A stretch of 63,641 bases of DNA from a virus. Taxonomy: Duplodnaviria; Caudoviricetes. Under the pieces are notes generated by a model. The model made no database searches and was not told where the DNA came from. It worked only from the letters and a program-made list of their open reading frames with translations. The stretch covers positions 1 to 63,641 of the IMG/VR virus record IMGVR_UViG_3300015203_000009; one strand, given 5' to 3'. The translations under genes and the position numbers were made by a program. This document shows positions 1 to 63,641 of the stretch, piece after piece (the first letter of the stretch is position 1; every line of letters starts with the position of its first letter).

Positions 1-146
1 CGCTGACCTCCGCGGCGCTAACCTCGGCGGCGCTAACCTCTGCGGCGCTAACCTCTACGGCGCTGACCTCCGCGGCGCTAACCTCGGCGGCGCTAACCTC
101 TGCGGCGCTAACCTCTACGGCGCTAACCTCGGCGGCGCTAACCTCG
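1..146 (+). repeat. 15-bp tandem repeat encoding A(D/N)LxG pentapeptides
   Basis: About 10 units of cgct(g/a)acctcNNcgg; bases 1-60 are repeated exactly at 61-120. Confidence 0.95.
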
Positions 147-493
147 CTCCCCAGCAGCTGGCCGAACTCTCGATTGTCCCGAGTGAAGGCAGCTTTGTTG
201 GATGGAAGAAGTGCGACGGCGACATTATTGCCAAGTTGCTTATTCCAGAGGACGCCAAGCGCCAAAACGCCACAGGACGCAAGTGTCGTGCTGAATATGT
301 GCAGGTGCTCGCGCTCTATAAGGGCAAGAAGGAAGTGGAAGGACCTGCCTTTACGCACGCGCACGGTCCGAGGATAGAATACGCCGTGGGGGCCACAGTG
401 AAGCCGGACAGCTTCAACGAAGACCGATTTGACGAGTGCTCGCACGGTATTCACTTTTTCATCACTCGCATCGAGGCCGAGAATTACGTCTAA
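2..493 (+). CDS. Pentapeptide-repeat protein with C-terminal DUF5758-like domain (5' truncated)
   Basis: Frame 2 reads ADLRG-ANLGG-ANLCG-ANLYG repeats, then GSFVGWKK...LLIPEDAKR...RKCRAE...ECSHGIHFFITR.EA. Confidence 0.85.
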   Translation, partial: ADLRGANLGGANLCGANLYGADLRGANLGGANLCGANLYGANLGGANLAPQQLAELSIVPSEGSFVGWKKCDGDIIAKLLIPEDAKRQNATGRKCRAEYVQVLALYKGKKEVEGPAFTHAHGPRIEYAVGATVKPDSFNEDRFDECSHGIHFFITRIEAENYV

Positions 494-497
494 TTTT

Positions 498-1040
498 ATG
501 TCCCAAGAAAACACCTCAGTGAAAGATGCAGCCGAGCAGTCGGCTGCCACCATCGTCCGCGAAATTCGCGGGCTCATCCGGGCCACGCCGCCCTCGTTCA
601 CCAAGCAGCGGAAGCTGCTTCAGGCCAAGCTCCGTCTCCTGACGTCCGCGCGCCCGCCACTCGACATGAAGAAATTCACGGAAGAGCTGCACAAGGGACA
701 GATTGCGTTTCGCACATCTGGACTCGCCGTCCGCCGACTGGAAAAGATACACGCCCACGCGAAGCATCTTATTCGTTCTCGGCTCCCGCGCGCCTTCGAC
801 GGCAAGGTGATAGATACGCGCAAGGACACGCGCGGCCAGTTGTATTTTGAAGCGGCCAACGGGCAGGCCCTGAGCGCTTCCCGCATGACGGGAGTTCGGT
901 TGGCCAACTACTCCGCGCGTCGCGTCACGAGCGGACGCGTCAATCACGCGCTGCGTCGCCGCATCGTCGCCCCGCTCGGCAACCCCGTCCTCGTCGACAT
1001 CGTCAAGCGCGAGCTCGCTTTGAACGCGACGCGCGCCTGA
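498..1040 (+). CDS. Hypothetical basic protein
   Basis: ATG at 498 just after the upstream stop; TGA overlaps the next ATG. Confidence 0.7.
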   Translation: MSQENTSVKDAAEQSAATIVREIRGLIRATPPSFTKQRKLLQAKLRLLTSARPPLDMKKFTEELHKGQIAFRTSGLAVRRLEKIHAHAKHLIRSRLPRAFDGKVIDTRKDTRGQLYFEAANGQALSASRMTGVRLANYSARRVTSGRVNHALRRRIVAPLGNPVLVDIVKRELALNATRA

Positions 1041-1381
1041 TGAGGCCCGCTGTGTTGTTCCTCTGCCTCGCCTCGCTCCTGAGAGCGGACACCGGGACAG
1101 CCAGCTATGTAAACCCGGGGCTCGCCGGCCACCTCACCGCCAGCGGCGAGCCCTTTAACCCCCGACAACTCACAGCTGCCTCTTACAAGTATTTCAAACG
1201 CTATGTCCGCATCACCAATCCCAGCAACGGCAAATCTGTTGTCGTCTGGGTGAATGACAAAGGACCCAACCGCAGGCTGCATCGAATCATTGATCTTTCC
1301 CCAGCCGCCTACAATCAGATAGCCCAACCTTTCTATATTAGAAAGGGAACACTTTTTGTATCCATCCAGCCACTACCATGA
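1040..1381 (+). CDS. RlpA-like double-psi beta-barrel protein (lytic transglycosylase family) with signal peptide
   Basis: GTASY...G.LTASGE.F....LTAA...VRITN..NGKSVVV.VNDKGP...RIIDLS.AA. Confidence 0.85.
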   Translation: MRPAVLFLCLASLLRADTGTASYVNPGLAGHLTASGEPFNPRQLTAASYKYFKRYVRITNPSNGKSVVVWVNDKGPNRRLHRIIDLSPAAYNQIAQPFYIRKGTLFVSIQPLP

Positions 1382-1827
1382 GCGACAAATTCAAAACCCA
1401 CGACAGATTTTCCGCCGGCACCGCCAAGCTCCTCGCCGAGCGTCGGCCGGGGCAGACGTTCTCCGCCCAAGAAATCGCCGACGCCTGCGGCGTCCACAAA
1501 CGCACAGTCCAATATATCGAGGCCAAGGCCCTCCGCAATTTTGCGAGAGGACTGCAGGCCCTGTGTCCCGACGTCATCAACGACGAGATGAGTGCTGGCA
1601 AGCGCGAGGGGTTTTTAAGGACGCTCAATACAAGCCCCTACGACCGGAGCAAGCCGACGGCCCTCACGCTGCTCCGCCGCGACGCGCGCCACACCCACTT
1701 CGCCCGCGCGCGCCTGAACGTCGGCGGCGAGGCGAGCGTCGAAAGCACCAATCGGAAGCTGCGCGAAGCCGACCCGGTGAGATATACCTTTTCCGGCGCG
1801 TTGAAAAATTCCCTCGCCACCGCCTAA
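1378..1827 (+). CDS. HTH protein (sigma region-4-like)
   Basis: FSAQEIADACGVHKRTVQYIEAKALRN. Confidence 0.65.
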   Translation: MSDKFKTHDRFSAGTAKLLAERRPGQTFSAQEIADACGVHKRTVQYIEAKALRNFARGLQALCPDVINDEMSAGKREGFLRTLNTSPYDRSKPTALTLLRRDARHTHFARARLNVGGEASVESTNRKLREADPVRYTFSGALKNSLATA

Positions 1828-1841
1828 GACATCGCTACTTT
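1814..1841 (+). promoter_or_regulatory. Class A promoter TCGCCA-N16-TACTTT
   Basis: One of six copies with identical 16-nt spacing; lies just before GTG 1851. Confidence 0.7.
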
Positions 1842-1850
1842 GTCCGTCCA

Positions 1851-2072
1851 GTGAAAAAGCTTTTCCTGATTTTCCTTTGGGCGCTTGCGGCCGGCTGCGT
1901 TGCCACGACGCCCATCACGCCTCTCCACTGTGTTGCGGTGGAGCATCTGGACAATGGGGAGACGTGGGAAATCTGGCAGCGCGCCGACGGCTCCCGCTAT
2001 GTCAAGGTCATCAGCACCAGCGGGAAAATCTCTTACATCGAAATCGTCTACCTCGATGAACCCGAGCGTTGA
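1851..2072 (+). CDS. Small lipoprotein
   Basis: GTG start; MKKLFLIFLWALAAG-C signal peptide and lipobox. Confidence 0.7.
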   Translation: MKKLFLIFLWALAAGCVATTPITPLHCVAVEHLDNGETWEIWQRADGSRYVKVISTSGKISYIEIVYLDEPER

Positions 2073-2250
2073 GAAAATTGTGGCGGCCGGGGCCAAGCGC
2101 CAGCGCAAGCTGGCCGCATGGATGCTGACGCCGGCCGCGCGCCACGTCCCGCAGGAAGCCAAGCACCAAAAGATGCTCCGCGCCACCAGCAAGCCAACGC
2201 AGGATATTCCCCCGCCCGACTTCGACCCTTTCTTCGACGATGTTGCCTGA
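2056..2250 (+). CDS. Hypothetical protein
   Basis: MNPSVEKIV..., packed between neighbouring genes. Confidence 0.55.
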   Translation: MNPSVEKIVAAGAKRQRKLAAWMLTPAARHVPQEAKHQKMLRATSKPTQDIPPPDFDPFFDDVA

Positions 2251-2257
2251 ATTTCCC

Positions 2258-2797
2258 ATGACGCTGCTCGACAGCATTCGAGCGCTCGCTCGTCGCCGCG
2301 CTCGGGGCAACTACCATCTGGAGCAGGATTTCTTCTCGGCCGGACTTTATGGCGCAGCAAAAGCGATGCATCATTACGATGCCTCGAAAAACCCGAATTT
2401 CCCCGCCTACGCCTACCGCTTCGCGAGCTTTGAGATGCTGGCTTGGTGGTCCGCTTACGCGTCCCCGATGACGCGCGGCCAGCGGGACAAGATGAAGCGC
2501 GACAGCACCCCAGCGCCTGTCTCCATGACGAGCCTCGACCTCTTGATGGGGGAAGGGTTTGACATCATCGCCGACGAGCAGATTGGGCCGGACGAGCACG
2601 CCGCGCGCCTCTTGGAATGGGGCGTCGAGATAATGAAGCTTCCGCCGCTGGAAGCCTTCGTCATTTTCCAGCGCATCGTCAACGAGAAGAGCTGCACCGA
2701 GCTCGCCGCTTTTCTGGACGTGACGCGTCAGCAAATATTTTTAACACAGCAACGGGCCATCGAGAAGCTCCGCGTCTCCTGCGCTCACCTTCAATGA
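2258..2797 (+). CDS. Sigma-70-family factor (regions 2 and 4)
   Basis: DFFSAGLYGAAKAMHHYDASKNPNFPAYAY (region 2); KSCTELAAFLDVTRQQIFLTQQRAIEKLR (region 4). Confidence 0.8.
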   Translation: MTLLDSIRALARRRARGNYHLEQDFFSAGLYGAAKAMHHYDASKNPNFPAYAYRFASFEMLAWWSAYASPMTRGQRDKMKRDSTPAPVSMTSLDLLMGEGFDIIADEQIGPDEHAARLLEWGVEIMKLPPLEAFVIFQRIVNEKSCTELAAFLDVTRQQIFLTQQRAIEKLRVSCAHLQ

Positions 2798-2994
2798 AAC
2801 CTTGGTTTTCTGACACGGAAAAGGAATGGAAGTGCTCTTTCGGCAAATACGAGGTGTACTATTCTCGTCGCAGTCGGAACGGCATCATGGGCCGATTTGG
2901 AGGAGGCTGGAATTGGAAGCTGGGCTTTCAGGCCTCCGGTAAAACTCTTCTTCTAAGCCTGCTGGTTTCTGAACTCACCATCACTAGGAAATGA
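2794..2994 (+). CDS. Hypothetical protein
   Basis: MKPWFSD..., ATGA overlaps at both ends. Confidence 0.55.
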   Translation: MKPWFSDTEKEWKCSFGKYEVYYSRRSRNGIMGRFGGGWNWKLGFQASGKTLLLSLLVSELTITRK

Positions 2995-3203
2995 CCCACA
3001 CCACCACCTACCGCACCCTCGAAGACCCCAGCGAGCTCATTGTCGCCGGGGACGAATTCAAGCCCGACTACGTCGACGACACCCAGTGGCGGCCCTGCGA
3101 CCTGATGATTGGCCACCGGCTCCGCGACTTGAGAAATTCCCGCGTCTCGATACGGCGCGTCATTGCCCGCTCACCCACAACCACCGAAATTGCCCCCGAA
3201 TGA
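2991..3203 (+). CDS. Hypothetical protein
   Basis: ATGA-coupled ORF. Confidence 0.6.
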   Translation: MTHTTTYRTLEDPSELIVAGDEFKPDYVDDTQWRPCDLMIGHRLRDLRNSRVSIRRVIARSPTTTEIAPE

Positions 3204-3502
3204 GACTATCAACAGAAGTAGCAAAGCTCGAAGAAGCACACAAGGATTTGGAGCGCAAGCTCGCCAACGCCCGACCGCCCGGGAACGTGGTGCTCGTGAA
3301 TCGCGAGGGTTTCTCGAAGGCCTATACGATAAATACCAACACTTGCTACGGAGAAGTCACCCGCATCTACCAGATGGCCGAGCACCAGTGTGATTTTGCC
3401 ACCGTCTGCTCTCCCAGTGACCACAGTAGCCTCAAGACCCGTGATTTCCGTTCTACCGGACGGCGCGACTTTTGGAACCGTGAAATATTGGAGGAAATTT
3501 AA
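3200..3502 (+). CDS. Hypothetical protein
   Basis: MRLSTEVAKL..., ATGA-coupled. Confidence 0.6.
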   Translation: MRLSTEVAKLEEAHKDLERKLANARPPGNVVLVNREGFSKAYTINTNTCYGEVTRIYQMAEHQCDFATVCSPSDHSSLKTRDFRSTGRRDFWNREILEEI

Positions 3503-3503
3503 C

Positions 3504-3641
3504 ATGGACGCATCCACCAACGACCCCGCTGTCAGCATTCCCACGCCCGTTCCGGCCGCCGCCAAGGCGATTCCCAAGACGGACGTGCTTTTCATTCTCA
3601 TCTGCGTGGCCCTACTCGCGTGGGCCATTGCCTCCTTCTGA
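3504..3641 (+). CDS. Small membrane protein
   Basis: MDASTNDP... with hydrophobic C-terminus VLFILICVALLAWAIASF. Confidence 0.55.
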   Translation: MDASTNDPAVSIPTPVPAAAKAIPKTDVLFILICVALLAWAIASF

Positions 3642-3841
3642 TGCCCGCCAACACATCAAGCAGCCAAGACAAGATTATTAATAACGCTGTCCGAGAAGCG
3701 AGCACTCTTAGCGACACCGTCTCTGAATTGCTCGCCATCATCTACGAACTCGACGACAAGCTATCCAAGGCCATGGAACGTATTTCCGAGCTTGAGGGAG
3801 AAGTAGTTACGCTCGAAGACAAAATACGGGACAAGGAATGA
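3641..3841 (+). CDS. Small coiled-coil protein
   Basis: MPANTS...; heptad pattern in the C-terminal half. Confidence 0.55.
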   Translation: MPANTSSSQDKIINNAVREASTLSDTVSELLAIIYELDDKLSKAMERISELEGEVVTLEDKIRDKE

Positions 3842-3917
3842 CGGAAGAGGAAGCCCTAAAACTGTGGCTGGAAGACGCGCTTGAAATGAACCGACGCAAT
3901 TTTCTTCGCCACACTAA

Positions 3918-5090
3918 ATGACCAGCCTTCGTAATTATCAGGAGGAAGCCACCGTGTTTCTTTTCCCGCGCAACCGGGGCTGCGTTGTCGCGCCGGCCGG
4001 CTCGGGAAAAACGGTGATTGGCGCGCGGGCGGCTGCCTATGCGGCGTGCCGGGTGTGGGCGAAGGAAAAGCGCGAGGTGAAGCTGGCGTGGGTATGTGGG
4101 ACATTGGAGCAAAAGATGCAGGGAATAAAGGCCCTGCAGGCGGAAGAGTGCTCGGTGCCGGTGGACATTCGCGTCGAGTGCTATGCGGCCAAACTCGATT
4201 TGAGTGATGTGGATATTGTGATCGTGGACGAGTGCCATCACGTACCCTCAGACACCCTAGGGGAGATGCTCTCCAAGCTGAAAACGGACGCAATTTTGTA
4301 CGGGCTCACGGCCACGCCGACTCACAGCGACCCGCTGAGAAATGCCTTGGTTGATCTGACATTCAAGGAATTTTTTGTCATCGACCGGGCGCGCGTTGAA
4401 GCCTCAGGCCATTTGATAAAAGGAAAAGCCTTCATGTGCGACGTGGATGTGCCGGGACAATTCAACGCCGAGATAGAAGCCAAAACGCAGTATGAACTAG
4501 CCATTCGCATGCGCCGAATGCCGTGGTTGCCCCGCTTCGAACAGGAGCGGCGCATCAAGAATCAAATGACACAGGAGATGGTGCAAGCCAACGAAGCTCG
4601 CAATGCTTCCGCTGTCTTCTTGACCCAGCGCGAGGCGGCGGCCGGGGAGAGTGTTCTTGTGCTGGTGGCTTCCATCGAACACGGGAAGAAGCTAGTGGAA
4701 CGGATGCCGGGCAGCGAGATTGTGAACTCCAAGCTTCCAAAGAAAAAACGTGCCCAGTTGGTGGAGGATTTTCGTAGCGGGGCTTTGCGCATTCTCGTTG
4801 CAACCAGCCTGTTGGATGAGGGGGCCGATTTTCCAAGAGCCTCGCGTCTGATACTTGTTGCGGGCGGACGCTCCGCTGGAAAATTGGAGCAGCGCGCTGG
4901 GCGCGTGCTTCGCCCATTCGAAGGCAAAAACGGCGGCGTTATTTACGATTTTCTCGACCGGGGGGCGACGTTTGCGCACGCACAGGCGAAAGCGCGGATG
5001 AGAGTGTACGAGACGCTTGGATATGCCCCCGAAATTATTTTTACAAATTCCCTCGCCACATCACAAACACCTACTATTGTCAACCCTTAG
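3918..5090 (+). CDS. Superfamily 2 (DExH) helicase
   Basis: LRNYQ, APAGSGKT, DECH, TATP, LLDEGAD, QRAGRVLR. Confidence 0.93.
   Translation: MTSLRNYQEEATVFLFPRNRGCVVAPAGSGKTVIGARAAAYAACRVWAKEKREVKLAWVCGTLEQKMQGIKALQAEECSVPVDIRVECYAAKLDLSDVDIVIVDECHHVPSDTLGEMLSKLKTDAILYGLTATPTHSDPLRNALVDLTFKEFFVIDRARVEASGHLIKGKAFMCDVDVPGQFNAEIEAKTQYELAIRMRRMPWLPRFEQERRIKNQMTQEMVQANEARNASAVFLTQREAAAGESVLVLVASIEHGKKLVERMPGSEIVNSKLPKKKRAQLVEDFRSGALRILVATSLLDEGADFPRASRLILVAGGRSAGKLEQRAGRVLRPFEGKNGGVIYDFLDRGATFAHAQAKARMRVYETLGYAPEIIFTNSLATSQTPTIVNP
5053..5080 (+). promoter_or_regulatory. Class A promoter TCGCCA-N16-TATTGT
   Basis: Motif copy at the end of the helicase gene. Confidence 0.65.
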
Positions 5091-5114
5091 TTAGCTAGTT
5101 CTTTCACAAATACC

Positions 5115-5125
5115 GTCCGATACTT
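5115..5125 (+). promoter_or_regulatory. Class B motif GTCCGATACTT
   Basis: 26 nt upstream of the HNH gene ATG. Confidence 0.6.
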
Positions 5126-5151
5126 TGTTGAGGCCGTAGAAAGCCGAGACA

Positions 5152-5772
5152 ATGGAAGAAGACAAAATTTCAACGGCAGGAGATACGTGCGACGGAGGCG
5201 TACTCCATTCGCCAATTTCTACCTGTGGCGCGCCTCCCGCCGTTGTTTATCGTCGCGGAGACAAGCACCCCACAGAAGACAAAGTATTCTGGGAATACGC
5301 TCCTGCTGGGGAGCTTCGTTGGTCTAGTCGCCTAAAATACGAAGCCTATCGAGCAACGATAGTAAAACTACCCGGAACGTGGAAAAAGAGAAACCGAGCG
5401 AAGTGTCGTGCATCAGGCAAGCGCTGCTATTACAGGCACAGATTAAAAAGGCTAGCCGATAGGAGAGAATGGGCAAAACGAAATCCAGAGCGCATAAAGT
5501 TTTTAGCTCGCCGCCACATGAGAAAGTATCCGGAGAGATACGCTTTTCATGCAGCTAAAAGAAGGGCGACGATATTAAAAGCAACAGATGTCTCGACTTC
5601 AAAACTGCAGATTAAGGTTTTTTACGATGCTGCGGCCAGAGTATCTCGGTGTTTGGGTATAAAATTCCACGTTGACCACATCATTCCTCTATCTCGTGGA
5701 GGAAGGCATCAGCAATCAAATCTTCAGCTTTTACCAGCCACACTCAATCATCGCAAAGGCAACCGAATTTAA
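5152..5772 (+). CDS. HNH homing endonuclease
   Basis: FHVDHIIPLSRGGRH..SNLQLL....N..K; more AT-rich than flanks. Confidence 0.88.
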   Translation: MEEDKISTAGDTCDGGVLHSPISTCGAPPAVVYRRGDKHPTEDKVFWEYAPAGELRWSSRLKYEAYRATIVKLPGTWKKRNRAKCRASGKRCYYRHRLKRLADRREWAKRNPERIKFLARRHMRKYPERYAFHAAKRRATILKATDVSTSKLQIKVFYDAAARVSRCLGIKFHVDHIIPLSRGGRHQQSNLQLLPATLNHRKGNRI

Positions 5773-6956
5773 TGCCTGAATTAACTCACACTCAAACCCG
5801 CAGTCACCATAAAGATTCACCCTCAAGCCTTCAGGCAAGCGAGGCATGCCCTTGTTACCTTTCCGAACAAAGGGAAAGCGCTGCCTCTACTGCCGGTACA
5901 CTTCAACACACGGCTGTCGAAACTCGTGATTTGTCCATTCTCGGAGGAAACGAGGCAATGGAGACGGCCGTCTCGAAAGCAATAGCTTACGAGGAAGCCA
6001 TCCTCAATCGCCTCAAGCTCGCGCGCATCGACTATCGAATCATCCGCGAGGAAAAGCTCACCGTCGGCGACGATGACGTGACATCGGGTTTTCCTGACAC
6101 TGTAATTGTGGCTGGCACGCACGCCATCATTCTGGACTTCAAGTTTGGAAAAATCCCGGTGACGGATGCCAAGGACAACCTGCAGGGCATTTCCTATTGG
6201 CTCGGAGTGCTACGCAAGGAACCGAAAGTGGTGACGACCGAGGTGCATTTCATTCTCCCGTACCAAAACTGGAGCCCCGACGCGCAGCGTATCAAATTTA
6301 CGCATACGTTCCACAAGGACGACGCCACGAAGAACGAACTTAGGGTGAGGACTGTCATCGCCCGCAAACACGAGGCCTACGCGCAGGTGGAAAAGGGCAA
6401 CTGGGACATGGCCCAGCCCAAAGAGGACCTGTGCATCTGGTGCGAGCGAAAAGGCGTGTGCCCGAAGGTTGGACAGCTCGTCCTGCGCACCAACGAAAAA
6501 TACCACGACATGACGGTGCCCGACGTCGTGAAGGAGTGGAAAATAATCACGTCCGACCAAGTGGCGCAGGCGTACAAGTTTGCCAACCAGATGGGGCCAA
6601 TCATCGAGGCCATCAAGAAGCGCTGCGTCGAGGTGGCCGTGCAGGATGATTTGCTGCCGTCCAATTATAAAATTGTTAAATCCCAACACCGGAAAATAAA
6701 GAAAGTGGGTGGATTTTTAAGAGTGGCGCTGGATACGGCCAAGATGACCGCCGAGGAAGCCACGGAACTGCTGACGGTGAGTTTCAAGCCCTTCGAGGAC
6801 TGGATAAGATTGCATGCTCCCAAAGGTGCGGGGGCCGCTCGCCTGCGTGAATTCAATTCCGCCCTTGAGGAAAACGGCGTCGTCGAAGCCGGGACACCTT
6901 TCTATTTTCTGCGGGAAGTAAAAACTCCCGCCGATAAAATTGCCATAGATATTTAA
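5772..6956 (+). CDS. PD-(D/E)XK nuclease (Cas4-like/DUF2800-type exonuclease)
   Basis: SPSSL...CP, GTLQH, GFPD, ILDFKFG, NLQ..Y, CIWC....CP. Confidence 0.8.
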   Translation: MPELTHTQTRSHHKDSPSSLQASEACPCYLSEQRESAASTAGTLQHTAVETRDLSILGGNEAMETAVSKAIAYEEAILNRLKLARIDYRIIREEKLTVGDDDVTSGFPDTVIVAGTHAIILDFKFGKIPVTDAKDNLQGISYWLGVLRKEPKVVTTEVHFILPYQNWSPDAQRIKFTHTFHKDDATKNELRVRTVIARKHEAYAQVEKGNWDMAQPKEDLCIWCERKGVCPKVGQLVLRTNEKYHDMTVPDVVKEWKIITSDQVAQAYKFANQMGPIIEAIKKRCVEVAVQDDLLPSNYKIVKSQHRKIKKVGGFLRVALDTAKMTAEEATELLTVSFKPFEDWIRLHAPKGAGAARLREFNSALEENGVVEAGTPFYFLREVKTPADKIAIDI

Positions 6957-6993
6957 TCTACGGCTTAACCAAAAACCAAAAACCAAAAAATAA

Positions 6994-7845
6994 ATGTCTG
7001 AATCAAAGATTAGTTTTGCCAAGGTGGCTGGGGCTGGCTCCAGCGAGCCTGTTCCCGCTGAACAAAAAGCCACGGAAGCCAATGCCTCCCTCGCCGGCCA
7101 AGCGCCGGCAGCACCTTCAGGTGCGACGACGGCGCTCGCGGCTCCGCCGCAGCAGAGCCACCTTCCCACGCGTTTCCTTGGCGGAGACGAGGAGGACGAC
7201 GACGGCGACCGCTCGGACGTCCGCCTGCCGCGCCTGAATATCGTGCAGGGGCTCAGCGGAGCCGACTTGAAAGGCATCAAGAAGCCCGATGGCACGATTG
7301 CGCCGGACGGTTCCTTGATTTTCAAGAAGGCCCTCTACATCCCGCAGCCGGCGACGATTGTTGTCGCAGCCTTCACCAAGCCCGAGTATTCGGAGAAGGC
7401 GCTCAAGTTTGGGGAAGGCCCGAAGCCGCGCACTTTCCAGACACTGGAGGAAGTGATTAACGCGGGTGGCACCGACAAGTGGAAATACAGCCGCGAAAAC
7501 CGGGAGGACCCGACCAAGCTCCCGTGGTTTGTGAAAATCACCACGGCTCTTGTTCTCATCAAGAAGTGGGAGGGCATCAGCGATGCCGACGCCGAGCACT
7601 TCACGGCCGTCGCCGAGGACGGCACGGCCTTCGCGGCCGCCGTTCTCACCGTCAAGAGCACGGGCTTCCAAGGGTTCTATGTTCCGCTGAAGAGCGAACA
7701 GGCCCAAGGCGTCCTGATGCACGGCTTCTACACCCGCTACGTCAAGCTCACGACGAAGCAGGACAAGGCCTTCACGCCCGTCGTTTCCATCCAAGAACCC
7801 ACCAGCGACGCCGTCCGCAAGCTCGCTATTTCCATTCGCGCTTAA
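6994..7845 (+). CDS. Putative single-stranded DNA-binding protein
   Basis: Lies between nuclease and polymerase; DVRLPRLNIVQGLS motif; A-rich leader. Confidence 0.55.
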   Translation: MSESKISFAKVAGAGSSEPVPAEQKATEANASLAGQAPAAPSGATTALAAPPQQSHLPTRFLGGDEEDDDGDRSDVRLPRLNIVQGLSGADLKGIKKPDGTIAPDGSLIFKKALYIPQPATIVVAAFTKPEYSEKALKFGEGPKPRTFQTLEEVINAGGTDKWKYSRENREDPTKLPWFVKITTALVLIKKWEGISDADAEHFTAVAEDGTAFAAAVLTVKSTGFQGFYVPLKSEQAQGVLMHGFYTRYVKLTTKQDKAFTPVVSIQEPTSDAVRKLAISIRA

Positions 7846-7904
7846 TGTATCGTATAACGAGCATTAAGCCGCTAAATCCGGCTTAATGTCTCGTATATGA
7901 TACA
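7840..7904. other. Compound palindrome / long imperfect hairpin
   Basis: GCTTAATG..CATTAAGC and ATTAAGCCG..CGGCTTAAT arms; direct repeat GCTTAATGT(A/C)TCGTATA. Confidence 0.7.
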
Positions 7905-7937
7905 CTATCCCGCCTTAACGTCCAAACTATCGAACAC

Positions 7938-8369
7938 ATGCTAAATCAACTCCGGGCCGAATTCCGGCTCCTGTACGAACTCCTCGCTGACAACAAGTCG
8001 GCCGTTGCCGTTGTCGCTCGCCGCGACATCGGTGCCATCCATGACAACCTTTTCAACGCCGAGCCGCACCTCGTGGTGGTGGGCGTGGAAGTGTTGCACG
8101 AACTGAAGAAATACTTCAACGATGCCACTCCGGCCGCGTTGAAGGAACAGGTGGAAGCGGCCATCAAGGCCGTCGACGCCGTCCGTGCCGCGCGCACGCC
8201 CCCGCTGCCTCCGTCCGGTCCGATTGAGGCCACGGGCAACGTGAAGGTGCCGGAAGGTGCCGTTGCGTCTCCGCCGGTCGCTGAAGCGGCCTTGGCCCCC
8301 GCCGAGGCTGGCTTGGTCCCGGTGGTGCCGTTCGAAGCACCGGCTCCTGACGCCCCGGCGGCAGTGTAA
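7938..8369 (+). CDS. Hypothetical protein with Pro/Ala-rich C-terminus
   Basis: ORF with phage-typical codon usage. Confidence 0.7.
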   Translation: MLNQLRAEFRLLYELLADNKSAVAVVARRDIGAIHDNLFNAEPHLVVVGVEVLHELKKYFNDATPAALKEQVEAAIKAVDAVRAARTPPLPPSGPIEATGNVKVPEGAVASPPVAEAALAPAEAGLVPVVPFEAPAPDAPAAV

Positions 8370-8414
8370 AGCCTGCAGGAAATATCAAACAGGCAGGGAA
8401 AGCCCTGCTTTCAG

Positions 8415-8444
8415 CGTCCTCTCTGGAAACGGGGAGGACGTTTT
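8415..8444 (+). terminator. Putative intrinsic terminator
   Basis: CGTCCTC...GAGGACG stem followed by TTTT. Confidence 0.5.
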
Positions 8445-8458
8445 CCTTTAGTAGAGGG

Positions 8459-9034
8459 ATGCCAACCGGAATTTATCAACGAACTGTAGTCGGTCGATTG
8501 CGAAAAGTTATTCGGCCTCCGTACGAGAAGGACGGGGTGCTGCATATCCCGCTGACGCGCGGCATGGTGGCTTTGGCCTCTCCAGAGGACCGAGGACAGT
8601 TGGAGAAGTATAATTGGTCGGCTCAATTTTGTGACGGGAATTACTACGCCGCGCGCCGGTCATTGGGTGAGAATGGGAAAACAGGACTGGTGCTCATGCA
8701 CCGCCAACTGCTCGGGCTCAAAAAGGGCGAGCTCGGCGACCACGCAGACCGAAACAGGTTGAACAACCAAAGATATAACCTCCGGCTGGCTACCTTTTCT
8801 GAGAATGGATGTAACAGAACACCCTCTCAAAAGCCTAGAAAACTCGGGACAAAAATCGGCGTGTACTACCTACCCAGATTGAATCAAAGTGCTCCGTGGT
8901 CCGCGCGCGTAGTCAAGCACGGCATATCGTATTATCTGGGATATTTCGAAACCGAAACCGAGGCAGCAATCGTGCGTGACGAAGCAGCAAAAAGGCTGCA
9001 CAGAAAATTTGCAGTGTTAAATTTTCCCACATGA
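8459..9034 (+). CDS. HNH-AP2 homing endonuclease
   Basis: LMHRQLL...DHADRNRLNNQRYNLR; AP2 domain W.A......YLGYFETE.EAA...D.AA..LH..FA.LNFP. Confidence 0.9.
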   Translation: MPTGIYQRTVVGRLRKVIRPPYEKDGVLHIPLTRGMVALASPEDRGQLEKYNWSAQFCDGNYYAARRSLGENGKTGLVLMHRQLLGLKKGELGDHADRNRLNNQRYNLRLATFSENGCNRTPSQKPRKLGTKIGVYYLPRLNQSAPWSARVVKHGISYYLGYFETETEAAIVRDEAAKRLHRKFAVLNFPT

Positions 9035-11220
9035 ATCGAACCATAGCAGCGGATTATGAGACGCCTTACGGAGATGACTTCTCCGTTGTTGGCCTCGGTT
9101 ACGACCGCTACGCACGCGACCCCCGTTGCGAGCCTTATCTTTTAAGTGTTTGTGACGGGTCGGAGGTGTGGGCAGGCCATCCCCGAGATTTTAATTTTTC
9201 TTCGCTGGAAGGAGCGAAGCTCGTGAGCCACAACAGCGCATTCGAAGAGGAAATTTCTTTAGGCGCGACGGAACGCGGGCTGTTCACTGTTCCGGGCCTT
9301 AAACGCTGGGGCATGGACCACTGGTTTTGCTCGTTGAACATGAGCGCTTACTTATGGAATGTGCGAAGCCTCAAGGATGCAGTGAAAGTGGGCTTGGACG
9401 TGGACCTTTCAAAGGGGGTTCGTGACCGCGCTAAAAACAAAAGCGTCGAGGACATGAAGCGGGAAGGTTGGTACGACGACATGCTCAAATATTCCAAGGA
9501 AGATGCCATCAACTGCTGGCGGCTCTGGGACAAGCACAATTCGAAGTGGCCGGAGTTTGAGCGCCGCCTGTCGCGCCTGACGATAGATCAGGGAAGGCAT
9601 GGCGTGCGCATCGACCTCGAAGCTCTCGCATTCGGCATCGAGCAGATGCAGAAGGTGATTTTCACCGCCACCTCCAACCTGCCATGGATCGCGCGCGGCA
9701 ACAAGCCCGCCTCGCCCATCGGCATCGCCGAGGAATGTCGGCTGGTGGGCATCCCGTGCCCGCCCGTGAAGGCGCACAACGCCGAGGCTGCCGCCGAGTG
9801 GGAGGAGATTTACGCCCCGAAGCACAAATTCGTGCTCGCTCTGCGTAATCTGCGCAAGGCGAAGAAAGCCCTCGCAACCTTGGAGACCATCAAGCTTCGG
9901 CTGCGCCCGGACGAGACGATGGCGTTCAGCCTGAAGTATGCCGGCGCGCACACGCTGCGCTGGTCGGGCGACAGCGGCGTCAACATGCAGAACCTCGCCA
10001 AGGAACCGATGTTGATTGACCAGAATACGTCTTTTGTTTTCGACCCGAAAACCATCCAGCCGATGGTGGAGGAATTTTCCAAGGGGCATGCGGGCGAGCG
10101 GGCGCACGGGACATTGGCAAATGGCACCACCTTCTTCGATTTTAGGGGACTCATCATCGCGCGGCCCGGCAAAAAGATTGCGGCCGTGGATGAGGGCCAG
10201 ATTGAGCCGCGCTGCCTCAATTGGATAGCGGGCAACACGGCGATGCTGAAGATGATGGCGGAAGGATTCGCCATCTACGAGGCACACGCGCGTGAGACAA
10301 TGGACTGGAAGGGGGGCGTCCTGAAGGACGAGAACAAAAAAATGTATTCCCTCGCCAAGGCGCGCGTATTGTCCGGCGGCTATCAGGTGGGGTGGAAAAA
10401 ATTTATTGTTGCTGCCATGACAATGGCGCAGCTCGACATCACCGAGGGCGACGCCGATTTCGCACTGGCTGTTTCTGTCGACAAAAAAATCCATCGCCGC
10501 CAGAAGAACGCCAAGGGCAAGTGGGAATATCTCAGCGCGCCAGAAAACATCACCGAACCCATCAGCAACACCTTTCTTCGGCCCACGGCAGACTTCGGCG
10601 CGCAGGCGGAAGAGTGCGTTTTTCTCTGGAAGGAAAAAACGGACAAGCGCACGGGTGAAATTTCGAAAAAACTCATTGCACTCCCCGTGTACGGCATGCG
10701 CTCCCGCATCACCATCCAAGAATACCGCGCCTCCAACCCTTTGATTGTGGCCGTCTGGAACAAATTTAAGGATGTCTTGAAAAATTCCGTGGGCGGCGAC
10801 CTTGTCGTGGAAGGCCCGCACGGGGGCACCCTCACCTACCGCGACATCCGGGCCTCGCGCGTGAAGCAGAAGGATGATGACGGCGAGGAATACGAAACGA
10901 CCCAATACACTTATCAGGACGGCTGGAAGCGTTCGAAGCTCTATGGCGGTCTGATGACAGAAAATCTCATCCAGTGGGTGGCGCGCATGGTGTTTGCGGA
11001 ACACATGCTGACACTGCACGACATGCTGAAGGCGGAGGACGAGACGCAGGGTGTGCTATTCTCGGCTCACGACGAGGCCGTGGCCGAGATCAATGACCCT
11101 GGCGAGAATGCAGCGGCCCGGATAAAGCAGCTTGAGAACCTGTTTTCGATTACCCCGATCTGGATGCCCGGGCTGCCGCTGAAAGCCGAAGGTCACATCA
11201 AGGGCCGCTACTTCAAATGA
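9031..11220 (+). CDS. DNA polymerase family A with 3'-5' exonuclease
   Basis: ExoI DYET, ExoII HNSAFE, ExoIII Y...D; TLRWSG, NMQNL; motif A DEGQIEPR; motif B AKARVLSGGY; motif C HDE. Confidence 0.92.
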   Translation: MNRTIAADYETPYGDDFSVVGLGYDRYARDPRCEPYLLSVCDGSEVWAGHPRDFNFSSLEGAKLVSHNSAFEEEISLGATERGLFTVPGLKRWGMDHWFCSLNMSAYLWNVRSLKDAVKVGLDVDLSKGVRDRAKNKSVEDMKREGWYDDMLKYSKEDAINCWRLWDKHNSKWPEFERRLSRLTIDQGRHGVRIDLEALAFGIEQMQKVIFTATSNLPWIARGNKPASPIGIAEECRLVGIPCPPVKAHNAEAAAEWEEIYAPKHKFVLALRNLRKAKKALATLETIKLRLRPDETMAFSLKYAGAHTLRWSGDSGVNMQNLAKEPMLIDQNTSFVFDPKTIQPMVEEFSKGHAGERAHGTLANGTTFFDFRGLIIARPGKKIAAVDEGQIEPRCLNWIAGNTAMLKMMAEGFAIYEAHARETMDWKGGVLKDENKKMYSLAKARVLSGGYQVGWKKFIVAAMTMAQLDITEGDADFALAVSVDKKIHRRQKNAKGKWEYLSAPENITEPISNTFLRPTADFGAQAEECVFLWKEKTDKRTGEISKKLIALPVYGMRSRITIQEYRASNPLIVAVWNKFKDVLKNSVGGDLVVEGPHGGTLTYRDIRASRVKQKDDDGEEYETTQYTYQDGWKRSKLYGGLMTENLIQWVARMVFAEHMLTLHDMLKAEDETQGVLFSAHDEAVAEINDPGENAAARIKQLENLFSITPIWMPGLPLKAEGHIKGRYFK

Positions 11221-11885
11221 ACAATTTTTGCGCAGGTAGTATAAAGAACACGCCGGGCTTCCAGCCCGGAGATGGCGGTGCAAATCCGACCTCTGCGCTC
11301 CATTTCAAAAAAGAAGACTATTGGGTTAAATCAGTGGATTTGAGACTGGCTCAAGCTATGGTGGTCAGACTCCACTACTCCCGTGGCGGGTCTAACACTG
11401 CCTGCTACACCCACGGACTTGTGCACAAACCGTCAGGAAAAGTTGTTGGGGTTGCTTGGTGGCTTCCGCCGACTCGCGTAGCGTGCGAGTCCGTGGACAG
11501 AGAAAACTGGAAAAAAGTTTTGTCACTCACGCGTCTGGTTATTGAGCCTGATGTTCCCCAGAACGCTTGTAGCTTTTTGTTGGCTCATTCAGTGCGGTTG
11601 ATTCGAAAAGAAGGGCGCTTCGGCGCTCTCGTCACCTACGCGGACGAAAGTCAAGGCCACACTGGAACCATCTACCGGGCTGCTGGGTGGGAATATGTTG
11701 GTCGCACCGGACCTTATCCGCGCTGGGTGGATGCGGAAGGTCGTCAACGCGCTCCTAAGGCTACCAAAAATCGCACCAAGGCCGAGATGGAAGCCCTCGG
11801 GTACGTCAAAACTGGGAGTTTCTTCAAACACAAATTCGTACTCCGGGCGAACCCCAATTGTAAAAATCTCCTCGCCAGTAGCTAA
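11217..11885 (+). CDS. mom: Mom-like (GNAT-fold) DNA adenine hypermodification enzyme
   Basis: HYS, LTRL...D.P.N..SFLL, VTYAD..QGHTGTIYRAAGW.YVG; coupled to the polymerase gene. Confidence 0.8.
   Translation: MNNFCAGSIKNTPGFQPGDGGANPTSALHFKKEDYWVKSVDLRLAQAMVVRLHYSRGGSNTACYTHGLVHKPSGKVVGVAWWLPPTRVACESVDRENWKKVLSLTRLVIEPDVPQNACSFLLAHSVRLIRKEGRFGALVTYADESQGHTGTIYRAAGWEYVGRTGPYPRWVDAEGRQRAPKATKNRTKAEMEALGYVKTGSFFKHKFVLRANPNCKNLLASS
11230..11302 (+). tRNA. Non-canonical tRNA-Gly(TCC) nested in the 5' end of the mom-like CDS
   Basis: GCGCAGG-TA-GTAT-AAAGA-ACAC-G-CCGGG-CTTCCAG-CCCGG-AGAT-GGCGG-TGCAAAT-CCG(A)CC-TCTGCGC-T-CCA. Confidence 0.85.
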
Positions 11886-11899
11886 ATTCCTGATACACT
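11872..11899 (+). promoter_or_regulatory. Class A promoter TCGCCA-N16-TACACT
   Basis: 11 nt upstream of the primase ATG at 11911. Confidence 0.7.
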
Positions 11900-11910
11900 A
11901 CCCCTGCTTA

Positions 11911-14133
11911 ATGCCGCTCTTTGCCCTCCGTAACCTGTCCTCGTCCGCCGTTGAGCCGTGCATGCCGTGGACCTACACCCAAGCCGCCCCCGACCATGTC
12001 AAAGGAAAAGAAAACAAGAAGGCGCGCGACAAATGGATCAATTGTCCGGAAACACAGAGCCAGTGTTATTCGGCGTTCGAAGGTGTTAACGCTGCGCTCC
12101 GTATCTCCGAGCCCAAGATTGGCGGAGAGGAAGGCAATCCTCCCCTCAAGCTGCACGCCTTCGTCGCGGACATTGACTGCCCTGTCTCCCAGCAGGAACT
12201 TGCGACCGGGATTGGTCGGCTTGATTTTAAACCCAACTACTACGAAATCACGCTCTCAGGGAATGCGCGGCTCGTCTGGCTCTTTGAAGCCCCCATTTCC
12301 TTTCCCAATCGTCGCTTTGCCGTAGAGTTTTTGAGACTAGCCCTTGGGCGATTGCACCCGGACCACGTGGCGGCGGGCTTCGACAAGCCGGCATGGGAAG
12401 AGCCAAACAGATATTACACCAACAGCGGCGAGTGGCTGCAAATAAGTGCTGAAGCACGAATTCCGAAGGAGCTGCTGGACGGCTGGGTGGTGGAGGTGGC
12501 GGAGAAGCACGTGTGGAGAAAAGACAAGGGAGCAATTGATCTTCCCCTCCCGGTCGTCGAGGCCGAGCTGCTGAAGAAGTGGTCCCAGATGAACTGGCCG
12601 GGTGACTTCGTGGAAGGCTCGCAGGGTCCGTCGTTCTGGCTGGAAGGCTCGACGTCGCCGAAAAGTGCTGTGGTGAAGCCCACGGGACTTTTCACCTTCT
12701 CCGCCCACCAATCGAAGCCGTTCTACAGTTGGTCCGACTTGCTTGGCAAGGATTTTGTCGAGAAGCACGCCGCCGAGCTGATGGGCAAGGCCGTCGAAAA
12801 CATTTATCACGACGGCAGCAAATACTATCGGACGGATGGACACGGCTCGTGGAAGAATTTCACAAAAGAAGACGTAGTTTTGCACCTCACCACCGACCGG
12901 GGACTCTCCGCTGTCAAGGACGGCGGGGCCTCCGAAATCAACCGAGCCCTCTGCTACATCCAGAATTGGCAGGGCATCGACGGCGCGGCCCCCTTTGTCT
13001 TCCAGCCCCCGGGCATCATCAAGAAGCAGGGTAGGACGTTCTTGAATACGCATACGCGGAAAGTGTTGAGGCCTTCCGATGAGAAAGCCGTCTGGGGGCC
13101 GAACGGAAATTTCCCCTTCATTTCCTCCCTGCTGGACGGTCTCTTCCATCCGGACAGCCTCCCCGCCAATCCCAAGGACTACCTGCTCGCGTGGCTCGCG
13201 CGTTTCTATCGCGGGGCCTACGAATTCAATCTGGAAAGCGGCCAGAGCCTTTTCTTCTTGGGCGCTCCCGGCATCGGCAAGACGTTTCTGTCGCAGGGCC
13301 TTTTTCCCCACCTGATGAGCGGCGGCACGGGCGCAGAGGCCTACCTGATGGGCGAGAGCGATTTCAACAGCGAGCTGTTCGAGACAGCCTTCTGGACGAT
13401 TGACGACAATTCCGCCACCGTCGACAACACCACACATCGCAAATTCTCGGCCATGGTGAAGAAAATGGCCGCCAACACTGTCTTCCAATACCATGCCAAG
13501 TTTCGCATTCCCTGTTCCGTCGACTGGCTGGGCCGGGTGTTCATCACCGCCAACGCTGACGAGCAATCTGCGCGCATCGTGCCCGATCTTTCCATCAACA
13601 TTCTCGATAAGATGCACATTTTCCGGGGCGCGGATAAGCCGGCGGTGGTGTTTCCAGACAAGCGCGGTTGCGAGGCTATCATCCGCAACGAGACGCCTTT
13701 TCTGGCGCGCTATCTCCTCGACTACGTGGCTCCGGCTTACGTCGTGGGCACCTCGCGCTTTGGCGTGAAGAGCTACCACGAGGTGTCGCTGATGAAGGTG
13801 GCCGAACAAAGTTCCGATACGGCCAGCTTCCGCGAGGTGATTGAGCACTGGCGCACGGTGTATTTCCAAGAGAAGCCCGATTTGAAATTCTGGCGGGGCT
13901 CGGCTTACGAGCTCCTGATGGAATTCCACAAGGATGCCTACGCCTCGGCGGCCGGCCTGCGCGGCCTCAATGCCGGCACGGTGGGGAGAAGCCTGATGGC
14001 GGTGAAGGCCAAGGGCATGCCCATCGAGGTGGTGGGAGGAGAAAGATTTCGCGAGTGGATAGTGTACAAGGATGACAAAATCCCAGCGGAGACACCCATT
14101 GTCTCCAAGGCCAATTCAACTTTCAGCAAATAA
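11911..14133 (+). CDS. Primase-helicase (N-terminal primase-like domain, C-terminal SF3/DUF5906-type ATPase)
   Basis: ADID and TLSGNARLVW; Walker A GAPGIGKT, FNSEL, WTIDD, FITAN; start reassigned to ATG 11911. Confidence 0.8.
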   Translation: MPLFALRNLSSSAVEPCMPWTYTQAAPDHVKGKENKKARDKWINCPETQSQCYSAFEGVNAALRISEPKIGGEEGNPPLKLHAFVADIDCPVSQQELATGIGRLDFKPNYYEITLSGNARLVWLFEAPISFPNRRFAVEFLRLALGRLHPDHVAAGFDKPAWEEPNRYYTNSGEWLQISAEARIPKELLDGWVVEVAEKHVWRKDKGAIDLPLPVVEAELLKKWSQMNWPGDFVEGSQGPSFWLEGSTSPKSAVVKPTGLFTFSAHQSKPFYSWSDLLGKDFVEKHAAELMGKAVENIYHDGSKYYRTDGHGSWKNFTKEDVVLHLTTDRGLSAVKDGGASEINRALCYIQNWQGIDGAAPFVFQPPGIIKKQGRTFLNTHTRKVLRPSDEKAVWGPNGNFPFISSLLDGLFHPDSLPANPKDYLLAWLARFYRGAYEFNLESGQSLFFLGAPGIGKTFLSQGLFPHLMSGGTGAEAYLMGESDFNSELFETAFWTIDDNSATVDNTTHRKFSAMVKKMAANTVFQYHAKFRIPCSVDWLGRVFITANADEQSARIVPDLSINILDKMHIFRGADKPAVVFPDKRGCEAIIRNETPFLARYLLDYVAPAYVVGTSRFGVKSYHEVSLMKVAEQSSDTASFREVIEHWRTVYFQEKPDLKFWRGSAYELLMEFHKDAYASAAGLRGLNAGTVGRSLMAVKAKGMPIEVVGGERFREWIVYKDDKIPAETPIVSKANSTFSK

Positions 14134-14939
14134 TGTACTACGGCACGTCAGAAAATCCGCCCGACCAAATTGTCTTCGCTCCCGGGGAAGAGAAAATCCT
14201 GTGGCGTGCCTATCGAAAAAGCGGGGACGTCGAGGCCCTGCGCAAACTCGTCCTGCGCTATCTGCCCTACGCCTTTTCCATTGCCAGCAAGTTCAAGGGG
14301 CCGCGCCTGTCTTTCGAAGATGCCACCTCGGCGGCCAACGCCGGACTCATGGAAGCCATTTCCACGTTCGTTCCGAGCAAGGGCAAGTTTATTGTGTATT
14401 GTTATTGGCCCATCCGCCGGCACACCTTGGAAGCACTCCTAGCAACATATCCGGTTAAATTGGGGTCTAGGATGAGAAAGAACATCCGCAAAAAAGACCT
14501 GTCGGGCAACAACAGCGACCTGAACGAGGCCTTTGCCCGCCTCGGCACCTACACCCCGCTGCAAAGTGGCGACACCTCCGTCGGCTATTCACAGGGCGCG
14601 GGCACTGTGGTGAAAGATAGCCAGAGCGTCGACCACGTGCATTGGAGCCCCGTCGTGCAGGCCTTGGGGCCGCAGCCGACGGCGGACGTCGAGGACTTTG
14701 CCCCCTCGCATGTCGAGGCCGTCGAGCGGGCGGATGAAGCCCTTGAAGTCCGACACTTTATAGAGACAGATGTGTTCACCGCGATTGAAAGGGCCGTCCT
14801 GAAAGCCCGCCATTATGTGGAGCCTCCCGAGGGGCTCGAACACTTGGCGAAAAGGTTGAATCAACCCAAACGAAAATTGTCCCTCGCCTACGACAGTGCG
14901 CTCCTCAAATTGAAGACACGATTTAATGCCCAAGGTTAA
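14133..14939 (+). CDS. Sigma-70-family factor (second copy)
   Basis: GDVEALRKLVLRYLPYAFSIASKF...FEDATSAANAGLMEAISTFVPSKGKFIVYCYWPIR; C-terminal region-4-like HTH. Confidence 0.82.
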   Translation: MYYGTSENPPDQIVFAPGEEKILWRAYRKSGDVEALRKLVLRYLPYAFSIASKFKGPRLSFEDATSAANAGLMEAISTFVPSKGKFIVYCYWPIRRHTLEALLATYPVKLGSRMRKNIRKKDLSGNNSDLNEAFARLGTYTPLQSGDTSVGYSQGAGTVVKDSQSVDHVHWSPVVQALGPQPTADVEDFAPSHVEAVERADEALEVRHFIETDVFTAIERAVLKARHYVEPPEGLEHLAKRLNQPKRKLSLAYDSALLKLKTRFNAQG

Positions 14940-15285
14940 AGCCCCACTCACCAGAGCCGGAGGAAAATGGAGCGAGTCGAAATTCTGGTCTTTCATCCGG
15001 AGCGGGCTGCGTCGAAAGTTTATGATGTGGCCGGCGCAGTATGTTGTGCGCAAAGCTGCTTGCCGCCCATATGTTGGCTCCAATCCTAGACAACATTGGG
15101 AATTCCAGTGCCATAGGTGCAAGAAGTGGCTCATCGGACGGGAAACAAACGTCCATCACAAAATTCCCTGCGGGACACTCACGTGCTACGCCGACCTTCC
15201 GGGTTTTGTTGAACGCCTTTTCTGCGAGCCCCAAGACTTGGAACTGATTTGCAAGACGTGCCACAAACTCGAACACAAAAAATGA
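14926..15285 (+). CDS. HNH-like nuclease
   Basis: FIRSGLR, QCHRC, VHHKIP, RLFCE..LELICKTCH. Confidence 0.7.
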   Translation: MPKVKAPLTRAGGKWSESKFWSFIRSGLRRKFMMWPAQYVVRKAACRPYVGSNPRQHWEFQCHRCKKWLIGRETNVHHKIPCGTLTCYADLPGFVERLFCEPQDLELICKTCHKLEHKK

Positions 15286-15821
15286 AGCCTGTTTCCGCAC
15301 CAACAGCCCCGGACACGCCGCCCACGCCGCGTCCCTATCTTCCGGATACGTCGCACCAGATTGGGGCCTTGCTCTCGATTGTAGGGGCAGCGGGAAATTT
15401 TCTCATCTCCGGCGAATCCCTGCGCTCGCGCGACGAACACGAAGAGACGGCTCGCGCCGAGGCCTTGAAGACATTCGAACTGGCCAATTTGCAGCTGCGC
15501 AACATCGTCGATGAGCAGGAGCGCTGGACGATTCAGCATCCGGATGAGGTGGAGGAGATGGAGCTCCAGATGGCGGATGCGCGTTTGGGAATGCTGAGGG
15601 AGATGCGCCGACCGTCCCTCGTGATGAGTGCCAAGGTGCGATTTGTTGAAGCGTTGGGCAAGTGGGTGGCGTGGGTGGGCGACCTCGTGGACGGCACGCT
15701 CCACGGCAGCGGCAACACGCCCGCCGAGGCGCTGGCGGCCTTCGACGTCGTGTATAGCAAGGGATTTAGCAATCAAACTGCTTCCGCCCCGGCGGCTGAA
15801 GCTCCCGAGGATAAAAAATGA
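15282..15821 (+). CDS. Hypothetical protein
   Basis: ATGA-coupled; C-terminal GSGNTPAEALAAFD. Confidence 0.7.
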   Translation: MKPVSAPTAPDTPPTPRPYLPDTSHQIGALLSIVGAAGNFLISGESLRSRDEHEETARAEALKTFELANLQLRNIVDEQERWTIQHPDEVEEMELQMADARLGMLREMRRPSLVMSAKVRFVEALGKWVAWVGDLVDGTLHGSGNTPAEALAAFDVVYSKGFSNQTASAPAAEAPEDKK

Positions 15822-17113
15822 ACCAATTCGAAGACCGAAAATCCGCAGTGAAGAAATATCTCGAAAGCTATCCGAACGCCTCGGACAAGCACCTCTCGCG
15901 CGTGCTGGGAATTCCCCAGACGTCGGTTTGGCGGGCTCGGCAGGAATTGCGCGGAGGCAGTGTTCTGGAAACCAGTATCCCTAAAATCGGCCACCGCCGG
16001 AACGAGGACGAGAGCATCGAGCTCGTCACCTCCAACCCATGCACCCTCGACGACTTGCTGAAAGCGTGCCGCGTCGACCTGAAGACGTGGCGCGTTTCAA
16101 AGCACGTGGTGAACAAATGGGAGACAGCGAGCAAGCATCCCGACACCGGCAAGATCACGCGCACGCCCCTTTTCCAAATCAAGGCTTTTTTGGAACGCGT
16201 GCCGGGGTTTGAAGACAGCGTTCTTATTCGAGAAACAATTGAGTGGATAAAGAAACAAAATACGAGTCCGCGCAGCGTGGCTGTGGTGCGACCGAGGGTG
16301 GCGGTCGCTGACCCGGTGATGCTGGAACTCACTATTCCCGACCTTCACTACGGTCGACTGAGTTGGAACGAAGAGACGGGCAAAGACTACGATACTTCCA
16401 TTGCCGCTTCTCTATACATCGAGGCCACAAAAAACCTGTGGACCAAATGCTCAGTGTTCCCCGTAGAAAAAATCCTGCTCGTCGTCGGCAATGATTTTTT
16501 CAACTCAGATGGAAAAGACAATGCCACCACCGCCGGCACACCGCAGCAGGAAGGCGACACGCGCTGGCCCAAGACATTCCGCCGGGGCGTGGCTCTCATA
16601 CGACACCAAATCGAATATCTCCGGGGAAAAGCTCCGGGCGGAGTTGATGTCGTATTCATCGCCGGGAATCACGATCAGGAGCGCTGTTTCGTTGCAGGTG
16701 AAGTGATAGCAGCAGTTTACGAAAGTTGTAAAGACGTTTGTGTCACCAATAAACCCATCAAACGCCAGTATTATCAATGGGGCACCGTTGGGCTCGGGCT
16801 GACGCATGGGGACAAGATAAATTTGGACAAACTTCCGCTTATTTTTGCTGGTGAGGCTCCGGAAATTTGGGCCGCTACCACCCATCGTGAGATTCACACC
16901 GGCCATCGCCACCACTCAAAAGAAACGCGCTATCATACGGGTATCGAGAACGGCCCCGTACGCGTGCGGGTGCTTCCGAGTCTCACAGTTGCGGACGAAT
17001 ATCACTTCGATAACGGGTATGTGGGGGCCAAACAGGCCGCAGAGGCTTATCTATGGGGCAAGAAGGCCGGCTACGTTGGGCATCTTTCTTGGACCGTACC
17101 GAAAGTGTCATAA
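15818..17113 (+). CDS. Calcineurin-like metallophosphoesterase with N-terminal HTH
   Basis: PDLHYG, GND, GNHD, THGD, GHRHH. Confidence 0.88.
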   Translation: MNQFEDRKSAVKKYLESYPNASDKHLSRVLGIPQTSVWRARQELRGGSVLETSIPKIGHRRNEDESIELVTSNPCTLDDLLKACRVDLKTWRVSKHVVNKWETASKHPDTGKITRTPLFQIKAFLERVPGFEDSVLIRETIEWIKKQNTSPRSVAVVRPRVAVADPVMLELTIPDLHYGRLSWNEETGKDYDTSIAASLYIEATKNLWTKCSVFPVEKILLVVGNDFFNSDGKDNATTAGTPQQEGDTRWPKTFRRGVALIRHQIEYLRGKAPGGVDVVFIAGNHDQERCFVAGEVIAAVYESCKDVCVTNKPIKRQYYQWGTVGLGLTHGDKINLDKLPLIFAGEAPEIWAATTHREIHTGHRHHSKETRYHTGIENGPVRVRVLPSLTVADEYHFDNGYVGAKQAAEAYLWGKKAGYVGHLSWTVPKVS

Positions 17114-17161
17114 ATCGAAAATGGGGCTTGTAGTCAGGGCCGGGGTCTGAATGATGGGGGC

Positions 17162-17746
17162 ATGAAGCTCCTCCACACCTACAAAGTGAAGCTCGCCTAC
17201 GGGCGCAACCTCTACGGCCATCGCGTAGACGTCGAGATGGACAACGGGCAGGTGGTAAACATGACCCGCTCGGAATACAAGGCCATGCTCGTGAAGGCCG
17301 CGCCTGCCGGGGTGTTCATGCAGAACCCGGCCATCGTGGTGGGCACGCCCGTGCTGGTGCATGACATGGCCACGGGCTACCAATACCCGGGCCTCGTGTC
17401 GAAAGTGTTCAAGCACAAGCTTCGGGTGAAGCTGGAAGGATACGGTCGCACGGGCGAAGAAATTGCCACCGATGAGCCCGTATACGTTTATCCGAGCCTC
17501 AACCTGATGCGCGCCCAGCTGGAGGCCAGCGAGAATCCTGAGTATCTTGCGGCCGTGGACGCCCTGAAGGCCGCCTGCGCCGTCCCCGGAGCCCGCGACA
17601 GCTGGCACATCGGCCGCCCCGCCACACCCGCGCAGCAGGGCTGGGAGAACGCCTGCAACAAGGTATACGAAGTGAAGAAGGCGATAGCAGCCAAGTGGGG
17701 CTTTTCCTCGCACAAAGAGCTGGATTCAATTTTCGGAATTTATTAA
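17162..17746 (+). CDS. Hypothetical protein
   Basis: Clean ORF with GC3 bias. Confidence 0.7.
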   Translation: MKLLHTYKVKLAYGRNLYGHRVDVEMDNGQVVNMTRSEYKAMLVKAAPAGVFMQNPAIVVGTPVLVHDMATGYQYPGLVSKVFKHKLRVKLEGYGRTGEEIATDEPVYVYPSLNLMRAQLEASENPEYLAAVDALKAACAVPGARDSWHIGRPATPAQQGWENACNKVYEVKKAIAAKWGFSSHKELDSIFGIY

Positions 17747-17751
17747 CCACC

Positions 17752-18078
17752 ATGACACACCTCAAAAAGAAACTCTCCCGCGTGGGCCAATGCCCGCTCG
17801 GATTTGGATTCGGCTCCGACCGGGACAAGCGTATCGTCGTCTCGCTCCTCCCCGGCAACGGCGGCGACGTCGACGACATGATTGAGCTGCGCCCTGAAAG
17901 AACCCGAAGGACAGAGACACTTCGCGTGTCCGACATCTACCGCTACGCCATCCAGTGCCGCCTCAATCGGACGCTGATGGAAAAGCTCCGGGCCAAGAAA
18001 GCCCTGAAAAAGGAACGCGCCCAGCACACCCGCATGATGCGTGATGTTGCCCGCGAAAATAAAGCGTTGACAGCCTGA
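17752..18078 (+). CDS. Hypothetical protein
   Basis: MTHLKKK...; start reassigned to follow the upstream stop. Confidence 0.65.
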   Translation: MTHLKKKLSRVGQCPLGFGFGSDRDKRIVVSLLPGNGGDVDDMIELRPERTRRTETLRVSDIYRYAIQCRLNRTLMEKLRAKKALKKERAQHTRMMRDVARENKALTA

Positions 18079-18094
18079 AAAACATTTTCATTCT
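18067..18094 (+). promoter_or_regulatory. Sigma-70-type promoter TTGACA-N16-CATTCT
   Basis: Consensus -35; -10 ends 7 nt before ATG 18102 (near-leaderless). Confidence 0.5.
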
Positions 18095-18101
18095 CGTCGC
18101 C

Positions 18102-18827
18102 ATGAACTCCGTCATCATCGAAAAACTAAAGAAAATTCTCGCGCGCTCCACTGAGGGCAGCGGTGCGTCCGAAGCCGAAATGCAAACTGCCATGGCGATG
18201 GCCCAAAAGCTCGCCGTCGAGAACAACATCGACCTAGCCTCCATTTCTTCCACGGCCCAAGATGGCAACGAAATTGAAGTGGAACGTGTCGAACTGAGCA
18301 GCAATCGAAGCGACCGTCAGCGTCCCCATCACGACTCCATCCACACCGTGCTCCAAAATTGCTTCGACGTCCGAGTAATTTATTTTGGAATGCATACCTC
18401 ACGTTTTGTCTTGGTGGGAGAAAAAACCGACGTGGCGCTCGCTACTTTCTGTTTTCACTGGCTCGACAAGGCCTATCTCAACCTGTTTCGAAAATGGGAT
18501 GAAGCCAATCCTCGCGGGTCTTACGATTCAGATGCTGTTCGTCGGCGCAGCTACTACCAAGGGCTCGGCTGGGGCATCATTTCCAATAACAAAAGGGCCA
18601 AGGAAGAGGCCGTAAAAACTGCCACGGTTTCTGGCGAAGCAAGCGTATCTGCCGATTCCTATGCCTTGGTGCTGGTGAACAAGAAAGAAGCCGTAGAGGC
18701 CAAGGTAGAGGAAGAATTTCCAGACTTGCGTAAAACGAAACCTCGCGACCTTGAGATTGACTACACCGCGCGTTCAGCCGGCCATGAACGAGGACAGAAA
18801 ATCAAGTTGTCGGCTCAACTGGCCTAG
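18102..18827 (+). CDS. DUF2786-domain protein
   Basis: IIEKLKKILA......E.E...AM.MAQKL. Confidence 0.8.
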   Translation: MNSVIIEKLKKILARSTEGSGASEAEMQTAMAMAQKLAVENNIDLASISSTAQDGNEIEVERVELSSNRSDRQRPHHDSIHTVLQNCFDVRVIYFGMHTSRFVLVGEKTDVALATFCFHWLDKAYLNLFRKWDEANPRGSYDSDAVRRRSYYQGLGWGIISNNKRAKEEAVKTATVSGEASVSADSYALVLVNKKEAVEAKVEEEFPDLRKTKPRDLEIDYTARSAGHERGQKIKLSAQLA

Positions 18828-19351
18828 ACAGCCCGACGAGCTAGTTGCTCGTTCACCGGGTTTGGCTGGTTGATCTTTGGCTGCATCTGCTTTGCGTTCA
18901 GCAAGCTCGCGCTCTGGGCCTTCTTGTTCACGGGCACGTGCGCGCTCGCCAGAGCGCCGACAGGCACGGGCGGGGCTTGGGGCGTAACAGGCACATTATT
19001 GCCTGTTGAAGGGGCTAGGGCTTGCGAAGGTGCAGCATTCTGCGCATTATCCGGGGGAGCTTCAGACGCCGTGCGCGGGTCGGGGGCCCCCACGAGGGGA
19101 GCGATTTGAAACAAATCGTTCTTCGCTTTTGCTTCATCGAGCTTTTTGACGTCCGTCAGCTTCTGATTGTAAATGACAGAGAGACCGTCCGACGGGAATT
19201 CGTGGTAGGCGAGATTGAATTTGTCGAGGTTGTGGAAATTGGTGACGACAAACTCGGCCTGCGGGGTAGTTTCGTGATTCTGGATGGGTGGCAGGGACAC
19301 GGCCGGCATCTTGCCGGAGGAAACATCGTCAAGGGGGTTGGGAATCGTCAT
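18824..19351 (-). CDS. Hypothetical late protein
   Basis: Last gene of the - strand block; class B motif at 19359-19369. Confidence 0.7.
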   Translation of the reverse strand: MTIPNPLDDVSSGKMPAVSLPPIQNHETTPQAEFVVTNFHNLDKFNLAYHEFPSDGLSVIYNQKLTDVKKLDEAKAKNDLFQIAPLVGAPDPRTASEAPPDNAQNAAPSQALAPSTGNNVPVTPQAPPVPVGALASAHVPVNKKAQSASLLNAKQMQPKINQPNPVNEQLARRAV

Positions 19352-19363
19352 CTGTATAAAGTA

Positions 19364-22300
19364 TCAGTCGCGGGACAAGGCCCCGCGCCCTTTCACTTTG
19401 GCCCGGGCGAGCGGAGCTTCCGGCGGCAGGCCTTCAGCCTCACGTAGGAACGCATGCGGAATGGCAATGTTCTTTTGGTCGGCAAACTTGCGTTCCTTCA
19501 GTGGCACGTAGCCGGGCTCGCCCTTGGCTGGAATAGCTCCGCTGGCGTCACGCAGGTGCTTGCCGTAGTTCACCCAGCTGTTCTGGGCGAGTGTCTCGGC
19601 CGCGAGCGCGGGCTTGGCCTCGTCAGAGAACATCTTGGCGTGCGTCAGGTAGGCGTTGAGCTCGCCGCGCGGGCCGAATTCCCAGCCTTCTGCCGTGTGC
19701 CCAAAGAAATCGTGCACGGCCCGGAACACATCGTTCACCAACAGCTCGTGGCCGTTCACCTTCACGCCGGATTTTTCCAGCAGCGCGTTGTCGGGCGCTT
19801 TCGCTTCGCCAAATCCGTTGTCCGTCTTAAAGAACCAAAGGTGCTTGTTGTCGCGCACGTCCTGCATCATCGCGGCCGAATTCGCGTAGGGTTCTCCCTT
19901 GCCGTCCCAAGGCTGTATCTTTATTCCGGCCTTCTCCATCTCCGCGTATTGCGCCATTGTTTCCTTGGCGAGCGCGTCGTAGGCCCGCTTCACATCCGGG
20001 GCCTGCGGGTCGTGTTTGGCCTCGTCGTAAAAATCGGCTATCTTCTTTGCGAGCTCGACGTTGACGGGGGCATTTTCCGTGTGTTGAGCAGCGGTGATGC
20101 CGTGCGCGTCCATATACTCACGTGCCAAAGCACGTGTCTCATCATTTCCATCGCGTTGACCATTCGGCATAAAGTTTACGCTAGGCTGTACGGTAGAAGA
20201 GTCAACAGGTTTTACGGGCTCGAACAGCTCCACTTGGCTGTAGGCGTTCTTGCCCCGGCCGGCGGTGCGGCGAATCCCGGCGTAGCCGGCGTTCTGCAGC
20301 ATGTCGTCGGCCTTCCACCGATTGATTTTCGAGCCGTAGTTGAGCGGGTCGCTGTCGCCGTCGTAAATTCTATTCCCGGAGACGGTGGCGTTATATTTGC
20401 TACCCCGGCCGAGGACAATATCATGCCTGTTCTCTTTGTTGGCCTCGTACCAATAGCTGCGGGGAGCGCCCGCGAGCTCGGAACGCGGCGTGACGCCGGA
20501 GCGGCCGAATTTCGAGCCGTTAATTTCGCTCAACCCCGGGTCGCCGTAATGGACGAGCTTCAATTCCTTCTCGGGAACGGAATGCTCAAGCTTCGGCCCC
20601 TTCAACTGCGGCATGAAGCCGGCTTTTTGAAAAGCGACGTCGCCAGCCTTGAAATTCAAATCCTTCCTCTCCTTCAGGTCCACGATACGGTTGGTTTTTA
20701 AGACCTCCACTGCTGCGTTCAAAATCTTCGGGTCGAAGCCGTGCTCGTTCCTCAGCGCGGCGCGCGTCGGGTTGGTGTCAGTCACCAAGCTGCCTGACGC
20801 TCCCTTCACGCGTGGGGCCTCGATGCCGTTCTCGCGGGCGAAGCGTGCGGCATATTCCTGCCCGGGCGTCATCTTGCCCGGCTGCTCCATGCCCATGAGC
20901 ATATTCAACACCTGCGCCTTGTCCGGTGGCAGCGGCTTTGGCGTGTAGCTTTCGTCTTTCGGTGTCACTGTCCCTTCGCGCGTGTTGCTCGGACGCACGA
21001 GGTCTTGGCCGGAGCCGGCATACCCATGGCTCTGGTTCTCCAGATACGTCTGGAAATCACGCGTGAGGTCGGGCGAGGCCAGATATTGCGAGAGGTCGCC
21101 ATTCTTGTTTGCATCCGGATTGAGATGAAGCCAGCCCTGCAGCAAATCCACATTTGAAATCACTTTATCCAAAGACATGGCTTTTATCAGGCTTTTATCC
21201 GGATGCGCATATCCATAGGGCACTGTTATCTTTTGATATTTCGCGCGCAGCGGATTGGGCAGGCCGGCGTCCTTCGATGCTTTCTCCAAGCGGTCGGCGG
21301 CGATGCGCTGGGCCTCGCGCGTTTTCTGGTCGGGGCCTTCCACGTCGCTCTTGGCGGAGTGGTAGACAATCTCAACGGGAGCAATTCCACTCCGCTGTCC
21401 GGAAAAAGCCTTGTCGAGATGCTCAAGTGTTTTCGCGATGCGTTCCTGTGTGGCCTCGCCGAAGGCATTCTGCGCGGACGGCTGCACGCGCACGTTTGGA
21501 ACGCCTTCCGGCCGGACAACATTCTCCGTCTGTCGCGCAGCGACTATTGCTTCGGCCGTGCCGGCCGGAGCTACATGCGCGCCGAACGGTGTCGTGTCGG
21601 TGACGGGGTGGGTGGGACCAATGGAAGGCTCTGCGGGCTTCGCTTCGGCGGCCGGCTTGGGCGTTTTGCCGAGCGTGGCCTGCTCCTTTGAAATTGGCGG
21701 CTTCCCGGAGGGCGTATCAAACACCTGCTTCAGCTTGGGTAGGTCGAGGGCGTGCGCCTGCAGGACGTTCTCGATAATGCCGCCGATTTTGGCGGAAGGC
21801 GAGATACCCAGACCAGTGCGGGGTGTCGACTCGCCAGAGAAATCAACCAACTCGGGCGTCTTAGCTCCGATTTTTTCAAGCCCGCGCGCCACCATGCCGT
21901 AGATGGAGCGCGACAGGTCTTTCGTCTTCATGTCGGGCGAAGAAAAACGCTCAATCGGAATCGAATTCAAGACGGCGGACGCGTGATCGGCGAAAATTTC
22001 GCTTAGAAGCTGCTGCGGCGAAAGCACAATTTTGGTGGAGGTGTTGTCCTGATTGGCCAAGTATTCGTAGCGCGTCTTGTACGCATCCATCTGCTCCGGG
22101 CCGTACGTCTTGGCAATCTCAGCGTAGACGTGGCTGATTTCCTCTGGCGACAAAAGATTTTCAAGCAGGTGTCCGCTCTCGTGACCGACAGACAGGCCCG
22201 GGGCCGCCCCCGCGACACGTGATAGCGCAATGTTGCGGACAACGCCGTCCTCACCCGGGACGCGGACAGCCAAACCCTGCTGACTCTTCGCCTGCAGCGC

Positions 22301-24013
22301 TGTCGTCGCGTCGAGGTGGCCGGCGGCGACGAAGTTGTCGATGGCGGCGTTGTAGTCGGACGGGTAGAGCGTATAAATTTCGCCGCGATTCTTGCCGAAG
22401 TAGTCACGGATGAGTTGGACGTAATTGTTAGCAGAATTGCCGAGCGAATCCGCGACCTTCCGGTGCGCCGCGTCCAAGGCATCGTCAAAGCCGTACGGCT
22501 TCACATTCAGGCGACTATCTGGCATCGTCGGGCGCTCGGCCCACAAGTTGCGCGCGACATCGAGCCCATTGACCAGCGCGCCGACGGGTTTCATCGCACC
22601 GTGCATGAGGACACCCGCCGTCAGCATGTCCTTAAACCCATCCTCATCTCCCGCACCCAATGCAAAGGGCAGATTCATCACCTGTCCTGCCACGACGCTC
22701 GCCGTCTCGTCGCCCAATGTCTTGGCGACAGACATTCCAAACCTGCCCATCGGACCCGGGAGCACCTTGCCCGCGAGCATGTCGGCCACATTCGAAAGCT
22801 TCGTGGACATACCCTCCCCGAGCTTTCCTGCCATGCTGAGCCTTGTGTTTGCTCCCACCAAGGCAGCCAAGCCGCTCTGAACGGCGTCTCCCCCGAGTGC
22901 CCCCGTGACGGTGGCCGCCGCGAGGGCCTTCAGCATTGGGTTGGTGTCGACGAGCTCGCCCGCCTTGGCCACCGACTTCGCCGCCACCGCGACCGGACGG
23001 GACAGAATTTTTCCGGCTTCCCCGAGCGCGTGCTCCCCCAAGGAAACGGGGGCGTCCGCGAGCGTGCGTGCGGCCAAGCCTTCCGTGGCCCGGGCGGCAT
23101 TGAAGGAAGCCCCCGCCGGGATGTACATTGTCGGGTCGAGCAGTGGAGATTTGGCCACCGTCGCCATCGTCGCGGGGTCGGGCGCGGGCAGGTTTTTGCC
23201 GAGCGCGCCGGCTCCCTGTTCCACGCCCTGTATCGCGTCTGCAACGGCGACATCGTGGTTGAATTGCGTGTTGAGCGTCGCATCCATCGACGCGTCAGGA
23301 ACAATGTTTTCCGTGCCAACATTTGGCTCTCCGCTTCCGCGCTGGGCGAAAATTTTGTTACTGATGCGGTTGGTGAAGGTGCGAATCAGGTCTAAAGCTT
23401 GTAAGCTTTTGGCGTGCGCCGTCGACACCACCGTATTCACACTCTGCAGGGATTGGTCCTGCGTGATGGCGGGCAGGAGGAAGGGCGTGCCGCCGGGCTG
23501 CAGGGCGCGCTCCTCGGGCGTCTTCATGCGCGCGGCCATGACATCGAGGCCCACAGTTTTTGCGGCCTCGTTCAGGGCGGAAAATGTGCCCTCGGCTATG
23601 TCCACACCCATCCCATACTGGCTCTTCAAAAAGCCGACGCCCGGGATGGCGCTGGCATCGGCGGGCGCGGCCTGCGGACTCGTGTTGGTGTCGCGCAGAT
23701 TGAGCGTGTAGCCCTGCTTCCGGTAGGCGACCTGATACTTGTCCGGGGTGGCCCCTTGGTCGCGCGCGACGCGGTATTCCTCAACAATTTTCTTGCGGGG
23801 AATGCTGCCGAGGTATTGGTCTTCTGTCTGGAGGGCCGAAGCGGGAATGCTGTCGGCGGGAATAGCTCCGGCGGGCGGGCCGTCGGCCTGCGTCAGCTTG
23901 GATGGGTCGAGTTGGTCGGCGGGGATGGCCCCGGCGGGCGGGCGGCTTTCTGTATCCGCCTGAAGCTTGCTAAGATCGAGCTCGGAAAACGGAATTGCGC
24001 CCTCTGGAATCAT
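19364..24013 (-). CDS. Large internal virion/ejection protein, polyvalent-like
   Basis: 1549 aa; HESGH...EIFAD zincin-like motif; ART-like segment; NDVFRAVHDFFGH domain; class B motif at 24021-24031. Confidence 0.7.
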   Translation of the reverse strand: MIPEGAIPFSELDLSKLQADTESRPPAGAIPADQLDPSKLTQADGPPAGAIPADSIPASALQTEDQYLGSIPRKKIVEEYRVARDQGATPDKYQVAYRKQGYTLNLRDTNTSPQAAPADASAIPGVGFLKSQYGMGVDIAEGTFSALNEAAKTVGLDVMAARMKTPEERALQPGGTPFLLPAITQDQSLQSVNTVVSTAHAKSLQALDLIRTFTNRISNKIFAQRGSGEPNVGTENIVPDASMDATLNTQFNHDVAVADAIQGVEQGAGALGKNLPAPDPATMATVAKSPLLDPTMYIPAGASFNAARATEGLAARTLADAPVSLGEHALGEAGKILSRPVAVAAKSVAKAGELVDTNPMLKALAAATVTGALGGDAVQSGLAALVGANTRLSMAGKLGEGMSTKLSNVADMLAGKVLPGPMGRFGMSVAKTLGDETASVVAGQVMNLPFALGAGDEDGFKDMLTAGVLMHGAMKPVGALVNGLDVARNLWAERPTMPDSRLNVKPYGFDDALDAAHRKVADSLGNSANNYVQLIRDYFGKNRGEIYTLYPSDYNAAIDNFVAAGHLDATTALQAKSQQGLAVRVPGEDGVVRNIALSRVAGAAPGLSVGHESGHLLENLLSPEEISHVYAEIAKTYGPEQMDAYKTRYEYLANQDNTSTKIVLSPQQLLSEIFADHASAVLNSIPIERFSSPDMKTKDLSRSIYGMVARGLEKIGAKTPELVDFSGESTPRTGLGISPSAKIGGIIENVLQAHALDLPKLKQVFDTPSGKPPISKEQATLGKTPKPAAEAKPAEPSIGPTHPVTDTTPFGAHVAPAGTAEAIVAARQTENVVRPEGVPNVRVQPSAQNAFGEATQERIAKTLEHLDKAFSGQRSGIAPVEIVYHSAKSDVEGPDQKTREAQRIAADRLEKASKDAGLPNPLRAKYQKITVPYGYAHPDKSLIKAMSLDKVISNVDLLQGWLHLNPDANKNGDLSQYLASPDLTRDFQTYLENQSHGYAGSGQDLVRPSNTREGTVTPKDESYTPKPLPPDKAQVLNMLMGMEQPGKMTPGQEYAARFARENGIEAPRVKGASGSLVTDTNPTRAALRNEHGFDPKILNAAVEVLKTNRIVDLKERKDLNFKAGDVAFQKAGFMPQLKGPKLEHSVPEKELKLVHYGDPGLSEINGSKFGRSGVTPRSELAGAPRSYWYEANKENRHDIVLGRGSKYNATVSGNRIYDGDSDPLNYGSKINRWKADDMLQNAGYAGIRRTAGRGKNAYSQVELFEPVKPVDSSTVQPSVNFMPNGQRDGNDETRALAREYMDAHGITAAQHTENAPVNVELAKKIADFYDEAKHDPQAPDVKRAYDALAKETMAQYAEMEKAGIKIQPWDGKGEPYANSAAMMQDVRDNKHLWFFKTDNGFGEAKAPDNALLEKSGVKVNGHELLVNDVFRAVHDFFGHTAEGWEFGPRGELNAYLTHAKMFSDEAKPALAAETLAQNSWVNYGKHLRDASGAIPAKGEPGYVPLKERKFADQKNIAIPHAFLREAEGLPPEAPLARAKVKGRGALSRD

Positions 24014-24055
24014 CAGAAGAAAGTATCAGACGTCGGGGGAGTCCCCGTCGGCCGG

Positions 24056-25726
24056 CTATTTATCGAACACCCAATACTTCACGTTGCCGTGGTATTCGAA
24101 ATGCCCCGGGGCTCCGTTATATCGAAGTGGACCGGCGGCCGGAGCGGGGGAAGTATTGGTGGGGGCTTTGGAGAAAGGGTTCGCTGCACTCAGCCCCTTG
24201 GCAGCATTGGTGTGCTCTTCCACGAGCGCGCCCGGCGTCATGGGCTTGAAAGCGGAGCCGTTTTCCAGTGTCTGAAAAGCTTCCGGCGGATAGCCTCGTT
24301 TCTCAAGATCGTATTGGGCGGACAAGAGCGGGTCGAGCGCGCTGACGGTGGAAAGAATGGTGGCGTTAGTGTCCTTTGGAGAAGCTACGAGGGAATTCTT
24401 CAGCTTCCGTCCCACGTCCGTGTTATTCAGCACGGTTTGGTAGCGGTTGTCGAGGTAGTCGATGACGGTAGCGCGCGTAGCGACGGCGGGGGGCGTGTTC
24501 GAAGCCGCATAATTCGTCAGCGTCTTCATCAGGTAGCCCTTCGACGGGTCGGTGTTCCGCATCTGTTCCACCGTCTTCGCAAAAGCGGAGGGGTCGCCCA
24601 TTGTCTGCAGCAGCTGCGGCAATTGGTTTTTGGAGAAGTCCTGCGTCAGCTTGATTTCGGCCGCCTTGTCGTAGTGGTCGTTGAAACCCGGAAGATGCCC
24701 GTATGTCGTCTTCGGCTGCAGGTTTTTGATGGTGTCGATGTAGGCCTGCACGGCCTGCACGTCGTAGAAACCATCAGCCAAAAGGAATTTATTCTGTATC
24801 TCCTGCGGGACGACGTATTGCTTCAGCAGCTCGCGCGCGGACGTCTGCATGGCCTGCGAGCGCGCAAGGTCGTTCGGAATTTCCATCCGGGCAATGATAG
24901 AGTCGAGCACGGGATTGCCGCTGCTGCCGCGAACGGGCAAACCCGTGATTGCGGTGTGCTTGATAGCCTCGATACTGCCCGGAGTCGCAGCAGCACTCGC
25001 CACCACCTCCGGGGCTGTCGCGGCCGTCGCAGCAACAGGAACAGCGACGACGGGAGCGGGGGGAAGCTTGGAGAGAGGCTGGTTGAGGTCGTCAAACACC
25101 GTCGGAGCCGGAGTGCCGGTGGGCGCGACGGCGGCCGAAGCGGTAGGAGCCAGTAGGGGCTGCGGAAATGAAACGGGGTAGTTGATAGCCCCGAGAGCTT
25201 CGCCGCGCGCCTTCGCGTTAGCCTGCATCTCAATGATCTGGGCCGGCGTCATGCTGGCTGTCGCGCGTTGGGCGGCGAGGGCTTGGGAAGCGGCCGTATC
25301 AGCTGTAATATTGGCCGTGGCCGCATTCGTTGCACCCACCTTGGCATTGGCCAGCTCGGTGTTGCCGAGGGTGGCACCGATGCCCGCACGCGAGGCTGCT
25401 TGGTCCTGCTGCTCCTTGGCTGTGGCGGCTTGAACAGCAAGAGCCGTATCAATGTTTTGCTTGATGAGCGGCAAATTCTCCTGCGCGTGCGTGATGAGCG
25501 CGAGGTCGAGGTCGTTCTGGGCCTTGGCGGCCTTGATTTTCACGCTCTCAAGCTCGCGGTTGGCCTGCTTGTTCTGCAGGTCCGCCAACTGCTGTTGGTA
25601 GGCGAGGCCGGCGTTGGCCGCCGCAAGATTGCGCTCAGGCTGGGCCGCCCACGCGGCCGGATTGCCGATGTCGGGAGCCGTCGGAACGACGGAAATTTGC
25701 GAGCCGGGGGTGAGGATGCCGGGCAT
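24056..25726 (-). CDS. Internal virion/ejection protein
   Basis: Ala/Gln-rich helical protein in the podovirus core-gene position. Confidence 0.6.
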   Translation of the reverse strand: MPGILTPGSQISVVPTAPDIGNPAAWAAQPERNLAAANAGLAYQQQLADLQNKQANRELESVKIKAAKAQNDLDLALITHAQENLPLIKQNIDTALAVQAATAKEQQDQAASRAGIGATLGNTELANAKVGATNAATANITADTAASQALAAQRATASMTPAQIIEMQANAKARGEALGAINYPVSFPQPLLAPTASAAVAPTGTPAPTVFDDLNQPLSKLPPAPVVAVPVAATAATAPEVVASAAATPGSIEAIKHTAITGLPVRGSSGNPVLDSIIARMEIPNDLARSQAMQTSARELLKQYVVPQEIQNKFLLADGFYDVQAVQAYIDTIKNLQPKTTYGHLPGFNDHYDKAAEIKLTQDFSKNQLPQLLQTMGDPSAFAKTVEQMRNTDPSKGYLMKTLTNYAASNTPPAVATRATVIDYLDNRYQTVLNNTDVGRKLKNSLVASPKDTNATILSTVSALDPLLSAQYDLEKRGYPPEAFQTLENGSAFKPMTPGALVEEHTNAAKGLSAANPFSKAPTNTSPAPAAGPLRYNGAPGHFEYHGNVKYWVFDK

Positions 25727-26901
25727 TAGGCGAAGGCCAGCTGCTGGGCCGGCGAAAATTTCTCGTCAATCTTGGAGTCCATCCACGTGCGTATCCGTTC
25801 CTTGACTACGAGGCAATTGGAGATGCTCTGGGCGGCCTCCTCGCCATATTTCAGGTAGGCGGAGAGGAGCCATTTCGGGGCGTCCTCAAACATCCAGCTG
25901 CGGAACATGCGCCAGCGCAGATTGTGCGCCCCATACACCTCACGCGCCACCCAGCATCCGACAAACCAGCCGTTGACGAGGCTGGAGTTGGCCGCAGAGA
26001 CACTCGGGTCGCTGGCGGGAGCGCCGCCGGAGCCGGTGACAGTGCCGCCTCCTTTGAGAATGCCGGCGGCGCTTCCAGCGTAACTGCCGTAGGCTCCCGA
26101 CAAGCCACCAATGAGTTGGGAAATGGCCGCCGCGTTGGCGTTGTTTGAAGCAATCTGAATCTGCGCACGGTTGGCGATGTTCTGGTTCTGCTGGTTGTTG
26201 ACACCGACATCCAAATTCGCGACAGCACCCGGGTCGAGGCCGGCATTGGGGAGCGCGCGACTGTTCATCAGGTTTGCGATGGTTAAGGCCGCCCCTTGGT
26301 CTTGGGCGGCGGCCGTGCCGGCGAGCCCGAAACGCGAGGCAAAATCGGCCGACAGCGCGTTTCCACCCTGTAGGGCCGCCGCGTTGCGTTGATTGATGAG
26401 GTTGAGGGATGTCAAGCCAAGGTCGCGCGCCACCAGCCCGCGTCCCGCGCCACTGCCGGATATTCCAGCACTGCCACCAGCCTCTAAGGCCCCCTTTGTT
26501 ACAGCCGCCTGCGTCTCCGCGTCAAGCTTGCCGCCAAGACTCAACTGTTTCAAAATGTTCTCCGTCGAAGCCTTCAGAAGCGGGTTGGCATCGCCCAATT
26601 CGCCGAGCAGTTTGTTCCGAGCCTGCAATCCGGCCGTGTTGCCATTCAGAACATCCGTCAGGCTTTGATTCGATTGGAGACGAAGTGCTGCCGTGGTGGG
26701 GTCGTATTTGTTCTCCAGCGCAATCGCGTTCGCGTAATTGTCCTCCGCCTGCTTGCGCGCGTCGTCAATCACCTGCCCGACATTCAGCCGGTTTTTATTG
26801 ATGGCGTCATTGGCTTTGTTGGCCGCAATGCGGTTTTGGCTGGCTCCATAAGCAGAGACACCCGCACTCACTACCGTTCCAATTACAGCAATCCAAGCCA
26901 T
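25726..26901 (-). CDS. Ejection/pilot-like protein with CFI-box-CTERM-like C-terminal domain
   Basis: Gly/Ala-rich hydrophobic N-terminus; CWVAREVYG...W..FR.W......L...Y..YG. Confidence 0.6.
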   Translation of the reverse strand: MAWIAVIGTVVSAGVSAYGASQNRIAANKANDAINKNRLNVGQVIDDARKQAEDNYANAIALENKYDPTTAALRLQSNQSLTDVLNGNTAGLQARNKLLGELGDANPLLKASTENILKQLSLGGKLDAETQAAVTKGALEAGGSAGISGSGAGRGLVARDLGLTSLNLINQRNAAALQGGNALSADFASRFGLAGTAAAQDQGAALTIANLMNSRALPNAGLDPGAVANLDVGVNNQQNQNIANRAQIQIASNNANAAAISQLIGGLSGAYGSYAGSAAGILKGGGTVTGSGGAPASDPSVSAANSSLVNGWFVGCWVAREVYGAHNLRWRMFRSWMFEDAPKWLLSAYLKYGEEAAQSISNCLVVKERIRTWMDSKIDEKFSPAQQLAFA

Positions 26902-26902
26902 G

Positions 26903-27343
26903 TTATTCTTTTAGCAAAATCGCTTCGTGTTGCAACTCGTGTTCCTTGAAAGTATCGCTCTTTTCAATGAGCAGAGCTTCCAGTTCGTCGAGGTTGGTGG
27001 TGGCAGCGCAATGGATGTTCAACACGCGGCTGTCTTCCGGGAAAAAAGCCAGCTTCCTCACTCCGGCCTCACTCACGAAAATTTTTCCCGGCCCCGTCAT
27101 CTCCTCCACCTTTCCGTCCATCAAAATCCGCATGCGTCCCGAAAGAAGAATGTTATAGTGCCGCGTTTTATGCCGGTGCCCCAGCACAAAGCTACCCGCC
27201 GGAATGGCGCATTCCCTCATGTACACTTGGTCCACTTCCGCGAGATGGTGCGTAATGGGAACTACTATTCCGCACGGGGGGGCATCTAGCATGGCTTTCT
27301 CAATCTTTTCGATTGGGTCGATGACTGAAACAGTGTCTTCCAT
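26903..27343 (-). CDS. Cupin-fold protein
   Basis: YMRE..IPAG..V.G..HKT.H..ILLSG. Confidence 0.7.
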   Translation of the reverse strand: MEDTVSVIDPIEKIEKAMLDAPPCGIVVPITHHLAEVDQVYMRECAIPAGSFVLGHRHKTRHYNILLSGRMRILMDGKVEEMTGPGKIFVSEAGVRKLAFFPEDSRVLNIHCAATTNLDELEALLIEKSDTFKEHELQHEAILLKE

Positions 27344-28212
27344 TATTGGATGCGGTGAATGGAGAAACTGACGCCGCTCACCGTGACGTTGGCCGCATTC
27401 ACGCCGTCTGTCGCCGACATGTAAAGTTCAAGCTGGTCGCCCGCCGTGAGCTGCATGAGGCCGGAGAAATTGGGATACCAACGCGCGCCAGCGGGAGAGG
27501 GGACGGCCGTGCCGCCGGAAAGCCGCGTGGCCAAAACAGGATTGGCGTTGACGCTCGTCCCGAGGGCGAGCTCCATGTTGGTGGCATTGCCGCCGGCATT
27601 ATCCACCTGCACTCCTGCTGACACTTGGTATATGCCCGTTGTCGGGGCCACATAGCGCGAATTCGCCGCGTCGTACACCGCCTGCGGGTCGAACAGCTCG
27701 GAGGCCGCCAAAATTTTAATGAGCGTTCCCGAGATGGCCACCGTCTGTCCAACGCCCGTGGCGCGGGCAGGCGCGTAGGTGGTGGCGGCTACCGTCGTAA
27801 ACTGGGGGCCGTTTGCGCCCATCGTCATGTAGTCTCCGAGCGTCCCCGTCTTCATCGTGGGAACGCCGAGCTGATTCAAAGTGTAAACGCTTTTCGCGTT
27901 CACGAGGTCGGTGATGAAGGCTGAAAGAGGAACGCTGCCGGCAATCAAACCGGCGCCATTCACTGTCAGGTAGGTGTAGAGGCCTGTTCCGGTGTCGAAC
28001 ACACGCCACTCCTTGTCGCCCGTGCCACTGTTGTAGAGCAGCGGACCTTGATTCGACCCGGGGATGACAGCACCCGTGATGAAAGCACTCCACGGAATCG
28101 ACGGCGTGATGGTGATGCGGTCGACGATAGCTTGAGCTAGTGCCTGCGGCGTATCGTTAAAATTCACCGGCAGCGGGGCCAGCGTAAGTGTAAAGGCTAC
28201 TGAGGGCGGCAT
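27343..28212 (-). CDS. Tail protein with C1q-like C-terminal domain
   Basis: YD..NSRYVAPTTGIYQVSA.V...QLTAGDQLELY; class B motif at 28220-28230. Confidence 0.65.
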   Translation of the reverse strand: MPPSVAFTLTLAPLPVNFNDTPQALAQAIVDRITITPSIPWSAFITGAVIPGSNQGPLLYNSGTGDKEWRVFDTGTGLYTYLTVNGAGLIAGSVPLSAFITDLVNAKSVYTLNQLGVPTMKTGTLGDYMTMGANGPQFTTVAATTYAPARATGVGQTVAISGTLIKILAASELFDPQAVYDAANSRYVAPTTGIYQVSAGVQVDNAGGNATNMELALGTSVNANPVLATRLSGGTAVPSPAGARWYPNFSGLMQLTAGDQLELYMSATDGVNAANVTVSGVSFSIHRIQ

Positions 28213-28236
28213 CGTAAGAAAGTATCAGACGTTCGA

Positions 28237-30612
28237 CTACAAGTAGTCAGTGACTGAGATAGCCCGGTCGATGCGGCTTGAGCGAATTTGACGGGTAGCT
28301 AAAACCAGCGGGTCATCCCACCACAAGAGCCCGAAAGCGGTGGAGGCAATCAGAGTGGCTTGAGCGGTTTCGGTGCCGGTGTTCTGGGTGGCGGTCCAAG
28401 CGATGCCAGCTGCGGCAGACAAAGGAAACCGGGCGTTATAGCTGGTGGGAAGCGTGTATTGAAAATTCCCCTCCGGAACAGAAACACTATGGAGAGTGCC
28501 TTGCTCGGAATTCACCAAGTAATTGTCGTAGTTGGGCCAGCGTTTGCCTTGATTATTTATTTTGGACGTATTGACACAGGCTGCCATCGCCTGTCCCATC
28601 AAAGGGAAATTAAAATACGAGGCCTTGATGCCGGTGCCCATGTTTCCGTCCGAATTTATCAGGTATTCTTCGATGCCGAGGCGACGATATAAATTGGGAA
28701 AAGCGGTGAGCGTTTGGTTGTTGTCAACCAGCACTTGCTTCCACGTATATTTCACTGTCGGAAATGGGTTGTAGAAATAAGTGGTTGTATTGCCATCCAA
28801 CCCACAAGTCCCGAAAACCGGGCTCGAATAAGTCGGGATGACATAGCAGGCTGCGAGGGCATACCCATTGCGCGCTGTGTCCCACATTCCGCCAGTTGCC
28901 GCGAACCCTCCGGTTTGACCAAGATTGGAATTAAAAATTTGCTCGTTGATTGAGCGCGCGATGCAATCCCGAATGTAATAGTCCTCAATGGCGGTGATGC
29001 CGTTGGCATTCTGCGCCGTTGTATACTCCGCCACAACCAAGTCGTAAGTAAGAACGAGGTCGAAAAGTGTCTTCACGTCATAGTATCCGCGAATTGTATT
29101 CTCCCGAGAACCGAGACAGGCGTGATAGGAGCCGCCGCCCGGCAACCCCGACTGGTCTTTCTCCAGCCCCACGCTGTCAATGGATGTGGCGTTGTCGAGC
29201 AGCTGTGTCTTGGCGTAATACCCGTAGCTGTGCGTGCCGCCGTCTGCCAGCGTGTCCCAGCCGTTGATTTTAGCCGCAATACAATTCACCGCCGCGTTGC
29301 TGTGCCCGTAGGCATCAACTGTGTAGCCGTACCGCTGCCCTTTGAGGTAGCTGTTGTCGACGTAGGCACGCGCGTTGTAGAAATTCGCGTTCGTGTTCGA
29401 CGTGCCATACCAAGTGTGAACCTCAGTGGATGCATTGGCGATGGTGGCGAGGACGGTTGACCAAGACTTGCTGATAAAAATCGAACCATGAACTTCACTC
29501 GCGCTCGGAAAAGCCGGATTTTTTATGACGGTTCGCGTCTTGGTGTAGGCGATATTTCCCGTGTAATAGTAGTCGAGTGTATTGGTGCCGGTGGAAAAAC
29601 CCGCTGCCGTCAGGATGGGATTTGTCGCCGTTATCCACGCGCCGCCATTGATGCGGTAGTGAACGTCGTTCCCGTTTATGTCCTTCAATTCAAATGTGAC
29701 AGTGCCGGTGCCGGCATTGAAATACGTCGTCTGGTCGCAGATGCGGGGGACGAAATAAGCTTTCGGGGGGGTGGTGTAGAATTGCCCGTTGCCGGTTGCC
29801 CTGACCGTCAAGCACGGCGTCTTTGGGTTCACGACAAAAAGAATCACTTTTCCATCACTCGCAAACCGTTCGAAGTTGAGTGCTCCTATGCCGGGGTTGG
29901 ATGAATCATCATCGGCCACCGTGATTGAATGCCATTCATCGCCGACTGAATCTACGATGCCGCGCCAGAAATAGGTGGAGGCGTTTGCGTTCGAAAGAGC
30001 TGTCCCCGTACTTGGCCCAGTGGTCCCGACAACAGGAACGCCCGCCGAATACTCCAGCGAGGCAAACGTGAACGGGGCCGAATAGGCTGGGAGCAACGTG
30101 CCCGAACCATCTCCTACCGCAAATTCAAGAGCCCATTGAAAATCTCGATCTACCCGGTAGCGGATAGTCGCATAGGCATCTGAAGCCCCGACGATGCCGT
30201 AGTCCCATTCTGTTCCATAGTTTGTGGGAGTGAATTTTGCCCCGGACGTTCCTCCCGTATATTGGCCGGTTTGGCTGGGACTTCCTGTGAGATTGCTCGC
30301 ACAAAGCGAATTGCCCGAGGATTGAGGACCGACGATTTTTATTGTGGCCCCGGTAGCAGCCTGCGTTGCTGTCTCGCCGCTGACGAAGGAACCTGAATTG
30401 TATGCCCCCGGAAGATTGTACGTCGTTACGAAGGCAACATTCCGAGCATTATGCGACATGGTGATGGATGTCGCATCCTTTATATAAACCACTTTCCGAT
30501 CACAGATTGTCTTGTCGGAATAAAAATATTCCTCCATGTAGTCCGTACCCTTGGTGCCTCCCCACACCAAATCTATGCCGGATTTAAAATTAGTCAGCTC
30601 AGAATCGGCCAT
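28237..30612 (-). CDS. Putative tail-associated/receptor-binding protein
   Basis: 791 aa, Tyr/Thr/Asn-rich; in the tail module; more AT-rich. Confidence 0.55.
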   Translation of the reverse strand: MADSELTNFKSGIDLVWGGTKGTDYMEEYFYSDKTICDRKVVYIKDATSITMSHNARNVAFVTTYNLPGAYNSGSFVSGETATQAATGATIKIVGPQSSGNSLCASNLTGSPSQTGQYTGGTSGAKFTPTNYGTEWDYGIVGASDAYATIRYRVDRDFQWALEFAVGDGSGTLLPAYSAPFTFASLEYSAGVPVVGTTGPSTGTALSNANASTYFWRGIVDSVGDEWHSITVADDDSSNPGIGALNFERFASDGKVILFVVNPKTPCLTVRATGNGQFYTTPPKAYFVPRICDQTTYFNAGTGTVTFELKDINGNDVHYRINGGAWITATNPILTAAGFSTGTNTLDYYYTGNIAYTKTRTVIKNPAFPSASEVHGSIFISKSWSTVLATIANASTEVHTWYGTSNTNANFYNARAYVDNSYLKGQRYGYTVDAYGHSNAAVNCIAAKINGWDTLADGGTHSYGYYAKTQLLDNATSIDSVGLEKDQSGLPGGGSYHACLGSRENTIRGYYDVKTLFDLVLTYDLVVAEYTTAQNANGITAIEDYYIRDCIARSINEQIFNSNLGQTGGFAATGGMWDTARNGYALAACYVIPTYSSPVFGTCGLDGNTTTYFYNPFPTVKYTWKQVLVDNNQTLTAFPNLYRRLGIEEYLINSDGNMGTGIKASYFNFPLMGQAMAACVNTSKINNQGKRWPNYDNYLVNSEQGTLHSVSVPEGNFQYTLPTSYNARFPLSAAAGIAWTATQNTGTETAQATLIASTAFGLLWWDDPLVLATRQIRSSRIDRAISVTDYL

Positions 30613-30616
30613 CTAA

Positions 30617-31348
30617 TTATGGGCCGAGAGGGAACGCGGCCGTTGTCTTGTCGATTACAAAATCATCAACATAGGTGTCGCCCGTCCCAGAACTTGAAGC
30701 TATTCCTCCCAAGCTATGGTAGAATGGCTGGTTGGCCGACCCAATAACCGTTTGGTTTGACCCCACCTGAACCCCTGAAGCACTATAAATAGCGAGCGTG
30801 CAGGTTCCGCTTTGCACCGCCTTCGCCGTCGCCCAATACCACGTCGCCGCCGAAATAGTAACCGTGCCCGATGATCCTCCACCATTGAAAAGATAGGCGG
30901 TGTAAACCCCGGCATTGTTTGCCACTCGAAGAGTGGCGATAGATAAGCCGGGTGCGGTGGACTCGCCAAACACCCACGGATTACAATACGTTCCCGCCGA
31001 CAAAGTTGTAACCTGAAACCAAAGCCCCACCGACTGTGTGGTGGGATAGGTGTTTAGGTCGATGGTAAAATAATTCGGAACATTATGGTTCCCGACATAT
31101 CCATATGCTGCCGGGTCGGAAGCCGTATTGATTGTGGACAAAGTCGCTTTCTCGGCGGAGGCACTTCCCAATTGAATGCCCGTAATAGACCAAGCTGAAG
31201 CGGCCACGGCGGGACCGCTGGCCGAGGATTTTAAATTGGCCGCCGTGGGTAACAGAGTCTCGATGGGAGCCCACAAATCCACCGTCAGATTTCCCCCCGC
31301 TGCGGGGTTGGGGCGAAAGGCGGAAATATATCCGAGGGCTCCACTCAT
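30617..31348 (-). CDS. Lectin/LamG-like tail-associated protein
   Basis: TISAATWYW...YVDDFVI beta-sandwich pattern. Confidence 0.5.
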   Translation of the reverse strand: MSGALGYISAFRPNPAAGGNLTVDLWAPIETLLPTAANLKSSASGPAVAASAWSITGIQLGSASAEKATLSTINTASDPAAYGYVGNHNVPNYFTIDLNTYPTTQSVGLWFQVTTLSAGTYCNPWVFGESTAPGLSIATLRVANNAGVYTAYLFNGGGSSGTVTISAATWYWATAKAVQSGTCTLAIYSASGVQVGSNQTVIGSANQPFYHSLGGIASSSGTGDTYVDDFVIDKTTAAFPLGP

Positions 31349-31349
31349 G

Positions 31350-32438
31350 TTAGGTGAGGTTGACGCCGGAAATAATCCAGCCCGTCGACGTCACCTTTCG
31401 AGCTGCCGCGCTTCCGTATTGGGCGAGCGTTCTACTACCCGTTCCGCCAGTGCCGAGCCATGTCAGCGTGTCGCTCGTGATGGCAATAGTGAGGTTGGCT
31501 GCCGCTAAGTTCGTGAAAATAATTACAGTGCCGATGACATGGGCCACGTTCGCGTTGCTGTCGATGGTGAACGTGCGCGCATTGTTGTCACCCACCGGAT
31601 GGAAGATTTCTTTTCCGGCGTCCGCCAGCACCGTCGTGTAGTTGGCGCTCTTGCTGTTCTGGGGAACGCCCAAGAACCCGACCAAATTCGTTCCGTCCAC
31701 CGTGCACCCGGAGAGCGTTCCGCTCGACGGCGTGCCGAGCGCTCCGCCCGAATAAAGAATGGTTGCTGCGCTGTCGGGAAAAGTATAGACGCGCGCGGCC
31801 GTCGGACCGGCGGCGGTGAAATATGCAATGCCCGTGCCACCGTTGGCTGTCGGCACGATTCCGGTGCCCGCCGTGGCGAAATTGATGAGGGCATTGCTGG
31901 CCGGCTGGCCAACATTCACGTATCCTTGCGTGGCGGTGCCCGTCATCAGGACAGGAACAACGAACGTCGTGCTGCCCGAAGGAGCGGTGGAAGTGAGCAG
32001 GCCGGCGGTGGCGGCAGAAAGGTAGTAGGCAGTACCGGCCGTCTTGCCGGCCACCGTGATGGGGCCGGAATAGACGACAACGAAAGTGTTTGTGGTGACG
32101 CTTTCAATCACGCCGCGCGGGAAGGATGTTCCCAAGGCATCGGCCTTCGCCAAGGCCCACGTGCCGTTGTTATTGTAGACGACGTTCTCGGCCGAAAAGC
32201 CGTGCGCGGCCTGCGTGATAGTTTCGGCAATACGCGTGCCCGTGGCAGAAATTGAGGCCCACGAGGCCGTGGTGCCATCTGTCGTCAGGAATTTTCCGGC
32301 ATTCCCCACCTGCGACGGCAACCCCGTGCCGCCAGAGCCAATGTTGTTCGCGAGCAGCGCGACCCAGCGCTGCAGGATGGCCCACTTGACGCCCGGCGTA
32401 TCAGAAAGTTGAATGTCTCGGAGGAGTGCGTCGGCCAT
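31350..32438 (-). CDS. Tail fiber protein
   Basis: LPSQ.GNAGKFLTTDGT..SW; TANGGTG; LGTPSSGTL; C-terminal SANYT.VLADAG...W.ISG; start reassigned to MADALL. Confidence 0.8.
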   Translation of the reverse strand: MADALLRDIQLSDTPGVKWAILQRWVALLANNIGSGGTGLPSQVGNAGKFLTTDGTTASWASISATGTRIAETITQAAHGFSAENVVYNNNGTWALAKADALGTSFPRGVIESVTTNTFVVVYSGPITVAGKTAGTAYYLSAATAGLLTSTAPSGSTTFVVPVLMTGTATQGYVNVGQPASNALINFATAGTGIVPTANGGTGIAYFTAAGPTAARVYTFPDSAATILYSGGALGTPSSGTLSGCTVDGTNLVGFLGVPQNSKSANYTTVLADAGKEIFHPVGDNNARTFTIDSNANVAHVIGTVIIFTNLAAANLTIAITSDTLTWLGTGGTGSRTLAQYGSAAARKVTSTGWIISGVNLT

Positions 32439-32439
32439 G

Positions 32440-32562
32440 TTAGTTGGAGGGTACGGCAATGCCGGCGTTGATGCAGGCTTGCTTCAGGTAGCGTTGAATC
32501 GCGGCGATGGCCACAGACCATTCGTCAGACGGGGAAATTTCTCTTTGCAGTGCGTCGGCCAT
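32440..32562 (-). CDS. 40-aa protein similar to the tail-fiber N-terminus
   Basis: MADALQREISPSDEWSVAIAAIQRYLKQACINAGIAVPSN; class B motif at 32570-32580. Confidence 0.7.
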   Translation of the reverse strand: MADALQREISPSDEWSVAIAAIQRYLKQACINAGIAVPSN

Positions 32563-32592
32563 CAGGATAAAGTATCGGACTTCGTCCGAAGC

Positions 32593-33021
32593 TTACGGAG
32601 GAGCACTGATCGCCAAGGCGGAAGCGAGCAACACTGTGTTCGCTGGGTAAAGGTTGTTGATGAAGGAAAGCACGCCCGTATAGTTTCCGTTCGCCATCGA
32701 ATTCACTGCCGGGTCGAGTTGAAGAGTGGTAATGACACTGGCCCCCGGATTCAATAGTCCAGTTTGAAGATTGAAGAAGCACCAGAAAGCCGACGACACC
32801 GCGGACCAATCCAACGGCAAACCACCCGTGTTCGTGATGGTGTACACTTTCGACGCCGGAGAAAAGGGCCCCCCATGGTTTCCGGCCGACGAAAAATTAG
32901 TCAGCGGGCTCACGGTCAGGAACCCGGGAGAGGGGGAAACGTAGGCCACCTCCACCACGCGCGAGGGCTGCGGATAGAGGACGGCGAATTTCCCGCCAGA
33001 AGTACGGCCGGTTATGGACAT
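32593..33021 (-). CDS. Ig-like (BACON-type) virion protein
   Basis: GGPFSP.S..YTITNTGG..LDWS...G.LNPGAS...GNYTG.L.F.N. Confidence 0.6.
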   Translation of the reverse strand: MSITGRTSGGKFAVLYPQPSRVVEVAYVSPSPGFLTVSPLTNFSSAGNHGGPFSPASKVYTITNTGGLPLDWSAVSSAFWCFFNLQTGLLNPGASVITTLQLDPAVNSMANGNYTGVLSFINNLYPANTVLLASALAISAPP

Positions 33022-35075
33022 ACGGCTCCCTCCAGAATTCTAGGGGACGTTTCGGTGCCGCCCTTGGTGCCCGTGCTCATTTCGTCGTACGGGTCAACCC
33101 AAAGGCGATAGTTCTGCAGCGCAGCCTCGCCCGTCCAATTAATGAGCAAAGAAAAACCAAAATCCACGTAGTCTCCGAGCGGGGATTCGACGTTCAGGCT
33201 GCTGCAGGTGGAATTGGCATTCTGCACAATCTCGCGCGTGCGCAAAACACGGCTTTGTGTCCGGTAGGTGGATACAGATGTAAGATTGACGCCGGCCATC
33301 AGGCTGCCCTTGTCCGCTTCGAGCGCCCACGTCAAAATTTCCTTGTATTTTCCCCTTTGTCCGGCCCAATCCACCACCAAATTAACCTGCCCCTTGATTT
33401 CGGCCATCGTCACCTCACCGAACACGAATTTCTTGTTGTCCAAGCCGCCCACGCGCTCATCGCCGAAGGACGTGTGCATTTTCGTTTCCACGAAGCACGA
33501 AATGGGCTGGCCATTGTCCGTACGCGAGGAAACGAAGGCCTCCCAAAGCCGGTTCTTGCCGTCAAAATCCTTGGAGATGTAGAAGGCGCGCTGCACACCA
33601 TTAAACATGCCGGTGGCCCACTGCAGCGGACGCGTGCCGGTCCAGCTTCCCGCCCAACTCGCCGTGGCGGAAGCCGAGGCATCGTCCAAGGAGGCCACTT
33701 GGTCATACACCCAAGTGTGCTGGTTATACTTGTCGGCGTACGGCACCGACATCAGGATGAAATTCTCGTACGTGCCGGCTGCTGCTCCTGAAAGGTCGGT
33801 AAATAAGTTAGACTTACTGACCATCATCCGCGTGTCTTGGGGAACAAGCTTGCTGTCGCGCGACGCCTGCGCGGCGGAGTTGAAGGAAATGAGCCCAAAG
33901 GGAGACATCCACCACAGCTCTCCAAGCGGTTTCACAACACTGCGTTGCGAGACACAGCCCACCCCCGGAAAAATCGTGCTCTGAAAACTGGGCGTGAGCT
34001 TCCAACTCGCGCGGCTCCGGACGGACGACTGAATCGCCGAGGTGGAGGTGTCGGTGAAGATGACGACAAAGGGGTTGGTGGGGGAAGGTACTTCCGCCAG
34101 CGCCGTCACCTGCTCCGTAAATTGGAAAAATCCCCCGTCCGCCGCATATTGGTTTTCAATGAAGCTGATGGGATTGGAGATGTCGGAGGCCAGCACCTTG
34201 CTCCCGCTGCCCACCCACAGCCGGTCGCCGCTCCACACCATCGGGCCACCCAACGGAACTTGAAATTTTGTGCTATAGCCAAATTTCGGGCTGGTGGTGC
34301 TGACGCTGGGGTCGGTGAGGTAGGCCGTGGGCGCGCTGAAGTAGCCGGTGCCGGCATTCGTCACCAAGACGCCCGACACCGCGTCGCCCGTGAGGACGGC
34401 CGTACCCAAGGCCGTGATGCCGGAAGGGTCGTCGGGGGCAGAAAACACCACGCGCGGGGCCACCGAAAATCCGTTGCCACCAAACAGCACGTTCACCGAT
34501 GCGACAGAATAAGTGGGGAGCCCATTGTAGGTGCCGCCGGAGGCGGTGCCAAGAACGGGCTCAATCACGCCCTGCGCGCTCGGGTCGAGATGGCCCGAAT
34601 TTGCGCCGTCCCAATACGCGGCCCGCGTGAATCCGCCGTCCTGCATGATGAGGATGCGCGTGGGTTCGGTGGCGATAACGGTGCCGTCGCTTTTGGTGAC
34701 AGCACTCTGTACTGCGCTCTCCGCAAAGAGCGTCGTGGCAAATTGGAAGAAAGAAATGTTCGGCAGCGCGCTGTATGAGACAAACGGATACTGGGAGACG
34801 TACACGGTGCCGGAAACGGCGAACACAAGGTAGGGGGCCGCCGCGAGCGGACGAAAATACCACAACCCCTGTGGCACTCCGTCGGGCAATTGAAATATCG
34901 TGTTATACCCCGGACGCGTTCTCACCTTGCCTCCGCGATTGAGGACATTTACGGCGGAATGATAACTCCGGTCGGAAATGAACATCGGGTCGAGCATGCT
35001 CGACATGCCGTCCGTGAACAGCGCGCTGCCGCTGACGCCCCGGCCGCTCTTGGTCATGGTGATGGCCGTGCTCAT
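33012..35075 (-). CDS. Tail nozzle/stabilization protein (T7 gp12/P22 gp10-like)
   Basis: N.LNRGG.V.TRPG start; DRLWV; GVGCVS..S; size and position. Confidence 0.7.
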   Translation of the reverse strand: MSTAITMTKSGRGVSGSALFTDGMSSMLDPMFISDRSYHSAVNVLNRGGKVRTRPGYNTIFQLPDGVPQGLWYFRPLAAAPYLVFAVSGTVYVSQYPFVSYSALPNISFFQFATTLFAESAVQSAVTKSDGTVIATEPTRILIMQDGGFTRAAYWDGANSGHLDPSAQGVIEPVLGTASGGTYNGLPTYSVASVNVLFGGNGFSVAPRVVFSAPDDPSGITALGTAVLTGDAVSGVLVTNAGTGYFSAPTAYLTDPSVSTTSPKFGYSTKFQVPLGGPMVWSGDRLWVGSGSKVLASDISNPISFIENQYAADGGFFQFTEQVTALAEVPSPTNPFVVIFTDTSTSAIQSSVRSRASWKLTPSFQSTIFPGVGCVSQRSVVKPLGELWWMSPFGLISFNSAAQASRDSKLVPQDTRMMVSKSNLFTDLSGAAAGTYENFILMSVPYADKYNQHTWVYDQVASLDDASASATASWAGSWTGTRPLQWATGMFNGVQRAFYISKDFDGKNRLWEAFVSSRTDNGQPISCFVETKMHTSFGDERVGGLDNKKFVFGEVTMAEIKGQVNLVVDWAGQRGKYKEILTWALEADKGSLMAGVNLTSVSTYRTQSRVLRTREIVQNANSTCSSLNVESPLGDYVDFGFSLLINWTGEAALQNYRLWVDPYDEMSTGTKGGTETSPRILEGAVCP

Positions 35076-35086
35076 CCTACCATTCC

Positions 35087-36094
35087 TTACGGGTCGAGCC
35101 GGTTGTACTTGTCCGCGATGAGGTTGTTGTCGGCCATCTGGATGGATGGACCACCCGGAGGACTCATCGACTCCTGCTTCTTGTTCAGGTAGGTGATGGC
35201 CATGAGGTGATATTTGGCCGCCTCGTCGATGCGGTCGGAGTCAATTTTTGCCAGCGACTTCACCATCATCACGAGGGCATACTTGCTATCCAATGGAATC
35301 AAATCTGTATCTAAAGATAGTGTCTTGACGGCCTTCCTAAACCCGACGCGCACGCAGCGGCGTTCATTGGCCTGACACGCACCAATGCCCACTTCAATCC
35401 GGCGATACTGCGGCTCGACGTCGCCCGCGTAGTATTGGCCCACGGCCGTCAGGACGGCCGTGCTGGAAAGTGTGTTGAGCGTGATTTTTCCGACGTGCGC
35501 ACCCAAGGAGACACGTGTGATGCGCGCGATGTAGGGAGCATTCGTGTTGCGCGCCGGAGCTCCGTACACCGTCGGCACCAAGAAGCCGTCCTCCAAAAGT
35601 CCAGTGATGGAATTGGGTGTCCTTATCCAATTTCCGTTGACATCATACCCGTAGATACGCACGGGGACGTTGTTGTCCGTCGCCGTCTCAAGAGTGCAAA
35701 CCAGATAGTTGCCGTTCACGGTGTCGAGCGTCCCGTAGATGGCCACGGGAATATCGTCCCAGAAATGAAATCCGCAGGGAGCCCCGCAGCCGTTGCCGGG
35801 GCCGTTCAAATGAAACTGAAACCAAAAATCATGAGCCTGCGTCGGCCGACCGTTGATGTTGACAGTAAGCACCGTTCCCACCTCGCGCGGCATCGTGATA
35901 ACGTGCCGGCTCGCGCCTTGCGTCAGGCTGCCGTCGTAGGTGAGCAGGATGTCCATGTAGCCGCGCAACGGGTCCCATTCCGTCTCCGTGGACAGAATTT
36001 CGATGGCATCATTCATCCGCGCCAACCCAGCGGCGCGGTCGATGCCACCAAGCACACGCTGAACGTCAGGCAGTACGTCGCTTACTAAAATCAT
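35087..36094 (-). CDS. Putative head-tail adaptor
   Basis: Directly precedes the nozzle gene; ARMNDAIE.L....W pattern. Confidence 0.55.
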   Translation of the reverse strand: MILVSDVLPDVQRVLGGIDRAAGLARMNDAIEILSTETEWDPLRGYMDILLTYDGSLTQGASRHVITMPREVGTVLTVNINGRPTQAHDFWFQFHLNGPGNGCGAPCGFHFWDDIPVAIYGTLDTVNGNYLVCTLETATDNNVPVRIYGYDVNGNWIRTPNSITGLLEDGFLVPTVYGAPARNTNAPYIARITRVSLGAHVGKITLNTLSSTAVLTAVGQYYAGDVEPQYRRIEVGIGACQANERRCVRVGFRKAVKTLSLDTDLIPLDSKYALVMMVKSLAKIDSDRIDEAAKYHLMAITYLNKKQESMSPPGGPSIQMADNNLIADKYNRLDP

Positions 36095-36466
36095 TTATTC
36101 GCCGGAGCCGTCGCTGTCTTCGTCCGCTTCAGGTTTGTTGCGAACGGACTCGAAAATCTCGTCGATGATGTCGGCCGCCTTGGCGGGAGTGTCCTTTTCC
36201 TTCTCTTCCTCGACGTCACAAATTTCAGTGAGACGAAGATCGACAGACGCACTGCCGGCGCGCTCGCCGTCGCTCTCGCGAAGGGAGATGGGGCCGCGCT
36301 CAAAATAAAACGTGATGCGCCCGCACTTGGGAAGGTCGGCCACACGGGGGTTGTCGATGTAGAGATGGAGGCCGTCACTGTCGCGCGCGGCATTGCCGGC
36401 GACGGTGCCGGGGTAGGCCTTTTCGGCCGAGGGTGAGGTGAGGGGAATAGAATCGAAGTCGGCCAT
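36095..36466 (-). CDS. Acidic hypothetical protein
   Basis: Class B motif at 36477-36487. Confidence 0.65.
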   Translation of the reverse strand: MADFDSIPLTSPSAEKAYPGTVAGNAARDSDGLHLYIDNPRVADLPKCGRITFYFERGPISLRESDGERAGSASVDLRLTEICDVEEEKEKDTPAKAADIIDEIFESVRNKPEADEDSDGSGE

Positions 36467-36493
36467 GGTCAGAAGAAAGTATCAGACGCTGCC

Positions 36494-39400
36494 CTAGCTC
36501 GCAGCCACGGTGGTGACGGTGCCCCCGTCTCCACGGTATTTCAGCGCGCCCGACGCACGGTAGAGCTGGGAGAAGCGCGTCAAGGTGCCGCCGAGAGCGA
36601 AGTCTCCCAGCCCGCAGTTCATCGCCATCACGTTGTCACACTGGACGTCCGTGTCGCGGTCGAAATAATATCCGTAGCCCGTGACGTTGTCGATGAATCC
36701 CGGCCCCACTTTGCCACCCGTGACATCCAAGAAAATGACGCCGTGACGGTTGGTGAACGACGGTCCATTGCCGCCGGAGCCAATGTTCGTGATGTGGAAG
36801 CCGATGAGGGAGATGTCGGTGTTGTTGACGCCTGCGTTAGCCTCGACGTCGATGCCGTAGCCCTCGCAATAGCGAATGCTGCCCGAGCCAATTCGGACGT
36901 TGGTGGCACCGAGAACAGCAATGCCCCGGAACCCGCCTTGGCTCAAGTTGTAACCAGAAACGGAAATATTCTTGGGCTCGTTGCCCACGCCGTAGTCGGC
37001 CACGATGCCGATGCAGTCGTCTCCCGAGCTCAACACCGTCGGGTCGATGATGTCCAAGCCGGCGCAACCGTTGCTGACGTGAATGCCGTCGCCCGCCGTC
37101 TGCTGTGAAGTCCAGCGCACGAGTTTGCACCCGTACATGGAAGTGCCGGTGGTGCGGTCACGCGTGAAGACGATGCCGAATTCGGGAGAATTGTAGGCCG
37201 AGCAATCTTGGATGGTGATGAGATCGCCCGCGACGCGCATGGCGCATCCGCCCCCGCGCGAGGCTCCGGGTCGTCCAAAATAATTTGTCAGCGAATGCTC
37301 AATCCGAAGCCCCCGCACCGTCAGACTTCGACAAAATTCGTCAATTACAAAACCTGTTCCAGTGTCGTTGATGAAGAGCGTCGCGCCATATCCTTCAATC
37401 ACGAGATTGTGGAATCCTGTCACTTCCTTCCCGTTCATCGCGTACGTGCCCGGAGGAAAATAAAGCGCGACACCGTCGCCAACAATAACGTCCCCCGCCG
37501 CATTCGAGCCCGTACCGCTCGTGAACACAGCAGTGGGGATGCCGAATGCAACTTGAGCAAAAGCATTTCCTGCGAGGTTGGCCGTGGCGGTGGCCGCTCC
37601 ACTTGAAAAACTCACTGTTGGGGCCGAGGTGTAGCCGCTGCCGATTGAATCAAGCGTTATGGATGTCACGACGCCTGCCGTGAGGACGGCCGTGGCAGCC
37701 GCTCCTGAACCTCCTCCACCGGCAAACAACACTGTCGGAGGAGCACCATATCCCGAGCCACCTCCAGTAACATTCACCGAAGCCAGCGGAACCGTCGGGA
37801 GCGTGCTTAGAGTGAAACTTACGTTCGGGTTGATGGACGCAATCGTCGCCCCGGTGAGCAAATAGTGCCGTGCACTAACGTTCACCACTAACCCGCTAGT
37901 ATCTGCACACGTCACAACAAGACTTCCGCCCGTGATGCCGCAGCGCTTGCCCAAAATTTTGTGGCCCGTGCCGCGCGTGCCAATCACGACGCTCCCGATT
38001 TCCGTGCCGGCCGACGACAGCAACGCGGTCGCAACTTGGCCGCTGCCAAACCCGCCGACAAAAGACATCGTCGGAGCTGTGGCGTAAGCGGTGCCGAAAT
38101 TGGTGATGATGACGCGGTCGATGCCGCCCGTGGTACGGCAGGCCTCGAACGCCGCGAGAATAGCCGCCGTGTCGTCTGTCACGCCGTCGCCCACCGCACC
38201 GTAGTCTTTCACGTTGACGCGATATTCGACAGCCGAGGTAGCCCACGACGTGTTGGTGCCATCCGTCTTGAGAATTTTATTCGCATTCCCGCCTTGGCTT
38301 GGCAGCAGGGCATTCAAAGCGGCGTTCGCTGTCGCCTGACCCGTGCCGCCCGAGGCGACCGGAAGCGGAGTAGAAGCCGAAAGAGTTGTGAACGCTCCCG
38401 TGCTCGGGGTCGTCGCACCAATAGGAGTGTTCTGAATCCCAGTGGTGGTGAGAAGAAACTTAGTAACCCCTCCTGTGATGTCAGCAATGGCGAAGGCCCC
38501 GTTATTGTCCACGTACATGCCCCAATCGCGCGCGGTGGCGCTCGTGCGGGTGAGCCGAAAATAATATCCGCCCGTATTGGTCGCCACCACTGGGCCGCTG
38601 GTGTTCAGCGTGGTGAAAACTCCCGTGCTTGGCGTCGTTGCTCCTATCGCCCCTTGCAGACCTGTAGCCGTGAATTGAGCGACCAAGCCGGCTCCGCCTG
38701 CATAAATTTTGAAGCTCTGTGCCGCCCCGTTGGCATAAAGCAGTGCATCATCCGAATTGTTTCCAAGGATGACGCTCTCGCTTCCGAAGGTGAATTTACT
38801 GACGCTGTTCCGGAGGAAAGAGAGATAGCCTCCTCCCCCAGCGGAGCTTCCGCCATTTAAATTCACCGCCACCGTCCCCGCTCCCGCTCCACCGGGTCCA
38901 GAAGAAATATCCCCTGAAGACCCCAAAGTGGTGAAGGCCCCTGTGTTTGGTGTGATTGCCCCCACCGCTCCTTGAAACCCGGCCGGATTGATGTATCCCC
39001 CGCTCACCAACGTGGCTGGATTGGCCCCCCCTCCCGTAAAATAAAAATTTATGTTCTGGCCAAAGCTCAAATTGATGAGCGTTCCTGCGGCAGCTACGTC
39101 ATCCCGCTGCCAATTCGCCCCGTCATAAGACAAGTTGTTGCTAAAACAAATATCTCCGGGGATGGCTCGATGTAGCCTCCCCTGCGACAGCGTGCCGGAA
39201 GTTTGAACGGCGAAAGTGGGTCTGGTTGCCGTGACTAGCGTAGTGGGAACGCTCAACGTGATGGCGCTATTCGTGAACAGCGCCACGTCCGCTGCGTTTG
39301 CGCTGGTTCTAATGGCAATTCCTGTGCCGCTGGAATTAAAGAGTCGCGCAGCGATGCCGGCCGCAAAGGCCACCTGAAAATCATTCACGCTGTCCGTGAC

Positions 39401-40669
39401 ACTCAGGGCCACGCCGGCCGCGCCCGTGTTTCCGGAAATCTTCCCTGTGATGGCCAGTCCCACCGAGCTCACGGTGGCCACCACGGCCTGCGCTGTCGAC
39501 CCAATCGGTGTGGCCGCAATTTCCACGTAGCTTCCCTGCGCAGTGTTGGTCCAATTTTCCGCCGCGATGAATTGCACCGACGAACGTGGATTCGTGGCGT
39601 AAGCGCTTGCGCCATATCCGTAAGCTCCGATGCGTCCGAGATTATTACCGACCAACGACTGGCTCTGCGCACCATTATTACCGTTCGCGCGGCGAAGACT
39701 GATAAACGGTGTCGAGCCAAAACCGTCGAGCAGAAGGCCGGTGTTGGTGGAGTCGGTGCCTCCTAGCTGCAGGACTGTACCGTTCGGGCCAGTCGGAAGT
39801 GCCACGGCGTTTGTTCGAATCGACGTGAATTTATACCAACTGAGCAGCGTCGAGGAGAGCAGCGCGACGTCGACGCTGTTGGCAAACAGCTTCAGGGTGC
39901 CGCTGCTACCCACGCCGGCTTGTCCGGCCACGCCCGAATTCCTAGACTCAAGGACCAAAGACGCCCCGCCCCCGAGGGTGTCAAAAATCCGTTCGTTGGC
40001 TCCGGCCTGCGTCACGTCTATCGAATAGGTGGGGGTAGTTGTCCCCACTCCCAGCGATGTTGTAGCAGAAAGTGTGGTGAAAGCACCTGTATTCGCCGCA
40101 ACACTACCGATGGGCGGAGGACTCGCCAGCCAAGCGGCTAAACCGGCCCCGCTGACGGCTCCACTGACCGCGAGAGTCGTGAAGGCTCCGGCGGCCGGGG
40201 TGGTGCCGCCAATGGGACCGTTGAAGGCATTCGCGTTGAACGTGCCTCCTGTCATGGTTTTGCCGGTGAAATTTATTGCCGCATTCAGGCTCGTGGTGGT
40301 AGCCCCGGGTCCGGAGCCCGTGACATCCCCCACCAGCGAGGTGATATAGGCCCCCGGCGGAGCCTTGGCATTCCATGCGGCCGCGCTGGCAATGTAGTCG
40401 TCCGTGATGGGGGAAGCGTGCCACGTGCCAATAGTAACGACACCGAGCGTCGTGATGGTGGTGGCTCCCTTGTAGCCTGCACCCGGGTCGGGTACAATCC
40501 CGCCCGAGAGCGTCGTCATCAAAAACTTCCTGCCATTCCACACCGGCACCTGCTGGAACAAGGCTCCGGGAGCAAGCACGTCCCCAATCGCCACCGGAGC
40601 GGAGGGAAAAAATTCTGGCTTCCCGAGAAGTCCGGACCAAAGTGCCGTGGCCGCGAAATCGGCGTTCAT
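36494..40669 (-). CDS. Tail fiber/tailspike with pectate-lyase-like beta-helix (putative depolymerase)
   Basis: Repeated IG.TTP.TG.FTTL; VNVKDYGAVGDGVTDDTAAI..A; LYFPPGTY; GDGIH, GDDCI. Confidence 0.88.
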   Translation of the reverse strand: MNADFAATALWSGLLGKPEFFPSAPVAIGDVLAPGALFQQVPVWNGRKFLMTTLSGGIVPDPGAGYKGATTITTLGVVTIGTWHASPITDDYIASAAAWNAKAPPGAYITSLVGDVTGSGPGATTTSLNAAINFTGKTMTGGTFNANAFNGPIGGTTPAAGAFTTLAVSGAVSGAGLAAWLASPPPIGSVAANTGAFTTLSATTSLGVGTTTPTYSIDVTQAGANERIFDTLGGGASLVLESRNSGVAGQAGVGSSGTLKLFANSVDVALLSSTLLSWYKFTSIRTNAVALPTGPNGTVLQLGGTDSTNTGLLLDGFGSTPFISLRRANGNNGAQSQSLVGNNLGRIGAYGYGASAYATNPRSSVQFIAAENWTNTAQGSYVEIAATPIGSTAQAVVATVSSVGLAITGKISGNTGAAGVALSVTDSVNDFQVAFAAGIAARLFNSSGTGIAIRTSANAADVALFTNSAITLSVPTTLVTATRPTFAVQTSGTLSQGRLHRAIPGDICFSNNLSYDGANWQRDDVAAAGTLINLSFGQNINFYFTGGGANPATLVSGGYINPAGFQGAVGAITPNTGAFTTLGSSGDISSGPGGAGAGTVAVNLNGGSSAGGGGYLSFLRNSVSKFTFGSESVILGNNSDDALLYANGAAQSFKIYAGGAGLVAQFTATGLQGAIGATTPSTGVFTTLNTSGPVVATNTGGYYFRLTRTSATARDWGMYVDNNGAFAIADITGGVTKFLLTTTGIQNTPIGATTPSTGAFTTLSASTPLPVASGGTGQATANAALNALLPSQGGNANKILKTDGTNTSWATSAVEYRVNVKDYGAVGDGVTDDTAAILAAFEACRTTGGIDRVIITNFGTAYATAPTMSFVGGFGSGQVATALLSSAGTEIGSVVIGTRGTGHKILGKRCGITGGSLVVTCADTSGLVVNVSARHYLLTGATIASINPNVSFTLSTLPTVPLASVNVTGGGSGYGAPPTVLFAGGGGSGAAATAVLTAGVVTSITLDSIGSGYTSAPTVSFSSGAATATANLAGNAFAQVAFGIPTAVFTSGTGSNAAGDVIVGDGVALYFPPGTYAMNGKEVTGFHNLVIEGYGATLFINDTGTGFVIDEFCRSLTVRGLRIEHSLTNYFGRPGASRGGGCAMRVAGDLITIQDCSAYNSPEFGIVFTRDRTTGTSMYGCKLVRWTSQQTAGDGIHVSNGCAGLDIIDPTVLSSGDDCIGIVADYGVGNEPKNISVSGYNLSQGGFRGIAVLGATNVRIGSGSIRYCEGYGIDVEANAGVNNTDISLIGFHITNIGSGGNGPSFTNRHGVIFLDVTGGKVGPGFIDNVTGYGYYFDRDTDVQCDNVMAMNCGLGDFALGGTLTRFSQLYRASGALKYRGDGGTVTTVAAS

Positions 40670-40962
40670 TGCTTCAGGTGAACCACGCCACTAAGCCAAT
40701 CCTTTGCGAAACCAAAAGCAATCGAAAGGCCCATCACAATTCCGCTCCAACGAATCATCTTCCGGTCGAGGTCGGCGTGCTTCGTTTCCTGTTCTGTCAT
40801 GCGCTTTACGAGCCCAGAAGTACCGTAATCGTTTCCCACCAGAGCCGTCAAAATAATGGTGCGTTCCGTGTCCGCTTTTTCCTGCGCTTTCTTCAAACAT
40901 TCCATGCCTTCACAAAGGAAGTCGATTTTTTGCTTCATAAACTGAATGTCATCACCACTCAT
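40666..40962 (-). CDS. Small membrane protein, holin-like
   Basis: L.GN....GL motif, coiled coil and C-terminal TM helix. Confidence 0.5.
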   Translation of the reverse strand: MSGDDIQFMKQKIDFLCEGMECLKKAQEKADTERTIILTALVGNDYGTSGLVKRMTEQETKHADLDRKMIRWSGIVMGLSIAFGFAKDWLSGVVHLKQ

Positions 40963-41972
40963 TTTACCTCCTCCGCCGCTCTCACTTCATGCACCGTCGC
41001 CTTGGTGGATGCATCCATCGTGCTGTTGAGCTTGGAAAAAACATGCGCGTCGAGCCAATCTTTGATGGGTTGTTCGGCGTCCGTGTAGGCCTTGTCGAGG
41101 ACGGGAACAACGGCCGTTGTCACGGCTTTCAGCTTGGTGGCCTTGTCCTGTGTGGCCACCAGCAGGTTGCCCTGCTTATAATGCTGCCACACCCACCAGC
41201 CCGTGATGACACCGAGAATTCCAATAGCCCCGCCGGTGGCCCAGCGAAACCACGCTTCCTGCACAATCTGGGCGAGTCCAAAAAGGAGGAGGGAGGCGGC
41301 CCCGAACGGCCACACAATCTTGGCTCCCGCGATTTGTCCAAATCCAATCCCCAAGAGAAAAATTGCAAGGCATCCGCCGGCCGCCCAGCGGAGCCACTTT
41401 GCCTGCCCGTTGGCCTCGGCATTTTTCAAGGACGTGATTTTTGCCGAAGTGGCGGCGACATCGGCCGCGATTTTATCCTCGTACGCCTTAATCGTGTCCT
41501 TCTCGTGCTGTCGGGCGAGCTTGGCATCCGTCTCGGCCGCAGCGGCGCGAGCGGCATCGGCCTTCGCATCCGTGTTGGCTTTCTCATACGCACTGCGGGC
41601 CTCGCTGGCCTTGCCGCTTTGCACGAGGGCTTCCCTGTTGGCAGAAGCTAATGCTTCCGTGGCGTCGACGGGCGTACCGCTCAGACGCTGGTCGGCCACA
41701 CCCAGTTCACCCTCCACTATCGTTGTTGCATTGCCGGCCGGCTGCGTCGCATTCTGCTTGCGTGCCGTCTGAAGATTGGCGCGCGTTTTGGCCACGAGAG
41801 CGGTGTGCTCGGAGTTGGCCTTTTCCAGCGCCGTGTCTGTTGCCGAAGCGGCCGGAGCCAGCGGCGTCGCTGCCACCACGGCCGCTTTGCTGTGAAAGGA
41901 GAGATATTTGCACGATGGCGTCAGAGCCACGCATGCAAAAAGAACGTACAGGAAAAGTTTACGCATCGTCAT
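40959..41972 (-). CDS. Lipoprotein-like coiled-coil membrane protein (spanin-like candidate)
   Basis: Signal peptide with Cys, long Ala-rich coiled coil, about 3 TM segments; class B motif at 41977-41987. Confidence 0.5.
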   Translation of the reverse strand: MTMRKLFLYVLFACVALTPSCKYLSFHSKAAVVAATPLAPAASATDTALEKANSEHTALVAKTRANLQTARKQNATQPAGNATTIVEGELGVADQRLSGTPVDATEALASANREALVQSGKASEARSAYEKANTDAKADAARAAAAETDAKLARQHEKDTIKAYEDKIAADVAATSAKITSLKNAEANGQAKWLRWAAGGCLAIFLLGIGFGQIAGAKIVWPFGAASLLLFGLAQIVQEAWFRWATGGAIGILGVITGWWVWQHYKQGNLLVATQDKATKLKAVTTAVVPVLDKAYTDAEQPIKDWLDAHVFSKLNSTMDASTKATVHEVRAAEEVK

Positions 41973-42025
41973 AGGAAAGTATCAGCCGCGACGGATGGAC
42001 TCGTTTCACTCGTCTGAGCGGGCAC

Positions 42026-42055
42026 AAAAAAGAGGCCCCATTGCTGGGGCCTCTT
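42026..42055 (-). terminator. Intrinsic terminator after the major capsid gene
   Basis: AGAGGCCCCA-GCAA-TGGGGCCTCT-TTTTT on the - strand. Confidence 0.9.
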
Positions 42056-42078
42056 GAAGAGAAACACTAGCCGCTGGA

Positions 42079-43308
42079 TTAGAGCAGCGAGCCGGTCGCG
42101 GCGCAGGCCGTGATGCCAGTGGCAAACGGGCAGCGACGGAACAAGATCGGGACGACGGAGTGCGGACGCACGGGGCGATAGGCACGCGTAATCTGATACT
42201 TGTGCCAGCCGAAGTCTCCGAACTGGTTACAATCGTTGTCGATCTGGTAATGCCACTGCAGTTCGCCCATGGCGAGCTGCGGCGAGAACTTGAAGCTACC
42301 TTCGCCCGTGAAGCGCTCGGGAACGAGGCGCTCGAACGAATGCTGACCGACGAGGAACGCCACCTCAAGCGGGGCACTGGTCCACGCCGGGTTGACGCGG
42401 GAGGCCGTGCCATTCGTGGTGACAACACCAACGAACGGCTCGACGAACACCGGCTGGCCGTTCACATCGAGCCCGGAGGCGCGAAGCGGACGCTGGTCGA
42501 CACCGAACATGATGCCACGGTAGGGACCTTCCCAACGGTAGCCGACGAGCCCCTGCTCGCCCGCGCGGAACGAACCGGCGGTGAGATAGCGGAGGTCGGT
42601 GATGACGTTGAGCTCATTGCGGAAGTTCTCAAGGATACCACTGCCCCCGATGAACTTGTAGTGGGCATCCACGGTGCCCTCGTTAAACATTTCAACGAGT
42701 AGAGTCTCGTGCAGGTAGCGCGCGAGGGCATGCACGACGGCAAACGGCAACTGCCCAATCGAACCGACGGGGATGTTGGCGAATTGCGTGTCGATGGCCT
42801 GCTCTTGGCCCGTGAGGCCCTGCTGGAACGAGTAGGTGCCACCGTTGGCGGCAACATACTTCACACCGGAGCGCGTCAGGAGCAGGCTGCGAACATCGCT
42901 GTTCATATACTGCGTGATGAGCTTCTTCAGCGAGTCTTCCGCCATCAGGTAGGAGCCCTTGTAGGCCGCGTACGCTGCATTGACGCAAATCTTCGGACCG
43001 CGCGCACGCTTGGTGCCGAGGGAGTAGGCATATTCCGTGGTGGCGGTGGCTTCGGCCGAATTGATCGGACCGCAGAGGTCCTTGGTGGCCGTGAAGGTGG
43101 GAGCAACGAGCGAGTCACCCGCGAGGGCCTGCTCTTGCACGACGGAACGAACGGTGTCGGAGACGCCGGACGGAAGGATGCCGCCGTCAAGGATGTTGAC
43201 GAAGGGCGAATTGTAGGCGGTCGCTTTCGCGATTTGGCCCATGATGCGATTGACGTCTTTCGACGCCAGATTGCTCGCGATATATGGAGTAACAACGCAG
43301 TCAGCCAT
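42079..43308 (-). CDS. Major capsid protein
   Basis: 409 aa; strong codon bias; own promoter motif and terminator; downstream of portal and scaffold. Confidence 0.75.
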   Translation of the reverse strand: MADCVVTPYIASNLASKDVNRIMGQIAKATAYNSPFVNILDGGILPSGVSDTVRSVVQEQALAGDSLVAPTFTATKDLCGPINSAEATATTEYAYSLGTKRARGPKICVNAAYAAYKGSYLMAEDSLKKLITQYMNSDVRSLLLTRSGVKYVAANGGTYSFQQGLTGQEQAIDTQFANIPVGSIGQLPFAVVHALARYLHETLLVEMFNEGTVDAHYKFIGGSGILENFRNELNVITDLRYLTAGSFRAGEQGLVGYRWEGPYRGIMFGVDQRPLRASGLDVNGQPVFVEPFVGVVTTNGTASRVNPAWTSAPLEVAFLVGQHSFERLVPERFTGEGSFKFSPQLAMGELQWHYQIDNDCNQFGDFGWHKYQITRAYRPVRPHSVVPILFRRCPFATGITACAATGSLL

Positions 43309-43469
43309 GGTTTTTTGTCCGCCCCTTCGAAATTTATTTGTAGCCGTGTGCGGGAAGCGGAACGCACGCGTCTACGGTGTCTGGGCAAGGTGCAAACGGC
43401 ACCTGATTCGCTTCCGCCAAGCCACGGGACGGTAGGGCTTATTTCCGAGGCGAGCAACCCCGAACAAAG

Positions 43470-44216
43470 TTAGGCTCTCAAAAAAGTATCGGACTTTTCA
43501 CTACGCAGGACACGGTCGGCGTATCTCTCGGATGCGCCATCCTTGATGCCGTGTATCATGGCCGGCAATACTCCGTCGTGTTCCCCGGGGGCCACAAACC
43601 AGTTTTCGGGCACTCCATCGCAATGATAAAAAGTTCGGATAAGGCCGCTCCTCACCCAGTGGGGGGAAAATTTTGGCCCCCAGTGAAAATCCCAGCCTAC
43701 GTCGGACGCGCAGCCCACCAAGCCCAGCTTTATGGCGATGAGCGGGTCGAAAATGGCGTTCCCGTTGATATGCCCGAAACCGGTGGGTTCCGGCAACCAG
43801 TGGCCGAGCACCATCTTGTTACTCGCAAGAGCAATATCCCACGCTTTGCGCAATCTGTTTATCCAGTCCGGGTCGACCGGAACACAATCAGCCTCGAATG
43901 TTAGGATGCCGTCGACGCCTTCCCACTCACCTGAACGCATGCGGCGAATGCTTTGCTGCATCAAGTCACACCACAACTCGTTACAGCCGTGCGGCCAGCC
44001 CACGCCGCGTCTAAAACCCGTGTACGTCTCCGTTTTGAATTTCTGGCCGACGTATGCCACCACCGCGAGGTCATGCGGACAGTCGTATCGAGCCACGAAA
44101 AGGAAAATCACGTCCTCTCTATATATTGGCTCGTTATCCGCAATACGTTTGGCATTTCTCATCGCGGCATCGCGGTCACCTGCCCAGAACTGAAGTGCCA
44201 ACACCAGTTTTTTCAT
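43470..44216 (-). CDS. Glycosyltransferase-like protein (GT-A fold)
   Basis: GWPHGCN.LW, LTFEADCVP (ExD), HINGNA.F, IHGIK. Confidence 0.6.
   Translation of the reverse strand: MKKLVLALQFWAGDRDAAMRNAKRIADNEPIYREDVIFLFVARYDCPHDLAVVAYVGQKFKTETYTGFRRGVGWPHGCNELWCDLMQQSIRRMRSGEWEGVDGILTFEADCVPVDPDWINRLRKAWDIALASNKMVLGHWLPEPTGFGHINGNAIFDPLIAIKLGLVGCASDVGWDFHWGPKFSPHWVRSGLIRTFYHCDGVPENWFVAPGEHDGVLPAMIHGIKDGASERYADRVLRSEKSDTFLRA
43484..43494 (-). promoter_or_regulatory. Class B motif GTCCGATACTT (capsid promoter)
   Basis: Exact consensus 175 nt upstream of the capsid ATG. Confidence 0.7.
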
Positions 44217-44959
44217 CAGTAGTGGTTTTTTGGCTTAATGTTGTGCTTGGCGCGATACAGCGCGACGAGATGGTCTTTAACACTCGCTTTTTTAATCGAA
44301 TGAATGAAAATAGCATCGCGCAAAGAAACACATTCGGACATAACAGCGACGCCAAGTTCAGTTACTGTTTCGCAGGAGGCACAATGATGAAACCGGCGAT
44401 GGGGAACGCCGGCAAGCTTGCAGGCGGGTATCCACCACCAGTCAATGAAGGGAGTGGTTGGACACGCAATCATTCCGGCAGATGCATCTACGATTTTTTT
44501 CAGTGCCTCGCGGTGCAACCAGTAAGGGGGCTGCATCGCAACCTTGTCGAAGCCAACATGATACGTATCGGGAGGAAACTGTTTATGCCACTCTGGTAGA
44601 CACCTAAAATCATCAACCTCATTTGACCACACACAGTTTTTATCGTGGTAAAGATAATCGGGTATTTTAGCCGAAAGAACAAAACTATCGCTGTCATTCA
44701 ACAGAAACCAAGAGTGAGGGTATTCCTCGACAAGGAGCTTTAACTGGGCGTGCTGCCTGTCCCATGATTTTTGACCGTAGTATTCCACTAATCCAGCCTC
44801 CCGAGTGTGGTGTGGACCGATGTTTTTCACTGGAGAGTCTGTGGGAGAAATTATAACAACCGGAGCCTCGTGATGCTCGTATACAGGCAATAAATCCAGT
44901 ACCTGCTGTCTGTCACCGGCGTAACAATGGCATACCACTAACGTGTCTGGATTAAGCAT
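44216..44959 (-). CDS. Glycosyltransferase-like protein (GT-A fold)
   Basis: WFLLNDSDSF (DxD), FID, FIHSIK. Confidence 0.6.
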   Translation of the reverse strand: MLNPDTLVVCHCYAGDRQQVLDLLPVYEHHEAPVVIISPTDSPVKNIGPHHTREAGLVEYYGQKSWDRQHAQLKLLVEEYPHSWFLLNDSDSFVLSAKIPDYLYHDKNCVWSNEVDDFRCLPEWHKQFPPDTYHVGFDKVAMQPPYWLHREALKKIVDASAGMIACPTTPFIDWWWIPACKLAGVPHRRFHHCASCETVTELGVAVMSECVSLRDAIFIHSIKKASVKDHLVALYRAKHNIKPKNHY

Positions 44960-45509
44960 GGTGAATACCTTTTAATTTTTCAGCTGCTTTTCTGTTTCTG
45001 GTAGCTTTCATTTTGTCTTTCGTAGCTTGTGAAACAACGTGGCCCATCAACGTAGCACTTCGCTTCGCTCGTGTTTCGGGTCTGGCATTACTTATTTTAG
45101 TTGCCTCCCGGTGATTATGTTTCCAACTTTCTGAGCGAACGATTGCCCTGTTTGCATCTCTTATTTTTATTTTAGCCTCTTCTGAATGCCTCATCCCAGT
45201 AGACCCTTCTCCTCCGTCGGTGTGATTGCAAAGATTGTATCCCCGCAGACGGTATTCTTTGATCCAATATTTCTCGGCTTCCATGGCGTTTTCAGAGGAA
45301 AAACACTTCTGAATCACCCGCATATCCGGACGAAGATTCTCTTTAAGCAAACTCAATATCCATTTTTGTGAGTGAGTTTTTGCTCTGTGTCGGCTGGAAT
45401 ACACGTGAGATTTCAAACGGTCCGCCGAAAAATCTGCTTTACCAACATACCTCACCTCATTGTTTCTCGGGTCAATAAGCTCATACACGCAGAATTCGGC
45501 TGTGTTCAT
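44952..45509 (-). CDS. GIY-YIG homing endonuclease with NUMOD3-like motif
   Basis: VYELIDPR..EVRYVGK...R...H; E..WI; N.TDGGEG..G..HSEE.K.KI. Confidence 0.9.
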   Translation of the reverse strand: MNTAEFCVYELIDPRNNEVRYVGKADFSADRLKSHVYSSRHRAKTHSQKWILSLLKENLRPDMRVIQKCFSSENAMEAEKYWIKEYRLRGYNLCNHTDGGEGSTGMRHSEEAKIKIRDANRAIVRSESWKHNHREATKISNARPETRAKRSATLMGHVVSQATKDKMKATRNRKAAEKLKGIHHA

Positions 45510-46420
45510 TTGCTGCGGCGGTCGTTGGGAGAATAAAAATAATCCTCGATGGTGTTGCGTAGGCCTTCCTGCAGTGTCGTTTTTGAAACGAATCCGAGTG
45601 CTTTAAGTTTCGAAACATCAAACGTCTTTTTTGGAATTCCCGTCGGCTGCGAAGCGTCCCACTCCACGCCGTATTCGAATTCCATGATGCTCACGAGCGC
45701 GTCCGCGAGCTCCTTGATGGAAGTGCCGACGCCCGTGCCGATGCTGATGAGGTCGGGGCTGTCGTATTTTTCCAACACAAGCTTGATAGCGTCAGCGGCG
45801 TCGTCGACATACATGAATTCTCTCACCGCAACTCCCGAACCCCACACGCGCAGGGGGATTTTATTCGCGTTGGCGTGGTCGAGGCGCGCGATGAGCGCGG
45901 GCACGACGTGCGCAGAAATTCCGTAATTATCGTTCGGCCCGTAAAGGTTGGCCGGAGCGCACGTCGTCCAATGATGTCCGTATTGCGAGCGATAGGCGCG
46001 GCAGAGAAAATATCCGGCAAGCTTCGCCGCCGCGTACGCCGCGACATCAGGCTCGAACGGCCCCGTCAGCAAACTTTCTTCCTTCACCGGCACCGAAGCC
46101 TCGCGCGGGAACAGGCACGACGTGGCCACATTCACCAACTTCTTCACTCCCACCGCATGCGCGGCCGCGAAGACGCTATTCTGAATCTCCAGATTTTGGG
46201 TGAGGAATTCCACGGGCTCATCGCGGTTGGCTTTCACTCCTCCAACTCGGGCGGCACAATTTATTACGAAATCCGGACGATGCTCCTCGAAAATATACTT
46301 GGTGTATTTCGCATCCCTAAGATCGCAGTTTGTCGTGACAATCTGATAGTCGTCCGAGCACTGGCGGATGACAGCGCGGCCGAGAAGTCCGCGATGGCCT
46401 GTAACAAGGAGCTTCATCAA
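45506..46420 (-). CDS. fcl: GDP-L-fucose synthase
   Basis: VTGHRGLLG, AARVGGVKAN, TSCLFP, YAAAK, NLYGPNDN, HVVPALI, WGSG..VREFMYVDD. Confidence 0.92.
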   Translation of the reverse strand: MMKLLVTGHRGLLGRAVIRQCSDDYQIVTTNCDLRDAKYTKYIFEEHRPDFVINCAARVGGVKANRDEPVEFLTQNLEIQNSVFAAAHAVGVKKLVNVATSCLFPREASVPVKEESLLTGPFEPDVAAYAAAKLAGYFLCRAYRSQYGHHWTTCAPANLYGPNDNYGISAHVVPALIARLDHANANKIPLRVWGSGVAVREFMYVDDAADAIKLVLEKYDSPDLISIGTGVGTSIKELADALVSIMEFEYGVEWDASQPTGIPKKTFDVSKLKALGFVSKTTLQEGLRNTIEDYFYSPNDRRSK

Positions 46421-47475
46421 AACTTGGTGTTATGAGGCCCCCATGTCACGCTGCCGAGATGGCCACAAACCACCGACATATCTACGTGAGGCTGGTGCCC
46501 CGCCTGCTTGGCTCGCTGACAAAAAAGTTGATCTTCTCCTTGCTGAAGCCGGTTCTGGGTGATGACATCTGCTGCAGCCTGCCGCATTTGCGCAGCCAAA
46601 TCAAAAAGAATCTTGCTGGCTTTTTCTGCTTCTCCTCCTCGTACTATAACGGAAATATTATCTACCTTTGCCTGCATCTCTGTGAAACTTTTCATCACTG
46701 CGTCAGCAGAATTACTAAAAAAATGAAACACCTCGCTAGAATGCTGGGGAGCGAGGTGAGGGCATTCCTTCATTATGTCCAGCGGCACTTGGCGAGAATG
46801 AAAGAGACCACCCGTTCCAACCCATGCCGTTTCCTTCACCTCATCAAAAGGGGCCGAATGCGCACGTGCGTTTTCTGCGTTCCCCTCCGGTGTTTCCTGC
46901 ATAGCTTCAGCATAGAGCGCACGACCATAAAGATTTCGACCAAAATAGAGCGCGCCGATAAGAGACTTATTCCGGCTTTTGAGTTGGTTAATTCCATGTA
47001 GGCCCGCGAATTTCTCCGGCAGATTCATGCCCGTGGCTTGATTCATCCACGCGGCCTGCCCACACGGAAAAATCATATCATCGTCAATCCACTGGCAGTA
47101 AGGAAGTCCGCTCGCCAGAAAATCATTCATTAACGTATTCCGGGCGTGAACAATAAACGCATCCCCGCTGCGATGTCTAAATCCGTATTTAGGTCTGTCC
47201 CATAATGCGAGGAGGCTGAAAAGTGTTCCGGGATTGGTGCTTTTGTAGAATGGGGCGGCGATAAAAACTTCCTTGCCGGCCCACGCAGCGTTCTTGGGAA
47301 GCTCTTCTGGTAGAACAAACACCTTCTCCACGCTAGCCAGAGATGGAGTCTTGCTGCCGTTCACCCATTGCCGTATTAGGCTCGTGGATACTCCGAAATA
47401 CTCGGCGGCCTTCGCGTCGCCGAGCTCCCGGCATTTTCCAATGACGAGTCCTTGGAGGTGACTGTCGCCGCTCAT
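46417..47475 (-). CDS. HTH plus GT2-like glycosyltransferase
   Basis: AAEYFGVSTSLIRQW.NG..P (HTH); ARN, WIDDDM, GEDQLFC..A...G....D....GH.G. Confidence 0.7.
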   Translation of the reverse strand: MSGDSHLQGLVIGKCRELGDAKAAEYFGVSTSLIRQWVNGSKTPSLASVEKVFVLPEELPKNAAWAGKEVFIAAPFYKSTNPGTLFSLLALWDRPKYGFRHRSGDAFIVHARNTLMNDFLASGLPYCQWIDDDMIFPCGQAAWMNQATGMNLPEKFAGLHGINQLKSRNKSLIGALYFGRNLYGRALYAEAMQETPEGNAENARAHSAPFDEVKETAWVGTGGLFHSRQVPLDIMKECPHLAPQHSSEVFHFFSNSADAVMKSFTEMQAKVDNISVIVRGGEAEKASKILFDLAAQMRQAAADVITQNRLQQGEDQLFCQRAKQAGHQPHVDMSVVCGHLGSVTWGPHNTKF

Positions 47476-48833
47476 AGCCGCCCGGAGGCTTCAGCCTGCG
47501 CCTGCGCGAAGAGAAGGTCAACGGCGTCGCCGCTGTCCAGCGTCGGGTTCACCTTGGTCGGTGCGCCCCCAGCCGGGGCCGGCTTCGCGGCCGTCTGGGC
47601 CGTGCGCGAGGTGCGTGAGGCTTTCTTAATCGCTTCCAACTCCTTCACCACTGCATCGTATTTCGGCTGCAGGAGGTCGAGCTCGCGCTTGTAGTGATGG
47701 GCGAGAGGGAGGGCGATGGCGGCGTTGGCGCGGCTCTCGACGCTGTCGTCAAGGACGGCCGTCCGCAAATACCCCTGCGTCTCTAGGGCGAAGGCATTTG
47801 CAGCTTCGAGGGCTTTCTTTTCCTCCGGGCCGGCGGAAGCGGGAACATCCTTCGTGTGCATCCACGGAAGATTGGTGATGATGGGCTTCAGGATGCCGCC
47901 GATGGCGGCAACGCGCTGTTCCAAATTCACCTGCGGCTCCTGCGCTTTCTGCTTGAGAATAGTGTCGGCGTTCGCGCGGGCGTCCGCGAGCTCCTTCTTG
48001 CGTTGGTCGAGCACGGCCTGATTGTCGATGAGCTTCGCTTCGATGAAACGCTTCGAGGCCGGGCTCTTTTCGAGCTTGGTGAGGAGGCCGTCAATCTCGG
48101 CATCCCGCTCGGCAGGGGGAAGCCCCTTCAGGTTGGCGAGGTCGGCCACCGGGAGCCCGTGCTCCGTCAGCTTGTTGTAAATGTCGTTGTAGTTGGCCTC
48201 AAGCTTGGCATCGAATTTGCCCTTGAAAGTGGGGTCGTTCTCGGTGTCGAATTGCGCGCGAAAAGCCCGCAGCTCCTTCACCTCGGCGTCAAGCTCCGGC
48301 GGCACGGTGGGCGTCGCAGACACCTTGGCTTCGAGCTCCTTCACGCGCGCGTCGAGCGCCTCGGCCCGCTGCGTGGCGGCATCAACCCGGGCTTTGTACG
48401 TTGTCTTCAGGGTTTCAAAAGTTTCGCGCGTCTTCGGGGACGCGTCCGAGCGCAGCTTGATTTCATCCGCGTCGTCCGGCGCGGCGACCGGCTTCACCTC
48501 GGGCTTGTCGTTGCCCAGCAGGTTGTCGAGGGGTCCTTTCTTCTTTTCCCCTGCTGGAGGAGCTTCGGCGGCCTTGCGCGCGACTTCATCGGCGGCGGCC
48601 TTTTCCTCGGCGGTTGGCTCAGGCGCGGCCGACGGGGCGGCCTCTTCCTTCGGGCCGGTGCCGTCGTCTGTCGTGTTTTTAAGCACGTCGGCGAGCGCGT
48701 CGTCGAGCTCATTCTCGCGCGCCGGGTCGACGAAAGGCTTGTCGGCCTGCGAGCCGGATTTGGCGAGGGTTTCGGCGGCCTTGTCGGCGTCGGAGAGGGC
48801 CGCGACTGCGGCCGGGTCAGGAATATCAGGCAT
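47472..48833 (-). CDS. Putative capsid scaffolding protein
   Basis: Acidic/Pro-rich N-terminus and coiled coils; follows the portal gene. Confidence 0.65.
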   Translation of the reverse strand: MPDIPDPAAVAALSDADKAAETLAKSGSQADKPFVDPARENELDDALADVLKNTTDDGTGPKEEAAPSAAPEPTAEEKAAADEVARKAAEAPPAGEKKKGPLDNLLGNDKPEVKPVAAPDDADEIKLRSDASPKTRETFETLKTTYKARVDAATQRAEALDARVKELEAKVSATPTVPPELDAEVKELRAFRAQFDTENDPTFKGKFDAKLEANYNDIYNKLTEHGLPVADLANLKGLPPAERDAEIDGLLTKLEKSPASKRFIEAKLIDNQAVLDQRKKELADARANADTILKQKAQEPQVNLEQRVAAIGGILKPIITNLPWMHTKDVPASAGPEEKKALEAANAFALETQGYLRTAVLDDSVESRANAAIALPLAHHYKRELDLLQPKYDAVVKELEAIKKASRTSRTAQTAAKPAPAGGAPTKVNPTLDSGDAVDLLFAQAQAEASGRL

Positions 48834-49092
48834 GGTTTTCGGGTGGCCCCGCGTTTACGGGCGGTTCGGCCAGCTTCAGGATTTCGTCGATGCAGGCTTC
48901 AAAGCCCGTGCGCTCATCCTGCTGGATGCGGCGCTTGGCTTGATTATTAAGTTCGGTGACTAGGGTTCGGGAAAAATTAAGCTGGCGCATCAAGCGCTGG
49001 CCCAGATTCTTCGAGAGAAATTCGCGGAGCTCGGAAGCTTCCTGCACGCCCCACTCGGGAGCGCCCGGCAAAATGGGAATAGGCACGCTCAT
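48826..49092 (-). CDS. Small protein between portal and scaffold
   Basis: Overlap-coupled ORF in a conserved podovirus position. Confidence 0.65.
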   Translation of the reverse strand: MSVPIPILPGAPEWGVQEASELREFLSKNLGQRLMRQLNFSRTLVTELNNQAKRRIQQDERTGFEACIDEILKLAEPPVNAGPPENHA

Positions 49093-51251
49093 GCACCCGG
49101 GGCCACTGGGGCCGGAGCGAGATTGGGCGACGGGGCGGCCGCGAGCGGCGCGGCCTGTGCGGCGGGCGACGCGGCCGAGCCGGGAGCACCGCCCGGCGCA
49201 GCCTGCTGCGCCACCTGCGCCTGCAGCTCTCCGACGTGCTTGGCCACGTCCGTCAATTCCTTCTTCATCTCGCCGAGCTGCGTCTTGTCAATGCCGCTTT
49301 TTTCGAGTTCATTGAAATGCGAGCCCCAGTGCTGCACGACGTTCGCCAGAATTTTGATTGCGTCGGGGTCGCCGCCGCCGGCCTTCTGCGCAATCGGCGT
49401 CACCGTCTGCTTTATCACCTGTATGTGTATCAAGTGGTTGTCGCGCGGGGAGACGGGGACGGGAATGCCCTTGGCGAGAATAACGTTTTCGAACAGCTGC
49501 TCGCGCGCCTGCTCGGCGGGAATCGTCGGGTCGTTGTCCGGCAGGAGCACGGCCTCCGCAAAATCGGCGTTGACGAGGACGGAGAGTTTCTGGCGTTCCA
49601 TCTTCGCGTGGTCGTAGAGCGGGTCGTTGCGGGATTGCTCAGCGAGCAGGACAATTTTCTGGGCGTCGCTCTGGGTGTAGTCTTCCACCGTTCTCAACGC
49701 TGGCTGGTCGGCGAGCTGCTGCAGCTCGCCCTCGGTCATGTAGCGAAGCAGACGTTCGCGCGCCTCCTTCGCATCCGGCTCGGCAACGCCCTTGGCAAAC
49801 AGACGCCGCTGAATCGTGGTGAGGGGGGCACCAAACTGTGTCACGAAACGCGTCTCGATGTCGTCGCGTTTTTCTTCCTCGCGGGAGGCAAAAAGATCGA
49901 CTTCGGCTTTGGTGACACGCTCGCGCTCGAATGTACGCGGAGTAACACCCCCCGCTATTTGGTCGAGCAGCTTCGTGAGCAGGTCGTCCAACATCAAAAA
50001 CTCCTTAATGCCGCTCTCGATCTTGTTCTGCTCCATCGTCGCGTAGTCTGGGAGGAGCACGGTGTTGCCGAGGACAGAGAGCTTGAAGCGCCCAATCTTG
50101 TTCTCGGGCATCTTGATGATGAGCTTGCCGCTCATCTGCAGCCGGTCGACGGTTTCGTTCCGGGCGCGGTCGACGATGTTGGCGAGCTCGTACACCTCGC
50201 GGCCAATTCCTTTGGACCCCATCAGCAGGCCATTGGCCTGCTCGTAGCTCATCAGGTGGAGGCAATCCGAGATTCTATCGAATCTGTCTTCCTTCTCGAA
50301 AAGAATTTTATTCGCGTTGCCGTCGCCGATGTAATGGGAAATTTTCCCGTTGAGCTCCGTAACGAACACATGCCACAAAAACACTTCCTTCGCGCCAGAG
50401 GTCAGAGAGAGGCTGACGCTTGATTCACGGATGGCATCTTCATACCGGCGAAAATCCGTGTACGGCGCGGCCTTCGCGGACGGGATGGAGGCGGGCTTCG
50501 CGTTGTTGATGGCCTCGACGGTTTCGGGAATGTTCCAGCCGGCGTCGCGCGCGTGCTCCAAATCTGTCGCGCTGCCGTCCTCGCCGCGAATCAGACCGGC
50601 GAGTTCGTGCGGCATGACATATTGCATGAACGCCGCAAACTGCACCGAGTCGACATTGTGCTTCGTCCCGTCGGGGAGGAAGGCCTTGTCCTGACGAAAA
50701 TGCACCGGCTTCCAGCTGTCGTTGTCGAGCCACGCAAGGGTCGTCCAGCCGAACGTCGAGTCTTCGGCGGCCACCTCGTTCACGAAATTGTACCAGCCCG
50801 GCCACTTGCGCACGGTGTTCGTAAATTCCTGACGGAAGAGCTCCGTCTTTTTCTTCGCGTCCGGAATGCTGTCCGGCAGCTCGGCGCTGGTCAGATAGCG
50901 AGCGCTCTGGATGGCTTTCGTCAACCTTGACGACACTTTGCCCGTCGTGGTGGACAGGGGCTTAGTCGAAAAATTGCTCTTGTACCCGAGGCCTTCCGCT
51001 TCGAGCTTCGCGTCGTCGTACGGGCGCTCGCTGTTGAGCTTCCCCTGAATGCGGCCGTTCTTCTCGTTCTGTGCCCGGCGCGCCTGCTGCAGGCTCCCAA
51101 TAATGTTGAAAATCTGCGCCGCATCGCTGATGCTGCGCTGACGTGGCTTGCCGAGCCCGCTGGGGCGCAAGTCGGGAGAATTGATTCCGCTGCCGTCGGG
51201 CGCTTGGTCTTCGGAGGTGTTAAGCGACGGCGAGGTGTTTGGGAGGGCCAT
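49089..51251 (-). CDS. Portal protein
   Basis: 720 aa; ERVTKAEV and DNHLIHI motifs; head-module position; class B motif at 51279-51289. Confidence 0.75.
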   Translation of the reverse strand: MALPNTSPSLNTSEDQAPDGSGINSPDLRPSGLGKPRQRSISDAAQIFNIIGSLQQARRAQNEKNGRIQGKLNSERPYDDAKLEAEGLGYKSNFSTKPLSTTTGKVSSRLTKAIQSARYLTSAELPDSIPDAKKKTELFRQEFTNTVRKWPGWYNFVNEVAAEDSTFGWTTLAWLDNDSWKPVHFRQDKAFLPDGTKHNVDSVQFAAFMQYVMPHELAGLIRGEDGSATDLEHARDAGWNIPETVEAINNAKPASIPSAKAAPYTDFRRYEDAIRESSVSLSLTSGAKEVFLWHVFVTELNGKISHYIGDGNANKILFEKEDRFDRISDCLHLMSYEQANGLLMGSKGIGREVYELANIVDRARNETVDRLQMSGKLIIKMPENKIGRFKLSVLGNTVLLPDYATMEQNKIESGIKEFLMLDDLLTKLLDQIAGGVTPRTFERERVTKAEVDLFASREEEKRDDIETRFVTQFGAPLTTIQRRLFAKGVAEPDAKEARERLLRYMTEGELQQLADQPALRTVEDYTQSDAQKIVLLAEQSRNDPLYDHAKMERQKLSVLVNADFAEAVLLPDNDPTIPAEQAREQLFENVILAKGIPVPVSPRDNHLIHIQVIKQTVTPIAQKAGGGDPDAIKILANVVQHWGSHFNELEKSGIDKTQLGEMKKELTDVAKHVGELQAQVAQQAAPGGAPGSAASPAAQAAPLAAAPSPNLAPAPVAPGA

Positions 51252-51253
51252 TC

Positions 51254-51278
51254 AGTGGTGTCTACTTCAGACACCACT
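51254..51278 (-). promoter_or_regulatory. Perfect 10-bp hairpin in the portal leader
   Basis: AGTGGTGTCT-N5-AGACACCACT between the class B motif and the ATG. Confidence 0.75.
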
Positions 51279-51295
51279 AAGTATCGGACCTTTCC

Positions 51296-52327
51296 TCACA
51301 CCCCGAACGGAAGAATGCTTGCGCCCGGGCCGGCTTCTTTTTGTGCCAGCGCGTAGTCGCTGTCCACCATCAGCTTTACCAACTCCTTAAATCTCACTTG
51401 TGGCTGCCAGCCCAGCTTGGCTTCTGCCTTGGCCGGGTTGCCAACTAACAAGTCCACCTCCGCCGGCCGCTCGTAGCGCTCGTCGTGCTTCACGTACTTG
51501 CGCCAATCCAGCGACACCCACTTGAAAGCTTCCTCGACAAATTCGCGGACGGTGTGCGTCTCGTTCGTGGCGACAACATAGTCGTCGGGCTTCTCCTGCT
51601 GCAGCATCAGCCACATCATCTCGACGTATTCCTTGGCATAGCCCCAATCGCGCTTGGCGTCTAGATTTCCGAGAGTGACACTGTCTTGTAAGCCGAGCTT
51701 AATTCTCGTAGCAGCGCGGGTGATTTTTCGGGTGACAAATGTTTCGCCCCGGCGTGGACTTTCGTGATTGAAGAGGATGCCGTTAGAAGCATGAAGTCCA
51801 TAGCTTTCTCGATAGTTAACGGTGAGCCAATACGCGTACACTTTCGCACACCCGTACGGAGAGCGAGGCCAAAAAGGTGTCTGCTCTGTCTGAGGAACCT
51901 GCTGCACCTCGCCAAACATCTCGCTGCTGGCTGCCTGATAATATCGAGCCGTTTTAGCCAAACCAGAATTTCGAATTGCTTCGAGCAGTCGTGCGGTGCC
52001 GAGCCCACACACATCCCCTGTGTACTCGGGGACGTCGAAGGAGACACGCACGTGGCTCTGGGCTCCGAGATTGTAGATTTCGTCCGGGGCGATTTTGTAC
52101 AATAGGTTGGTGAGGGCGCTGCCGTCGCAGAGGTCGCCAAAGTGGAGGAAAAAGGAAACATTGTTGATTGCTGGGTTGTTGACGAGGTGGTCGATGCGGC
52201 CCGTGTTGAAGCTCGACGAGCGGCGCAGGAGCCCGTGCACCTCGTAGCCTTTTGCAAGGAGGAAGTCGGCGAGATAGCTGCCGTCTTGGCCCGTGATGCC
52301 AGTGATAAATGCGACGCGTTTTTTCAT
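51296..52327 (-). CDS. gmd: GDP-mannose 4,6-dehydratase
   Basis: [62 protein letters not shown]. Confidence 0.97.
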
Positions 52328-52419
52328 GTGTGCTTAAGCGGAGGAAAATTATCATCATTCATCATCACGAGGATGAGGACAAGGATGATGCACCAAGAGA
52401 CGAGCTGGCCCTCACTCAT
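52324..52419 (-). CDS. 31-aa single-TM peptide
   Basis: [20 protein letters not shown]...; TGA overlaps the gmd ATG. Confidence 0.45.
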
Positions 52420-52642
52420 CGAGGCGTGTCAGGGACGTGAAGACGATGTTGTTGCCGTCGAGCACGACACCTTGGTTTGCCTGCTCGGTGACGAGATGCT
52501 GGCGGAGGGTCTGGAGCCGGGCACCGTTCAACGGGAGGGACAGGTCGAGGATGCGGTCGAAGTAGGCCGCATTGCCGGAACGCTTGCCGACAAAGCAAAC
52601 AAGCACGGCGACTTTCGTGGGCTGAATTTTAGGAGTTTTCAT
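52412..52642 (-). CDS. Hypothetical protein
   Basis: MKTPKIQP..., ATGA-coupled. Confidence 0.55.
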   Translation of the reverse strand: MKTPKIQPTKVAVLVCFVGKRSGNAAYFDRILDLSLPLNGARLQTLRQHLVTEQANQGVVLDGNNIVFTSLTRLDE

Positions 52643-53289
52643 TTGGGGGAAATTGGACCGTCGGAGACAGGGGCCGGCGCGTCGGTCTTGAAGTCGACGA
52701 CATCGACGGGCGTGACGTCCTCCAGCGGGGCGCCGAAATGTTTCGGGAAAATGGCGCGGAGCTTTTCTTCCAGCTGCGCGAGTGTCCCGTCGTTCAGAAT
52801 AATTTCGTCCGCGAGGTCGCGCAGGCTCTCGCTGTTGTCCGCGACCTGCGGCTTGCCGGGCGTCTCGACATAAATCGTCAGGGAGCGAATGCCGTTCCAC
52901 TCCAGCCGCTCCTTGGCCTCAATCAACTCGTTCCGACGCCGCACGCCGTCAATGATGTTGTTCCCATTCATGTAGAGCGTGCGAATCAAAATGGACGGGA
53001 TGATGTAAATTTCCTTGTCAAGCTCGTGCGCCGGGCCAGTGAGGGAGGGCAGCTTCCCGACCATGAAATCGCCGGCTTCAATCAGGTCGGGGCGGATGCT
53101 CTCCTTCGGGAGCTCACGCAGCTTGGCCACCGTAGTATTACGCCGCTGCGCGAGAAAGGCGTAGATGACGTCGCTGCAGCTTGCGCCTTTAAGGTGTGTC
53201 AATTTGCACAGCAATTCGCGGACGGTGGTTTTGCCATGGCCGACAGGACCGACAATGAAAAACACCGGGGGATGGGAGGAAGATTGCAT
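52639..53289 (-). CDS. P-loop (dNMP-type) kinase
   Basis: GPVGHGKTT, KE..R..L, IIDGVR..NE, SE, I.NDGTL..L. Confidence 0.8.
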   Translation of the reverse strand: MQSSSHPPVFFIVGPVGHGKTTVRELLCKLTHLKGASCSDVIYAFLAQRRNTTVAKLRELPKESIRPDLIEAGDFMVGKLPSLTGPAHELDKEIYIIPSILIRTLYMNGNNIIDGVRRRNELIEAKERLEWNGIRSLTIYVETPGKPQVADNSESLRDLADEIILNDGTLAQLEEKLRAIFPKHFGAPLEDVTPVDVVDFKTDAPAPVSDGPISPK

Positions 53290-53411
53290 CAATGAAGCAG
53301 GTGGCCGAGATAGAAGAGAAAATTCACGAGGCCGATGAGTGCCATGACGAGCAGGAACGCGAGGCCGGCGACGGCGTAGCGCGGAGGAATCGTAGGGAGG
53401 GCGTCGAGCAT
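53289..53411 (-). CDS. 40-aa membrane peptide
   Basis: MLDALPTIPPRYAVAGLAFLLVMALIGLVNFLFYLGHLLH; stop/start overlap. Confidence 0.5.
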   Translation of the reverse strand: MLDALPTIPPRYAVAGLAFLLVMALIGLVNFLFYLGHLLH

Positions 53412-53412
53412 G

Positions 53413-53622
53413 TTATTTTCGATGGTGCATCCAACGTGAAGCTCGCGTCGCCAGTTTTTCGTCCCACTCCTGTTCGCACCAATCGCTCACTTGTTCCAGC
53501 CGACTCCCGAAGGCCGAAAGAAAATGGAGCACGAGCAGTGGAATAAAAAGCAGAAACAAAAGTGGCAGGGCAACAAGAACGCGGCCCGGAGTGCGACCTC
53601 TCGAATTGAAATAATTTTTCAT
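53413..53622 (-). CDS. Small membrane protein
   Basis: MKNYFNS... with hydrophobic core. Confidence 0.5.
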   Translation of the reverse strand: MKNYFNSRGRTPGRVLVALPLLFLLFIPLLVLHFLSAFGSRLEQVSDWCEQEWDEKLATRASRWMHHRK

Positions 53623-53885
53623 AGACCCGTGGAAAATTTGGTTTGTCTGCCCCACACCTTAACAGGACATTTCTCGGTGGCGAGGAGAGTTTTCACATTC
53701 GCGAAACAAGTGCAAACGAGGCACTGCCCCCTGTGGGCGTCGTAGTTAACGCACTCGCTGCAGCGCCGACGTCGTTCGTCTATTACGTCCGTGCTGGCAA
53801 TAATCGGGGTTTCACGGAACAAGGCGCGCGTGAATTCGACAATGGCCTTGCCGAGGTTGGGAAGCGTGTGCCGGTTGAAAAGCAT
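53619..53885 (-). CDS. Cys-rich small protein (DUF6171-like)
   Basis: ERR..CSEC...QCLVCTCF...K......CP...W. Confidence 0.65.
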   Translation of the reverse strand: MLFNRHTLPNLGKAIVEFTRALFRETPIIASTDVIDERRRRCSECVNYDAHRGQCLVCTCFANVKTLLATEKCPVKVWGRQTKFSTGL

Positions 53886-54190
53886 CAGGCTGGTGCCTCT
53901 GTGATTTTTCCTGTCTCAAGCGCGTGCGCCAATGCCGGAGGAATCAAGCCCGCCGGAGACACGCAACCCGGCAGCGGCGAGGCCAAAGTGAGTCGGAGAT
54001 AGTCACCATAATTGTCCCACATATCCTTCTGCACCAAAAACCGCATTTCAAACCGGGCGTTCTTTCCCCGCATCTGAACCGCTGCCTTGGCAAGCACCGG
54101 CACCAGCACGCGCGACAGTTCGGCGGCCACGGCTTCTTCCGTGGTGTGCCTGTTCATGTCTATATACGAATGCAAACTTGGCTTAAGCAT
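53885..54190 (-). CDS. Hypothetical protein
   Basis: Fills the gap in the operon; start uncertain. Confidence 0.5.
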   Translation of the reverse strand: MLKPSLHSYIDMNRHTTEEAVAAELSRVLVPVLAKAAVQMRGKNARFEMRFLVQKDMWDNYGDYLRLTLASPLPGCVSPAGLIPPALAHALETGKITEAPA

Positions 54191-54770
54191 TTTTCCTCCA
54201 GCATTCGGACGGGACATCCTTGTTATGCGCCGGCAATGTCTTCGCCCAGACGGCCGTGCCGTTGTGCTGGCCAATTGCGGCGCAGGCGCGCAGCTCCCTA
54301 TCGAACGGTGTTTGCCGATTGGCTTTATAAATCATCGACAGCTGCTCAATCGTTTGCAGGCAACTGCCGCAGCCACTGTCGTTGTAGACAATGTTCTTCG
54401 GGCAGCGGCTACATATCTCTGCTCGCCGCTCCGCTTCCGGCTGGCTCACGAGGTCGGTGATGTTGGACGTGCGGAAAAAATTGCTCATCCACTCCGCGAC
54501 GCGCTTGGAAATGTGCTCGCCTCCTTCGAGGGAGGGTTGCACCTGCGCGTTGCCGCCTGTGCAGAAATGCGGCCAGCTCGCGCAGAGCCAATTCCTGTAT
54601 TCTTCCAGCGGATACCCGGGCGGTAGGTTGGCCGCGCTCCTGTGAGTTGCGATGCCCTTCACGACGCTGGCCTCGTCGTGGCCGTCAATGCGGAAGGGCG
54701 TCCCACTCGACGTGTCGATGAAATGAAATCCGCCGGGCGGAATGATGGACGTCTTGGGAACGAGCGTCAT
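54183..54770 (-). CDS. Cys-rich hypothetical protein
   Basis: PPGGFHF; AERRAEICSRCP.N...CGSC; L.AC..; CW. Confidence 0.7.
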   Translation of the reverse strand: MTLVPKTSIIPPGGFHFIDTSSGTPFRIDGHDEASVVKGIATHRSAANLPPGYPLEEYRNWLCASWPHFCTGGNAQVQPSLEGGEHISKRVAEWMSNFFRTSNITDLVSQPEAERRAEICSRCPKNIVYNDSGCGSCLQTIEQLSMIYKANRQTPFDRELRACAAIGQHNGTAVWAKTLPAHNKDVPSECWRKNA

Positions 54771-54949
54771 GGTGGAAAATCTCCGAAGGTGGGGCCGTCT
54801 CCGTAGCCCGACCCAGACAGGTTTTCATGTGAAGACTCGGGGCCGGATTGGGCCAAAGAGTGCCGGAGGATTGCCTCCCGGTTGGAAGCAATCATGGCCT
54901 CCAACTGCGGGTCGGACGGGATGATGGACGTCTTGGGGACGAGCGTCAT
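54742..54949. repeat. 29-bp direct repeat (54742-54770 and 54921-54949, 1 mismatch)
   Basis: atgatggacgtcttggg(a/g)acgagcgtcat. Confidence 0.9.
54767..54949 (-). CDS. 60-aa ORF sharing its first 11 aa with the downstream gene
   Basis: MTLVPKTSIIP start in both; ATGA overlaps at both ends. Confidence 0.5.
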   Translation of the reverse strand: MTLVPKTSIIPSDPQLEAMIASNREAILRHSLAQSGPESSHENLSGSGYGDGPTFGDFPP

Positions 54950-55113
54950 TGGTGTTGCGGCCACCTGTACTTGGTTATGAGCATATCGCGATAAACCACT
55001 TCCCATCGCTCGACTTGTTCAAACACCACAACTTCACCCGTATCCAAAGTAACTGGATACCACGCATACCAACTGTGCCACTCAGGCTCTTCTATTTTAT
55101 CTCTGAGAATCAT
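54946..55113 (-). CDS. 55-aa phage protein (WHxWxAWxPV type)
   Basis: MILRDKIEEPEWHSWYAWYPVTLDTGEVVVFEQVER... Confidence 0.65.
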   Translation of the reverse strand: MILRDKIEEPEWHSWYAWYPVTLDTGEVVVFEQVERWEVVYRDMLITKYRWPQHQ

Positions 55114-55116
55114 TTA

Positions 55117-55368
55117 TTATGCTGGGTCGATTTGCCAAACGCTGTTGGCCGTGTAAAATTTATTTCCCTCGATTTTCTGGATGGCTGAAGAAGTGAAAAC
55201 GCCGGGGCGCTCGACGCCGTTTCGGTTGGTCCGCAACACCTCAATCTTGTGGCCCACTTCGAGCGGAGCCCATAGCGTGCCTTTCAATTCATACCCGGTG
55301 AAAAGCGCTTTCGAATTCTCGGCGTGTGCCGAAAGTTTTTTCAGAGTGATTTCAGTTCCAACGCTCAT
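55117..55368 (-). CDS. Hypothetical protein
   Basis: MSVGTEITL...TSS.IQKI....FYTANSVW. Confidence 0.6.
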   Translation of the reverse strand: MSVGTEITLKKLSAHAENSKALFTGYELKGTLWAPLEVGHKIEVLRTNRNGVERPGVFTSSAIQKIEGNKFYTANSVWQIDPA

Positions 55369-55745
55369 TTGATTTTCGCTTTCCAGCGAATCAAGCAGGA
55401 ATATATCTGGGTGGCGAGGAAGCCACGAAGCAGAGCGGCCGTCTCGCCGCAGCCTTTTGGACCCCACTTGATTTCCCGATATTCGAAGACGTCATCAACA
55501 GCGTGGCTCATCTCGTGGGCAATCAACTCGTGGCTGAGACAGCGGCGTTCGAACATCATCAACCCCTTTCGTCCCCGAGAAATCCACACCCCCGCCGGGT
55601 CAAAATTCTCCGCCACCTCGAAATTGTAGTTCACGTGGGCGTGAAGCTCGCGCTCCTCCACCGTCGCCCGGATACTGTCGCAAAGACAGAGCCGGACGTC
55701 GAAGTCATAGATGGGAAGGGAGAAGTTGTGGAAGAAGGGTTTCAA
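55365..55745 (-). CDS. HExxH-motif protein
   Basis: LIAHEMSHA...E..A.L. Confidence 0.6.
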   Translation of the reverse strand: MKPFFHNFSLPIYDFDVRLCLCDSIRATVEERELHAHVNYNFEVAENFDPAGVWISRGRKGLMMFERRCLSHELIAHEMSHAVDDVFEYREIKWGPKGCGETAALLRGFLATQIYSCLIRWKAKIK

Positions 55746-55751
55746 GAAAAA

Positions 55752-55857
55752 TGGCGATGGGGGCAGGTGCTTGCACCCTGCGCTGCTGAGTCTGCTACCC
55801 GTCAGCCCGGGAACGGTTGCGACCCGTTGTCCGCTTTAATATCTAAGCTACCCCACC
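55752..55857 (-). ncRNA. Aberrant 106-nt tRNA-like RNA
   Basis: GGTGGGG/CCCCATC acceptor, G, CCA; D stem GCTT/AAGC; AACGG/CCGTT; GCTGA/TCAGC; GCAGG/CCTGC. Confidence 0.7.
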
Positions 55858-55865
55858 AAAAGAAG

Positions 55866-56171
55866 TGGACGCGAGGGAAGTCGAATCCCTGTGCTTCTCG
55901 CCTTCTTCGTCGCAGTCAACATGCTTGTAGGGATGCCGGATTTCTCTGACGTCCTCCACCATCCGGGAGCTGGCCCGGCCCATTATACTCTAACGCTGTC
56001 GCTAACAGCGGCCGTTAGGCCGCGAGCTTCATCTGCTCCGGGACCGTGGCCCGGAAATCCACTTCAATGACGTTGTCATTTGATTTTTTGCCACGGCAGA
56101 TTAAAGAGCCGCCATGACGGGCTCTGCATGCAGCGACGCGTTGTTCGAAAAGTAGAATCCAGAACGCGCCC
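55866..56171 (-). ncRNA. ssrA: tmRNA
   Basis: 5' GGGCGCG-TTCTGGATTCTAC; 3' AGGGA-TTCGACT-TCCCT-CGCGTCC-A; G3.U70 pair; tag frame ...NDNVIEVDFRATVPEQMKLAA-stop. Confidence 0.92.
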
Positions 56172-56189
56172 GAAAATTTGAAAGAACGA

Positions 56190-56510
56190 AAAATTGAGCC
56201 GGCGTCGCGAGACAGAATGCGACGCCGGGAGCGTCTGTTCCGCCCTGTCAATGGCCCTCAGGTCCGGCACGTACAAACAACAAGCGTGCCGGGAAATTCT
56301 CCCCTCGGGCTCAGCCCAAAATATTCGGGCAGCCGAGGGGAACGCAATGAAGGCACGTCTGCCAGCCGACCGAGACTACACTCTACTCGGATTCTGATGC
56401 CTCAGGTGTTTCTCGAAGGGAGTCGCTGAATAAGACAGCTTACACCATCGGTTGCGCTGTGCCACAGACCAAGGTCGGGGCGCGTGTGCGTCCCTTATTG
56501 CTGTCAGACA
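56190..56510 (-). ncRNA. Candidate unknown structured RNA
   Basis: Several GC-rich stems between tRNA and tmRNA; no convincing ORF; strand inferred from neighbours. Confidence 0.55.
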
Positions 56511-56514
56511 CAAT

Positions 56515-56589
56515 TGGGTGCGGGGGTCTGAATTGAACAGACGGCCTGAGCGTTATGAGCGCACTGCTCTACCACTGAGCTACCCCGCA
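56515..56589 (-). tRNA. tRNA with CAT anticodon (Met or Ile2)
   Basis: TGCGGGG-TA-GCTC-AGTGGTA-GAGC-A-GTGCG-CTCATAA-CGCTC-AGGCC-GTCTG-TTCAATT-CAGAC-CCCCGCA-C-CCA. Confidence 0.9.
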
Positions 56590-56621
56590 TAATTTTCAAA
56601 AGAACTAAAATCTGAACCACC

Positions 56622-56649
56622 ACCCTAGCACACCAATTCGTTTTGGCGA
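56622..56649 (-). promoter_or_regulatory. Class A promoter TCGCCA-N16-TAGGGT driving the RNA cluster
   Basis: Same motif and spacing, with TGn extension; 32 nt upstream of the tRNA. Confidence 0.7.
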
Positions 56650-56659
56650 GGAAAATCTT

Positions 56660-56860
56660 TCAGTGCTTGTGAAAAAAGTCGTCGAGCTCCCTTTGCTCAA
56701 TGATTTTGTCCACAGCCAAAGCGGTGTGCACGACGACAGATTCCATGGCCCGGCGCTCCTGCCAATAATTGTTCCACGCCCACGCGAGGAAGATGAAAAT
56801 GAAAATGTTTCTGGCCTGACGGATTCGACGTTTTCTAAAGTGGAAGGAGAAAGTTCTCAC
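56660..56860 (-). CDS. Small membrane protein
   Basis: GTG start 6 nt after the class B motif (56867-56877); basic stretch then TM segment. Confidence 0.5.
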   Translation of the reverse strand: MRTFSFHFRKRRIRQARNIFIFIFLAWAWNNYWQERRAMESVVVHTALAVDKIIEQRELDDFFHKH

Positions 56861-56886
56861 GAGAAGAAGTATCGGCCTGCTGGCCG

Positions 56887-58767
56887 TCACCCGAGGTATT
56901 CGTTCCGGTCGGTGCAGCCGACGCGCTGCTCGTAGGGCGTGTTGTCGTCGTCTCCTTTCGAGACAGTGCCCGTGATCGTTGGCACTTCCGTCATACGCAT
57001 GCGGGCGACAAATACCAGTATTGTTACAGCGTCCGCGCGGTCGGGAGATTTGTTGCCTCGGCTTTTGTAATCCTTCTTGCTCTCCACTTTCTTCTTCGCG
57101 CCCGCGTGCGGATATTGCCGACCCGTGAGCTCGGCAATCAGCGGGTCTTGAGGGATGGCGGGGTTGATTTTTAGAAACCCGAATTCAATAAACTTGCTCG
57201 TGCCAAACCAGAGCTCGGTGAGCAAATTTTGATATTCGTCGGCGGGGAGTTTCTGGTCCTCGTCCATGATCTTTTTTTCTGTCGGAGACATGGAGCCGTT
57301 GATGCCCTTGGTCGCGTTGGAGAAAGTGGTGACGAGGACGTCGTGCACGCCCGCCCCGTTGCCCGCGCGGTCGACGCCCAAGCTCTGGCCCTTCACGTAC
57401 GTCCCCTTGGAGAGACGGACAATCTCGGCGACCAGTTTTAACGTGTCGCCTTTCGGCATCTGGAAAAGCTGGTCGAGCTGCAGCACTTCCCGTAGGACGG
57501 GGTGGCCGAATTGATTTTTAAAACTTTCGAGCGGGCTTTGCTTGCCGTCGATTGGGGGACGACGCCAGCCGGACGCTTTCCCCAGTCTGCCTAGGGCATA
57601 GATGGCATTGTCGCCGCCTTCGAGCGCGACGTCGACAGCGCCAATTGGTTCGGGCGTCTCGACAAATTCGTAGGTGCCGTAGACGTCATTCACGAGATGC
57701 TGCGGGATGACGACGAGGTCGAGGCCCTGCTCCGGGTACCATCCTCTTGCAAACGTATAGTACCCGGCTGTGCCTACGCCACCGGCATTCTTGATGGATA
57801 TTTCCAACCCACCTTTCGTCTGCAGGCCTTGATAAAGCGTCTGACCGCTCATCACGTTCTCGCTCTTGTAGGCATCAAGTCGCACCACACTCCAGTCGCG
57901 TTTGCTCACCCACGTCTCCGATGTCTCCATGTCGATGCTCTGCCATCCGTTCTTCGGCTCGACGCGTTGAGCGCATGCACTATTTCTGTCCTTTGGGTTG
58001 AAGGCAGCAAAAATCTTGAATTGTTCCAGCCCACTTGCGTTGGAAAGGATATTCACCGTGTCATCCCAAATACCGATGGGGATGTTCTCGGCTTCTTCCA
58101 AGAAAACGCGGAGACGAGAAAGTTTTCCAAATTGTGGATGCGGGTGCTTCCTCGGAATCACCTTCACGCCCTGTAGCCGTCCGGCGGCCTTCTTACCTGT
58201 CGGCACCACCAGACCAAAAATGCCGCTGTCCCGCTGCACCGCACTGAGAGTGATTCCAAGTTGGATGAGCTCGCCGGGGCCGGAAATACTGGCCTCTCGA
58301 TGAAGCTTCGCTAAGTGCGAAAAGAGATTGCGTTCAAGGTGGCCTTCAGATGGGCCGACGATTTGGATATTGGTGTAAAACGGGTCGCGTCTCCAATCAA
58401 GATAACTCCACACGCCGAGAGAATATGACTTACTCATCGAGCTGGCTCCTTGCACCGCCACGGCCACGGAAGAAAATACAGCGTCCCAAATCATCTTCAC
58501 TTGCCGGGGTTCGCCCGAAAAAAGATTGGGCGTCCACAGCAGCGTGGCTGCATCAACGTATCGCTGGCCGTCCAGCAAATATTGCAGGAAAGCCGCGAGA
58601 ATCTGGTTGGCTTGCTCCTCGTTTTTTATTGCAGTGTCGATCTGGAGGAATTCGGCCACTTGCTGCGCGGCTGTCACTCGGTTGCCTAGGTGCAGGGGCA
58701 AGGACACCGCCTTGGTGAAATCGGTGAGCTTTCCGCCGTGAACTAAACCTACGGGTGTTTCATCCAT
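56887..58767 (-). CDS. terL: Terminase large subunit
   Basis: Deviant Walker A GASSMSKS; Walker B VFLEEAE; FNP; nuclease GAVDVA..G.D, VD..G.GAGV.D, ESK...SPDRADA. Confidence 0.88.
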   Translation of the reverse strand: MDETPVGLVHGGKLTDFTKAVSLPLHLGNRVTAAQQVAEFLQIDTAIKNEEQANQILAAFLQYLLDGQRYVDAATLLWTPNLFSGEPRQVKMIWDAVFSSVAVAVQGASSMSKSYSLGVWSYLDWRRDPFYTNIQIVGPSEGHLERNLFSHLAKLHREASISGPGELIQLGITLSAVQRDSGIFGLVVPTGKKAAGRLQGVKVIPRKHPHPQFGKLSRLRVFLEEAENIPIGIWDDTVNILSNASGLEQFKIFAAFNPKDRNSACAQRVEPKNGWQSIDMETSETWVSKRDWSVVRLDAYKSENVMSGQTLYQGLQTKGGLEISIKNAGGVGTAGYYTFARGWYPEQGLDLVVIPQHLVNDVYGTYEFVETPEPIGAVDVALEGGDNAIYALGRLGKASGWRRPPIDGKQSPLESFKNQFGHPVLREVLQLDQLFQMPKGDTLKLVAEIVRLSKGTYVKGQSLGVDRAGNGAGVHDVLVTTFSNATKGINGSMSPTEKKIMDEDQKLPADEYQNLLTELWFGTSKFIEFGFLKINPAIPQDPLIAELTGRQYPHAGAKKKVESKKDYKSRGNKSPDRADAVTILVFVARMRMTEVPTITGTVSKGDDDNTPYEQRVGCTDRNEYLG

Positions 58768-59464
58768 ACTTACTTCCTTTTTCTAGATTCTCCTGAGCGA
58801 ACAAAGGCTGTTGGTTTGTGTAGTGGAAGCACGCGGCTTGCTGCACTGGGTCAGTGAGGTCAAATCGAGAACCTGGCTTAACATGGTCGACGTGCCACAC
58901 CGTTCCGTGGTTCTCCCACTTCATGCCCGGCTTGAATCGCTTTTCCAAATGCGTCCGGAATTCTTGGGCCGAGCAACCCAGCAATTTCAGGGAACTGGCC
59001 GACGCCCTCTTACCTTTAAGAACGCCATACCTCCGACATCTTATCGTGCCGCGCAGTTTAAAATTGGGGTCGATTGCTTTGCGTTTTTTATTCTGCTCGT
59101 TTTTTCGTTTATCATACTTCTTTCCGTGAAGGGTCCGGCTTCGTTTGTTGTAGGCCTTGACTTTCTCCGGGTGTTTCTTCCTCCACAGTCGGGCAATCTC
59201 GTTGGCTCTCTCGCGATTATTGGCCACCCACTGGCGGTGGTTCTCTGCCGCCTTTTCAGGGTTCGCAGCTTTCCACTGTTTATTCCTGTCGCGGAAAGAC
59301 TGCGGGTCTTCATGAAATCGGGCGAGCGCAGCAACGCGCCTCTTCTCCCGATTGCGTTCGTCGTAGGCGCGCTCGACTTCTCTCGCTAAAGTACGCAGGC
59401 CCTCTAACTTCGCCAACCACCACGAACGCACTACAGAATGCCACTTAGTAAACTCCAGTTCCAT
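58760..59464 (-). CDS. HNH-type homing endonuclease
   Basis: LLGCS...HLE..F..GM.WEN.G..WHVDHVKP...CFHYTN.QPL...N..K; class B motif at 59473-59483. Confidence 0.85.
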   Translation of the reverse strand: MELEFTKWHSVVRSWWLAKLEGLRTLAREVERAYDERNREKRRVAALARFHEDPQSFRDRNKQWKAANPEKAAENHRQWVANNRERANEIARLWRKKHPEKVKAYNKRSRTLHGKKYDKRKNEQNKKRKAIDPNFKLRGTIRCRRYGVLKGKRASASSLKLLGCSAQEFRTHLEKRFKPGMKWENHGTVWHVDHVKPGSRFDLTDPVQQAACFHYTNQQPLFAQENLEKGSKYG

Positions 59465-59802
59465 ACACAATTAAGTATCGGACTTTATAAGACTTTCCCA
59501 TGCTACATCTCACTTTTTATTTTTAATATAGTCGTGTCTGAGCTAGACATCACTTTTCCTATAGAAAAAATTTTTAAAAATTTCTCGACTACCACTTAGC
59601 TAAACTGGAGGCCCAAATCCCCCCGTACGGGTGCCTCGGGCTGGGCCTGCACCGGGCTACAGCTCAACGGACGACTCGACGAGTGGGACATGCTGGGAGC
59701 CGGCAGGGTGGGGAAGTGGTGATTTGTCAAGATGTTGATAGTGTAAGATTTCCCTACTTTACATAATAAAGAAGGTACGTAATCTTTTTTACAATTGAGT
59801 CC

Positions 59803-60516
59803 TTACACTGTTGGCTCATGCGGAGCTATGTCCGCGCTTGGCTGCGAAGGCGCGACATCGGCTAAGTCTAGGTAGGCTGTACGCGGTGGTCGACCACGAC
59901 TCTGTCCTCGTGCCTTAGAACGAATGCGGTGGCAGCAAGCACACACCGTCTCACATTTACCGAGCTCCTCCTTCAGCTTTTCAACCGATGCCCAGCGCCA
60001 TGCCGCTGACACTAGGAATTTCTTCTCTCCTCTTACGTGGTCTAGGTCCACTGCTTCAGGTGGAAAAGTACGGCCGCAATCGACACAGGGTTTGCCTTTA
60101 GCCTCATCAATCAACGCCTTCTTACTGAGAGTGTGTGGCGTCCTTTCAAGTCTCTTTGCACGACAGGTGTTACACCGTCGATTGTGGTACGCTGTAGGAT
60201 TGAGCGGGTCGGGGCGGTATTTGGAAAAAGACTCGATGGGGAGTTCGCGCCGACAATCGTAGCAACGCTTGCCAACGGCCGGAAGAAAAAGTGAGTCCTG
60301 TACTGGGGTGTTGTCCATGAGTTGGCGTTTTATTTCTATCAGTGTGTTGAGTGTATTGATGTCTGTCTTAACATTTCCTGTGAGTCTGTTGGTGAGATGT
60401 CGTCGCCCAAAGCTGGCTATGCGTTCAACTTTTTGCTCCCAGTGTACGCCGTACCAAACCTTGAACCACTCGCAGTGAATTCGAAGCTCTTCAATTGGAG
60501 GAAGGTCTAACGGCAT
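59803..60516 (-). CDS. HNH endonuclease-like protein
   Basis: CYDC, CNTC, PCVDCG...DLDHVRG.K...E..KC..VCA.CHR.R; start uncertain. Confidence 0.75.
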   Translation of the reverse strand: MPLDLPPIEELRIHCEWFKVWYGVHWEQKVERIASFGRRHLTNRLTGNVKTDINTLNTLIEIKRQLMDNTPVQDSLFLPAVGKRCYDCRRELPIESFSKYRPDPLNPTAYHNRRCNTCRAKRLERTPHTLSKKALIDEAKGKPCVDCGRTFPPEAVDLDHVRGEKKFLVSAAWRWASVEKLKEELGKCETVCACCHRIRSKARGQSRGRPPRTAYLDLADVAPSQPSADIAPHEPTV

Positions 60517-61066
60517 CTGCTACTCGTGCTGTCGTATCAATCACGGGGCTGGCATCGAAACGCTTCTGCAGTGCTTGGTACACGTTCACGATGAGGTTGG
60601 TGGTGTTTTTTGCGCCTGTGCTCACGTCTGCGTCGGCCGCAAGCTTGTCACCAAGCGCACGGTATTTGATGTCTGCCAGCGTTTGAATTCCCTTGGCCAA
60701 CTCAGTGAGAGCCTTGGGGTCGAACGTCGCAATGCCATCCTTGTCGGTGGTCACACAAAAAGAGCGTGCGGCGGCGGGGTCTTTTTCAAGGTCAGCGATG
60801 ATGTTGTCGAACACGGCACCGAGTCGCGTGGCCAGTGTGTAGTTGGAAATTCGATTCACTTCCTTTTCCATCTCGCGGCCTTCGTCGGTGTCAAGACGCG
60901 CCAAGCCATTGGCCTTGTCCTTCCAGTTGTTGTCGTGCGCGAGCGAGTCGATTCGTTCCTTCGGCACACGAGACACGGCCGCGACGCGCGCTGTGTTGCC
61001 ACCGAAAAACGTGAAGAGTTGAAAAAGCTGAACGTGGTCCTCGCGGACGACAAGAGTAGTAGACAT
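60491..61066 (-). CDS. Putative terminase small subunit
   Basis: First late gene; N-terminal HTH-like segment ending in W; class B variant at 61082-61092; start reassigned. Confidence 0.55.
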   Translation of the reverse strand: MSTTLVVREDHVQLFQLFTFFGGNTARVAAVSRVPKERIDSLAHDNNWKDKANGLARLDTDEGREMEKEVNRISNYTLATRLGAVFDNIIADLEKDPAAARSFCVTTDKDGIATFDPKALTELAKGIQTLADIKYRALGDKLAADADVSTGAKNTTNLIVNVYQALQKRFDASPVIDTTARVADAVRPSSN

Positions 61067-61283
61067 ACGTGCTTCTGTGTTAAGTATCCGACTTCGCACG
61101 ACAAGCGGACGACTGGACTCATTGCAGAGCAGGTGGGCTATCGAATGGACAAACAGGTGAGCCACCGCATTGCCGAATAACCTAGTCGACGAATCAGTGT
61201 GTTCACGTTTCCGTGACGTGTCGAAATCACGTGGGTTGTTGATGTTTCCTGCGTCGTCGAAAAGGCCCGAGGCAAGCGAAAGC

Positions 61284-61634
61284 TGTAGCGGACGGTAGGA
61301 TTTACCGTGTGTTTAAATTCTACCGTCCGCTACACGTTCTCTCTCCTCCTCCTGCTCTACTCTTCAACTACTTATATATTATTAGATGTAATATAAAAGG
61401 ATTGGTGAGAAGGGAATTAGGTTGGGCGAGCTGGGGAAAAAGGCACTTGTGTCATAAAGCGGCGGCCGAAAAGGCCGTCCCGCCTAAGACTCGCCAACCT
61501 AATTCCCTTCTCACAACAACTCTCCGTGTCTACAACAGTTCACGTATGTGCCTGATAGCTAACGCATCAATTTGTCCGATTGTTGTGCCACGCTACAGTA
61601 TTTAAACACACGGTAAATCCTACCGTCCGCTACA
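61284..61634. repeat. 35-bp perfect inverted repeat (61284-61318 / 61600-61634) plus nested hairpin
   Basis: TGTAGCGGACGGTAGGATTTACCGTGTGTTTAAAT and its reverse complement; third partial copy at 61320-61334. Confidence 0.92.
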
Positions 61635-61663
61635 ACTTTATGTCGCGCGGGCAAAAATATTCC

Positions 61664-61691
61664 TCGCCACTCCACCAGATGCTGCTATGTT
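61664..61691 (+). promoter_or_regulatory. Class A promoter TCGCCA-N16-TATGTT (leaderless)
   Basis: -10 ends 6 nt before ATG 61698; TGn extension. Confidence 0.7.
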
Positions 61692-61697
61692 GATGGA

Positions 61698-62363
61698 ATG
61701 TCGGACAGCTTTTCCTTTCTCCCAACCAACCTTGACGGCGTGCTGCCGACGCTCGTGCGTGTCGACGCGGAGCGTCAGCTGGAGTTGTTGCGCTACACGT
61801 GGAAATATGTTAAGCACTCCGGTCGCGTCCTGCGGCGCAATGCGTGTGACAGGGCGCGGGGCGTGAAGAACGGCAGAATGGTGAGGGCCAACGTCTATCT
61901 CGAAGAATTCATCTTCGGACCGAGCACGTGTCGCATCAATTTCAGGAACGGCGACCCGCTCGATTTTCGTCTGGAGAATTTGCTACCCGACCCGAAGCTC
62001 ACTGTGGCCGTTTTCGGCCACTGCCAAGGTTTCACGTTCGACCACCTGCCTGAGCACACCGCGGCTCTGCGTGATATCCTTAACCACATTGACTACTATC
62101 GCGCCGAGGCCAAGAGCAGCCGGAATATCTTTTCGATTGCGAAGACGCGCGAGGTGCTTGAGTATGTCAAGGTGCGCTGCGCCGGTTGGGGCTACGAGGC
62201 GACAGCCTTTCGCGTGGCCGCGAACATGAACGGCGGCGCAGCCATCAGCCCGCAGCAACTTCTCCGCATCATCCAAGGGAAGAGCTGCAAGGTGCCCGGC
62301 TATGATTATGCCGCACTCGCCGCCACACGGACAGCGAAGCCCGGTCGCCCCGCGCGCACCTGA
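61698..62363 (+). CDS. Degenerate HNH-like domain plus C-terminal HTH-like protein
   Basis: YLEEFIFG...INFRNGDPLDFRLENL, with the catalytic His apparently lost. Confidence 0.6.
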   Translation: MSDSFSFLPTNLDGVLPTLVRVDAERQLELLRYTWKYVKHSGRVLRRNACDRARGVKNGRMVRANVYLEEFIFGPSTCRINFRNGDPLDFRLENLLPDPKLTVAVFGHCQGFTFDHLPEHTAALRDILNHIDYYRAEAKSSRNIFSIAKTREVLEYVKVRCAGWGYEATAFRVAANMNGGAAISPQQLLRIIQGKSCKVPGYDYAALAATRTAKPGRPART

Positions 62364-62387
62364 ACCCACTCGTCGCACAATTTTCAA

Positions 62388-62564
62388 ATGACACCCAAGC
62401 CACACGAGCCACCGTCAGGCACGCGCTGGCTTTCCCACGGCGAGCGCCTGCAGGAGGGCGACGAATATTGGAACGCACGTGATGGAAAATTCCTCGCCAC
62501 GTTCAAGTTTCACCATATCTTGGATGATTACGACCTCCTCGTCGGCTACATCCACAAAATTTAA
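62388..62564 (+). CDS. 58-aa hypothetical protein
   Basis: MTPKPHEPPSGTRWLSHGERLQEGDEYW... Confidence 0.55.
   Translation: MTPKPHEPPSGTRWLSHGERLQEGDEYWNARDGKFLATFKFHHILDDYDLLVGYIHKI
62494..62521 (+). promoter_or_regulatory. Class A promoter TCGCCA-N16-TATCTT
   Basis: Same motif and spacing; upstream of ATG 62568. Confidence 0.65.
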
Positions 62565-62567
62565 AAC

Positions 62568-62753
62568 ATGAACCAATTCATTCAGCTTCACACGCCCACG
62601 TCAGGCACGCCGATTGTGGTGAACGTAAATGCCATCGCCAGCCTGTGGGGAGCCAACGGGCACACCAAGATTGATTTCATCGGGTTGCCCGACGGCACCC
62701 TCGAAGTGAAGGAATTGCCCGGCCAAATTCTCGCCCTCATTCCAAAACAATGA
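62568..62753 (+). CDS. Small FlbD-like protein
   Basis: FIQL...G.PIVVN...I......T.I......L.VKE...I. Confidence 0.55.
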   Translation: MNQFIQLHTPTSGTPIVVNVNAIASLWGANGHTKIDFIGLPDGTLEVKELPGQILALIPKQ

Positions 62754-63388
62754 GCCCCGCCGAATATCTTACCATCCCCGTTCAGATTCGCGACACCACG
62801 CCCATTTTCAAGGAGTGGCCGAAAATTTCGCGCCTCAGTCGTGACGTGGTGGTAACAGAAAAAATCGACGGGTCCTGTGGTGTTGTTTATTTCGACGACG
62901 ATTTGCGCATGCTCGTCGGAAACCGCAACAGGTGGCTCACGGAGAAGGAGGACAATTTCGGATTTTTCAAATGGGCCACGGAGCACGAGGACGAACTCCG
63001 TGAGCTCGGCAAAGGCCATCATTACGGCGAGTGGTGGGGCTCTGGCATCCAGCGCGGCTACGGGCTGAAGAACGGCGAGCGTCATTTCTCCCTTTTCAAC
63101 ACGGGCCGCTGGGTGGGCTATTGGACAGCGCAGTTTGGGGAAGTGGTGGGACAGCTTCCGGAAGGCATGGCATATGCCCCTGCCTGCTGCCGCGTCGTGC
63201 CCGTCCTCTGTCGCGGCGAATTCGACACCACCATGATTGAAAATACCCTCGATGCTCTCGACCGGTGGGGCAGCGTCGCCTCGAAGGGATTTATGAAACC
63301 CGAGGGCATCGTCATCTATCACACGGCCGCGAACATGATGTTCAAGAAAACATGCGTCGACGACGAAAAGCGAAAGAGCGAGGCCTGA
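62750..63388 (+). CDS. RNA ligase (Rnl2-like nucleotidyltransferase domain)
   Basis: TEKIDG, NR....DNFGF, YGEWWG.GIQ, VVPVL, EGIV, FK. Confidence 0.85.
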   Translation: MSPAEYLTIPVQIRDTTPIFKEWPKISRLSRDVVVTEKIDGSCGVVYFDDDLRMLVGNRNRWLTEKEDNFGFFKWATEHEDELRELGKGHHYGEWWGSGIQRGYGLKNGERHFSLFNTGRWVGYWTAQFGEVVGQLPEGMAYAPACCRVVPVLCRGEFDTTMIENTLDALDRWGSVASKGFMKPEGIVIYHTAANMMFKKTCVDDEKRKSEA

Positions 63389-63389
63389 T

Positions 63390-63641
<252 letters not shown>

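Follow-up and report, generated by a model that had tools for sequence, protein, structure and literature searches.

The Mom enzyme of phage Mu makes N6-carbamoylmethyl-adenine, and its glycine donor is reported to be host Gly-tRNAGly (PMC13219725), as an earlier note on the DNA studied here had stated. This donor was established only recently, and Mom was described as scavenging from the host pool. According to the same report, any of the three tRNAGly isoacceptors of Escherichia coli is accepted by Mu Mom (PMC13219725), which in principle makes a private donor unnecessary. Donors set apart for a non-ribosomal aminoacyl transferase are described in Staphylococcus, where the tRNAGly(UCC) species NP1, NP2 and NEW supply the FemXAB peptidoglycan transferases. 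In the genes for these non-proteogenic tRNAGly, the T-loop sequence TTC is replaced by TGC or TGT (PMC7826273), in agreement with the altered T loop cited in the earlier note, and because of this replacement the tRNAs have no pseudouridine 55. Their T-stem pairs are reported to weaken EF-Tu binding (PMC12256121). The set of bases that confers glycine identity in bacteria is given as U73, G1–C72, C2–G71, G3–C70, C35 and C36 (PMC9976931).

The window analysed here, a 63,641-nucleotide stretch of viral DNA (IMGVR_UViG_3300015203_000009:1-63641), contains a tRNA-Gly(UCC)-like RNA on the same strand as, and within codons 5–29 of, a Mom-like ORF (Table 1). The earlier note had proposed this position and a cloverleaf with TCC anticodon, U73, CCA, a D loop lacking GG, a UGCAAAU T loop and a bulged A; every one of these elements is found in the sequence, and the ORF belongs to the Pfam family Mom (PF25680). 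ARAGORN calls a tRNA-Gly(tcc) at 11229–11298. The Rfam tRNA model RF00005 scores the RNA at 31.4 bits, 2.4 bits above its gathering score of 29 (E = 3.2e-6 for the whole 63.6-kb record), and its D stem is a weak one. In the minimum free energy fold the acceptor stem, the anticodon arm and the bulged T arm all form, at -28.4 kcal/mol compared with -21.75 ± 2.86 for shuffled sequences (z = -2.33), 5 of 200 of which fold equally well.

Table 1. Coordinates of the Mom-linked RNA, the Mom ORF and the upstream gene in the window.
Feature	Position	Strand	Basis or detail
tRNA-Gly(UCC)-like RNA, 73 nt including encoded CCA	11230..11302	+	ARAGORN, Rfam, R1, family covariation
Acceptor stem	11230-11236 / 11292-11298	+	G1-C72, C2-G71, G3-C70, C-G, A-U, G-C, G-U
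D arm, short and weak	11239-11251	+	one A.C mismatch; 5-nt loop AAAGA without GG
Anticodon stem	11253-11257 / 11265-11269	+	loop CUUCCAG
Anticodon TCC	11260-11262	+	C32 (11258) and G38 (11264) able to pair
T arm GGCGG / UGCAAAU / CCG(A)CC	11274..11291	+	T loop 11279-11285; bulged A 11289; G replaces U55
Discriminator U73 (11299) and encoded CCA (11300-11302)	11299..11302	+	read directly
Mom-family GNAT ORF, 222 aa	11217..11885	+	Pfam PF25680, PHROG 1384, PDB 8bv8, AF2/Foldseek
Conserved Mom N-terminal motif FKKEDYWVK	11304..11330	+	begins 1 nt past CCA
R106 codon, counterpart of Mu Mom R111	11532..11534	+	alignment to 8bv8; column invariant in A4
S119 codon, counterpart of Mu Mom S124	11571..11573	+	alignment to 8bv8
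Family-A DNA-polymerase-like ORF, upstream	9031..11220	+	PHROG 17, 9e-46; stop overlaps Mom ATG

All six elements of the glycine identity set are present in the window RNA, and the bases that the earlier note had named as determinants of bacterial GlyRS are those of the published set (PMC9976931). U8 and A9 directly follow the 5' strand of the acceptor stem, the variable loop has four nucleotides (AGAU), and the 7-nt anticodon loop includes U33 as well as the potential C32–G38 pair. The canonical elbow, in which G18G19 is joined to U55 C56, is missing both here (D loop AAAGA, G at position 55 of the T loop) and throughout the family described below. The regular 5-bp T stem that serves as the EF-Tu contact surface is likewise absent, with A11289 bulging between pairs 51–63 and 50–64. 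Non-proteogenic tRNAGly are distinguished by a UCC anticodon, a TGC or TGT T loop and T-stem pairs other than G49–U65 and G51–C63, as described for the staphylococcal genes (PMC7826273, PMC12256121); the window RNA has UCC, a UGC T loop, G49–C65 and C51–G63, plus the bulge.

The ORF matches Pfam Mom PF25680 with E = 3.9e-28 (98.9 bits, cut-off 27.1), PHROG 1384 with 7.8e-35 and Mu Mom (PDB 8bv8) with E = 4e-6. Its AF2 model (pLDDT 91.5) has 8bv8_A as the top Foldseek match (E = 1.5e-11, TM 0.79) and aligns to it over 198 columns, and the Pfam match spans profile positions 2–157 of 202. The catalytic arginine and serine columns are both invariant among 37 Mom sequences (alignment A4); Mu numbering here is the 8bv8 chain index plus 9, and the 8bv8 chain has an alanine at S124. 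An HTH-like insertion of Mu Mom, at about residues 175–209, is required for activity. Sequence and modelled structure together identify the window protein as a Mom enzyme, with predicted activity.

The Mom ATG at 11217 overlaps the stop codon of the polymerase-like ORF as ATGA, and the next in-frame ATG, GTG or TTG is the GTG at 11334, codon 40. The Pfam match begins only at residue 35, after the RNA in codons 5–29. In relatives, translation starts fall 3–14 codons ahead of the FKKEDYWVK motif; a downstream start in the window (GTG 11334 or ATG 11358) was rejected, as it would remove this motif, which is kept in 12 of 12 relatives examined. A protein search with residues 1–60, covering the RNA-encoded peptide and the Mom start, yielded no candidate, and window positions 10900–12200 had no DNA match among cultured phages. 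Among sequencing runs, the window was traced to a single soil-metagenome DNA run, which may be its source, and to no RNA run.

Further members of the RNA family were sought in viral and metagenome contigs with two DNA patterns taken from the window RNA, without reference to Mom. The 107 family-like copies recovered (105 loci, 74 distinct sequences) include 97 with a same-strand Mom ORF that adjoins the RNA or overlaps it. A frameshifted Mom C terminus is present at L173, and no Mom was found in the available DNA, despite room for it, at the family-like RNAs L105/L179/L202, L177 and L187; the ORFs beside L105, L177 and L187 could be assigned to no Pfam family, and none matched the Mom profile. 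Control loci were free of Mom, with none at 12 pattern hits dropped by eye and none at 30 loci having fewer than six acceptor pairs. We define the family (model R1) by a cloverleaf of the form GCG...CGC-U-CCA, an N-N-C-C-A loop on a 6-bp stem, a GG(C)GG/UGCAAAU/CC(G)ACC T arm, and a Mom ORF on the same strand in contact with the RNA. The window RNA belongs to R1 by this definition and scores 80.4 bits, being itself among the R1 training rows.

Standard tools largely miss the family, which was previously unlisted: ARAGORN detects 3 of 82 members, 1 of 20 loci reaches the RF00005 gathering score, and Rfam lists no family of its own for the Mom-linked RNA. The window RNA is about 0.7 identical to many of the other 81 RNAs and has no clear closest relative. 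In a cultured phage, Psychrobacter phage vB_PmaS_Y8A (OQ059336.1), two tandem unannotated copies of 68 and 69 nt lie past the mom stop, at 7786–7853 and 7858–7926, with Mom at 7125–7778. A blastn search of cultured phages with the 73-nt RNA gave chance-level matches only, and an exact 25-base pattern from the T arm and acceptor had no match in viral contigs. An 18-base identity in the T5-like Salmonella phage GSW6 was discarded, since that sequence is not a family member by R1.

Covariation within the family supports the cloverleaf. Its cells are paired in 97.4% of cases, compared with 70.6% in shuffles and 34–47% in slid controls, and 17 of 22 pairs show double changes, giving 435 compensatory cells, a level reached in 0 of 500 shuffles; these shuffle statistics overstate independence because the family sequences are related. 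The comparative data exclude a chance cloverleaf. Among the identity elements, G1–C72 is kept in 72 of 72 RNAs, C2–G71 in 69 of 72 and G3–C70 in 61 of 68; of the two anticodon positions, C36 is invariant (82 of 82) and C35 nearly so (81 of 82). U73 is likewise invariant (82 of 82), and 80 of the 82 RNAs end in CCA and two in CCU, although the near-invariance of U73, CCA, the T loop and the bulge is partly by construction because these were part of the search patterns. The bulged A of the T stem, required by the patterns for most rows, is nonetheless present in all six rows found by the model alone, and pair 51–63 covaries around it (CG 60, AU 7, UA 3, GC 2).

Features needed for decoding, by contrast, are dropped. 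U33 is kept in only 39 of the 82 RNAs, position 34 is U in 56, A in 18, C in 2 and G in 1, and pair 32–38 covaries as a Watson–Crick pair (CG 32, UA 17, AU 5, GC 4), closing the 7-nt loop. Position 8 is A in 51 of 82. The D-loop GG is absent, G stands in place of U55, the T stem is bulged, and some copies, including those of the Psychrobacter phage, have no D arm. The family thus preserves the identity set but has given up the G18G19/U55 elbow, in many members U33 and the open 7-nt loop, and in some the D arm, a pattern that fits a charged, non-translational carrier.

The RNA lies at the 3' end of mom in 70 instances and at the 5' end in 27. Frame A is open in 64 of the 74 distinct RNAs, compared with 23 and 27 for the other two frames. 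All 36 RNAs of the 76-nt class have it open, whereas column shuffling leaves it open in 29.8 ± 1.5, and none of 2,000 shuffles reaches 36. Each of the 21 distinct 5'-layout cases has a Mom frame that continues through the RNA without a stop, with an in-frame start 4–43 nt upstream in 19; in the 3' layout the Mom stop falls 4–85 nt past the CCA in 38 of 47 distinct cases. Across the T arm the fixed mom frame encodes GGANPT. Judged from these sequences, the mom frame normally reads through the RNA. A single fixed frame would therefore let ribosomes pass from the upstream gene into mom, as in the window, or from mom into the next gene, as in the 3' layout. The locus would be a rare example of a protein gene whose frame runs through the gene of a structured RNA.

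We consider it probable, at roughly 0.7, that the window RNA is a dedicated non-translational glycyl carrier for Mom, derived from tRNA-Gly and belonging to a family fused to mom. The RNA would be co-transcribed with mom in a replication-gene operon, and host tRNA-processing enzymes would cut some transcripts to give a CCA-ended RNA of about 73 nt; the flanks have a pyrimidine at -1 and are A/U-rich past the CCA. Host GlyRS, recognizing the identity set seen in the sequence, would then glycylate the RNA. Because of its broken elbow (no G18G19, G55), the T-stem bulge at the EF-Tu contact and the closed 32–38 pair, the charged RNA is expected to be a poor ligand for EF-Tu and the ribosome, which would create a pool of Gly-tRNA outside translation. 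From this pool Mom, a GNAT enzyme, would take glycine and transfer it to adenine N6 in double-stranded DNA to form N6-carbamoylmethyl-adenine, and the modification would protect the phage DNA against restriction; both steps are known for Mu and predicted here. Each transcript would be either translated or processed. The enzyme and private co-substrate unit proposed in the earlier note is supported at the level of sequence.

A bolder version of this reading is that the RNA is deliberately overprinted in mom. Translation would yield Mom and hand the ribosome on, and cutting would yield the carrier and destroy the message, so that the locus would set its own ratio of enzyme to co-substrate and limit a harmful modifier. 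The unit would then be a portable module in which Mom has co-evolved to the bulged T arm, a natural orthogonal pair insulated from EF-Tu and the ribosome. We put this forward tentatively and think it on balance improbable.

The earlier note had proposed to look for a covarying cloverleaf with an NCC anticodon, U73 and CCA in the 5' regions of mom homologues; such cloverleaves do occur across the family, but mostly at the 3' end, and the RNA is absent from 12 of the 13 nearest relatives of the window Mom (53–67% identical, including Ralstonia phage C22). In a sample of 12 cultured Mom phages that included Mu, no such RNA was seen next to mom. Mom therefore works without the RNA, which, given its absence from 12 of the 13 nearest relatives, is an accessory that some lineages of Mom have and that Mom in general does not require. 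In addition, releasing the RNA would cut the mom message, splitting the start from the body in the window and removing the stop in the 3' layout, which counts against the donor reading.

In a rival reading the RNA is instead a cis-acting tRNA-like element of the mom message, which would hide or expose the start region or 3' end, or recruit RNase P or GlyRS and so keep a harmful enzyme in check. In favour of this, the RNA is always within the mom ORF or next to it, in the same orientation, the start codon in the 5' layout is 4–43 nt before the RNA or within it, processing and translation of one transcript exclude each other, and Mu has a dedicated translational regulator of mom by annotation, with Com and an RNA hairpin controlling mom translation. 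We nevertheless regard this explanation as unlikely: a fold or cleavage signal needs no C35, C36, U73, G1–C72, C2–G71 or CCA, yet these are the most conserved positions, and an element that occurs at either end of the gene, and as a tandem pair beyond the stop of the Psychrobacter phage mom, is easier to explain as a released RNA than as a start-site switch. That the RNA is a decaying tRNA remnant or a chance cloverleaf without function is scarcely credible. The marginal Rfam score, the weak D stem and the nearest relatives that do without the RNA point that way, but the 74 distinct homologues, in which compensatory changes abound and the functional positions do not vary, contradict it.

An ordinary phage tRNA-Gly that aids translation of GGN codons, and sits beside mom by history only, might look much like the window copy, which ARAGORN and Rfam both call tRNA-Gly and which has U33 and a 7-nt loop. 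Phage tRNA arrays strengthen the resemblance: 12 tRNA-Gly(tcc) in 11 viral contigs have the UGC T loop (UGCAAAU) and no D-loop GG, as do annotated tRNA-Gly of Bacillus phages, so the elbow type alone does not exclude a decoding role. The T stem of the array copies is nonetheless a regular one of 5 bp, and ARAGORN recognizes these copies, which stand among 3–28 other tRNAs and score at most 61 bits with R1, compared with 65–96 for most Mom-linked copies; the bulged T stem sets the latter apart from the array copies inspected. Mom is absent from all 10 other records with array-type UGC tRNA-Gly, whereas 97 of the 107 family-like copies are fused to mom. With U33 in under half of the family, A34 in 18 members, 32–38 paired and the D arm missing in some copies, a decoding role is very unlikely. 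It is just as hard to believe that the RNA serves the phage as a spare tRNAGly, or as a decoy, when host defences attack tRNAGly, for example through acetylation of Gly-tRNAGly by GNAT toxins or blocking of the CCA end by toxSAS enzymes. Recognition by these toxins is reported to depend on U73 and G71 or on the tRNAGly acceptor stem (PMC9976931; bioRxiv 10.1101/2024.07.05.602228), and the family keeps those positions, but this would leave the near-obligate fusion to mom and the loss of decoding features unexplained, and a spare tRNA would have to decode.

If the carrier reading is correct, many environmental phages bring their own glycyl carrier, a tRNA that has shed its decoding features and is joined to the gene encoding the enzyme. 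The RNA would then be a genomic marker for tRNA-dependent DNA hypermodification and a natural candidate for orthogonal tRNA/transferase pairs.

tRNA-shaped segments of longer coding RNAs are known elsewhere. Plant virus RNAs can end in aminoacylatable tRNA-like structures, and mitochondrial transcripts are punctuated by tRNAs; in both cases, as would hold in the window, what becomes of the message is linked to the processing or charging of the tRNA-shaped part. The plant virus elements sit at genome 3' termini and the mitochondrial tRNAs merely separate genes. To our knowledge, none of these elements is traversed in frame by an ORF for the enzyme that would consume it, and we know of none that is a bacterial-type cloverleaf with the glycine identity set.

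On the enzyme side the closest comparison is Mu Mom, which belongs to the same family (PF25680, TM 0.79) and whose R111 and S124 have counterparts in the window Mom; the same donor chemistry is predicted for both. Mu has no tRNA gene and no R1 match and is reported to use any host tRNAGly isoacceptor (PMC13219725), whereas the window carries a donor-like RNA inside the gene. Mu controls mom through Com.

On the RNA side the nearest counterparts are the staphylococcal tRNAGly, which share the UCC anticodon and the TGC/TGT T loop with the window RNA. They are described as charged by the normal GlyRS and used by a non-ribosomal aminoacyl transferase, and the phage RNA would follow the same route. 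The staphylococcal set is chromosomal, lies in tRNA and rRNA operons and feeds the cell wall, whereas the Mom-linked RNAs are encoded by viruses, in frame with the enzyme gene to which they are fused. Unlike their staphylococcal counterparts, the Mom-linked RNAs have a bulged T stem and a closed 32–38 pair; many are without U33 and U8 and some without a D arm, and the acceptor substrate would be DNA in place of peptidoglycan. Common descent of the two groups is unlikely. If the Mom-linked RNAs act as proposed, they would be the first viral counterpart of the staphylococcal cell-wall tRNAs.

The cloverleaf inside the window's mom gene belongs to a conserved family of RNAs that has structural support and is fused to mom in nearly all cases. 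The window Mom matches Pfam PF25680 (E = 3.9e-28), PHROG 1384 (E = 7.8e-35) and, by sequence, the Mu Mom crystal chain 8bv8 (E = 4e-6), which is also the top PDB match of its AlphaFold model (8bv8_A, E = 1.5e-11, TM 0.79; pLDDT 91.5). Residues R106 and S119 align to Mu R111 and S124, which are described as essential (PMC13219725), and both columns are invariant across 37 aligned Mom sequences. Because the Pfam match starts only at residue 35, the RNA, which occupies codons 5–29, lies N-terminal of the enzyme domain. The ATG at 11217 shares the overlap ATGA with the stop codon of the polymerase-like ORF upstream, a packing seen throughout the operon, and no in-frame ATG, GTG or TTG follows until GTG 11334. 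The Mom ORFs of the 12 relatives examined begin 3–14 codons ahead of a conserved [F/L]-R-K-x-D-W motif, which in the window opens 1 base past the CCA. A start downstream of the RNA was rejected, since this N-terminal motif would be lost. The RNA is thus within the mom gene, as the earlier note had placed it.

The tRNA-Gly cloverleaf reported in that note is recovered by direct reading of the sequence, by ARAGORN, which calls tRNA-Gly(tcc), and by the Rfam tRNA model at 31.4 bits, 2.4 over the curated threshold (E = 3.2e-6 for the whole record, which has 63,641 bases and an estimated completeness of 89%). A 7-bp acceptor stem (first pairs G1–C72, C2–G71 and G3–C70), with U8 A9 after the acceptor strand, leads to a short D arm that has one A·C mismatch and whose 5-nt loop lacks GG. 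Beyond the anticodon arm lie a 4-nt variable loop, the T stem GGCGG/CCG(A)CC with its bulged A, the T loop UGCAAAU, and an encoded U73 and CCA. The minimum-energy fold (z = -2.33) contains the acceptor and anticodon arms and the T arm with its bulge.

Features of the window, of other loci and of the RNA family (position counts from the model-based 82-RNA alignment)
Feature	Coordinates	Strand	Details
Window, Mom-family GNAT ORF	11217-11885	+	222 aa; Pfam PF25680, PHROG 1384, 8bv8
Window, tRNA-Gly-like cloverleaf	11230-11302	+	73 nt including encoded CCA
Window, anticodon TCC	11260-11262	+	loop CUUCCAG on 5-bp anticodon stem
Window, bulged A of T stem	11289		
Window, HNH-endonuclease-like ORFs	5152-5772, 8459-9034	+	within replication module
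Window, sigma-factor-like ORF	14133-14939	+	after DUF5906 protein
Window, canonical tRNA-Met(CAT)	56515-56589	-	63.8 bits on Rfam; record's sole other tRNA, strand opposite to the RNA
L023, tandem units	1-3100		ParB-like gene, mom and RNA, twice
L057, family RNA	5261-5336		ends CCU
L060, family RNA	1354-1429		ends CCU
L105 (also L179, L202), family-like RNA	2160-2234		no Mom nearby
L177, family-like RNA	1373-1448		no Mom nearby
L187, family-like RNA	430-504		no Mom nearby
L114, PHROG 645 ORF	2594-3504		directly past RNA; two such ORFs in succession
L092, PHROG 645 ORF	1544-2095		directly past RNA
Psychrobacter phage vB_PmaS_Y8A (L216, OQ059336.1), family RNAs	2390-2530		two in tandem, 68-69 nt, unannotated
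Ralstonia phage C22 (L013), helix-turn-helix-like ORF	3804-3989		61 aa
Position 8			A 51, U 26
Position 33			U 39, G 20, A 14, C 2
Position 34			U 56, A 18, C 2, G 1
C35			81/82
C36			82/82
A37			66/82
U73			82/82; in search pattern
CCA			80/82, CCU in two; in search pattern

A search pattern combining the UGCAAAU T loop with a UCC loop matched 59 viral loci. At 11 of these ARAGORN reports a tRNA-Gly(tcc) with this T loop and no D-loop GG, in 10 of the 11 records within a tRNA array of 3–28 genes, and a Mom profile search of the 11 found Mom in L023 only. The array-type genes (L018, L024, L025, L028, L029, L035, L050, L056, L069 and L072) have G55 and a regular T stem, and the profile search found no Mom in any of these 10 viral-contig records. 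Bacillus phage records also carry array-type tRNA-Gly(UCC) with the UGCAAAU loop, a regular T stem and a D loop lacking GG. R1, a model of the Mom-linked family built from rows that include the window RNA, scores other array tRNAs high as well (L028 tRNA-Thr, 60.7 bits), and the atypical elbow may be widespread among phage tRNAs.

L023 has two divergent mom genes; past each lies a near-identical tRNA-Gly, which the ORF enters. The L023 RNA shares with the window RNA U73-CCA, the CUUCCAG loop and a 6-nt 3′ T-stem strand, and its T stem differs by a compensatory change flanking the bulged A. The two L023 Mom proteins come from different deep clades, yet their RNAs and ParB-like genes hardly differ; G33 is present in one RNA copy.

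A second pattern, requiring the bulge and UCCA, matched 46 viral loci, 101 metagenome stretches and, in a stricter form, 1 genome; some contigs are present in both the viral and metagenome collections. All collected loci together gave 149 instances, with six or more of the 7 acceptor pairs in 119 (81 distinct) and fewer in 30. Removal by eye of 12 loci as not tRNA-like left 107 instances at 105 loci, with 74 distinct sequences. ARAGORN detects 3 of 82 family RNAs, and Rfam at gathering thresholds returned one tRNA match and no other family for 20 family loci.

Covariation was counted over 72 distinct RNAs on a hand-written cloverleaf. Standard pairs fill 97.4% of cells, versus 70.6% after shuffling and 34–47% with slid partners. 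Two-sided changes occur in 17 of 22 pairs, with 435 compensatory cells, matched by 0 of 500 shuffles; helix 1 served as a filter, and the search patterns already contained the T arm, U73 and CCA. The D stem, anticodon stem, 32–38 pair and 51–63 pair covary though not selected for. Watson–Crick covariation at 32–38 (CG 32, UA 17, AU 5, GC 4) leaves a 5-nt loop N-N-C-C-A.

In the same alignment G1–C72 is kept in 72/72, C2–G71 in 69/72 and G3–C70 in 61/68. The family's kept positions coincide exactly with the bacterial glycine identity set as given in PMC9976931, and the positions lost are those for decoding and the tRNA elbow. This pattern is what would be expected of an RNA that is glycylated but unused on the ribosome. 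In the two RNAs that end in CCU a CCA-adding enzyme would have to repair the 3′ end.

A Mom HMM built from 12 sequences and run on stop-to-stop ORFs around the 107 instances found a same-strand Mom ORF abutting or overlapping the RNA in 97, with the RNA at the 3′ end of mom in 70 and at the 5′ end, as in the window, in 27. Among the ten others, L107, L108, L150, L158, L168, L189 and L213 have 37–302 nt of contig on one side of the RNA; L173 encodes a frameshifted Mom C terminus (hhalign probability 95%). No Mom was found in the contigs of L177 and L187, the latter with 429 nt upstream and 3.5 kb downstream of the RNA. As controls, Mom was found in 0 of the 12 loci removed by eye and in 0 of the 30 with fewer than six acceptor pairs. 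The latter group contains RNAs that R1 scores as family-like (L105/L179/L202, L123, L140 and L204; 47–60 bits), so Mom-less family relatives exist. The RNAs of L105, L177 and L187 score 58–61 bits; ORFs through or beside them match no Pfam family and no Mom profile, and RNAs of this type may have a different partner enzyme. In the cultured phage vB_PmaS_Y8A both RNA copies lack any D arm and lie, in an interval that GenBank leaves without annotation, between mom (annotated as a hypothetical protein) and the small terminase gene.

In the window's mom frame, here called frame A, the T arm reads GGC GGU GCA AAU CCG ACC and encodes GGANPT. This frame is stop-free in 64 of the 74 distinct RNAs, against 23 and 27 for the other frames. 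It is open in 36/36 RNAs with the commonest gap pattern, a count that column shuffles keeping paired columns together (29.8 ± 1.5) reach in 0 of 2,000 cases, although relatedness inflates this contrast. In the 5′ layout the Mom frame crosses the RNA open in 21/21 distinct cases (frame A in 19). An in-frame start codon precedes the RNA by 4–43 nt in 19/21, often after a Shine–Dalgarno-like run; 11 have a further possible start no more than 30 nt past the CCA and 10, the window included, have none. In the 3′ layout (47 distinct cases) the Mom stop codon lies in frame A 4–85 nt past the CCA in 38, within the RNA in 8 and ahead of it in 1. The following gene begins 3–35 nt past the CCA in 37/47, and in 28/47 the mom stop and the next start overlap or are no more than 13 nt apart. 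Since the RNA-encoded peptide falls at opposite protein ends in the two layouts, it is probably a passenger. We read the open frame as tight operon packing, in which ribosomes would have to traverse the RNA for translational coupling. Position -1 is a pyrimidine in 64/82 RNAs and A/U content after the CCA is 0.65, versus 0.48 for the loci; such flanks would be compatible with tRNA processing and are not evidence of it.

In a maximum-likelihood tree inferred by quick search from 78 Mom sequences the 3′-layout genes form two deep clades (19 and 30 rows; SH-aLRT 96 and 99), and the 5′-layout genes sit on long branches scattered over the tree. The gene past the RNA in 10 3′-layout loci is the small terminase subunit in 5, ParB-like in 2, of a PHROG labelled RNase E in 1 and without assignment in 2; a ParB-like gene is often upstream of mom. 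The 'RNase E' label of PHROG 645, seen at L114 and L092, is possibly not meaningful, and these ORFs may alternatively encode a packaging protein.

The window's well-supported clade (n = 14) comprises the window, 11 relatives lacking the RNA and, as sister, the 5′-layout pair L091/L151. The tree would accommodate either several losses or a single re-acquisition, and RNA similarity favours neither. Among the 13 closest-relative loci (12 viral contigs at 45–70% identity, and C22 at 63%) ARAGORN calls no tRNA next to mom, and a permissive Rfam search of 10 of them returned nothing. The family model finds an RNA after mom in L012 (84.6 bits) and scores at most 15.9 bits in the other 12. C22, the nearest relative in culture, has its helix-turn-helix-like ORF between the polymerase gene and mom, where the window has the RNA. 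In 12 cultured Mom phages (Mu, C22 and ten diverse database matches) the RNA is neither beside mom nor elsewhere in the genome; a T4-like Vibrio phage among them has ordinary tRNAs only (41–44 bits), about 98 kb from mom.

Over-expressed Mom is harmful. The nearest rival explanation takes the RNA to be a purely cis-regulatory tRNA mimic. That leaves the conserved identity nucleotides and CCA without explanation. The most likely function, predicted from sequence with a probability of roughly 0.7, is that of a dedicated glycyl carrier for Mom.

Among the published full texts searched, no other paper ties Mom to a phage tRNA; the 2023 Mom preprint mentions no tRNA gene, adjacency or EF-Tu. The main text of PMC13219725 mentions no phage-encoded tRNA, tRNA-like element or mom gene neighbourhood. 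According to that paper, Mu Mom moves glycine from Gly-tRNAGly onto adenine N6 of double-stranded DNA and does so with each of the three E. coli isoacceptors; the paper describes it as drawing on a host resource (PMC13219725). EF-Tu reads T-stem pairs 49–65, 50–64 and 51–63. Staphylococcal non-proteogenic tRNAGly species are described as having TGC or TGT T loops and binding EF-Tu weakly (PMC7826273, PMC12256121).

What the first reader, a model, noticed from the sequence alone, without database searches (positions are those of the whole stretch)
55752..55857. Aberrant 106-nt tRNA-like RNA right after tmRNA
Seen: 7-bp acceptor stem, G73 and CCA, U8-A9 and a D stem. It also has no D-loop GG, an over-long anticodon arm (loop GUCGCAA), a large variable arm (5 bp plus 12-nt loop) and a 9-nt T loop GUGCAAGCA that shares UGCAA with the mom-nested tRNA. 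Known: a long variable arm is the main SerRS determinant and G73 is typical of tRNA-Ser. Inference: a second non-translating aminoacyl carrier, a decoy for anticodon nucleases, or a decaying tRNA.
Basis: partly seen in the sequence, partly recalled or inferred. Interest (0 to 1): 0.7.

Follow-up and report, generated by a model that had tools for sequence, protein, structure and literature searches.

The report
Odd serine-type tRNA-like gene beside phage tmRNA
A soil phage carries, right after its tmRNA gene, a 106-base RNA gene that folds like a long-armed serine-type tRNA but has altered loops, so it is probably a tRNA mimic rather than a working decoder, and its role is unproven.

Summary
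On the minus strand, 55857-55752 folds into a five-arm cloverleaf with a 7-bp acceptor stem, G73 and an encoded CCA. It starts 8 nt after the discriminator of a genuine tmRNA (Rfam 67.7 bits) and ends 7 nt before the next ORF.

ARAGORN and all 4227 Rfam families miss it, and its folding z-score is only -1.2. Three results argue against chance:
- The full five-element descriptor was matched only by the candidate in 1.36 Mb of related DNA, and never in three shuffles.
- A covariance model built from seven independent tRNA-Ser genes ranks it second in the whole window, end to end (17 bits, above noise of 12.2 or less).
- The plus strand does not fold this way.

It most resembles a class-II tRNA-Ser (G73, long variable arm). 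It differs in anticodon (CGC), the absence of a D-loop GG, an extended bulged anticodon arm, and a UGC T loop like that of staphylococcal non-proteogenic tRNA-Gly.

I found no homologue in 250 fetched loci or four IMG/VR pattern scans, so there is no covariation evidence and no expression evidence. My best reading is a tRNA-derived, non-decoding tRNA mimic. A decaying pseudogene is not excluded. Interest is moderate.

The parts
55752..55857 (-). Candidate 106-nt tRNA-like RNA (whole element)
   Evidence: The MFE fold is a cloverleaf. tRNA-Ser models R2 and R3 match 55857-55752 end to end. ARAGORN and Rfam do not call it.
55851..55857 (-). Acceptor stem, 5' strand GGUGGGG (nt 1-7)
   Evidence: Pairs with CCCCAUC at 55756-55762: 7 bp, one G.U.
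55833..55848 (-). D arm (nt 10-25): stem GCUU/AAGC, loop AGAUAUUA, no G18G19
   Evidence: Sequence and fold.
55810..55832 (-). Anticodon arm (nt 26-48): AACGG-GUCGCAA-CCGUU plus two or three outer pairs across a 2-nt bulge; U33, anticodon CGC, A37
   Evidence: Sequence and fold. The 5-bp stem, 7-nt loop and U33/R37 criterion is met.
55782..55806 (-). Long variable arm (nt 52-76), 25 nt: GCUG..GGGU-AGCAG-ACUC..CAGC in the MFE fold, or alternatively 5 bp with a 12-nt loop
   Evidence: Fold. The two registers are possible because of the CAGCAGC repeat (read).
55763..55781 (-). T arm (nt 77-95): stem GCAGG/CCUGC, loop GUGCAAGCA. It can also be read as a G.A pair plus a 7-nt loop UGCAAGC, or in the MFE fold as a GCAA tetraloop hairpin.
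   Evidence: Sequence and fold. The same UGCAA loop type occurs in the window's tRNA-Gly and in L023, L033 and L029.
55752..55762 (-). Acceptor 3' strand CCCCAUC, discriminator G73 (55755) and encoded CCA (55752-55754)
   Evidence: Sequence.
55858..55865 (-). 8-nt U-rich spacer CUUCUUUU between the tmRNA discriminator (A, 55866) and G1 of the candidate; the tmRNA has no encoded CCA
   Evidence: Sequence and the Rfam tmRNA alignment.
55863..56171 (-). tmRNA gene (G3.U70 acceptor; tag reading frame ends ...EQMKLAA-stop)
   Evidence: Rfam RF00023, 67.7 bits against a gathering score of 47. ARAGORN missed it. The tag frame comes from the ORF listing.
56515..56589 (-). tRNA-Met (CAU), CCA encoded, same strand, at the head of the cluster
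   Evidence: ARAGORN; Rfam 63.8 bits.
55365..55745 (-). Next ORF (126 aa, TTG start 7 nt after the CCA, contains HEMSH); marks the 3' boundary of the non-coding gap
   Evidence: ORF list. phrog_1365, E 2.6e-6, covers residues 7-122. No Pfam family.

Best explanation
This is a real tRNA-derived gene: a diverged class-II, tRNA-Ser-like RNA in the phage's tRNA-Met / tmRNA cluster.

Inferred mechanism:
- It is transcribed with the tmRNA.
- RNase P cuts at G1. That also leaves the tmRNA with an 8-nt trailer to be trimmed and given CCA by host enzymes.
- The RNA ends in its own encoded CCA.

All five helices are intact. The parts a decoding tRNA needs are remodelled: there is no G18G19, the T loop has U54-G55-C56 (UGC), the T loop is widened or G.A-extended, and the anticodon arm is 2-3 bp longer with a bulge.

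It therefore most likely does not decode. It more likely acts as a tRNA mimic: an RNA that tRNA-handling proteins still bind (RNase P, the CCA enzyme, possibly SerRS through G73, C11-G24 and the long variable arm), but which stays off EF-Tu and the ribosome. It could then serve as a decoy for tRNA-targeting host factors or as a non-ribosomal seryl carrier.

Shown: the anatomy, the position, the tRNA-Ser likeness, and that the fold is not chance. Inferred: transcription, processing, charging, non-decoding, and the role.
For: - The cloverleaf with a 7-bp acceptor stem, G73 and CCA is the MFE fold.
- The plus strand does not give it (z = -0.19).
- The element lies 8 nt after a genuine tmRNA, on the same strand as the tmRNA and tRNA-Met, and fills the gap up to the next ORF.
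- The five-element descriptor was met only by the candidate among 9 hits with non-canonical T loops in 1.36 Mb x 2, and by 0, 0 and 0 hits in three shuffles.
- tRNA-Ser model R2 gives 23.7 bits (E about 0.003), rank 2 of 37. The other hits score 15.9 or less, apart from the tRNA-Met.
- Model R3, built from 7 tRNA-Ser genes none of which was fetched through the candidate's own pattern, gives 17.0 bits (E about 0.14), rank 2 of 29. That is level with the Rfam-supported tRNA-Gly (16.4) and above noise of 12.2 or less.
- The best global matches among 253 distinct tRNAs are tRNA-Ser.
- All helices pair without a mismatch, while the loops deviate.
- UGC T loops recur in other tRNA(-like) genes of this phage group: the window's tRNA-Gly, L023, L033/L069 and L029/L030/L081.
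- Two relatives share a conserved tRNA-like RNA whose anticodon arm is a tetraloop hairpin, kept by compensatory changes (L003:3822-3894 and L082:2273-2345). Non-decoding tRNA-like genes therefore do exist in this group.
- UGC/UGU T loops mark EF-Tu- and ribosome-poor tRNAs in staphylococci (PMC7826273).
Against: - No Rfam family matches even at E <= 10 on 131 bases.
- ARAGORN fails even at 60% thresholds.
- The folding z-score is only -1.2, against -1.5 to -2.35 for four genuine tRNAs folded the same way.
- The unbiased model's E-value is marginal (0.14, and E-values from these models are rough).
- No homologue was found anywhere. BLAST of 161 loci found none. Model R1 on 87 sources gave a best foreign hit of E 0.7. 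Five whole viral records gave 0 of 5. Four IMG/VR pattern scans found none. So there is no covariation and no test of selection.
- Five other phage tmRNAs are not followed by anything similar.
- Intact helices in a single sequence cannot separate selection from recent origin.
- The 44 ORFs scanned contain no partner enzyme.
Confidence: 0.45

Rival explanations
1. It is a decaying tRNA pseudogene: a former phage or host class-II tRNA (Ser, or Leu as in L098) that has lost its decoding features. It is still transcribed and clipped out only because it sits in the cluster, and it has no function of its own.
For: - It fails every standard tRNA detector.
- It lacks the conserved D- and T-loop nucleotides, and its anticodon CGC does not fit a Ser body.
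- It is a singleton with no detectable relative.
- tRNA content next to the terminase gene varies freely among relatives.
- L098 has a normal-scoring long class-II tRNA with the same T stem and a near-identical acceptor stem.
Against: - All five helices (29-31 pairs, two of them G.U) are free of mismatches, while the changes sit in loops. Neutral decay should hit stems too.
- The extra length is itself base-paired.
- The same UGC T loop is seen in several other tRNA-like genes of the group, which looks like a maintained type rather than random damage.
Confidence: 0.22
2. It is a cis-acting processing or punctuation element only. A tRNA-shaped fold gives RNase P a cleavage site that frees the 3' end of the CCA-less tmRNA and the 5' end of the downstream mRNA. 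The excised RNA itself is discarded.
For: - The tmRNA lacks an encoded CCA and is followed by an 8-nt U-rich spacer, then G1 of the fold.
- The next ORF starts 7 nt after the CCA, with no visible Shine-Dalgarno sequence.
- tRNA-like folds used as processing signals are established elsewhere (recalled: the mitochondrial tRNA punctuation model, MALAT1 mascRNA, P1 C4 / P4 CI RNAs; none was checked in a call).
Against: - Five other phage tmRNAs in the group, three of which encode CCA, have no such fold behind them.
- An acceptor/T minihelix would be enough for RNase P, so the intact D, anticodon and 25-nt variable arms would be unnecessary.
Confidence: 0.1
3. It is not an RNA gene. The fold is a chance structure in a short spacer or 5' leader between the tmRNA and the next ORF.
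For: - z = -1.2, with 21 of 200 shuffles folding as well.
- The four-element descriptor hits chance sequence about 3-9 times per 1.36 Mb x 2.
- There is no Rfam or ARAGORN call, no homologue, and no RNA data.
Against: - The full five-element descriptor was never met by shuffles or by other non-tRNA sequence.
- Two tRNA-Ser models place it second in the window with exact 5' and 3' ends.
- It has the correct strand and position in a tRNA-type gene cluster.
- The opposite strand does not fold this way.
Confidence: 0.15
4. It is a working decoder: an unusual class-II tRNA with anticodon CGC that reads GCG on the ribosome. Its amino acid would be set by its body, so it might insert Ser at an Ala codon, or it might be recognised by another synthetase.
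For: - It has a 5-bp stem, a 7-nt anticodon loop, U33 and A37.
- It has an encoded CCA.
- Ser-type tRNAs with non-Ser anticodons are described as possible missense suppressors (allo-tRNAs; PMC5389517, abstract and passages read).
Against: - There is no G18G19.
- The T loop has G55 and is widened, the anticodon arm is lengthened and bulged, and position 32 is G.
- There is no G3.U70 for AlaRS.
- Ser at every GCG codon would also harm the phage's own GC-rich genes (inference).
Confidence: 0.08

Closest known systems
Bacterial class-II tRNA-Ser
   Same: - 7/5 acceptor/T architecture.
- G73 plus CCA, C11-G24, and a long base-paired variable arm.
- The acceptor GGUGGGG/CCCC(A/U)CC and the T stem GCAGG/CCUGC are as in tRNA-Ser genes of other viral contigs (L164, L182).
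- Models built from tRNA-Ser find it end to end.
   Different: - The anticodon is CGC, not NGA or GCU.
- The D loop has no GG.
- The T loop is GUGCAAGCA rather than UUCRANY.
- The anticodon arm is 2-3 bp longer, with a bulge.
- It is 106 nt against 83-93 nt for the 13 tRNA-Ser genes used here.
- It scores below Rfam's tRNA threshold, with no hit at all.
Staphylococcal non-proteogenic tRNA-Gly (NP1-3), the glycine donors for FmhB/FemA/FemB
   Same: - A UGC (or UGU) triplet in the T loop in place of UUC, so there is no pseudouridine-55.
- Position 19 is not G.
- These tRNAs are described as binding EF-Tu and the ribosome poorly while still being charged (PMC7826273, passages read).
   Different: - They are class-I Gly tRNAs of normal length, with a normal anticodon arm and a UCC anticodon.
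- That paper describes them as a lineage present only in staphylococci.
- No Fem-type transferase was found among the 44 ORFs scanned here.
- The resemblance is functional analogy, not membership.
Very long class-II tRNA-Leu(UAA) of a related phage contig (L098:3890-3996)
   Same: - It is about 105 nt and has an oversized variable region.
- The T stem GCAGG/CCUGC is identical.
- The acceptor is GGAGGGG/CCCCUCC against GGUGGGG/CCCCAUC. Pair 3-70 is A-U against U-A.
- It is preceded by a U-rich spacer (CCUUUU) after a long non-coding stretch downstream of the terminase gene.
   Different: - L098 scores 59.3 bits with Rfam tRNA and has G18G19, a UUCAAGU T loop, A73 and a normal anticodon arm.
- The model hit linking the two is only E 0.7.
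- There is no similarity in the variable arm.
- The T stem GCAGG/CCUGC is common among tRNAs of these loci.
Conserved tRNA-like RNA with a tetraloop in place of the anticodon loop (L003:3822-3894 / L082:2273-2345)
   Same: - It belongs to the same phage group (65% terminase identity) and the same terminase-proximal tRNA cluster.
- It has a cloverleaf outline with an acceptor stem and an ACCA/ACCU end.
- It cannot decode.
- ARAGORN does not call it.
   Different: - It is 73 nt and class-I sized.
- Its T loop is canonical (UUUAAAU / UUCAAAU).
- There is no sequence similarity to the candidate.
- It is supported by two sequences with compensatory changes, which the candidate lacks.
allo-tRNAs and other non-canonical Ser-type tRNAs (8/4 and 9/3 forms)
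   Same: They have a Ser-type body with a long variable arm and non-Ser anticodons. They are found in bacteria and phages and are proposed as suppressors or regulatory RNAs (PMC5389517, abstract and passages).
   Different: The defining 8/4 or 9/3 acceptor/T split is absent. The candidate is 7/5 (or 7/6 if the G.A pair is counted).
Stable tRNA-like RNAs in phage tRNA clusters (T4 species 1 and 2 RNAs) and phage tRNAs that escape anticodon nucleases
   Same: - These are extra RNAs encoded within a phage tRNA cluster and matured by the tRNA-processing machinery (T4: recalled, not checked in a call).
- Phage tRNAs with altered anticodon loops are proposed or shown to counter tRNA-cleaving defences (PMC10264068 and PMC11464382: search listing and start of abstract only).
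   Different: The anti-defence tRNAs described are working decoders that replace cleaved host tRNAs. As far as my four searches reached, a non-decoding decoy is not described.

Membership tests
Canonical tRNA (Rfam RF00005 / ARAGORN) | 7-bp acceptor stem, discriminator, 3' CCA | tested here: met
   GGUGGGG/CCCCAUC, G73, CCA encoded.
Canonical tRNA (Rfam RF00005 / ARAGORN) | D loop with G18G19 pairing to a T loop with U54-U55(psi)-C56 (elbow) | tested here: not met
   The D loop is AGAUAUUA. The T loop is GUGCAAGCA, with UGC where UUC is expected.
Canonical tRNA (Rfam RF00005 / ARAGORN) | 5-bp anticodon stem, 7-nt loop, U33, purine 37 | tested here: met
   AACGG-GUCGCAA-CCGUU. The arm continues for 2-3 more pairs across a 2-nt bulge, and position 32 is G.
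Canonical tRNA (Rfam RF00005 / ARAGORN) | Score at or above the curated threshold (29 bits) or an ARAGORN call | tested here: not met
   No Rfam match at E <= 10 on 131 or 1201 bases. ARAGORN makes no minus-strand call at 90, 80, 70 or 60% thresholds.
Class-II tRNA-Ser | Long base-paired variable arm and G73 | tested here: met
   25-nt variable arm with 8 pairs in the MFE fold; G73.
Class-II tRNA-Ser | Serine anticodon (NGA or GCU) | tested here: not met
   The anticodon as folded is CGC.
Class-II tRNA-Ser | Significant match to a profile of tRNA-Ser genes | tested here: inconclusive
   R2: 23.7 bits, E about 0.003, but 3 of its 13 training sequences were fetched with a pattern taken from the candidate. 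R3 (7 independent sequences): 17.0 bits, E about 0.14, rank 2 of 29. E-values from these models are rough.
Class-II tRNA-Ser | Charged by SerRS | not testable with these tools
   This needs an aminoacylation assay.
tRNA-Sec | 13-bp acceptor/T helix (8/5 in bacteria), 6-bp D stem, anticodon UCA | tested here: not met
   7-bp acceptor (U8 cannot pair with C95, which is in the T stem), 4-bp D stem, anticodon CGC. No Rfam tRNA-Sec hit.
allo-tRNA (8/4, 9/3) | Acceptor stem of 8 or 9 bp with T stem of 4 or 3 bp | tested here: not met
   7/5. The definition comes from PMC5389517.
Non-proteogenic (cell-wall) tRNA, staphylococcal type | UGC/UGU in the T loop instead of UUC; altered D loop | tested here: met
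   The T loop contains UGC and the D loop has no GG. The feature is as stated in PMC7826273.
Non-proteogenic (cell-wall) tRNA, staphylococcal type | Partner aminoacyl-tRNA transferase (Fem family) and weak EF-Tu binding | tested here: inconclusive
   No Fem-type or other aminoacyl-tRNA-using Pfam family appeared in 44 distinct ORFs scanned. About 13 ORFs between 26903 and 40962 and most ORFs under 140 aa were not scanned, and a host enzyme could serve instead. EF-Tu binding is not testable here.
tmRNA (the neighbour) | Rfam RF00023 at or above the gathering score, tRNA-like ends with G3.U70, tag reading frame | tested here: met
   67.7 bits against 47 over the full model. The acceptor is GGGCGCG/CGCGUCC with G3.U70. 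The frame ends ...KLAA-stop.

The most novel reading that the evidence does not exclude
The element belongs to an undescribed class of phage-encoded, non-decoding tRNA mimics. The class would be marked by a remodelled elbow (UGC T loop, no G18G19) and a disabled anticodon arm, and would sit in the terminase-proximal tRNA/tmRNA cluster. This member would be a Ser-type body that SerRS still charges but EF-Tu and the ribosome ignore. It would act either as a sponge for host tRNA-targeting defence nucleases or as a dedicated seryl donor for a non-ribosomal transferase.
Probability: 0.15. Interest if true: 0.8.

Novelty: new variant of a known kind. Interest (0 to 1): 0.42.

Why it matters
Phage tRNAs are now known as counter-measures to tRNA-cleaving defences, but the known cases are working decoders. 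If a phage keeps a tRNA-shaped RNA that cannot decode, it points to a second use of the tRNA shape: as a decoy, a carrier or a processing handle.

This phage group offers several test cases: this element, the tetraloop tRNA-like RNA of L003/L082, and tRNAs with UGC T loops.

There is also a practical point. Standard tRNA finders miss both this element and the neighbouring tmRNA (ARAGORN), so such genes go uncounted in viral metagenomes. If the element is only a decaying pseudogene, it is ordinary.

Tried and rejected
Searches for relatives of the phage
- Close relatives via single-protein patterns: none in IMG/VR for the terminase or the downstream 126-aa ORF.
- The terminase family is large: 418 proteins at E <= 0.001 among 8000 candidates.
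- The closest loci I could fetch are 68% (L002), 65% (L003, L082, L083) and 62% (L008) identical. One MAG contig is 59% identical.
- The INPHARED phage collection matched only the tRNA-Met (4 records).

Searches for a homologue of the element
- BLAST of the 106 nt against 161 loci: only self at E <= 1.
- Single-sequence model R1 on 87 of the 162 sources then held (814 kb). I left out near-duplicate loci and most of the distant metagenome loci at 36-39% identity. The best foreign hit was E 0.7.
- R1 on 5 whole viral records: 0 of 5.
- Four IMG/VR pattern scans taken from the element gave 53, 0, 8 and 24 stretches, none a homologue. The 17-mer anticodon hairpin recurs in an unrelated conserved RNA motif. 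The number of independent hits (2 groups) is about what I estimate chance would give for a collection of this size, judged from the 15-mer scan.
- The 200 nt after five other phage tmRNAs show nothing similar.

Sequencing runs
- Only the probable source run holds the stretch.
- No RNA holder is listed.
- The laid contigs show no variants.

Detectors and alternatives rejected
- ARAGORN at relaxed thresholds gave only a plus-strand 'tRNA-Ala' at 70% threshold. I rejected it: no CCA, the arms are in the wrong order, and the plus-strand fold has z = -0.19.
- tRNA-Sec and allo-tRNA readings were rejected on stem lengths.
- A terminator reading was rejected: the scan found no terminator-like site in 55752-55862, and the U run lies 11 nt from the T hairpin.

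Calls that gave nothing
- A MAFFT alignment of ten tRNA-Ser genes misaligned the 5' ends and was not used.
- Earlier-findings look-up and the 'relatives' search for a virus record were not available.
Full report
**Setting**

The window is one whole IMG/VR virus record of 63,641 bases, estimated 89% complete. The only sequencing run that holds the stretch is a soil metagenome, and it may be the source of this DNA.

On the minus strand the order is:
- a large-terminase-like ORF (58767-56887; phrog_2 weakly, E 0.0046);
- tRNA-Met CAU (56589-56515; ARAGORN, Rfam 63.8 bits);
- a 340-nt gap rich in hairpins;
- a tmRNA (56171-55863; Rfam 67.7 bits against a gathering score of 47, full model);
- the candidate (55857-55752);
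- a 126-aa ORF starting with TTG at 55745 (phrog_1365, E 2.6e-6).

The tmRNA has a G3.U70 acceptor stem and a tag frame ending ...KLAA-stop. It has no encoded CCA: after its discriminator comes CUUCUUUU, then G1 of the candidate. ARAGORN does not find the tmRNA.

**The observation**

- acceptor GGUGGGG/CCCCAUC (7 bp, one G.U), G73 and CCA;
- U8-A9;
- D stem GCUU/AAGC with loop AGAUAUUA (no GG);
- anticodon hairpin AACGG-GUCGCAA-CCGUU, prolonged by two or three pairs across a 2-nt bulge;
- a 25-nt variable arm;
- T stem GCAGG/CCUGC with the loop GUGCAAGCA.

The MFE structure is this cloverleaf (-41.8 kcal/mol).

Two refinements:
- The T loop can be read as a G.A pair closing a 7-nt loop UGCAAGC. 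That keeps the U54...A58 positions of a T loop, with G at position 55. In the MFE fold it is instead a hairpin capped by GCAA.
- The variable arm has two possible registers because of a CAGCAGC repeat.

I could not confirm that it is nested in a mom gene. It lies between ORFs 9031-11220 (a weak DNA_pol_A match below the cut-off) and 11695-14133 (DUF5906).

**Is it more than chance?**

Taken singly, the usual measures are weak:
- The folding z-score is -1.20, and 21 of 200 shuffles fold as well. Four genuine tRNAs folded the same way gave -2.35, -2.06, -1.52 and -1.88.
- No Rfam family matches at E <= 10, whether 1201 or only 131 bases are given.
- ARAGORN finds nothing on this strand at 90, 80, 70 or 60% of its thresholds.

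I wrote a descriptor (7-bp acceptor stem, NCCA, 5-bp T stem with a 7-9-nt loop, 3-4-bp D stem) and ran it on 1,361,859 bases of related loci plus the window, both strands.
- It gave 54 hits. 45 had canonical T loops.
- The other 9 had non-canonical T loops: the candidate, plus 8 others of which 6 are distinct.
- Three block-shuffles gave 3, 9 and 4 hits. That outline alone is therefore not rare.
- When I added an anticodon hairpin (5 bp, 7-nt loop, U at loop position 2, purine at position 6), only the candidate remained of the 9, and the shuffles gave 0, 0 and 0.
- I wrote the descriptor after seeing the candidate, so this count is post hoc.

Covariance models give an independent test.
- Model R2, from 13 tRNA-Ser genes found in fetched viral loci, was run with filters off over the whole window. 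It put the candidate second of 37 hits (23.7 bits, E about 0.003) with exact ends 55857-55752. The tRNA-Met scored 39.1, and all other hits scored 15.9 or less.
- Three of those 13 genes came from loci fetched with a pattern taken from the candidate. I therefore rebuilt the model from 7 tRNA-Ser genes with no such link (R3).
- With R3 the candidate was again second of 29 (17.0 bits, E about 0.14). It was level with the Rfam-supported tRNA-Gly (16.4) and above all other sequence (12.2 or less).
- E-values from these models are rough.

Strand and place add to this. The plus strand does not fold into a cloverleaf (z = -0.19). The element sits 8 nt behind a tRNA-type gene on the same strand and fills the non-coding gap. 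I conclude that the fold is very probably tRNA-derived and not a chance structure.

**What it resembles**

Among 253 distinct tRNAs that ARAGORN found in all fetched loci, the best global alignments were:
- tRNA-Ser(GCU) of L164;
- tRNA-Ser(CGA) of L182;
- tRNA-Ser(CGA) of L164, tied with the L098 tRNA-Leu.

That set is biased, because L163-L215 were fetched by the candidate's T-arm pattern and long tRNAs score higher in global alignment.

The acceptor stem, G73, the T stem and parts of the D arm (UUAAAGC against UUAAGGC) match those tRNA-Ser genes. The anticodon loop GUCGCAA differs from the Ser(CGA) loop CUCGAAA at positions 32 and 36.

One relative, L098 (60% terminase identity), carries a very long class-II tRNA-Leu(UAA) downstream of its terminase gene.
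- Rfam scores it at 59.3 bits over 104 nt; with its CCA it spans 107 nt (3890-3996).
- Its T stem is identical to the candidate's. Its acceptor is GGAGGGG/CCCCUCC, so pair 3-70 is A-U where the candidate has U-A.
- It follows a similar U-rich spacer.
- The model hit linking the two is only E 0.7, and the T stem GCAGG/CCUGC is common in these loci. Homology is possible but not shown.

**No homologue, hence no covariation**

The terminase family is large, but the close members (72-85% identity) are in assemblies I could not fetch. In what I could fetch (80 IMG/VR loci, 80 metagenome loci, one MAG contig) the results were:
- BLAST found nothing.
- Single-sequence model R1 found nothing significant in 87 sources or in five whole viral records (0 of 5).
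- Four pattern scans of IMG/VR found no relative.
- A tmRNA occurs in seven other loci, about five distinct. I inspected the 200 nt after five of them, and none is followed by a similar fold.

The element is, for now, a singleton.

**Context from the phage group**

Odd tRNA-type genes are frequent near the terminase gene in this group.
- ARAGORN reports tRNAs with 6-nt anticodon loops (L029/L030/L081, L062, L119) and a 94-nt tRNA with a 36-nt anticodon arm (L046; Rfam 46 bits).
- UGC T loops occur in the window's tRNA-Gly, in L023 and L033/L069 (Pro-type, with a compensatory change in the T stem) and in L029/L030/L081. By my reading, all of them also lack a GG in the D loop.
- L003 and L082 share a 73-nt tRNA-like RNA 75 nt after the terminase gene. 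Its anticodon arm is the hairpin UCGGG-AGUA-CCCGA. It is kept with compensatory changes in the T stem (C-G to U-A) and at acceptor pair 7-66. For L003 the fold has z = -3.82.

Non-decoding tRNA-shaped RNAs are therefore maintained in at least one branch of the group.

**How it most likely works**

Shown: the anatomy and the place. The rest is inferred.
- The RNA would be made as part of the tRNA-Met/tmRNA transcript.
- RNase P would cut at G1, which leaves the CCA-less tmRNA with an 8-nt trailer for trimming and CCA addition.
- The element would end at its own CCA, 7 nt before the next start codon.
- G73, C11-G24 and a long paired variable arm are the features I recall as SerRS determinants (recalled, not checked in a call), so charging with serine is plausible.
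- The missing G18G19, the G at position 55, the widened T loop and the lengthened, bulged anticodon arm argue against use by EF-Tu and the ribosome.
- The printed precedent is the staphylococcal non-proteogenic tRNA-Gly. Those genes have TGC/TGT in place of TTC in the T loop, the tRNAs lack pseudouridine, and they bind EF-Tu and ribosomes poorly while serving the Fem transferases (PMC7826273, passages).

I therefore favour a tRNA mimic that is handled by tRNA enzymes but does not decode (0.45).

I found no partner enzyme. Pfam scans of 44 distinct ORFs gave helicase, HNH, PD-(D/E)XK, a sigma factor, GIY-YIG, and a GDP-mannose dehydratase plus an epimerase. Nothing tRNA-related appeared. About 20 ORFs were not scanned.

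The rivals are:
- a decaying pseudogene (0.22);
- a chance fold (0.15);
- a pure processing signal (0.10);
- a real decoder of GCG (0.08).

**Novelty and verdict**

Aberrant tRNA-like genes in phage tRNA clusters are a known kind. This is a new variant: Ser-type body, CGC anticodon, UGC T loop, fused to the end of a tmRNA gene.

Four literature searches turned up no description of a tRNA-like gene directly behind a phage tmRNA or of a non-decoding phage tRNA decoy. Those searches cover only the held open-access library, and supplementary tables could not be read.

With a single sequence and no RNA data, the functional claim stays open. Interest is moderate (0.42).

Noticed in passing
window 55863-56171 (-): The phage tmRNA is found by Rfam (67.7 bits) but missed by ARAGORN. 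It has a G3.U70 acceptor stem and a tag frame ending ...EQMKLAA-stop, and it has no encoded CCA (ACUUCUUUU follows the acceptor stem). The tRNA-Met, the tRNA-Gly and the candidate all encode CCA.
   Followed up: partly
window 56172-56514 (-): The 340-nt gap between tRNA-Met and tmRNA has several long GC-rich hairpins, for example CCCCUCGGCUGCCC...GGGCUGAGCCCGAGGGG, and a terminator-like hairpin just before the tmRNA. It has no convincing ORF and no Rfam match above noise. It may be another non-coding RNA.
   Followed up: no
window 11229-11298 (+): tRNA-Gly(UCC) has the T loop UGCAAAU, no GG in the D loop and a mismatch in the T stem (Rfam 31.4 bits, just over threshold). It lies in the gap between a DNA-polymerase-A-like ORF and a DUF5906 primase/helicase-like ORF. 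It shares the UCC anticodon and UGC T loop with staphylococcal non-proteogenic tRNA-Gly.
   Followed up: partly
L003:3822-3894 and L082:2273-2345: A conserved 73-nt tRNA-like RNA lies 75 nt after the terminase gene in two relatives. Its anticodon arm is replaced by the hairpin UCGGG-AGUA-CCCGA (4-nt loop). There are compensatory changes in the T stem and at acceptor pair 7-66. The L003 fold has z = -3.82. ARAGORN and Rfam (gathering threshold) do not call it. A 17-mer scan of IMG/VR found no further member.
   Followed up: partly
L098:3420-3996: A promoter-like TTGACA-N17-TATAGT is followed by about 450 nt without an Rfam match and then, after CCUUUU, a very long tRNA-Leu(UAA): 107 nt with its CCA, and a variable region of about 35 nt. 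The terminase match in this locus spans 2.7 kb, and other family members carry intein-type insertions (P0048 has PF05203).
   Followed up: no
L046:4283-4376: A 94-nt tRNA (Rfam 46 bits) has an anticodon arm of about 36 nt (two 4-bp stems around a G.G mismatch, 18-nt loop). It lies directly before a tRNA-Met. It is another over-long anticodon arm in a distant member of the phage group.
   Followed up: no
L216, L217, L219, L221, L222, L223 and L218 (for example L217:10571-10907, minus strand): A conserved structured RNA in unrelated viral contigs contains exactly the candidate's anticodon hairpin AACGG-GUCGCAA-CCGUU. The hairpin is nested in a stem that covaries (CCACUUGGC/GCCUAGUGG against CCACCCGGU/GCCGGGUGG). 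In five of the seven loci an extended -10-like TGGTAnAAT lies upstream (L222 has TGTATAAT; L218 is cut off), and a terminator hairpin lies downstream. There is no Rfam match. The shared 17-mer is at about chance level for the size of the collection.
   Followed up: partly
window 51296-52327 (-) and 45506-46420 (-): The phage encodes a GDP-mannose 4,6-dehydratase (Pfam E 1.8e-141) and an NAD-dependent epimerase/dehydratase (E 1.2e-51). A GIY-YIG endonuclease ORF (44952-45509) sits beside the second. This looks like a deoxy-sugar nucleotide pathway inside the late gene block.
   Followed up: no
window 14133-14939 (+): An ORF has a sigma-70 region 2 match (E 5e-10). The phage may direct its own promoters, which could explain why no sigma-70 consensus promoter is seen ahead of the tRNA-Met/tmRNA cluster.
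   Followed up: no
L176 / L178 (about 4569-4642 in L176): A tRNA-Met in unrelated viral contigs also has the T loop UGCAAAU. UGC T loops are therefore not confined to this phage group.
   Followed up: no

Follow-up and report, generated by a model that had tools for sequence, protein, structure and literature searches.

A hairpin-rich insertion in the spacer between the tRNA-Met and tmRNA genes of a phage

The tRNA-Met–tmRNA region

The window, by which we mean the whole stretch of DNA that was analysed, is an entire IMG/VR virus record, linear, 63,641 bp long and estimated to be 89% complete. The block on the + strand encodes a helicase, a PD-(D/E)XK nuclease, a protein with a weak match to family A polymerases and a protein with a sigma-70 region 2 domain (14133-14939, + strand, E 5e-10). 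The latter is a candidate for the recognition of promoters specific to the phage, among them perhaps those of the RNA array. The long block on the minus strand consists mostly of proteins without assignment and contains the spacer that is described here. Two genes for NAD-dependent sugar epimerases/dehydratases were seen in the structural block (45506-46420 and 51296-52327, minus strand). The longest perfect hairpin of the record, with a 15-bp stem and a 21-nt loop, is located at 61284-61334, in a region where windows at 61055 and 61398 also rank among the most stable of the 343-nt folds.

The stretch with the tRNA-Met, the spacer and the tmRNA lies just downstream of a conserved gene at 56887-58767 that codes for a protein of 626 amino acids, and about 370 bp separate this gene from the spacer. 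The protein had no match in Pfam or PHROG and may be the large terminase; it was used solely as a marker for related phages. Among 8000 scored candidates, 418 were homologues at E<=0.001, many of them on contigs of ~70 kb. Some of the homologues are ~950-990 residues long (P0037, P0048, P0053, P0084 and P0113) and one long homologue has a Hint/homing-endonuclease domain (PF05203), which suggests that inteins occur in this family.

The tRNA-Met gene with the anticodon CAT and an encoded CCA was found at 56515-56589 on the minus strand by ARAGORN and by Rfam (RF00005, 63.8 bits). The one-piece tmRNA gene at 55863-56171, on the same strand, was missed by ARAGORN and clearly detected by Rfam over the full model 1-374 (RF00023, 67.7 bits with a gathering score of 47, E 3e-24). 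The open frame through the mRNA-like part of the tmRNA ends with ...VPEQMKLAA-stop, and the third acceptor pair is a G-U pair by eye. Between the two genes lies a spacer of 343 nt (56172-56514, minus strand), which confirms the order of tRNA, structured segment and tmRNA described in an earlier sequence-only reading of this DNA.

A candidate tRNA-like RNA was noticed directly after the tmRNA at 55750-55857 (minus strand). The minimum free energy (MFE) structure is a cloverleaf in which GCCA follows an acceptor stem of 7 bp. It also has a D arm, an anticodon loop of 7 nt (CGC) and a long extra arm, and its T loop is atypical. The z score of this fold is only -1.77 and 7/200 shuffles were equally stable. 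The segment was called neither by ARAGORN nor by Rfam and had no homologue in 226 loci.

Both RNA genes are preceded by a short leader motif. Copy 1, TTAGTTCTTT, is located at 56599-56608 (minus strand), ~10 nt 5' of the tRNA-Met, and was found by a pattern scan and as the direct repeat D1 with 56181-56200. Copy 2, TTTCGTTCTTTCAAATTTT, occupies 56173-56191 (minus strand) directly 5' of the tmRNA and was found by the pattern scan, by blastn and in the alignment A3 of related loci. The pattern TTNGTTCTTT had 4 matches in the window where 0.62 were expected, and 0/100 shuffles reached 4. In its general form, the motif reads (T-run)-C-GTTCTTT followed by 6-10 A/T-rich nt. In the related loci L003 (positions 4598, 4787 and 5140) and L006 (5653-6751) it precedes every module of the RNA array, i.e. 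tRNAs, tmRNA and unassigned segments, and it was also located in L164-L210. A scan of IMG/VR for GTTCTTT, 6-10 nt and a generic tmRNA 5' end detected 47 contigs of 1.4 to 218 kb, and the motif together with a tmRNA start was found in 0/401 bacterial genomes sampled from one phylum. In many A/T-rich contigs, a sigma-70-like promoter of the form TTGACA-17-TAnnnT ends, by eye, 6-9 nt before GTTCTTT, and the leader motif would be the start of the primary transcript in these contigs; it may also serve as a processing signal or as a site for a protein. The leader motif before phage tmRNA and tRNA genes is the more general lead from this analysis.

Stems, folding and reading frames of the spacer

All the stems listed in the sequence-only reading were found again in + strand coordinates by the hairpin scan, the repeat search or direct reading. 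Read along the minus strand, the 3'-terminal hairpin (56199-56228) has a perfect, G+C-rich stem of 10 bp (56199-56208/56219-56228; repeat I3) and a loop of 10 nt; it is followed by CUCAA and then by the U-rich leader motif. The hairpin at 56264-56292 has a perfect 8-bp stem (56264-56271/56285-56292; repeat I9) and a 13-nt loop. The long hairpin at 56300-56341 has a perfect outer stem of 9 bp (56300-56308/56333-56341; repeat I7) and an inner GCCC/GGGC stem, which reaches 7 bp on the minus strand by means of a G-U pair. These three appeared in the predicted minus-strand fold and in the hairpin scan as well, whereas the nested 5-bp stems 56370-374/56386-390 inside 56351-355/56398-402 were read directly in the sequence. 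The 6-mers CAGAAT/ATTCTG and GTCTGT/ACAGAC that had been noted as long-range complements are present, the former as part of the 10-nt, 90% inverted pair I5, but complementarity of this kind is at chance level. In addition, the MFE and the centroid structures both contain a predicted 5' multibranch domain (56357-56509, minus strand) that is closed by GUCUG.CAGC / GCUG.CAGAC. It recurs inside the fold of a 741-nt precursor, in which tRNA-Met, spacer and tmRNA form separate modules, and has no comparative support.

The spacer is hairpin-rich beyond chance. Three of the 30 perfect hairpins of the window (stem >=8, loop 3-25) fall inside its 0.54% of the length, and this is the highest hairpin density in the record, as 0/186 bins of 343 nt contain three. 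The minus strand folded with an MFE of -137.9 kcal/mol (z -3.38) and the plus strand with one of -136.0 kcal/mol (z -3.98), and on either strand 0/100 dinucleotide shuffles were as stable. Compared with the phage's own background after GC regression, 7/185 non-overlapping 343-nt windows folded at least as well (z -1.86), so the folding signal is weaker against the phage's own sequence than against shuffles. The three strong stems are perfect Watson-Crick palindromes that are alike on both strands. Such strand-symmetric stems fit a young insertion or DNA-level palindromes better than long-evolved RNA helices. As a guide to the strand, the G-U pairs were ambiguous, since one hairpin has 2 more pairs on the + strand and another has 3 more on the minus strand.

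A known RNA family was rejected for the spacer. At gathering scores, the 4227 models of Rfam 15 detected only the tmRNA and tRNAs in the window. At E<=10 over 55700-56800, the matches inside the spacer were msiK with 14.7 bits (gathering 33), Esr41 with 14.5 bits (102) and mir-1814 with 14.3 bits (90). The models include RNase P, SRP, 6S, group I and II introns, GOLLD, ROOL, HEARO and YrlA. The absence of RNase P, SRP and group I hallmarks noted before thus agrees with the Rfam result, which extends to families of any kind.

An intact or decayed coding gene was rejected as well. The longest stop-to-stop frame of the spacer comprises 103 residues and is Arg-rich, as are its ORFs. The two longest + strand ORFs contained 0 Pfam families. 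The 83-aa ORF on this strand shared no words with 5.8 billion proteins and is not among the called proteins of the window, and 15 six-frame segments compared with 226 loci gave a best E of only 0.042. The sequence-only reading had named coding selection on an overlapping ORF as an observation that would speak against a noncoding RNA, and no ORF of the spacer had coding support.

These results also bear on the idea that the segment acts at the DNA level, as a packaging site, an origin or a recombination site, or that it hides a small protein gene. The palindromes are strand-symmetric, the 83-aa frame is open and the possible terminase gene is close by. On the other hand, only short two-copy repeats and no iterons were found, the Arg-rich ORFs have neither a homologue nor a called protein, and relatives with the same gene order do without the segment. 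We therefore regard a DNA-level or coding role as highly improbable.

The spacer in related phages

Related loci were fetched with the marker-protein alignment A1 (21 homologues). They comprised 80 viral loci from 117 confirmed relatives (best identity 68%), 80 metagenome loci from 101 confirmed relatives (best 65%) and 2 genome loci (best 59%). A tRNA-Met(CAT) was present within the fetched flanks of 28/80 viral loci, and a tmRNA was also present in 4/16 loci scanned with Rfam. A homologue of the spacer was found in none of 243 fetched loci and in no GenBank phage, plasmid or any of 401 bacterial genomes. With nhmmer, no match at E<=10 was obtained in 160 marker-protein loci, in 47 loci with the leader motif and a tmRNA or in another 17 tRNA-Met loci, and with blastn nothing beyond the leader motif, the tRNA and chance-level similarity was matched in these sets. 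The insert is also missing from the complete records behind L162, L163, L002, L003 and L171. The 15 GenBank phage records that matched did so in the tRNA part only. In the 401 genomes, which belong to the class of a Nitrosomonadaceae MAG with a related phage contig, 4 had short matches of 22-39 nt at chance level (E 0.0035-0.01). The covariance model R1, built from the 5' 160 nt and their predicted structure, scored 202 bits on itself and otherwise nothing below E 1.8 in 1.47 Mb from 200 sources. The homologue search in viral metagenomes that the sequence-only reading had proposed thus came out negative. The relatives compared share 49-68% marker-protein identity, with the homologues P0002-P0008 (72-85%) outside the comparison, and at this distance an unconstrained RNA would fail to align anyway.

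The spacer is single-copy in the phage record. In the search of sequencing runs, no RNA run was listed as containing it, and only one soil run, which may be the source, did. From the reads of 3 runs, one contig was obtained that spans the spacer (depth 19, no variants); otherwise these contained unrelated tRNA fragments.

What distinguishes the phage from its relatives became clear in the alignment A3. In L003, L172, L189 and L171 the two RNA genes are only ~20 nt apart in the compact arrangement tRNA-Met...CCAA-TTT(T)CGTTCTTT-N9-tmRNA. In the window, a contiguous block of ~321 nt stands between tRNA-...CCAA and TTTTCGTTCTTT-N9-tmRNA, with the conserved tRNA end and the leader on either side. 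It appears in 4/4 relatives as a single gap (columns 53-373, ~321) and corresponds to 56193-56513 (minus strand). The compact junction was seen in at least 3 distinct contig types, one of 120 kb, and is by parsimony the ancestral state. The pentanucleotide CAATT is present at both ends of the insert, at the left junction (56512-56516, minus strand), where it overlaps the terminal CA of the tRNA, and at the right junction (56192-56196, minus strand), where the repeat D2 starts with AATTG at 56192. Because of these two copies, the boundaries are ambiguous by 5 nt.

The insert does not fill the whole spacer. When the 160 loci were searched with blastn, only positions 322-342 of the spacer, i.e. 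the last 20-21 nt, were matched in L003 (twice) and L082, besides one chance-level match of 30 nt. These positions, to which the matches to 56172-56514 in L003 and L082 are confined, are copy 2 of the leader motif. As the motif is kept in relatives that lack the insert, it is separate from the insert and belongs to the tmRNA unit. The interval described as one element in the sequence-only reading thus combines the insert proper (~56193-56513) with the leader motif of the tmRNA (56173-56191), which makes up its 3' 20 nt.

Other sequences have entered the same junction. In L194/L197, the CCAA of the tRNA-Met is followed by an unrelated, hairpin-bearing insert of ~83 nt with TGTTTAA...TTAAACA ends (by eye). 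In L006, ~1 kb extra is found at 5742-6765, made up of 4 motif-led modules, 2 of which contain the T-arm-like GGTTCGA(T/G)(T/C)CC. Neither the L194/L197 nor the L006 inserts had an Rfam match at E<=1. Three independent inserts have thus been seen at one tRNA-Met/tmRNA junction. The other spacers 3' of a tRNA-Met measure ~100 nt (L084 and L009), ~190 nt (L006) and ~280 nt (L002); they are structured and could not be aligned to the insert. L002, with 68% the closest relative fetched, has no tmRNA. Structured noncoding segments of ~520 nt (5385-5908) and ~280 nt (5983-6260) flank its tRNA-Met, and they had only sub-threshold Rfam matches (YrlA, 19.2 bits with a gathering score of 69).

The clean insertion with CAATT at both junctions, as in the target-site duplication of a MITE, raises the question of a non-autonomous mobile element that was moved in trans by a host transposase. 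Two variants were considered, a MITE-like element that duplicated 5 bp of its target and a palindrome-associated derivative of IS200/IS605, which would insert 3' of a CAATT-like target and end in that pentanucleotide. PATEs derived from IS200/IS605 have subterminal hairpins at both ends and no inverted repeats and insert 3' of a fixed target of 4-5 nt. The outer hairpins of the insert, which lie ~20 nt in from its left end and ~7 nt in from its right end, would by eye fit a PATE/IS608-like geometry, though they are dissimilar to each other. The second, unrelated small insert at the same A/T-rich site in L194/L197 also points in this direction. Like MITEs and PATEs, the insert is small, noncoding, hairpin-rich and cleanly inserted with a short junction repeat. 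It differs from them in having no terminal inverted repeats by eye, as the ends GTGTCTGAC... and ...GACGCCGGCT are non-complementary, in being single-copy with none in any of the collections searched, and in the lack of a transposase in the phage, where Y1 transposase (PF01797) and TnpB (PF07282) had 0 matches in the window. An exact scan of IMG/VR for the right-end terminal hairpin gave 9 contigs, which all carry unrelated G+C-rich hairpins and do not match the insert. A non-autonomous mobile element of this kind is therefore unlikely. The best reading is that of an orphan insertion, specific to this lineage, into a spacer in which inserts are tolerated. Its main value now is as an example of a phage tRNA-tmRNA spacer that takes up foreign sequence.

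Transcription, release and possible roles

We give about even weight to the reading that the insert is a passenger of mobile-element or recombinational origin, which would be released with RNA processing and has no demonstrated function of its own. A block of ~320 nt would have entered the very short, A/T-rich spacer of an ancestral tRNA-Met–tmRNA unit in a soil phage of ~64-70 kb. With only ~20 nt between the genes of the relatives, there is no space for a promoter that would serve the tmRNA separately, and both genes are presumably co-transcribed there. Expression of the tmRNA would then rely on minus-strand transcription through the insert, unless the insert brought a promoter with it. A scan for sigma-70 promoters found none in or near the spacer, but it is uninformative because none was seen upstream of the tRNA-Met either. 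The insert is probably transcribed together with both RNA genes and excised when they are processed. The 3' maturation of the tRNA and the RNase P cut at the 5' end of the tmRNA would free it together with the leader as an RNA of ~320-340 nt; the 10-bp G+C hairpin close to its 3' end could hinder exonucleases and so lend it some stability. Inserts would be tolerated in the spacer since whatever it contains is removed by processing. At most, such a neutral passenger may reduce read-through into the tmRNA.

Several observations weigh against a mere passenger. No other part of the record is as hairpin-dense, the folding energy lies beyond 100 shuffles on both strands, and a selected RNA would show the same. 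The RNA arrays of related phages have other, unassigned structured segments, each ending with a hairpin, 5-6 nt and the leader motif, so the locus may collect functional RNA cargo. The insert is complementary to the 5' end of the tmRNA. In addition, the relatives that lack it were compared at the marker identities given above, 49-68%.

The complementarity is also what a cis-acting regulator of the tmRNA could use, either by attenuation at the hairpin and leader or by complementary segments that delay maturation by RNase P. Two segments of the insert, 56478-56485 and 56319-56330, are complements of the leader and acceptor strand at the tmRNA 5' end, over 8 nt perfectly and over 12 nt with 11/12 matches. 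ACGCGCCC is complementary to GGGCGCGU of the tmRNA 5' end, and the partner of GCCCGAAUAUUU comprises the leader and the first tmRNA bases (inverted repeats I8 and I1). The duplex energy of -38.2 compares with -30.6 +/- 3.1 for shuffles, of which 5/300 were as good, but with p ~0.02 this is one of three pairing tests. Pairing with the tRNA-Met or the whole tmRNA was rejected as no better than in shuffles (208/300 and 161/300). In the precursor, the MFE and the centroid structures both form the acceptor stem of the tmRNA normally and leave the insert self-paired.

For attenuation, UUUUUCGUUCUUUC follows 5 nt after the 10-bp G+C hairpin. Intrinsic terminators were defined by a G+C-rich stem, a loop of 3-8 nt and a U-tract within 0-2 nt. 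The hairpin at 56199-56228 has a loop of 10 nt and a U-run 5 nt past the stem, and the terminator scan of the window, which gave 5 sites, did not call it; this number of sites does not exceed that of shuffles (3.4 +/- 1.7). The U-tract is offset from the stem and part of the ancestral leader, and the relatives manage without the insert. A cis-regulator of the tmRNA is therefore quite improbable. Very little weight is likewise given to a new phage regulatory RNA that arose when the block entered the tRNA-Met/tmRNA precursor and that, attached or released, uses its segments 56478-56485 and 56319-56330 to pair with the 5' end of the tmRNA and gate its maturation by RNase P. If it were true, this gating would time the entry of the phage tmRNA, with the tag ...KLAA, into trans-translation. 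To our knowledge, the regulation of phage-encoded tmRNA is unexplored.

The sequence-only reading itself proposed a stand-alone noncoding RNA freed by the tRNA-processing enzymes, which would have been acquired as cargo of the array. The same-strand position between two RNA genes whose maturation would free the insert holds, and so do the record-high hairpin density and the z scores of -3.4 and -4.0 against shuffles. The terminal hairpin with 5 nt and the leader is the layout that ends other modules in L003, L006, L082 and L084. Evidence for a discrete RNA did not follow from the searches, as no homologue and hence no covariation was found, no RNA run contained the insert and it is absent from 4/4 aligned relatives with the same flanking genes and tRNA-Met/tmRNA pair. 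Against the phage background it ranks only 7th of 185 in stability, its stems are perfect palindromes and, unlike the other array modules, it lacks its own leader motif. We consider a stand-alone RNA possible but doubtful. If the insert were a selected RNA, it would join, as an unclassified member, the few phage RNAs that rely on tRNA processing for their release, and a module of this kind would be linked to a phage-encoded tmRNA.

The passenger and the stand-alone RNA can both be compared with known phage RNAs. GOLLD and ROOL, large ornate RNAs of phages and prophages, are described as lying near phage tRNA islands, with one GOLLD (env-38) downstream of a Met-tRNA and many GOLLD members longer than 800 nt (PMC12286853). 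The insert shares with them that it is noncoding, highly structured and phage-encoded beside tRNA genes; the likeness to large tRNA-adjacent phage RNAs drawn before stands for the location and does not go further. GOLLD and ROOL are conserved families with covariation and a multi-pseudoknot architecture common to many members, whereas the spacer is an orphan of 320-343 nt that had no match to either among the 4227 Rfam models even at E<=10.

A parallel for the proposed release is the tRNA cluster of phage T4. There, the small stable RNAs species 1 and 2 (rnaC/rnaD) are co-transcribed with the tRNAs and freed by tRNA processing, the same route that is suggested here by analogy. In T4, the RNAs in question have a smaller size and their stability was seen directly, whereas the insert is known as a DNA sequence. 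The spacers of bacterial tRNA and rRNA operons offer a second comparison. They also lie between two genes for stable RNAs, are removed during maturation and are free to vary in length and content, and the tRNA-Met 3' spacers of the related phages likewise measure 0, ~100, ~190, ~280 and 320 nt. The difference is that the insert described here came as one block with a 5-nt junction repeat and is far more hairpin-dense than the rest of the genome.
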